Virus record (IMG/VR): IMGVR_UViG_3300045988_057080
DNA: 19,373 nt
Origin: a virus
Direction: 5' to 3' (one strand)
In this document: positions 1-19,373 of the stretch, piece by piece
Layout of the letters: the number at the start of each line of letters is the position of its first letter
Numbering within the stretch: the stretch's first letter is position 1
Notes under the pieces: generated by a model
Told to the model about the DNA's origin: nothing
The model's input: only the letters and a program-made list of their open reading frames with translations
Database searches by the model: none
Position numbers and translations under genes: made by a program

Positions 1-43
1 TACTGATCGGTCTCGTGGGCTCGGAGATGTGTATAAGAGACAG
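1..43. other. Illumina Nextera/Tn5 library adapter remnant (non-biological)
   Basis: Reads T-ACTGATCG-GTCTCGTGGGCTCGG-AGATGTGTATAAGAGACAG. This is the Nextera read-2 transposase adapter ending in the 19-nt Tn5 mosaic end, preceded by an octamer in the i7 index position. From memory, ACTGATCG is the reverse complement of index N727 (CGATCAGT). Confidence 0.97.
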
Positions 44-203
44 GGGTTTGTGTGAAGATTTTCCCTCGTGGCTTTTTTTTTATTGTGTATTATTTTTTTT
101 TGTTCTGTGTCTGTTCTGTCTCTTTGTTTTGTTTATGCCTCTATTATATTTTTTTTACGTCCACTTGTCAATTTTTTTTATTTTCGGGCGTGTCGTTTTT
201 TTT

Positions 204-220
204 ATTGACACTGTGTCAAT
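204..220. promoter_or_regulatory. Perfect palindrome ATTGACA-CTG-TGTCAAT within the ITR (candidate operator / dual -35)
   Basis: 7-3-7 perfect inverted repeat. It contains the consensus TTGACA on both strands. A mirror copy is at 19154-19170. Confidence 0.35.
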
Positions 221-343
221 AGTTGTATATGCAACGATCCATGTTTGGCTAAGTTACGGTAACGTAACCGTAGCTTGCTGCGTGGCTGTTGGTTGTTTTT
301 TATTTTTTTGCCTTGTTTTGTTTTACGGCGTGTCGCCTGTTTG

Positions 344-352
344 TGTTATGAT
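344..352 (+). promoter_or_regulatory. Candidate extended -10 promoter TGtTATGAT inside the left ITR, reading inward
   Basis: TGnTATGAT lies about 35 nt upstream of the GGAAAGGA Shine-Dalgarno and the ATG at 386. No good -35 element is present. It belongs to the same motif class as 3360, 6069 and 16435. Confidence 0.4.
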
Positions 353-385
353 GTAGTTATCCGCTTCAAGGGAAAGGAAAAATAA

Positions 386-550
386 ATGTCTTTTGTTACA
401 GACAATTTCCCCGATATTTGTGAGTCTGATTCTGTAGAGTATGCGTATCTCTCCAACGTGTACAACACTACGTATTCACACAATCAAAACGTTTGGGGTT
501 CACCTGATGAAAATAAGCTTGATGGGTCATGTATGCCGCGTGGTTGTTGA
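386..550 (+). CDS. Hypothetical small acidic protein (54 aa), first gene inside the left ITR
   Basis: Hand translation gives MSFVTDNFPDICESDSVEYAYLSNVYNTTYSHNQNVWGSPDENKLDGSCMPRGC*. It is below the 60-aa track cutoff. The ATG lies 6 nt after GGAAAGGAAAAATAA. Third codon positions are T-rich, as in the neighbouring early genes. Confidence 0.45.
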   Translation: MSFVTDNFPDICESDSVEYAYLSNVYNTTYSHNQNVWGSPDENKLDGSCMPRGC

Positions 551-728
551 TGGATGAATACTATACGCGCGGTGAATGTTCCATGATTGGTAGGTGCCGC
601 CATCTGTTAACGAAACGTTGCCGTGCGGAACTTCACAGCGAACACAATAGAGAGTTTTGCACCGGATTCTACACGGTTGTCGATTCCGTTTTGTCCATCT
701 GAGAGCAACTACAAGGGAGGTAAATAAA

Positions 729-971
729 ATGGGAAGTTATAGGCAGATCGCAAAGGAAGCGGGCCTCAGCATCGAGGAAGTGCGGGAATTGATGGCGCGT
801 GCGTGCGTTAAAAGGGTTGAGACTCCATACTATCGCACTACCGAGGATGGGCGTAAGGTGGATGCGGTTGAGGTGTTTTATGCCGTTTGCGCTAGGTACT
901 GTCGTCCTGTCGTTGTCTTGGGAACCGGGAACACTATCGCGGAAGCGGTAGCTGCCGCCCTGACTCACTGA
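729..971 (+). CDS. Small helix-turn-helix-like DNA-binding protein (80 aa), early
   Basis: The internal ATG at 729 is preceded by AAGGGAGG (712-719). The segment YRQIAKEAGLSIEEVRELM looks like an HTH or sigma region-4 helix pair. The upstream part of track ORF 657-971 has no RBS. Confidence 0.55.
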   Translation: MGSYRQIAKEAGLSIEEVRELMARACVKRVETPYYRTTEDGRKVDAVEVFYAVCARYCRPVVVLGTGNTIAEAVAAALTH

Positions 972-984
972 TTGGAGGTCTCGC

Positions 985-1215
985 ATGTGGCATTTCATTA
1001 TTACCAGTGATGGTTTCCAGGTTTTTGAGGTTTTGTCTGATTGTGTGAAGCCTAGTGGTATGTTTTGCACAGCGTCGTTGAAGTCTTCGTTGGATGGTGT
1101 TTTGTCTTATATCCGTCATGCGTATGCTGGTATGGATGTGAATGTGGATATTGATAATGCTACGTTTGATCTTGACGGGACGATGGTTGGTATGGTTAAG
1201 GTGGTGTTGGTATGA
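985..1215 (+). CDS. Hypothetical early protein (76 aa)
   Basis: A GGAGG lies 7 nt upstream of the ATG. T/G-ending codon bias is strong. The stop overlaps the next start (ATGA). Confidence 0.6.
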   Translation: MWHFIITSDGFQVFEVLSDCVKPSGMFCTASLKSSLDGVLSYIRHAYAGMDVNVDIDNATFDLDGTMVGMVKVVLV

Positions 1216-1382
1216 TGGTTGGCATGGTTGTTGCAGTCTGTATTCTTTCCGTACTGTTTCTTACGATGGCGGCTATGGTGTTTTGCGAACTGCCGCGTAA
1301 TGCGCGTGACGTTTTTTGTTTTTTGGTCATGCTCGCTGTGGGCGTGGCTGTTGTGTTGGCTTTCACAGTAAGGGGGGCCTGA
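1212..1382 (+). CDS. Small two-TM membrane protein (56 aa), early
   Basis: Hand translation gives MMVGMVVAVCILSVLFLTMAAMVFCELPRNARDVFCFLVMLAVGVAVVLAFTVRGA*. There are two hydrophobic stretches separated by a charged loop. It has an ATGA overlap with the upstream gene, and its stop is 1 nt before the next ATG. It is below the track cutoff. Confidence 0.5.
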   Translation: MMVGMVVAVCILSVLFLTMAAMVFCELPRNARDVFCFLVMLAVGVAVVLAFTVRGA

Positions 1383-1383
1383 G

Positions 1384-1629
1384 ATGGCTTATGATGATAT
1401 GAGGGTTGCCACGTTCTCGTCTAAATATCGTGGTGGCGATGTCGGATTGTGGTATTGTCCGCATAATCACTTGTACGAGCTTCGGTATACTGTTCGGTTC
1501 CGCTCTCCAGGTGGTTTTTTCGACGCTTCGGCATGGTGTGCATATGACGCCGCTAATGAGTCTCAGATTGCCGATTTGATGCTGGACGCTATCGATATTG
1601 CTCGCACGCCCTTGATGGAGAGGGATTAG
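1384..1629 (+). CDS. Hypothetical early protein (81 aa)
   Basis: AAGGGGGG lies upstream of the ATG. The gene is tightly packed with its neighbours. Confidence 0.6.
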   Translation: MAYDDMRVATFSSKYRGGDVGLWYCPHNHLYELRYTVRFRSPGGFFDASAWCAYDAANESQIADLMLDAIDIARTPLMERD

Positions 1630-1631
1630 CC

Positions 1632-1835
1632 GTGTATTTTCGTGGTTGGATCCATTCGTGGTTGTGTGGCACGTGCCAGGACGCTGATAGTTATTGGCGT
1701 TTGCGTGCGTTTTGGGCTGGGAGACAGCATAAGCGGAGCGCCACTGATCCTCCGAAACGTTGCCCTGATCGGCGGTTGTGGGAGGTCATGTGGCTGTATG
1801 GTGATAGTGATTCTGTTGATGAATTGGAGTTTTAG
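1632..1835 (+). CDS. Hypothetical Trp/Arg-rich early protein (67 aa, GTG start)
   Basis: It starts 2 nt after the previous stop, with GGAGAGGGA upstream, and ends 2 nt before the next ATG. Its third codon positions are T/G-rich like the other early genes. The competing frame 1642-1845 lacks this bias. Confidence 0.45.
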   Translation: MYFRGWIHSWLCGTCQDADSYWRLRAFWAGRQHKRSATDPPKRCPDRRLWEVMWLYGDSDSVDELEF

Positions 1836-1837
1836 AC

Positions 1838-2014
1838 ATGTATAGTACTTTCGTGTCTCTCGCATACTTGAGGGATGCGCGCAAGCCGCCTATCGAGATC
1901 GGTTACGCTTCGTCGTATAGGGATGCGGCGGACTTGATTAAACGGTGGGCGGCTATCCGGTCTCATACGGAGAATATCAGTTATTTTCGCGTCGAGGAGC
2001 GATATTATGCTTAG
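1838..2014 (+). CDS. Hypothetical early protein (58 aa)
   Basis: Hand translation gives MYSTFVSLAYLRDARKPPIEIGYASSYRDAADLIKRWAAIRSHTENISYFRVEERYYA*. TGGAG lies upstream. It fills an otherwise empty 170-nt gap. It is below the track cutoff. Confidence 0.45.
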   Translation: MYSTFVSLAYLRDARKPPIEIGYASSYRDAADLIKRWAAIRSHTENISYFRVEERYYA

Positions 2015-2525
2015 GCGTGGCGATGATAGGCGTCCTATTTACCGTATGCGTGACTTTGACGATGCGATCATGGAGAGCAAGCGTATTGTCCGCGCCACAA
2101 AAGGCCATAAGCGTGAACTGAACTTGAGGCGTTTCGACCTGGGGTATGGTGATTTTGAAACGTGCTGCCGTGCCGTGAACATGCTGTGTGAGTTGTGGCG
2201 TGAAGCGCCTAGTGAATGGTTTGCGCAAGCGGTGATTGCTGTGTCTCAGATTGCGGGCGGTCTGAGCATGAGGGATGGACTCGCCGCCGCTCTGTCCCGC
2301 ACGTATGGTGTTGGATATTTGGACGGTTCTGTGAATCCGCCTAACCTGATCGCATGGTGCGCCGTGTGTGCGGTCAAGGGCGGCACGTCGTATGACTGTT
2401 GCGCGATTTTCGATAGTCCTCAAGCGCAAAAACTGATTATTGCCGTGTTTAAAAATTTTGACAGACTCGACACGACACGTTATGATGACATTGAATTGCA
2501 AAAAATCTTACTGCAAGGGAGGTAA
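2007..2525 (+). CDS. Hypothetical Cys-rich early protein (172 aa)
   Basis: GAGGAG lies 8 nt upstream of the ATG. It is the longest ORF in this interval. I recognise no family. Confidence 0.7.
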   Translation: MLRRGDDRRPIYRMRDFDDAIMESKRIVRATKGHKRELNLRRFDLGYGDFETCCRAVNMLCELWREAPSEWFAQAVIAVSQIAGGLSMRDGLAAALSRTYGVGYLDGSVNPPNLIAWCAVCAVKGGTSYDCCAIFDSPQAQKLIIAVFKNFDRLDTTRYDDIELQKILLQGR

Positions 2526-2528
2526 GAA

Positions 2529-2846
2529 TTGGCTAGGACGAAAACCGATATTTTCCGCACGCGTGTCTATGCCGTGCTCAAGGGCATGGAATTGGTGGAC
2601 GGCGATTTCATGGAAGCGGAGCATGTTATCGACGGACGGTTGAAGGATGCTCGCGCATACTCGATTCGTGCGAAGAAACTGTTTCCAAATTTCATTCCAC
2701 GTTCCATCAACATTTTTTCGCAAAAGGTCTCAATGAATGAGAAGACTTTTTACAAGTATGCTACTTTTGGGGAACCGCAAGAGTGGAACCCCGCAGAACA
2801 TACAAACAAACGACACGCTGACGTTGAAAATAATGACGGTATGTGA
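2529..2846 (+). CDS. Hypothetical early protein (105 aa, TTG start)
   Basis: GGGAGG lies 7 nt upstream of the TTG at 2529, and the gene follows directly after the previous stop. Confidence 0.55.
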   Translation: MARTKTDIFRTRVYAVLKGMELVDGDFMEAEHVIDGRLKDARAYSIRAKKLFPNFIPRSINIFSQKVSMNEKTFYKYATFGEPQEWNPAEHTNKRHADVENNDGM

Positions 2847-2909
2847 TATGAAAGATTTTAGGCATAAGCCTGAAAAATAAAATAACAATAATCTAGGAAA
2901 GGTTAAACA

Positions 2910-3356
2910 ATGGAAAACAACAATACCGAACTCGTCGCGTTCAACACCGGGAGCACCGAACTCGGCACCGTCCAGCACTTCATCGATACGAGCACTCGTG
3001 AGGGTAAGATCAAGCTCTACTCGGCATTGCAGAACGCCGAAAAGCTCGACGAACACCTCAACGAGCCGTTGAACATGACGAACGCCGTCGCTCAGGCGGT
3101 GCAGGTGACCGACGACCAGACGGGCGAAATCTCCAACACCGTGCGCGTCATCATCGTGACCGATGATAACAAGGCGTACGCGGCCACCTCACCCACTCTC
3201 GCGGCGGGACTCAACACCATGTTCGGGATCTTCGGCACGCCGAACACTTGGACGGAACCGCTGTGCATCAAGGTTGTCGAACGTCGCTCCCGCCGTGGCT
3301 TCAAGTTTTTCAGCATCGAGCCGGTGGAACAGGAACCGCAGAAGAACAACAAGTGA
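2910..3356 (+). CDS. Putative ssDNA-binding protein (148 aa), first gene with the C/G-ending codon style
   Basis: AGGAAAGG RBS. The gene sits immediately upstream of the terminal protein/polymerase pair, as gene 5 does in phi29. It is acidic with a basic C-terminal patch (ERRSRRGFKFF). I recall weak similarity to phage-type SSBs of Gram-positive phages. The function is an inference. Confidence 0.45.
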   Translation: MENNNTELVAFNTGSTELGTVQHFIDTSTREGKIKLYSALQNAEKLDEHLNEPLNMTNAVAQAVQVTDDQTGEISNTVRVIIVTDDNKAYAATSPTLAAGLNTMFGIFGTPNTWTEPLCIKVVERRSRRGFKFFSIEPVEQEPQKNNK

Positions 3357-3359
3357 TCT

Positions 3360-3368
3360 TGCTATAAT
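3360..3368 (+). promoter_or_regulatory. Candidate extended -10 promoter TGcTATAAT
   Basis: Perfect TGnTATAAT in the 79-nt intergenic gap upstream of the terminal-protein gene. Confidence 0.4.
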
Positions 3369-3388
3369 CACAATGTGAGTTCACAATT

Positions 3389-3411
3389 AGAGCACCCACT
3401 TTGGGTGCTCT
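3389..3411 (+). other. Stem-loop AGAGCACCCA-ctt-TGGGTGCTCT between the SSB and terminal-protein genes
   Basis: 9-10 bp perfect stem. It is followed by CGCCGTCTT, which is a poor U-tract. It could be a weak terminator or a 5' leader structure. Confidence 0.4.
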
Positions 3412-3435
3412 CGCCGTCTTAAAGGGGTGCGCACT

Positions 3436-4404
3436 ATGTCCCGCAGTCGCAAACAAAAGCACGTAAAGGCACGTCAGGCCGCGCAAGCACGTGCCGCCCG
3501 CAACATCAAACAGCTTGGCGCCTACTCTCATTCGAATCTCGCCAAAACCGCGGACAAACAACTCGTCAACATCGCGAAAACCTTGGGCAAGGAGTGGGAG
3601 CGGCAGAAGAAACGGGCCATAGCGGAAGCGAAGGCAACCCCATATCACGCCACCGCAGTGGAGAAGCCTACGAAAAAAGACTACATGTTCGCCCAGCGCA
3701 CGCCCATATCGGACGCGCAAATTCAGGCGGAACCCGTGGCGAAACGTCGCAAACTCTTACGTCAACAGCAGCGGAAGATCAATGCGGCGCGACGGAAAAT
3801 CAACGAATGGAACAAGGCTCAAGCCATGCCACAACGCAGCGTGTACGATCAACGTGTGGCCGAAATCACCGGAACCACCGGTGAAGGCTTCGGCCGCAAT
3901 CAGATCATTCCATCGAAGCTCACCGACTTTCTGCAAATGGCCAACGTGCTGTCAGACGAAGCGTTCGTGCGCTCCCAATTGGAGAGTGGGCGACGTAAGG
4001 AGCTGATTGGTCAGATGCATGATGCCGCCGAAATACTCGGACTGCGCACCGAACAAAAAAACAAACCGTCCAAAAAGCGGGGAACAGGCAAACAGACTAA
4101 AGAATTGTATGGTGATCATGAATGGCCGTCATACATGTCACGCGGACGTTATGAGGTGTTCGAGAAGATCCTGGCCACCACGCTCGGCTCGAAACGGCTG
4201 AAACGATTCCGCCAACTCTCGGCAGCGCAAAAACGCGCGTTCATCGAGCAGACGGACGCCCCAAGAATCGTGTTCGACTGGACGGTATATGACCCAGTTC
4301 GGCACGGTTTTACTTCGGTGTTCCGTGACAACAGCGAGGGCTACCAGCGTTCGCGACGGCAGTTCGACCGGTGGATGATGGAAGCGGGCGCGTTGGAAAA
4401 GTAG
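3436..4404 (+). CDS. Putative terminal protein (322 aa)
   Basis: It lies immediately upstream of the protein-primed PolB in a genome with ITRs. It is strongly basic (K/R-rich N-terminus MSRSRKQKHVKARQAAQARAARN). Its size is comparable to phi29 gp3. The ATG at 3436 has AAGGGG 9 nt upstream and is preferred over the GTG at 3427. The assignment rests on synteny. Confidence 0.55.
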   Translation: MSRSRKQKHVKARQAAQARAARNIKQLGAYSHSNLAKTADKQLVNIAKTLGKEWERQKKRAIAEAKATPYHATAVEKPTKKDYMFAQRTPISDAQIQAEPVAKRRKLLRQQQRKINAARRKINEWNKAQAMPQRSVYDQRVAEITGTTGEGFGRNQIIPSKLTDFLQMANVLSDEAFVRSQLESGRRKELIGQMHDAAEILGLRTEQKNKPSKKRGTGKQTKELYGDHEWPSYMSRGRYEVFEKILATTLGSKRLKRFRQLSAAQKRAFIEQTDAPRIVFDWTVYDPVRHGFTSVFRDNSEGYQRSRRQFDRWMMEAGALEK

Positions 4405-4431
4405 CGGCAGTCAATCGAAGAAAGTTGTACC

Positions 4432-5883
4432 ATGACCAGGCAAGATAAAAGAGTGGGATTGTGGTGCGCGGATAACGTCATACGCTTTACGGACGGCACC
4501 GTCCTGCGTTACGTCACCGCGCCTAACCGCCTTTTGGCGTCCATAATGACGGGCGGCAAACTCACCATCTATGTGACTGATCCCGATATTTTGGATTCGT
4601 TTATCGCGCACGTCGTACACTCCCTCCCCCATAACGAGCACAACTCCAATTTGAGTTGGGATGCGATAGTGTCAAAAAAAGGCAAGTTCTTCAACTTTAG
4701 CGTGCGTATCGACCGCGAAAATTCCGCACGCTTCTTCGATATATCGAATCTTTTGCGCGAGAATTGCCGTCTCACCATGACCGACACGCAACTACTCAAT
4801 ATTCTGCGCGAATACGATAACCGCGGTTTGTGCAAGATTACGGCGGGCGGGGCGAGTATGGAGGCGTTCGCGTCCGGCGAGTGGAAATGGTATTACGACA
4901 AATTCCCACAATTAGAATCCGAAACCAAAAAGTCATTGCATGACGCCTATGTCGGCGGTTTCATGATCGCAAGAGAAGGGGCGTATGGCAAGGCCATCGA
5001 CGTCGACTGCAATAGCATGTATCCGAGCATTTTGCGGGATGAGTGGCTTCCGTGGGGCGAACCCGAACCGTACGAAGGCGACTATGAGGAAGATAGCGAC
5101 ATGCCATTGCATTGCGACGAACTCACGTTTCGCGCGGAACTCAAACCAAACGGCCACCCTTTTCTACTCGATAATCGAAGCGTGTACGGCTTGAACCGTC
5201 TCACCTCGACACGTGGATACGTCACGCGCGTCTTGACCGACATTGACCAACAACTACTATACGAGAATTATGAGGTGAGCGTCTACAAGCATGTTAGGGG
5301 GTGGAAATTCCGCCGCTCCAAAGGTTTCTTCCGTTCGTTCGTCGATGAATGGGGGGAGTTGAAACAGCGGGCGACGGGCGAGAAACGGCAGATGGCGAAA
5401 CTGATCATGAACGCCCTGGTGGGAAAAATGGCGAGTCTGCCCAAGGGCACCGTACTACTCCCCCTCTCCAAAGACGGCATAACATTGAACTGGGATGTGG
5501 CGCAACGTGAGGAATCGAATCTGAAAACCGATTACCTCCCCGTGCCTATTTGGGTCAACGCCTACGCGCGCCGCAAGCTTATGGACGTCTGCCACGCGAA
5601 CGCCGACCGACTCTTGTACGCGAACACGGACGGGTGCATCCTGAGCGGTTGGGAGCCGGTGGAATCATGCGACATACACCCGACCGACCTTGGTAAATGG
5701 AAGATCGCCGCACGATACGAAAAATTGACGATATTGGGTATGAACCGGTATCAGGGATGGAGGGAGGACGGAGAGGTTGACGTATGCATGGCCGGAAACA
5801 TGTTCTCGCAACCCATTCCCTACGAGAAGTTTAGACATGGCGTGCAGGTCATGGATGATTACGGAACAATGGTCATGCTATAA
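4432..5883 (+). CDS. Family B DNA polymerase, protein-primed (phi29 gp2-like), 483 aa
   Basis: The motifs are DVDCNSMYPS (motif A), KLIMNALVGK (motif B), YANTDG (motif C) and NRY (KxY-like). By eye it is collinear with phi29 gp2 from LCKITAGG (phi29 LDRMTAGS) to the C-terminus, including LPWGEPEPYEG versus LPYGEPIVFEG. A TAG stop at 4402 in the same frame excludes a longer N-terminus. Confidence 0.92.
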   Translation: MTRQDKRVGLWCADNVIRFTDGTVLRYVTAPNRLLASIMTGGKLTIYVTDPDILDSFIAHVVHSLPHNEHNSNLSWDAIVSKKGKFFNFSVRIDRENSARFFDISNLLRENCRLTMTDTQLLNILREYDNRGLCKITAGGASMEAFASGEWKWYYDKFPQLESETKKSLHDAYVGGFMIAREGAYGKAIDVDCNSMYPSILRDEWLPWGEPEPYEGDYEEDSDMPLHCDELTFRAELKPNGHPFLLDNRSVYGLNRLTSTRGYVTRVLTDIDQQLLYENYEVSVYKHVRGWKFRRSKGFFRSFVDEWGELKQRATGEKRQMAKLIMNALVGKMASLPKGTVLLPLSKDGITLNWDVAQREESNLKTDYLPVPIWVNAYARRKLMDVCHANADRLLYANTDGCILSGWEPVESCDIHPTDLGKWKIAARYEKLTILGMNRYQGWREDGEVDVCMAGNMFSQPIPYEKFRHGVQVMDDYGTMVML

Positions 5884-6027
5884 TGCCTATTGTCTTCTGA
5901 GCGTCGATTTTCGACTGGGAGCAACATGGGTCGGACTGCCACGGCTGAAAACGCCGCCGACCGTGAAAATCACTATCGTGGCGGTAGTGCCCTACGATCT
6001 TCAACTCGCGCTCACATAAGACGTTTC

Positions 6028-6060
6028 GACCCCGCGTGATTGCGGGGTCATTTTATTTTT
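6028..6060 (+). terminator. Rho-independent terminator ending the early/replication transcription unit
   Basis: The structure is GACCCCGC-gtgatt-GCGGGGTC followed by ATTTTATTTTT. Confidence 0.85.
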
Positions 6061-6068
6061 CCGCCGCA

Positions 6069-6077
6069 TGATATAAT
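6069..6077 (+). promoter_or_regulatory. Candidate extended -10 promoter TGaTATAAT for the late (structural) operon
   Basis: Perfect TGnTATAAT located 9 nt after the terminator U-tract and 37 nt upstream of the scaffold ATG (RBS TAAGGAG). Confidence 0.5.
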
Positions 6078-6113
6078 TTTAGTGGAACCATTGCCAATCG
6101 TAAGGAGCTTTGC

Positions 6114-6401
6114 ATGGCGGACCCAGATAATGACGGCGAGGAAAACACCACTCCGCCGCCGACCGAAGAGGAACAGCAGACGCAAACCGTGGACGATGAA
6201 GTAAAACCGAAAGAACCCGAGCCGGAACCGGAGCCGAAGCAGGAGCCGGACGTTTCCGCACGACTCGACGCGATTGAAAAGGAACTGGCCGGACTGAAAG
6301 CCATGATGGACACGCTCGGCTACAACGACCCCGCACCGTCCGACAATGACGGCGACGGAGACAATGACAGCACCGAATCCATCGAAGATTTGTTCGACTA
6401 A
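6114..6401 (+). CDS. Putative scaffolding protein (95 aa, highly acidic)
   Basis: It lies directly upstream of the major capsid gene, as phi29 gene 7 does, and is similar in size. It has a D/E/P-rich N-terminus, a short helical segment (ARLDAIEKELAGLKAMMD) and an acidic tail. Confidence 0.6.
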   Translation: MADPDNDGEENTTPPPTEEEQQTQTVDDEVKPKEPEPEPEPKQEPDVSARLDAIEKELAGLKAMMDTLGYNDPAPSDNDGDGDNDSTESIEDLFD

Positions 6402-6422
6402 AATAGTTAGGAGATATATATA

Positions 6423-8138
6423 ATGTCCAATATTCGACCACTGGCGGGCAGGGGTGACGTTGAGATCTTCAACGCCGTCCGCAACGCCACCTCCCCCCAG
6501 TTCCAGACCCGTATCCCGTCGGCAACGCAGGGCAATATCAGGAACGCCGTGGACACCATGCGCAACTTCCCCTACCTTCGTGACGAGTTCACCGGCGTGC
6601 TCATCCAGCGTCTCATTGGCCTCTATATCCAGCACGCGGATTGGGATGACCCTCTGAAACTGATCGGCTCCCCCCGCACCTTGAAGCGCTACGGCTCCAC
6701 CTACGAGCAGGCCGCCGTCGGCCTGGTCAAGGCACGCACCCGCAATTTCAACAAGGAGTATTTGGGTGATGACGTGTACGGGCGTTACTCGCTCCCGACC
6801 GCTTCAGTGTTCCACCCCCTGACGTTTGACCATTATTACCCCGTCACCATTCCTGAAGACGCTTTGCTTACGGCGTTCGACGGCGAAAGCGGCATGTCGG
6901 ATTATATCGCTGAGATCATGAACGCGCCTGTCCTCTCGGATAGGAATGATATGTATCTCATGAAGACGCAGACCTTCGCGGAATACGCCCGTAAGGGCGG
7001 TTTCTACCGCGTGCATACCCCCGACGTTGGTAAGGCCGACTCGACCGAAGCGGATGCTAAGGGATTGTTGCGCCTCATCCAGCAGATGGCGAACGAGCTG
7101 AAGGCGTCGCCAATGAGCGCCATGCCCCGATATAATGCCATGGGTTGGGTGACTCCGTGGCGAGATAGTGAAGCGATCCTCTTCGCCACTCCGCAGGTTA
7201 TCGCCGCATTGAACGTGGAAGCATTGGCCGCCGCATTCAACATCGATAAAGTCAACGTCCCGTACCGTATCATTCCGATTCCGGAGGATATGTTCGGTAT
7301 CGGCGGACAGGGCGGCAAGGTTCAGGCCGTGCTCACCACGGAGGACTTCTTCTTCTGCTGGGATGAAATGCTGGAGACGACGAACAGCCCCGTTAATCCG
7401 ATTGACGGCACGCGCAACATTTTCTACAAGCATCGTGGCAGCATCACTCCTAATCCTTTTGCGAACGCGATTCTGTTCTGGACGGGCGAAGGCTCCAACG
7501 AGTCCGTGACGTTGCCGGACACGCTCACCACCTCCACGCCGGCATTCGAGCTGCGCGTGCAGAAATACGGTCAGCCCGCCATCACTCCGCAGAACGTGTC
7601 CCGTGGCGATCTCGTCCAGGTGGTGTCCACCATCACGAGCGCCAACAAGGAAACGGCGACGTTCCAGCCAACCGGCATCAAGTATGCCGTCGAGGGCGCA
7701 ACCTCCCAGTTCACGACCATTGACAATGACGGCATCCTTCGTTGTGGTTTGGATGAAACCGCCGAAACGCTTAAGGTCACCGCTCAGGCAACCTACATCA
7801 ATCCGGCAACGCCGGAAATCGACCAGACGGTTTCCGCCGCACTATCCGTGCCCGTGGTCGGAGAATGGTTGGGCGGCTGGAAGACGGGCGCCATCGAGTC
7901 CGTCGAGATCCAGGGCGAAAAGTCGGTCAAGGCGAACGGCCATGTGGCGCTTAAGGCGATCGCCACCAAGACGGACGGCAACACCGCGGACGTCACCAAT
8001 CTCGCCACGTGGACGGTGGACGCTCACGCGACCGTCACCCCCAACGGAGTGCTGACCGGAACCACAGCGGGCACCGCCAACGTCACTGTGAGGTTTGCGG
8101 AAGCTGTCGGAACGGCAAAGGTCACCGTCACCGCATAG
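6423..8138 (+). CDS. Major capsid protein (phi29 gp8-like) with C-terminal Ig-like (Big_2-type) domains, 571 aa
   Basis: The N-terminus aligns by eye to phi29 gp8: IFNAVRNATSPQFQTRIPSATQGN versus [24 protein letters not shown], and LIQRLIGL...DDPLK versus LVDRIGLV...NNPLK. The C-terminal segment 7893-8135 (VKANGHVALKAIATKTDGNTADVTNLATWTVD...GTANVTVRF...AKVTVTA) is a classic Big_2 pattern. A second Ig-like segment lies at about 7507-7860. Confidence 0.93.
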   Translation: MSNIRPLAGRGDVEIFNAVRNATSPQFQTRIPSATQGNIRNAVDTMRNFPYLRDEFTGVLIQRLIGLYIQHADWDDPLKLIGSPRTLKRYGSTYEQAAVGLVKARTRNFNKEYLGDDVYGRYSLPTASVFHPLTFDHYYPVTIPEDALLTAFDGESGMSDYIAEIMNAPVLSDRNDMYLMKTQTFAEYARKGGFYRVHTPDVGKADSTEADAKGLLRLIQQMANELKASPMSAMPRYNAMGWVTPWRDSEAILFATPQVIAALNVEALAAAFNIDKVNVPYRIIPIPEDMFGIGGQGGKVQAVLTTEDFFFCWDEMLETTNSPVNPIDGTRNIFYKHRGSITPNPFANAILFWTGEGSNESVTLPDTLTTSTPAFELRVQKYGQPAITPQNVSRGDLVQVVSTITSANKETATFQPTGIKYAVEGATSQFTTIDNDGILRCGLDETAETLKVTAQATYINPATPEIDQTVSAALSVPVVGEWLGGWKTGAIESVEIQGEKSVKANGHVALKAIATKTDGNTADVTNLATWTVDAHATVTPNGVLTGTTAGTANVTVRFAEAVGTAKVTVTA

Positions 8139-8158
8139 CGATGATAACCAGCCGCTAA

Positions 8159-8201
8159 AATAGGTGTGGATAGACTTTATCCACACCTATTGTTTTTTTT
8201 T
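8159..8201 (+). terminator. Strong rho-independent terminator immediately after the capsid gene
   Basis: 14-bp perfect stem AATAGGTGTGGATA-gactt-TATCCACACCTATT followed by G and nine T residues. Confidence 0.85.
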
Positions 8202-8212
8202 AGGAGGGTTTT

Positions 8213-10453
8213 ATGAGCGCGAACGACTTGCCTATAAACTTCAGCTATGCGAAATGGACACCAAACACACGGTTCAAACTCTGCAACGTGCCGTGGGACA
8301 TGGGCTACAGGGATATAGTCAGATGGAGCGAGCAAGCTCAAAGAGATTATTTCGACCGATTGGACGGTATCGAGTTCACCGACTGCACTATGGCGAAATA
8401 TGGCCTTCCGGTACGACTACCGGTGCCGTTCGCCAAAGCGTGCCAATACAATTATCTGATCGCGACGAACGACTATGATTTTGATACCCCCCGTAGTTGG
8501 TATTATTTCATTCAGACATGCGATTATGTGAACGCCAACACCACACAGCTCAATATCCAATTGGATGTGTGGCAGTCATTCCAGCATGATATTAAATTGG
8601 GTAACGCGTATGTCGAGCGCGGCCATGTCGGCATCGCGAACGAGAACGCCTGGAAAGACTACGGCAAAACGTATTTGGATCTCCCCGAAGGACTCGACAC
8701 CGGCAAATGCACCGTACTCACCAACGAAGCTTGGAAACCACTCATGGATATTGGCGCGCATGATGGCGTGAAATATACATCCTACGGGCTGATCATCGTA
8801 AGCACCACCGATTTGGAGGCCGATACGGGCACCAAGGATAATCCGGTGGTCAACACCGCCACAGGTAGCGCGTTCGAGAGTCAGCTTAATGGCACATCCA
8901 TGTATTATTTGGATACGCCCGCCGATATTGTCACATTCTTCACCGAAGGCATGAGCGCACCGTGGGTCACTCAGGGAATTTGCGGCATCTACGCCGTGCC
9001 GCATCTGCCGCAAGCCTTATTGGACGGTCAGCCGAAAAAGACGGAACTTTTCGGACATTCCGTCGGTTTTATTGGTAATTGTTGGGAACTACGCAAGAGA
9101 AACGACAATAGCAACGCCCGCTACGCGGACATTATCAACTTGAAGAATTTCCGCGATACTTTCCAGTTGCCGGAACGCTACAAGTATCTGAAAAAATTCC
9201 TTACAGCCCCATATGCCTATATCGAATGCTCGTGCCTGAACGGCACCGTGATCACATACGAGCCGGAACAGATTCCGTCCGCTGACCTGATTATTCGAGA
9301 AGCGTGGAATTACGCGCCACCGTCTCCGCGCCTGAATTTCTACGCGCGCGGATATCATGCCGGAAACCTCGGCGAACATCAGCCATTGCCGAACGGACTC
9401 GGTTTGCCCATCGATACTGGCGAAATGCTCAACGCATCATTTGGCATAACCAATTTCCCCACATTCATGGCCGTAAACAACGGTTCGGCTTTGGCGCTTG
9501 CAAACAGCGCCTACACTAGGCAATACGCGCAGCAGAGCGCGGATTGGAGTTTCCAGAAAACCCAGATGGGCATTAACAACGCCTACGCTCAAGCCCAGCT
9601 CGGCACACAGTACGCAAGCGCCCAGAACCGGCTCGGCACGTCGAACCGCAACGCCATGAACGCGATCAGCAACCAGGCCGCGCAGATGGGCACCGATCTG
9701 ACGTTGAAGAATCTCGGTTTCAACAATCAGATGGCGCAGATCAACACCATCGGATCGGGTGTGGCCAACGCGGTCGGTTCCGCAGCCACGGGCAATATCG
9801 GCGGTGTGGCCGGAGCCATCGCAGGCACCGCAATCGGCGCGTGGACAAACCAAATGACTTACGACAACAACGTGTCAAGCGCGAACCAGCAATTGGCGAA
9901 CACGCAAACCACCAACAACGCTTCAACGTCGCAGGCTAACGCCTACTCGCTCGCGCAAACCAATCTGTCCAATCAACAGACCATGCAGCTCGCGGACATG
10001 AACAGGCAACTCGCGCAGGCCACGGCGCAAGGCGATTACGAGAACACCATCGCCGGCATCAACGCCCAGGTGCAGCAGACGCAAACGGTACCTCCCACCA
10101 CGTCGGGCGCTTTGGGCGGTGACGCTTTCAATCTTGCCAACGGTTTGATTGGCGTCCTGGTACGCTTCCGGCAGATACCGCCCGCCGCCATGCAAGCCAT
10201 CGGAGAAGTGTGGCTAAGGTACGGCTACTATGTGCAACGATTCATGCAACTTCCGACGAATTTGATGGCAATGTCCAATTTCACGTACTGGAAACTGCAC
10301 GAATTGTACGTACGTTCGAGCACGTGCCCGGAAGAATACCGACTTACGGTGAAGGGAATTTTCGAGAGTGGCGTGACGGTATGGACCGACCCCGATAAAA
10401 TCGGCGTCACCGACTACGCGGATAACGTGCCGCTGGCCGGTATCGCATACTAG
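8213..10453 (+). CDS. Tail knob / distal tube protein (phi29 gp9-like), 746 aa
   Basis: It aligns by eye to phi29 gp9: WYYFIQTCDYVNANTTQLNIQLDVWQSF..DIKLGNAYVERGHV versus [45 protein letters not shown]. At the C-terminus, RYGYYVQR...GVTVWTDPDKIG matches KYGYKINR...GITLWHTDNIG. The TAGGAGGG RBS is present. Confidence 0.88.
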   Translation: MSANDLPINFSYAKWTPNTRFKLCNVPWDMGYRDIVRWSEQAQRDYFDRLDGIEFTDCTMAKYGLPVRLPVPFAKACQYNYLIATNDYDFDTPRSWYYFIQTCDYVNANTTQLNIQLDVWQSFQHDIKLGNAYVERGHVGIANENAWKDYGKTYLDLPEGLDTGKCTVLTNEAWKPLMDIGAHDGVKYTSYGLIIVSTTDLEADTGTKDNPVVNTATGSAFESQLNGTSMYYLDTPADIVTFFTEGMSAPWVTQGICGIYAVPHLPQALLDGQPKKTELFGHSVGFIGNCWELRKRNDNSNARYADIINLKNFRDTFQLPERYKYLKKFLTAPYAYIECSCLNGTVITYEPEQIPSADLIIREAWNYAPPSPRLNFYARGYHAGNLGEHQPLPNGLGLPIDTGEMLNASFGITNFPTFMAVNNGSALALANSAYTRQYAQQSADWSFQKTQMGINNAYAQAQLGTQYASAQNRLGTSNRNAMNAISNQAAQMGTDLTLKNLGFNNQMAQINTIGSGVANAVGSAATGNIGGVAGAIAGTAIGAWTNQMTYDNNVSSANQQLANTQTTNNASTSQANAYSLAQTNLSNQQTMQLADMNRQLAQATAQGDYENTIAGINAQVQQTQTVPPTTSGALGGDAFNLANGLIGVLVRFRQIPPAAMQAIGEVWLRYGYYVQRFMQLPTNLMAMSNFTYWKLHELYVRSSTCPEEYRLTVKGIFESGVTVWTDPDKIGVTDYADNVPLAGIAY

Positions 10454-10455
10454 AT

Positions 10456-10494
10456 ATAATGGAGGGAGTTATATAGCTCTCTCCATTATTGTTT
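10456..10494 (+). terminator. Rho-independent terminator-like hairpin after the tail knob gene
   Basis: The structure is ATAATGGAGGGAG-ttatatag-CTCTCTCCATTAT (13 bp with one G-T pair) followed by TGTTT. Confidence 0.55.
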
Positions 10495-10506
10495 AGGACG
10501 GTGACC

Positions 10507-11445
10507 ATGAGCAAGCGTAATAACGCGCGTAAGGCGGCGCACTGGGATAACCAGAGCGTGCTCGGCTCCATGTGGGGCAATCTGAATCTGCCCGAAATGC
10601 GGCAAAGTCTCCGCATCAACCAGTATATGAAGCTGATTGAAATGCTGGCAGTGTCGCGTTTCAAATGGATCAACCTCCCCCCGTACATTGATGAAAGATA
10701 TTTGGAACTGACACTATTCGAGAACGGTTTGGCCCTCTTCTTCCCCGACAAGCGCAGGGGTGTACACCGTTTCATGGTCACGTCGGGTAATATCGGCGGA
10801 GTCAACAATTATAATAATCCGACGTCTTTTCAGCCCGTAGCCACGAACTACTCGCACCCGCAAATAGGGTCGAAGGAATGCGTGCCGATTTGGGATAATC
10901 AATTGCGGTGCACCATGATTGACGTCATGTGGAATTATGCCACGCGATTGGCGATTGCCGACCGCGCGCTCGACGTCAACCTCGACAACATTTCGGTGCC
11001 GTTGATCATCGCCACTTCAGAAACCAACAAGCTCACCGCCCAAAATCTCATGAAGGCGCGTGAAGACGGCGACCCGTACATTTACACATACGACAGTGCG
11101 GATATCACCGGCATGTTCCAAACGTTCCCCAACGTCACCCCGTTTTTGGCGGATAAGATCATCACCACGAAGACGCAGATCTGGAACGAACTCGTAAACT
11201 ACTTGGGCATCGACAACAGCACCACGGAAAAGAAGGAACGGTTGCTTGAGTCGGAAGTCACGGCGGGCAACTCACGTACGAACGTGTTCCGCCTGAGCTA
11301 CTTGAAGGCGCGTCAACAGGCGTGCGACACGATCAACCGGTTGTGGCCGCAAATGGCCGACTCCGGGAAACCTATCGGCATCGAGTGGAACGACACCACT
11401 TCAGGCGGACTCCTGGACGTTGACGGAAACAAGGAAGAGGAATAA
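10507..11445 (+). CDS. Portal / upper collar connector protein (phi29 gp10-like), 312 aa
   Basis: [28 protein letters not shown] matches phi29 [54 protein letters not shown] matches [26 protein letters not shown]. The ATG at 10507 is preferred over the TTG at 10489, which lies inside the terminator. Confidence 0.9.
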   Translation: [312 protein letters not shown]

Positions 11446-11447
11446 AT

Positions 11448-12260
11448 ATGGTGCAGGACTTGAGCATGTACGCCATCAAAGACAGCATGGCGGATTACAC
11501 GTTGACGCTCGGCAATCTGATCGCACGCGGTTTCGACACGGACGAAAAACTGCATTTGAGCGCTCAATATTACCCGATTTTCGACGAAAACTATAGGGCA
11601 AAGCTCAACGAGAAAATCGTGGCACACTACGCACTCAGGGAAATAGGAAGCGAAACACCGCAAATGTTCGTCTTCTATTTGGGGCGTACCATGCGGGAGC
11701 AGATGGACTATTTCAACCAGCTCTATCTATCCGCCCAGCGCAAGTTCGACCCGTTCATCACGTCCGACATTCGACAGGAAATGGACTCTACAAGTGTTAA
11801 CGAGTCCAGTGGCAAATCGAGCGGCACACAGTCGAACGAGTCCACCGCCAACAGCACGTCCGACACTACCGCCGACAATTCGTCAATGACGTTCAACAGC
11901 GAGTTTCCGCAGACCCGCATCGACGACTTCCGCAAGTACGCCACCACCGCATCACAAACGGACTCGACAGGCAACACGCATACGGCAACCCAGCAGGACA
12001 GCACGGCCACCGCGACCAGCACCAGCAACACGGATTACGCGCACTCGTCGGACAAGGGCAATTCCACGTCGCATACGCTCGGCACCAGTGGTTCGCAGTC
12101 CCAGCTGTTGCAGGATTGGCGCAACACCATGCTCAACATCGACATGATGGTCATCAACTCGCTCGAAACCCTCTTTTTAGGTATGTGGGGCAGTGGCGAC
12201 AACATGACCAACGTGCCACAGCTTTACAGCACGAGTCTCGCCTACAATCTCGGCCACTAG
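11448..12260 (+). CDS. Putative lower collar protein (phi29 gp11 position), 270 aa
   Basis: It lies immediately downstream of the portal gene, and its size is close to phi29 gp11. It has a central Ser/Thr-rich low-complexity stretch. The assignment rests on synteny. Confidence 0.55.
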   Translation: MVQDLSMYAIKDSMADYTLTLGNLIARGFDTDEKLHLSAQYYPIFDENYRAKLNEKIVAHYALREIGSETPQMFVFYLGRTMREQMDYFNQLYLSAQRKFDPFITSDIRQEMDSTSVNESSGKSSGTQSNESTANSTSDTTADNSSMTFNSEFPQTRIDDFRKYATTASQTDSTGNTHTATQQDSTATATSTSNTDYAHSSDKGNSTSHTLGTSGSQSQLLQDWRNTMLNIDMMVINSLETLFLGMWGSGDNMTNVPQLYSTSLAYNLGH

Positions 12261-12291
12261 AGTATACTTGACATTGACAGATCGGAGGATC

Positions 12292-12918
12292 ATGGATGGA
12301 ATAAACATGTGCGCAGCGCCGCTCGATATTGACCCGCGGCAACGCTATTTCACTACGGTTCAGCCTTTTTCGTACCGTGATACGTTGACAGTGCTTGGCT
12401 ACGTGCAGGAGGTGGCCGAACATCTCGACCAGCTCAGGGAACAGCTTGACAATCTCGCCAAGGACGAGAACGCGGACGTTGAAGCCATCAAGCAGCTGAT
12501 AGCCGGTTTCAACGGGCAATTCGAGCGCATCAATGAAACCCTGGACGACTTGGAAAAACAGGTCGGACAATACGAAGACAGTGCCCTTACCTATAACCCG
12601 ACACGTGGCAAGTACGAGGACTCGAAAAACACGAACCGAGACATATACCGCGAATTGGCCGTATTCGGGGCGCGGGTTAATCAGATGGCTACCGTAACCA
12701 CGGCTCAGGCGGCACAGCATGATTGCATCACCTGGGCGGTGTTAGGCAATCGTGAGATTTTCGGCAACGAAGAACCGCGTGTAACGCCCCGACCTCAGAA
12801 TCAGCGACCGACACCGCCACCGAAATCACCGGAAAAAGGATATATTACAGCCGACAAAACCACGTCACCGGGGACCCAAGAGACATATTTCATAGTCCAC
12901 GAAAAGAAGGGGGAATGA
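12292..12918 (+). CDS. Hypothetical virion/appendage-associated protein (208 aa): coiled-coil plus Pro-rich C-terminus
   Basis: The ATG at 12292 lies just after CGGAGG and is preferred over the track's TTG at 12268. There is a heptad-like segment (HLDQLREQLDNLAKDENADVEAIKQLI...LDDLEKQV) and a Pro-rich tail (PRPQNQRPTPPPKSPE). The location is in the tail/appendage block. Confidence 0.6.
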   Translation: MDGINMCAAPLDIDPRQRYFTTVQPFSYRDTLTVLGYVQEVAEHLDQLREQLDNLAKDENADVEAIKQLIAGFNGQFERINETLDDLEKQVGQYEDSALTYNPTRGKYEDSKNTNRDIYRELAVFGARVNQMATVTTAQAAQHDCITWAVLGNREIFGNEEPRVTPRPQNQRPTPPPKSPEKGYITADKTTSPGTQETYFIVHEKKGE

Positions 12919-13337
12919 TGGATATCAAAAAAACGATAAGCTCGATAACCGTTCGGGGGGCGAAAGATTCAGCAGGCCGCGACTTTAGAACCCAGCTTAA
13001 TATCGCGCTCGATGAAGTATGCTCTCAAGCGGGATTCGACGTGCAAAAGGATGCGGACAACACGAACGTGACGGCAACGCTACCTTGGGGGACAGTGTTG
13101 TCCATAAACGACATTATAACGAATTCATCATCAAACTCGTTGGAGGATCAGGTCATCCTCGTGTGGAGCGAGCAACTCAAAGTCGCGTACGTCGCATTTC
13201 TCAACTCGCTTGTAAATGGGAAACCCCCAGCAACTATCTTCAATCGTTCGGGCTGCTGTGGGTGGTGGGCGATAAAAAACAGGGAACACCGGGACCCGGG
13301 GCTTCCTTCCAGGCGTCACTATCCAACATGGCGATGA
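12915..13337 (+). CDS. Hypothetical appendage-region protein, zero-frame product (140 aa)
   Basis: It has an ATGA overlap with the upstream gene and an AAGAAGGGGG RBS. The last ~20 codons use rare codons (ATA, AGG x2, CGA) and read ...GCCGWWAIKNREHRDPGLPSRRHYPTWR. This suggests that real coding switches frame before the stop. Confidence 0.6.
   Translation: MMDIKKTISSITVRGAKDSAGRDFRTQLNIALDEVCSQAGFDVQKDADNTNVTATLPWGTVLSINDIITNSSSNSLEDQVILVWSEQLKVAYVAFLNSLVNGKPPATIFNRSGCCGWWAIKNREHRDPGLPSRRHYPTWR
13274..13280 (+). promoter_or_regulatory. Candidate -1 programmed frameshift slippery heptamer A_AAA_AAC
   Basis: The zero-frame codons are ATA AAA AAC (codon 120 starts at 13272), so the heptamer is in the canonical X_XXY_YYZ phase. 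The -1 frame is open from here to 13543. Confidence 0.4.
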
Positions 13338-13543
13338 AGGACACCGTCGGGAGGGACGTGCCGAATATCCTGGTCCCATTGTATTTCTCCTATGCCGCCA
13401 CCGGGACATTGAAGGGGCTTGCCCTGCCGTTTTATTTTTCCATGAGCCTAGGACGCACCCCAGCCGGAACGATAGTCACGGACGGGGTGACCGATTTTTA
13501 TTCCTGCGGAAACTGCATCTACATCAGAGAGGAAGAAAAATGA
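13280..13543 (+). CDS. Downstream-frame coding segment: either a -1 frameshift extension of 12915 (about 209-aa fusion) or an independent ATGA-coupled 69-aa ORF starting at 13334
   Basis: This is the -1 frame relative to 12915-13337. Its codons are genome-typical (GGC GAT AAA AAA CAG GGA ACA CCG GGA CCC GGG GCT TCC TTC CAG GCG ...). The ATG at 13334 overlaps the zero-frame TGA (13335-13337) but has no clear SD. Confidence 0.55.
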   Translation, partial: QGTPGPGASFQASLSNMAMKDTVGRDVPNILVPLYFSYAATGTLKGLALPFYFSMSLGRTPAGTIVTDGVTDFYSCGNCIYIREEEK

Positions 13544-13722
13544 ATGAAAATGACGAAAACCGCGACATGTACGGGCGCACCACAACCTACGGACTACCTC
13601 TCTACACCGACGATACCCCGTCCGATCTGCGCGACGGATATAATCGGGCAATGGTGATGATCGACCGACTCATGCACCAACTGGAAACCCTCATCCGCGA
13701 AACCAAAGGAACAAACCAATGA
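13540..13722 (+). CDS. 60-aa protein consisting only of the appendage N-terminal anchor module
   Basis: It has ATGA overlaps at both ends and a GAGGAAG RBS. YGLPLYTDDTPSDLRDGYNRAMVMIDRL is paralogous to YALNLYGDSDPADLRDGYNGSMRTIDTT at the N-terminus of the next gene. Confidence 0.65.
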   Translation: MNENDENRDMYGRTTTYGLPLYTDDTPSDLRDGYNRAMVMIDRLMHQLETLIRETKGTNQ

Positions 13723-15176
13723 GCACCATCTACGACAAAACCGACAACTACGCGCTTAACCTTTACGGCGACAGTGACCCCGCCGACCTGCGTGACGGGT
13801 ATAACGGTTCCATGCGCACCATCGATACGACTCTCGAAACGCATCTCGGTCGCATCGAAGCCGTGGAGTCGCGTGAAACGCACGACGAGGAAGTGGTCAA
13901 AGCGCTGATTGGGGATAACACGGTGGAGGACGCCACAACGGCGAAAAACAAGTGGGATAAAGCAGGTGCGGACGCCGCCGCCGCCACTACCGCGGCCACC
14001 GCCGCCGCAGGCAAGGCAGACAACAACAGCGCCATTCTCGCCGCGCTCGGCGCGGACACCGCCGCTCACGCCACCGACGCGAAAACCAAGTGGGATAAAG
14101 CGGGAGTGGACGCCACCACCGCAATCGGCAAAGCCGACTCGAACAAAACCATCCTCACCGCATTAGGGGCCGACACCACCGCGCACGCCACCGCAAATAA
14201 AACCAAGTGGGATAAAAACACGACGGACATTGCCACACTATCCACCTCCGTAGGGAATAATTCCTCGCAGATCGCAAGCATTCTCGAAAAACTGGGACAG
14301 TCTCAATATTCGGACGGATATTTGGTCACGTTTGGCGACTCGTACGCGGACAACACGCGCGAACGTACCTGGTCATACCAATTGTCCACCATGTTTCCGG
14401 AACTGCAGTGGAAAAACTATGCGAAGGCGGGCGCAGGTTTCAACGTGTCCGGTATTCCGACTTTCGCGCAGCAGGTGGCGAACTGCGTAGCCGATACCAG
14501 TGTGAACAAAGCTAAAGTCAAGGTTGCCGTATGCGCGGGCGGCCGTAACGACATCCTCGACCACGCCACCGCACTTCCGAAAGCACGTGAAGTCGTATTG
14601 GCAATGGAAGCCGCATTCCCGAACGCAATCATTGTGATTGCGCCAATGCTTTTCGACCACGCCGTACTTAACGATGCTGGAATGAAGAAATATTCTGGAC
14701 TGCTCAGTGGCGCGCTCAACGCCACGCCAGGCAACCGTCGAGTGGTAGTGGCGGATAGCGCCTATGTGTGGTGCAAAGGCGAAAACAGTTGGTTTCCGTC
14801 AACAGATATCCACCCTAACGAGACTGGCGCCAAGGTTATCGCAAAATACCTCTACACTGCGTGTCGAGACTGCTATCGCGGTAGACATGCGTACGCCATC
14901 TCCCCGTTTGGTGATATGTCGGTGGAGTTCACCCTGCAAAACGGCGTTATCACAGTGGATGGACAAGGGAATATTCCGTCGATCGGCGAAGGTAAGGGCG
15001 GAGAGCTGGCGAAATGGGCGTATCCACGTCACAATATTTGGACGTGGATAGTCACCGGCGGTTCCACCACCAAGCCGCGACTAGGCTTCATCCAGCCGGA
15101 TGGAAGCTGGGGGGTATACAATCCAACCACGGCCGACCAAGGACAGTCTAATTTTGTGGCATCATACGCCGCATAA
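13719..15176 (+). CDS. Tail appendage / receptor-binding protein with C-terminal SGNH (GDSL-type) esterase domain, 485 aa
   Basis: An N-terminal anchor module is followed by tandem KWDK repeats. The SGNH blocks are FGDSYADN (GDS at 14334-14342), GGRND (14538-14552) and DIHPN (DxxH, 14805-14813). It occupies the phi29 gp12 position. Confidence 0.8.
   Translation: MSTIYDKTDNYALNLYGDSDPADLRDGYNGSMRTIDTTLETHLGRIEAVESRETHDEEVVKALIGDNTVEDATTAKNKWDKAGADAAAATTAATAAAGKADNNSAILAALGADTAAHATDAKTKWDKAGVDATTAIGKADSNKTILTALGADTTAHATANKTKWDKNTTDIATLSTSVGNNSSQIASILEKLGQSQYSDGYLVTFGDSYADNTRERTWSYQLSTMFPELQWKNYAKAGAGFNVSGIPTFAQQVANCVADTSVNKAKVKVAVCAGGRNDILDHATALPKAREVVLAMEAAFPNAIIVIAPMLFDHAVLNDAGMKKYSGLLSGALNATPGNRRVVVADSAYVWCKGENSWFPSTDIHPNETGAKVIAKYLYTACRDCYRGRHAYAISPFGDMSVEFTLQNGVITVDGQGNIPSIGEGKGGELAKWAYPRHNIWTWIVTGGSTTKPRLGFIQPDGSWGVYNPTTADQGQSNFVASYAA
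13941..14222 (+). repeat. In-frame tandem repeat (2 full units plus 1 partial; periods 138 and 117 nt) inside the appendage gene
   Basis: AAGTGGGATAAA recurs at 13950, 14088 and 14205. The protein unit is A-K-(N/T)-KWDKAG(A/V)DA...GKAD(N/S)N..IL.ALGADT.AHAT. The first unit carries a 7-aa Ala/Thr insertion. Confidence 0.85.
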
Positions 15177-15218
15177 CGTCATCTGATATGTAATAGTCAT
15201 ATCCTTTATAATGGGGAT

Positions 15219-16430
15219 ATGGCTATTACTTTTTCTCAATGGGTCGATCAGACGAAAAACCGTTTTTGGGACATGGACGGCGCGTACGGGGCGCAATGCT
15301 GGGACTTGTGGGCAAAATACAGTATGGACATGTACGGCATGAGTATCCAGGATTGCATAACCCCCACCGGCTACGCGGGTGGACTGTATACCGCATACCC
15401 CGTGTCCGCGCGATGCGAACAAGTGTACGAACGCATTCCCGCCAACGGGTACTCGCCCGTGGCGGGCGACGTGGCAATATGGGGGTACGGTTCCTACACG
15501 CCATACACGCATGTCGCCATAGTCGCCGGTGATGGCGTGAAAGACGGGAACATCTACGTTATCACGCAAAACCCCGACGCCAGCGCCTTGAAATGGTTCC
15601 CCAACACCGGACTATTAGGCTACTTGCATCCCCGTACCATGCCGAAGCCGGACGCGGACAATCCGACCGGCAACAACAATCAGGGCAGCCCCGACACGTC
15701 ACGCGGGGGAGCGTGGATACATTGGCAGGGCGACAACCTCTACTTGCACGAGACCGACAATGCCGGGACGCGGACACGCATCTTTTACCGTACCACGGCC
15801 AATAATTTTTCGGAAAAAGCGTCGCAATCCCAGCCGTCCGACTCGCAAGGACAGGGGCACCCGTCCAGCTCGGTCAGTACGGAAAACCCGTACGCCCTAT
15901 ACGTGGTCGGTGCCGTGGAGTCCGGTTTGCGCTGGGATGCAGTCGAGGCCGCCAATCTGCAAGGCATCGGCATTGCGCAATGGAGTTTCGAGCGCCGCCT
16001 GCAAGTGCTCAACTCGATGAAAGACGCCGACCCCACCGGATATGAGGCATTCAAAACCGCCGCGCCTGAAATAGCCGCGCTCATGGAGTCGGGCGGCACG
16101 TTCAAACGTTCGCTCACCTCAGTGGAGGCGGACGCGTTCCGCACATGGGCGGCACGCAATGAGTCGCGTGACGGACAACGCAACCAGTTCGCGGAGGATT
16201 ACGCGGGCTATCCTAAAGAGTATGATGACACGAAAATGCAGATTCTTTGGGTGACGGCATATCACCAATCCCCCGCGAACGCTTTGAAGGTGCCGAAGGC
16301 ATCGAACCTCGCACAGCTCAAAAACAATATCCTAGCCACGTTCCCGTTCGGCCCGTACATGACACGATACAACCAGGCATATTCGTTGCTGAGTGTGTGG
16401 GATGGAAAATCTAATCCGCCCGCATTCTAA
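15219..16430 (+). CDS. Virion-associated peptidoglycan hydrolase (tail lysin): N-terminal CHAP plus C-terminal lysozyme/transglycosylase-like domain, 403 aa
   Basis: The CHAP signature is DMDGAYGAQCWDLW ... YTHVAIVAGD. The C-terminal half has VGAVESGLRWDAVE...GIGIAQWSFERR, which resembles phage tail-lysozyme-type domains as I recall them. It occupies the phi29 gp13 position, after the appendage gene. Confidence 0.8.
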   Translation: MAITFSQWVDQTKNRFWDMDGAYGAQCWDLWAKYSMDMYGMSIQDCITPTGYAGGLYTAYPVSARCEQVYERIPANGYSPVAGDVAIWGYGSYTPYTHVAIVAGDGVKDGNIYVITQNPDASALKWFPNTGLLGYLHPRTMPKPDADNPTGNNNQGSPDTSRGGAWIHWQGDNLYLHETDNAGTRTRIFYRTTANNFSEKASQSQPSDSQGQGHPSSSVSTENPYALYVVGAVESGLRWDAVEAANLQGIGIAQWSFERRLQVLNSMKDADPTGYEAFKTAAPEIAALMESGGTFKRSLTSVEADAFRTWAARNESRDGQRNQFAEDYAGYPKEYDDTKMQILWVTAYHQSPANALKVPKASNLAQLKNNILATFPFGPYMTRYNQAYSLLSVWDGKSNPPAF

Positions 16431-16434
16431 AGTG

Positions 16435-16443
16435 TGGTATACT
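16435..16443 (+). promoter_or_regulatory. Candidate extended -10 promoter TGgTATACT upstream of the packaging/lysis genes
   Basis: TGnTATACT located 5 nt after the tail-lysin stop, at the start of a 130-nt intergenic region. Confidence 0.35.
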
Positions 16444-16503
16444 TGATAGTGGCGGTGGTTATGTGATGACCTTTCCCTTGGACAGCCGCCAGATGATAGG
16501 TTG

Positions 16504-16539
16504 GTGGAGGGCGTGCGAGTCATGGCGCACGCCCTCCAC
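16504..16539 (+). other. 14-bp perfect GC-rich stem-loop in the leader of the packaging ATPase gene
   Basis: GTGGAGGGCGTGCG-agtcatgg-CGCACGCCCTCCAC, with all 14 pairs checked by hand. No U-tract follows. It ends 22 nt before the ATG at 16561. Confidence 0.8.
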
Positions 16540-16560
16540 TGGTTCAGGAGGTTTGCAGGC

Positions 16561-17628
16561 ATGACATTGCAGACGCTCGACGAGAGCGATTATTACGATC
16601 TGCATAATCTGTTGACGAGAAACGCCCCATGGAATTTCATAATCGGCGCACGCGGACTCGGCAAAACGTTCGCCGCCAAACGGTACGGAATCAAGGAATA
16701 TATCAAGCACGGCCACGAGTTCATCTATCTACGCCGCACCGATGTGGAACAGCACCGCAAGGAAACGTTCTTCAAGGATATTCAAGAGTTCTTCCCATCC
16801 TATGAATTTCGTATCAACGGGGAAAAAGGGCAATTGCATAAGACGTCATGGGATGAAAAGGACTGGCGGACATGCTGTTATTTCGTCGCCCTCTCGCAAG
16901 CGGGCGGATTGAAATCGGTAGCCTATCCTAAAGTGCACTTGATTATCTTCGATGAGATATTCCCAGACAATCTACGCTTCCTAAGCAATGAAGTAAACTC
17001 GTTCTCGGAATTTTACAATACTGTAGACCGTTGGCAGGATAGAACAAAAGTACTATTCCTATCTAACGCAGTACAAAAGGCCAACCCATATTTCGCCAAA
17101 TACCGACTCGACATTGGTTCCCAGCAAACCAACCAACAACAATACAAACTCTATTGCGGGGGCTTCGTGTGTCTCGAATTGGCCGACTATGGCGGTTTCT
17201 CGGCAAAAGTCGCACAATCCAAGTTCGGCAGATTCCTTGAACAGTACGACGGTGATTATGCCGACTATGCGATCAGAAACAAGTTCCGCGATGGATCGGA
17301 CACTTTGATAGCGCCAATTCCTAGCGATGGCGAGCTGTCATACGTGCTGGACACTACCGACTACGCGCAGTTTGGAATATGGGTTTCCGTATCCGAACGC
17401 GACGGACATGTTTCACAATATGTTTCACGACGCATCCCCAAAGAAAATAACCGGCCGACATACACGCTCGACCCGAACCACGTTGACGAAAAAACATGGT
17501 ACGTCAAAAAATCGGATGATATTATACACCGACTCACCACCGGCTACCGGCTCGGAAAAATCCGTTTCGACGATTCACAGGTCAAGGCCGATTTTGGGCT
17601 TATTATTGGAGAATTGCTAGGAAAATAG
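16561..17628 (+). CDS. DNA encapsidation (packaging) ATPase, phi29 gp16-like, 355 aa
   Basis: Walker A is IIGARGLGKTFAAK and Walker B is HLIIFDEIF. The ATG at 16561 is preceded by CAGGAGG. The track's 16501 start would translate the hairpin and is rejected. Confidence 0.9.
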   Translation: MTLQTLDESDYYDLHNLLTRNAPWNFIIGARGLGKTFAAKRYGIKEYIKHGHEFIYLRRTDVEQHRKETFFKDIQEFFPSYEFRINGEKGQLHKTSWDEKDWRTCCYFVALSQAGGLKSVAYPKVHLIIFDEIFPDNLRFLSNEVNSFSEFYNTVDRWQDRTKVLFLSNAVQKANPYFAKYRLDIGSQQTNQQQYKLYCGGFVCLELADYGGFSAKVAQSKFGRFLEQYDGDYADYAIRNKFRDGSDTLIAPIPSDGELSYVLDTTDYAQFGIWVSVSERDGHVSQYVSRRIPKENNRPTYTLDPNHVDEKTWYVKKSDDIIHRLTTGYRLGKIRFDDSQVKADFGLIIGELLGK

Positions 17629-17640
17629 AAAGGACAATAC

Positions 17641-18012
17641 ATGACAATGACGACAACGGACGTATGGTGTGTGTTTGCGATAGTCTTCTTCATCATTGTG
17701 GACTATGTGACCGGTATTGCAAGAGCAATACTCAACAACACGTTGAGTTCACAGAAAATGCGACAAGGCTTATGGCACAAGTTCGCCTACCTCACGCTGA
17801 CACTAGTAGCCTATTTCGTAGACATGATCAACCTGCACGTAGATCTCGGACTGCCGGTCAGCGTGTTCGTCTGCACGGTCGGCGGCATCAGCCTCATCGA
17901 ACTCACCTCAATCCTGGAAAACATCACCGCCATCAACCCCGAATTGGCGGACGCACCATTCATGAACGTGTTCGCGCAAAACAACACCCCCAAACATAGG
18001 AAGGAAAACTGA
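17641..18012 (+). CDS. Holin (Phage_holin_4_1-like, three predicted TM segments), 123 aa
   Basis: The IIVDYVTGIARAIL...SSQKMRQGLWHKF pattern matches the DY(I/V)TG holin family as I recall it. There are three hydrophobic segments. It lies directly upstream of the endolysin gene. Confidence 0.85.
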   Translation: MTMTTTDVWCVFAIVFFIIVDYVTGIARAILNNTLSSQKMRQGLWHKFAYLTLTLVAYFVDMINLHVDLGLPVSVFVCTVGGISLIELTSILENITAINPELADAPFMNVFAQNNTPKHRKEN

Positions 18013-18013
18013 C

Positions 18014-18691
18014 ATGAATATCCAGGAATGGATGAACAACGTTAACGGCAAAATCATCGACATGGACGGCGCATACGGCGGGCAATGCTGGGACCTATGG
18101 AGCAACTACGCCCGCAACGTATACGGCATTCCAGCCGCCGACACCAACACCGTAGACGGATACGCCGCAAGCGTCTACACCGCACGATACGACCGCTCCA
18201 AAGCATTGCAAAACACGTTCATCCGCGAAGCAGACAACTACACGCCGGTCTACGGTGACGTGGCATTCTGGAACGGCAACGGCATGAACCACGTAGCCAT
18301 CGTAGTACGAGACAACGGCAACGGCACCCTGGAAACCATGTCGCAAAACCCAAACAAAGCCGGATACGTGACCCTCACCAAGAACGGCATCATCGGTTAC
18401 TTCCACCCACGTTCAACAAGCGCCACAGCGCCAGCACCGGCAAACAATAACGCAACCATCATTCCAGGAACCTACAAAGTCAACGTAGACGTGCTCAACG
18501 TACGCTCAGCGCCGTCAACCTCAGCACAAGTCGTAGCCCAATACCACTACGGACAGACCGTCAACCTATCCGAAGGAGGCGTGATCGCAGACGGATACAT
18601 TTGGGCACACTACGTAGGCTATTCAGGCAAAACCCGATACGTCGCACTCGCACCAGCAAACAAGTCAATGTGGTATCTCGTATCCGCCTGA
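18014..18691 (+). CDS. Endolysin: N-terminal CHAP amidase/peptidase plus C-terminal SH3b-type cell-wall-binding domain, 225 aa
   Basis: The CHAP signature is DMDGAYGGQCWDLW ... NHVAIVV. The SH3-like segment is YKVNVDVLNVRSAPSTSAQVVAQYHYGQTV...DGYIWAHYVGYSGKTRYVAL. Confidence 0.9.
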   Translation: MNIQEWMNNVNGKIIDMDGAYGGQCWDLWSNYARNVYGIPAADTNTVDGYAASVYTARYDRSKALQNTFIREADNYTPVYGDVAFWNGNGMNHVAIVVRDNGNGTLETMSQNPNKAGYVTLTKNGIIGYFHPRSTSATAPAPANNNATIIPGTYKVNVDVLNVRSAPSTSAQVVAQYHYGQTVNLSEGGVIADGYIWAHYVGYSGKTRYVALAPANKSMWYLVSA

Positions 18692-18707
18692 TCTGACAGC
18701 ATAAAAT

Positions 18708-18736
18708 AAGCCCCTAGGTTAATAACCTAGGGGCTT
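18708..18736. terminator. Bidirectional rho-independent terminator between the convergent endolysin gene and the right-end gene
   Basis: 11-bp perfect stem AAGCCCCTAGG-ttaataa-CCTAGGGGCTT. TTT follows on the + strand and ATTTTAT follows on the - strand. Confidence 0.8.
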
Positions 18737-18741
18737 TACTA

Positions 18742-18987
18742 TTACCACGTCCGAGCAAACGTTTCCAAGTCTTCAGCAGAAAACAGAAGCAAATCGTCAT
18801 CCGTTTCATAAGGCAAAAGGAATTGATAGGAATCATACAAAGCTACCTCATAATCGTCAACGGCCTGATCGCGATCAATCGAACTCGTAACACCGTCCTT
18901 GACACCATGAAGCGTCACGGACGGGTCATCCCACAAAGTGGTCAGCAGTTCATTCTTTTCATTGATAGTCATATTTGAAACCATCAT
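18742..18987 (-). CDS. Highly acidic 81-aa protein, the only minus-strand gene, expressed from the right ITR
   Basis: The ATG lies immediately after the last ITR base and behind the ITR-borne SD. By hand count it has 18 D/E versus 4 K/R. Its T/G-ending codons match the left-end early genes. Confidence 0.7.
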   Translation of the reverse strand: MMVSNMTINEKNELLTTLWDDPSVTLHGVKDGVTSSIDRDQAVDDYEVALYDSYQFLLPYETDDDLLLFSAEDLETFARTW

Positions 18988-19330
18988 TTTATTTTTCCTT
19001 TCCCTTGAAGCGGATAACTACATCATAACACAAACAGGCGACACGCCGTAAAACAAAACAAGGCAAAAAAATAAAAAACAACCAACAGCCACGCAGCAAG
19101 CTACGGTTACGTTACCGTAACTTAGCCAAACATGGATCGTTGCATATACAACTATTGACACAGTGTCAATAAAAAAAACGACACGCCCGAAAATAAAAAA
19201 AATTGACAAGTGGACGTAAAAAAAATATAATAGAGGCATAAACAAAACAAAGAGACAGAACAGACACAGAACAAAAAAAAATAATACACAATAAAAAAAA
19301 AGCCACGAGGGAAAATCTTCACACAAACCC
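18988..19330. repeat. Right inverted terminal repeat (343 bp)
   Basis: Exact reverse complement of 44-386 (position p pairs with 19374-p). Confidence 0.95.
19022..19030 (-). promoter_or_regulatory. Mirror copy of the ITR extended -10 promoter, reading inward from the right end
   Basis: The reverse complement of 19022-19030 is TGTTATGAT. It lies upstream of the same SD and of the ATG at 18987. Confidence 0.4.
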
Positions 19331-19373
19331 CTGTCTCTTATACACATCTCCGAGCCCACGAGACCGATCAGTA
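19331..19373. other. Illumina Nextera/Tn5 library adapter remnant (non-biological), reverse complement of 1-43
   Basis: CTGTCTCTTATACACATCT-CCGAGCCCACGAGAC-CGATCAGT-A is the exact reverse complement of positions 1-43. Confidence 0.97.

Follow-up and report, generated by a model that had tools for sequence, protein, structure and literature searches.

A phi29-like replicase of Bifidobacterium podophages with a probably inactive remnant of the exonuclease domain

The 3'-5' exonuclease domain is usually regarded as a constant of family-B replicases, and has been called conserved in all family-B polymerases bar the case of mavirus (PMC11161782). The window analyzed here, i.e. the whole 19,373-nucleotide stretch of viral DNA in IMG/VR record IMGVR_UViG_3300045988_057080, encodes a phi29-type polymerase that seems too short to contain such a domain in full. 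A first-pass annotation of the sequence suggested that its exonuclease motifs are degenerate and that the replicase lacks proofreading. What has happened to the exonuclease of this enzyme? We consider it likely that this is the replicase of a phi29-like Bifidobacterium podophage, in which the polymerase half is intact and the exonuclease has shrunk to an inactive structural remnant, most likely leaving the enzyme unable to proofread.

The gene and the stop codon that precedes it are as follows.

4402..4404, plus strand: in-frame TAG that ends the upstream open reading frame and caps the polymerase N-terminus (direct reading of the sequence)
4432..5883, plus strand: protein-primed family-B polymerase of 483 aa (Pfam, phi29 match, AF2 model)

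The nine codons between the TAG and the ATG (CGG CAG TCA ATC GAA GAA AGT TGT ACC) include no ATG, GTG or TTG start. Given the in-frame stop and the start-less 27-nt gap the N-terminus cannot extend further, as the first-pass annotation had argued from the TAG, and a longer or alternative N-terminus is ruled out. We also rejected a read-through fusion of the polymerase with the preceding open reading frame, a candidate terminal protein. The two have a common frame in the window, but not in phages BP1 or BD811P2 (reading frames worked out by hand from coordinates), so the shared frame is a coincidence. Pfam DNA_pol_B_2 covers aa 136-383 only (100.8 bits, cut-off 25.8), and phrog_1907 matches the reading frame with E = 7.8e-43. 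A phmmer search of the PDB aligned aa 129-439 with phi29 polymerase 181-499 (1xhx, E = 2.4e-41), placing on a quantitative footing the resemblance to phi29 gp2 that had been seen by eye. In this alignment T137 of LCKITAGG corresponds to phi29 T189, and therefore the part upstream has 136 aa compared with 188 in phi29, close to the earlier estimates of about 130 and 190.

A shortened gene could in principle be peculiar to a single contig, where the call was truncated, the assembly was wrong or the gene had become a pseudogene. Adapter sequence is indeed present at the contig ends (nt 1-43, inside the left inverted terminal repeat, are sequencing adapter), and the GenBank start codons differ between the BP1 and BD811P2 annotations. 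Yet there is the in-frame stop upstream of the polymerase, codons 1-40 have dN/dS of 0.18-0.23, and the same 483-aa reading frame recurs in >100 independent clusters and contigs plus four sequenced isolates. Divergent clade members, at 29-42% identity, agree with the window protein in length and in the arrangement of domains. Since the reduced architecture is found in >170 clusters at 90% identity, and in cultured phages, it is not due to chance or artefact; such an origin is effectively refuted by conservation across genomes, and we give it practically no weight.

In a neighbor-joining tree the sequences with the reduced architecture form one clade of phages from the human and honeybee gut, comprising about 20 clusters at 50% identity, whose members are 454-496 aa long. 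The clade includes the plaque-forming isolates BP1, BD811P1-3 and the Badaztecviruses (BadAztec, BadAargau), whose records label the gene simply 'DNA polymerase' or 'hypothetical protein'. The window polymerase is 76-89% identical to those of human-gut Bifidobacterium phages (87-89% for BP1, 76-77% for BD811P1-3) and 32% identical to those of the honeybee phages, and the window adds a new genome to the BP1-like group. The nearest characterized or annotated relatives outside the clade are Actinomyces phage Av-1, Curtobacterium phage Fairywren, Eggerthella phage LE1-1 and Hungatella phage CH17P1, with 30-33% identity over the polymerase half. Unlike the window protein their polymerases have 558-575 aa and carry canonical DFETT, YFHNLKFDG and Yx3D motifs.

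The polymerase half contains the following elements.

5005..5025, plus strand: motif A DCNSMYP, with catalytic Asp192 and steric-gate Tyr197 kept (invariant alignment columns)
5398..5427, plus strand: motif B KLIMNALVGK, with Val330 in place of the family-B invariant tyrosine, phi29 Tyr390 (alignments)
5434..5535, plus strand: TPR2-like insertion with a predicted beta-hairpin at aa 340-358 (aligned to phi29 395-430; DSSP)
5617..5634, plus strand: motif C YANTDG, with catalytic Asp400 kept and the first aspartate replaced by Asn398 (alignments)

Both catalytic carboxylates, Asp192 and Asp400 (the second aspartate of motif C), are invariant across all alignments, as are motif-B Lys323 and Asn327 and motif-A Tyr197; the catalytic carboxylates of phi29 are Asp249 and Asp458 (PMC4974454). 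The continuous alignment to phi29 181-499 spans both TPR1 and TPR2, and the AF2 model (pLDDT 84, pTM 0.81) has DSSP strands at aa 340-345 and 353-358 in the TPR2-like hairpin. The model superposes on phi29 polymerase with TM 0.83, and a Foldseek search with the whole model gave phi29 polymerase as all of the best nine matches (TMq 0.79-0.84). The protein evidently shares the protein-primed family-B fold of phi29 polymerase (gp2; PDB 1XHX, 2PYJ and 2EX3), with palm, fingers, TPR1 and TPR2, although the C-terminal thumb strand (VPGGVVLVDDTFTIK) is shorter than in phi29.

There are nevertheless differences from phi29 at conserved positions. Motif B (Kx3NSxYG) is incomplete, with Lys323, Asn327 and Gly331 present and the tyrosine replaced by Val330, and all members of the clade have V, I, T or A at this position. 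The tyrosine, which is invariant in family-B polymerases, shapes the pocket for the nascent base pair. Its role in phi29 has been described, where Y390S lowers discrimination to about 3e2 (PMC1976434). In addition, Asp456 of phi29 motif C is replaced by Asn398, and Lys498 of the KxY motif by Asn438.

With three near-invariant residues replaced, it might be asked if the protein is still a replicase, or is impaired or repurposed with the genome copied by host machinery. The genetic context bears upon this question.

1..386, no strand: left inverted terminal repeat (identical over 386 nt to the right end in reverse complement)
2910..3356, plus strand: phi29-type single-stranded DNA-binding protein (Pfam Phi29_Phage_SSB, E = 1.9e-16; phrog_6243)
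3427..4404, plus strand: candidate terminal protein of 325 aa, directly upstream of the polymerase gene (position)
6028..6059, plus strand: terminator-like hairpin and T-run that closes the early (replication) operon (sequence)
18988..19373, no strand: right inverted terminal repeat (match to the left end)

As in phi29, the polymerase gene adjoins those for the terminal protein (a candidate here) and for the protein that binds single-stranded DNA, within a podophage genome about 19 kb in length, which also encodes a phi29-type capsid, connector and gp16 packaging ATPase. The inverted terminal repeats are much longer, at about 343-386 bp compared with 6 bp in phi29, and a search of Rfam revealed neither a pRNA nor any other RNA family in the window. 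The candidate terminal protein lies where Av-1 and Fairywren have annotated terminal-protein genes, both phages having the gene order SSB, terminal protein, polymerase seen here. It has no similarity to the Av-1 terminal protein by BLASTP and no match in Pfam or PHROG, and is 28% identical to BadAargau2 gp17 (E = 2e-19), which is equally unannotated.

The protein-primed kit appears complete, with inverted terminal repeats, a gene in the terminal-protein position and a phi29-type SSB, and a linear genome with such repeats has no evident route to replication by the host. Moreover the five invariant residues noted above are all retained, the polymerase domain has dN/dS of about 0.065 (0.064 compared with BP1 and 0.068 with BD811P2), and clade members that carry DTDS at motif C, including those from honeybees, have the same reduced architecture. 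The honeybee members also lack the first N-terminal hairpin. Loss of the replicase function is thus very improbable. We regard the polymerase half (palm, fingers, TPR1, TPR2, Asp192 and Asp400) as probably intact, and most likely carrying out terminal-protein-primed, processive, strand-displacing synthesis that starts at the inverted terminal repeats.

The N-terminal part has fared differently, and its elements are these.

4432..4836, plus strand: vestigial 3'-5' exonuclease domain, aa 1-135, with no catalytic residue conserved (HHalign, profile score)
4450..4476, plus strand: RVGLWCADN, corresponding to the phi29 strand after ExoI (CRVWAYGYM) and not to ExoI (MAFFT, HHalign)
4570..4605, plus strand: degenerate ExoII YVTDPDILDSFI, with Leu54 at the position of phi29 Asp66 (MAFFT, HHalign)
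4732..4758, plus strand: FFDISNLLR, aligned with the IYDSLKKLP region of phi29 and holding Asn106 (HHalign, clade columns)
4771..4797, plus strand: LTMTDTQLL, a deletion junction followed by the C-terminal half of the ExoIII helix (MAFFT, HHalign)

The remnant was aligned using HHalign and MAFFT L-INS-i. We relied on these because hmmalign to a phi29-numbered profile proved unreliable for divergent N-termini, mis-scoring P0137 and P0138 despite the DxE that both have in the MAFFT alignment. HHalign, run with 22 sequences of the clade against 98 canonical exonuclease domains, matched aa 5-111 with phi29 19-129 at 96.5% probability (E = 9e-10). By both methods the ExoI strand (phi29 CDFETT) has no counterpart in the remnant. 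The first-pass annotation was thus right that there is no D-x-E, but its register for ExoI was wrong; the WCADNVI that it placed there (aa 11-17) corresponds to phi29 W25-N31, with RVGLW opposite CRVWA. Its reading of ExoII, i.e. YVTDPDILDSFI compared with YFHNLKFDGAFI, was reproduced by both methods with Leu54 at Asp66, a column that varies within the clade. At ExoIII a gap of about 36-50 aa takes out the Lys143 motif and Tyr165; Leu114 occupies the would-be tyrosine position, and the earlier pairing of LTMTDTQLL with phi29 YIKNDIQII, in which the tyrosine is absent, is off by at most one residue from the profile alignment. Asp118 might descend from phi29 Asp169, although just 50% of clade representatives have an acidic residue there.

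The profile alignment thus places none of Asp12, Glu14, Asp66 and Tyr165, and Asp169 at most at the non-conserved Asp118. By comparison, each of the five catalytic residues is found in 101-104 of 112 full-length sequences (111 relatives plus phi29). Of the features of DEDD exonucleases (the four carboxylates of DxE, D and D, together with Tyr or His, in three motifs) none is conserved in the remnant, and in the RNase-H-like fold counterparts are missing for the first strand and for about 36-50 aa of the helical portion. A canonical exonuclease profile, used unfiltered, scores just 7.1 bits (E = 0.089) on the polymerase reading frame, compared with 200-228 bits for Av-1, Fairywren, LE1-1 and CH17P1. 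Modelled alone (pLDDT 77.5), the N-terminal domain matches only phi29 polymerase, and weakly so (TM 0.45-0.50, E = 0.011-0.066), with no match to any other exonuclease.

The exonuclease does not appear to have moved elsewhere in the genome. The unfiltered canonical profile matches nothing outside the polymerase gene in any of the six frames of the window, and scans of the 28 open reading frames with Pfam, PHROGs and NCBIfam revealed no other polymerase, exonuclease or helicase, so that we rejected the idea of an exonuclease gene that was split off or relocated.

The N-terminal 135 aa are thus probably a shrunken descendant of a DEDD 3'-5' exonuclease domain, with the ExoI strand deleted, the ExoII aspartate replaced, and the segment with Lys143 and the ExoIII tyrosine deleted. 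Because of these losses no two-metal exonuclease site should be able to form, and intrinsic proofreading is most likely absent from the enzyme. The loss of motifs and the 7-bit profile score support the prediction of the first-pass annotation in this respect. Insofar as catalytic emptiness can be read from sequence, it is a property of the whole gut-phage clade and not of the window alone.

The remnant is nonetheless under purifying selection, with dN/dS of 0.076 compared with BP1 and 0.139 with BD811P2, which fits a retained non-catalytic role. The same constraint, as strong as that on the polymerase domain, might alternatively suggest that proofreading is retained by other means, either at a non-canonical site in the N-terminal domain or in trans by a small phage protein or a host exonuclease. 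Of the remnant's residues Asn106 alone is invariant in the clade, with Arg109 conserved at 75%, so some of the surface is functional. Some of the acidic residues of the window remnant (D14, D50, D52, D55, D103 and D118) are conserved within the human-gut subclade, making a lineage-specific, non-canonical site conceivable. Across the clade, however, acidic residues exceed 60% in no column of the remnant, and there is no conserved set that could plausibly be catalytic, whether made up of acidic residues, histidine or others. The alignments suggest no spatial cluster of acidic residues, and the isolated domain resembles only its parent, the phi29 exonuclease domain. As for activity in trans, about ten small early proteins have no detected homologues, and one of these could supply an exonuclease; they include the 172-aa product of 2007-2525, which has no sequence match in the PDB or in any library. 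Against this, no reading frame in any frame matches the DEDD exonuclease profile or an exonuclease or helicase family. Furthermore, phi29-type replication uses a single polymerase molecule from end to end, and we know of no accessory exonuclease in it. Taking these points together, retention of proofreading by either route is unlikely. The sequences show homology, missing motifs, conservation and spread through the whole clade; from these we infer, as most likely, an absence of exonuclease activity and a structural role for what is left, and fidelity may be affected.

What might that structural role be? In phi29 the exonuclease domain helps to form the template tunnel and touches the terminal protein through Arg96 (PMC4974454). 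By analogy, a role for the remnant as a scaffold for terminal protein or as part of a template tunnel for strand displacement is plausible; it could be kept to provide one wall of the tunnel that enforces strand displacement, or a contact with the terminal protein, or both.

Compared with phi29, therefore, the enzyme has no ExoI, has lost the ExoII aspartate, and has a deletion of the Lys143 motif and the ExoIII tyrosine. We found no earlier description of exonuclease loss in phage protein-primed polymerases in the literature searched, in agreement with the statement in the first-pass annotation that no characterized phi29-type phage polymerase is known with this property. Mavirus and polinton-like viruses, which are eukaryotic, are the only precedent that we found for a protein-primed polymerase without exonuclease. 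Theirs has a natural remnant of the exonuclease domain, and a lower fidelity was predicted by the authors (PMC11161782). In those viruses the polymerase is a TP-vOTU-palm fusion, and loss of the exonuclease is accompanied by acquisition of an S3H or S1H helicase. In contrast, the candidate terminal protein is a separate reading frame here, and we detected no match to a vOTU or helicase anywhere in the window. The functional analogue is the engineered D12A/D66A variant of phi29 polymerase, which polymerizes without proofreading and still has an insertion discrimination of about 3e5-fold (PMC1976434). But that carries point mutations in a complete domain, whereas in the natural clade about 50 aa have been deleted, and the equivalent of Tyr390 is missing as well.

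A wider proposal is possible, although we hold it only tentatively and consider it rather doubtful: the whole Bifidobacterium-type phi29-like clade may copy its 17-19 kb double-stranded DNA genomes with an intrinsically low-fidelity replicase, having neither proofreading nor the motif-B tyrosine. The availability of cultivable phages (BP1, BD811P1-3 and Badaztecvirus) with a compact and, as predicted, exonuclease-free replicase makes a number of questions testable. What portion of the phi29 exonuclease domain do terminal-protein priming and strand displacement require, in contrast to proofreading? How high a mutation rate can a double-stranded DNA phage of 19 kb tolerate, and is it different in these abundant gut phages? 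And why has the motif-B tyrosine been lost along with the exonuclease? Exonuclease-deficient variants of phi29 polymerase are used in sequencing and amplification, and the clade offers smaller, naturally optimized scaffolds of practical interest for such uses. If the proposal is true, mutation rates per genome would be far above those usual for microbes with double-stranded DNA, and nearer to those of single-stranded DNA or RNA viruses, and low fidelity might be adaptive in an arms race between these phages and their gut hosts. Repeated and independent erosion of exonuclease motifs among other metagenomic phi29-like polymerases would in that case mark a general evolutionary route for very small protein-primed genomes.

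The first-pass annotation had described a protein-primed family B polymerase with a shortened N-terminal region and degenerate exonuclease motifs. The gene is:

4432-5883, + strand: polymerase open reading frame (ORF), 483 aa

In tblastn searches the protein is 88.8% identical to that of the human-faecal phage contig MT836241, 87.1% to that of Bifidobacterium phage BP1, 75.8-77.2% to those of the B. dentium phages BD811P1-3, and 32-33% to those of the honeybee-gut Bifidobacterium phages BadAztec and BadAargau. Matches to known polymerases are limited to its C-terminal part. Pfam DNA_pol_B_2 covers only aa 136-383 (100.8 bits), PHROG 1907 covers aa 123-473, and in a phmmer search of the PDB aa 129-439 correspond to residues 181-499 of phi29 polymerase (E = 2.4e-41). 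Thr137 of LCKITAGG is equivalent to phi29 Thr189, which leaves 136 aa ahead of this residue compared with 188 in phi29, in agreement with the short N-terminal region originally described. The TAG at 4402-4404 is in frame with the ORF and the nine codons in between include no start codon, so a longer N-terminus is impossible. An ORF at 3427-4404 shares this reading frame, with the TAG and the nine codons lying between the two; read-through fusion with the polymerase is unlikely as a conserved feature, since the frames differ in BP1 and BD811P2. The GenBank polymerase CDS begins 12 codons downstream of the conserved ORF start in BP1 (record L001, 4849-6264) and 38 codons downstream in BD811P2 (record L008, 3387-4724), where the conserved start position is GTG. 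Over codons 1-40 dN/dS is 0.18-0.23, which supports translation from 4432. Together with the conservation of these codons, it points to the longer ORF as the genuine one in BP1 and BD811P2.

We set an N-terminal profile of 22 representatives of the short-form clade, i.e. relatives with the same reduced architecture, against one built from 98 full-length relatives having all five catalytic residues. HHalign of aa 1-112 against phi29 1-180 paired aa 5-111 with phi29 19-129 (probability 96.5%, E = 8.9e-10), which makes the N-terminal segment genuinely homologous to the exonuclease domain. Motifs were placed from the global HHalign alignment and from a MAFFT alignment with Av-1, Fairywren, LE1-1, CH17P1 and phi29, which agree. 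There is no counterpart of the ExoI strand (CDFETT). RVGLWCADN aligns with phi29 CRVWAYGYM, the strand after ExoI, so the earlier assignment of this segment to ExoI was out of register. In ExoII the position of phi29 Asp66 is occupied by Leu54, as first aligned. The Lys143 motif and Tyr165 are lost in a gap of ~36-50 aa, whose length varies between alignments, and the helix of aa 118-130 is the equivalent of the ExoIII helix's C-terminal half; the original ExoIII alignment was approximately right, being off by up to one residue. Asp118, in a column that is acidic in just half of the clade representatives, may be what remains of Asp169. The profile alignment thus upholds the absence of the catalytic motifs. 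For each of Asp12, Glu14, Asp66, Tyr165 and Asp169, 101-104 of 112 full-length sequences (phi29 and 111 relatives) have the residue. Among 20 non-redundant short-clade representatives no column of the remnant (aa 1-135) is acidic in more than 60%, and its sole invariant residue is Asn106.

All ORFs of at least 30 aa in the six frames of the window were searched, with filtering disabled, using a profile of the canonical exonuclease domain. The polymerase ORF had the top score, at 7.1 bits (E = 0.089), and no other ORF scored at all. With the same profile Av-1, Fairywren, LE1-1 and CH17P1 reach 200-228 bits (E = 1e-60 to 1e-69), and BP1 and BD811P2 reach 7.6-8.1 bits. The 483-aa polymerase with a remnant exonuclease is a real observation. 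An AF2 model of the polymerase (21-sequence alignment) has mean pLDDT 84.1 and pTM 0.81. In the PDB its top nine Foldseek matches are, without exception, chains of phi29 polymerase (E = 3e-36 to 9e-34, TMq 0.79-0.84), with archaeal family B polymerases far lower. Modeled alone, the N-domain has pLDDT 77.5, and its top eight matches are marginal ones to phi29 polymerase (E = 0.011-0.066, TMq 0.45-0.50, 7-8% identity), with no other exonuclease among the structural matches. The models fit a remodeled remnant rather than a functional DEDD fold. Profiles and models thus support the reading of a degenerate exonuclease, with the alignment of ExoI corrected.

The remnant is maintained by selection, as its codons (1-135) have dN/dS values of 0.076 with BP1 and 0.139 with BD811P2, compared with 0.064 and 0.068 respectively for codons 136-483. 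In phi29 the exonuclease domain, TPR2, palm and fingers form the narrow downstream-template tunnel underlying strand displacement, and Arg96 of the exonuclease domain touches the priming domain of the terminal protein (PMC4974454). Conservation between the remnant and canonical domains is highest in the hairpin that surrounds the Arg96 position (phi29 89-106). By analogy with phi29, we infer that selection would be preserving tunnel formation, terminal-protein docking or both.

A word-indexed search returned 175 clusters at 90% identity. Among the 120 of these that were listed, nearly all have 482-484 aa and three are shorter (464-471 aa); their contigs reach 19.7 kb. Forms of 464-485 aa were added by a second search, with BadAargau2 as the seed. 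An exhaustive search of 50%-identity representatives gave 1,666 homologues, of which the closest ~20 clusters (454-496 aa) align to the query with no N-terminal offset, and nearly all the rest are of 540-640 aa with an offset of about +50 residues. In a crude neighbor-joining tree of the polymerase domain the short forms are one clade nested among canonical enzymes. The genome encoding a divergent member, P0126, has the gene order of the window, and no helicase or exonuclease was found in it. Outside the clade, the exonuclease motifs have decayed, in part or completely, in several further lineages of homologous polymerases from metagenomic phi29-like phages: P0262 with P0269, P0242, P0264, P0193 with P0260, P0235, P0236 with P0221 and P0259, P0220, P0194, P0284, and P0136, which is on a phi29-like contig (L009, 7230-9173). 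This distribution suggests that exonuclease loss recurs independently among such phages, given a crude tree and genes some of which may be miscalled. Several of the decayed polymerases outside the Bifidobacterium-phage clade have a similar deletion across ExoIII.

All or nearly all of a phi29-like podophage genome is present in the 19,373-bp window. Its genes encode a major capsid protein and an SSB of phi29 type, a tail knob, a connector, a gp16 packaging ATPase, a holin and CHAP endolysins, and follow the gene order of BP1, BD811P2 and BadAargau2. Two features bear on replication:

3427-4404: terminal-protein candidate, positioned as are the terminal-protein genes of Av-1 and Fairywren
1-386 and 18988-19373: inverted terminal repeat, perfect, 386 bp

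The candidate is 28% identical to BadAargau2 gp17. Inverted terminal repeats are also present in BadAargau2 and BD811P2, whereas that of phi29 is far shorter, at 6 bp. The outermost 43 nt at each end (1-43 and 19331-19373) read TACTGATCG then GTCTCGTGGGCTCGGAGATGTGTATAAGAGACAG, which we take to be the Illumina Nextera read-2 transposase adapter. They are therefore library sequence and not phage DNA, and the true repeat is ~343 bp, starting at nt 44. Mirrored 113-aa GTG ORFs in the repeats (15-356, + strand; 19018-19359, - strand) have no family match. Most likely, the candidate terminal protein would prime synthesis at the repeats. The polymerase would then elongate processively with strand displacement, SSB would coat the displaced strand, and fidelity would come from base selection alone, which may be tolerable for a 19-kb genome.

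Elsewhere in the genome, the 230-nt non-coding gap 3' of the polymerase gene (5884-6113) contains a strong terminator-like hairpin (6028-6049) with a T-run. Ahead of the late genes there is a TATAAT-like box. Rfam gave no match over the whole window, the pRNA family included. The largest unexplained early protein (172 aa, 2007-2525) is kept in BP1 (gp18) and BD811P2 (gp04) and has no match in Pfam, PHROG, NCBIfam or PDB sequences. The adjoining 105-aa ORF (2529-2846) is the counterpart of a BP1 gene annotated 'DNA methyltransferase', a label that no family match in the window supports.

The polymerase half differs from canonical enzymes at three further motifs:

5398-5427, + strand: motif B, Val330 in place of the family-B tyrosine (phi29 Tyr390)
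5617-5634, + strand: motif C, YANTDG instead of YxDTDS, the first Asp being Asn398
5743-5751, + strand: KxY lysine, replaced by Asn438

The motif-B tyrosine has been termed invariant in family B, and exonuclease-deficient phi29 polymerase discriminates at insertion by ~3e5-fold, compared with only ~3e2-fold for the Y390S mutant (PMC1976434). The position is V, I, T or A in every short-clade member. In raw counts from 155 complete homologues, uncorrected for shared ancestry, the tyrosine is missing in 38 of 48 with degenerate exonuclease motifs and 10 of 100 with canonical ones. The NTDG form of motif C is shared by the window and roughly half the clade, with DTDS retained in the honeybee subclade. 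Asp192 and Asp400, equivalent to the phi29 catalytic carboxylates Asp249 and Asp458 (PMC4974454), show no variation. The protein ends (5854-5880) ~14-17 aa short of canonical relatives, the last thumb strand, in the phi29 VPGGVVLVDDTFTIK region, being shortened or missing. One study (PMC1475753) links C-terminal thumb residues of phi29 to the coordination of synthesis and degradation, and by analogy the joint loss of the thumb end and the exonuclease would be coherent.

The polymerase has the score, fold, catalytic residues and TPR insertions of a protein-primed family B enzyme. It has neither the motif-B tyrosine nor the exonuclease motifs, two features that descriptions of the family usually include. 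In the literature searched, which took in some of the journals, no prior description of exonuclease loss in a phage protein-primed polymerase was found, and the only natural precedent was that of mavirus and polinton-like viruses; in comparison with that case no helicase is detectable in the window. A review of phi29-like phages from 2024, in which BD811P1 and BadAztec2 are listed, is silent on proofreading, truncation or a shortened polymerase, and describes exonuclease activity for the phi29 enzyme only. The reduced exonuclease is a clade-wide selected architecture and is not peculiar to this contig. Cultured phages with this polymerase exist, and the claim is therefore directly testable.
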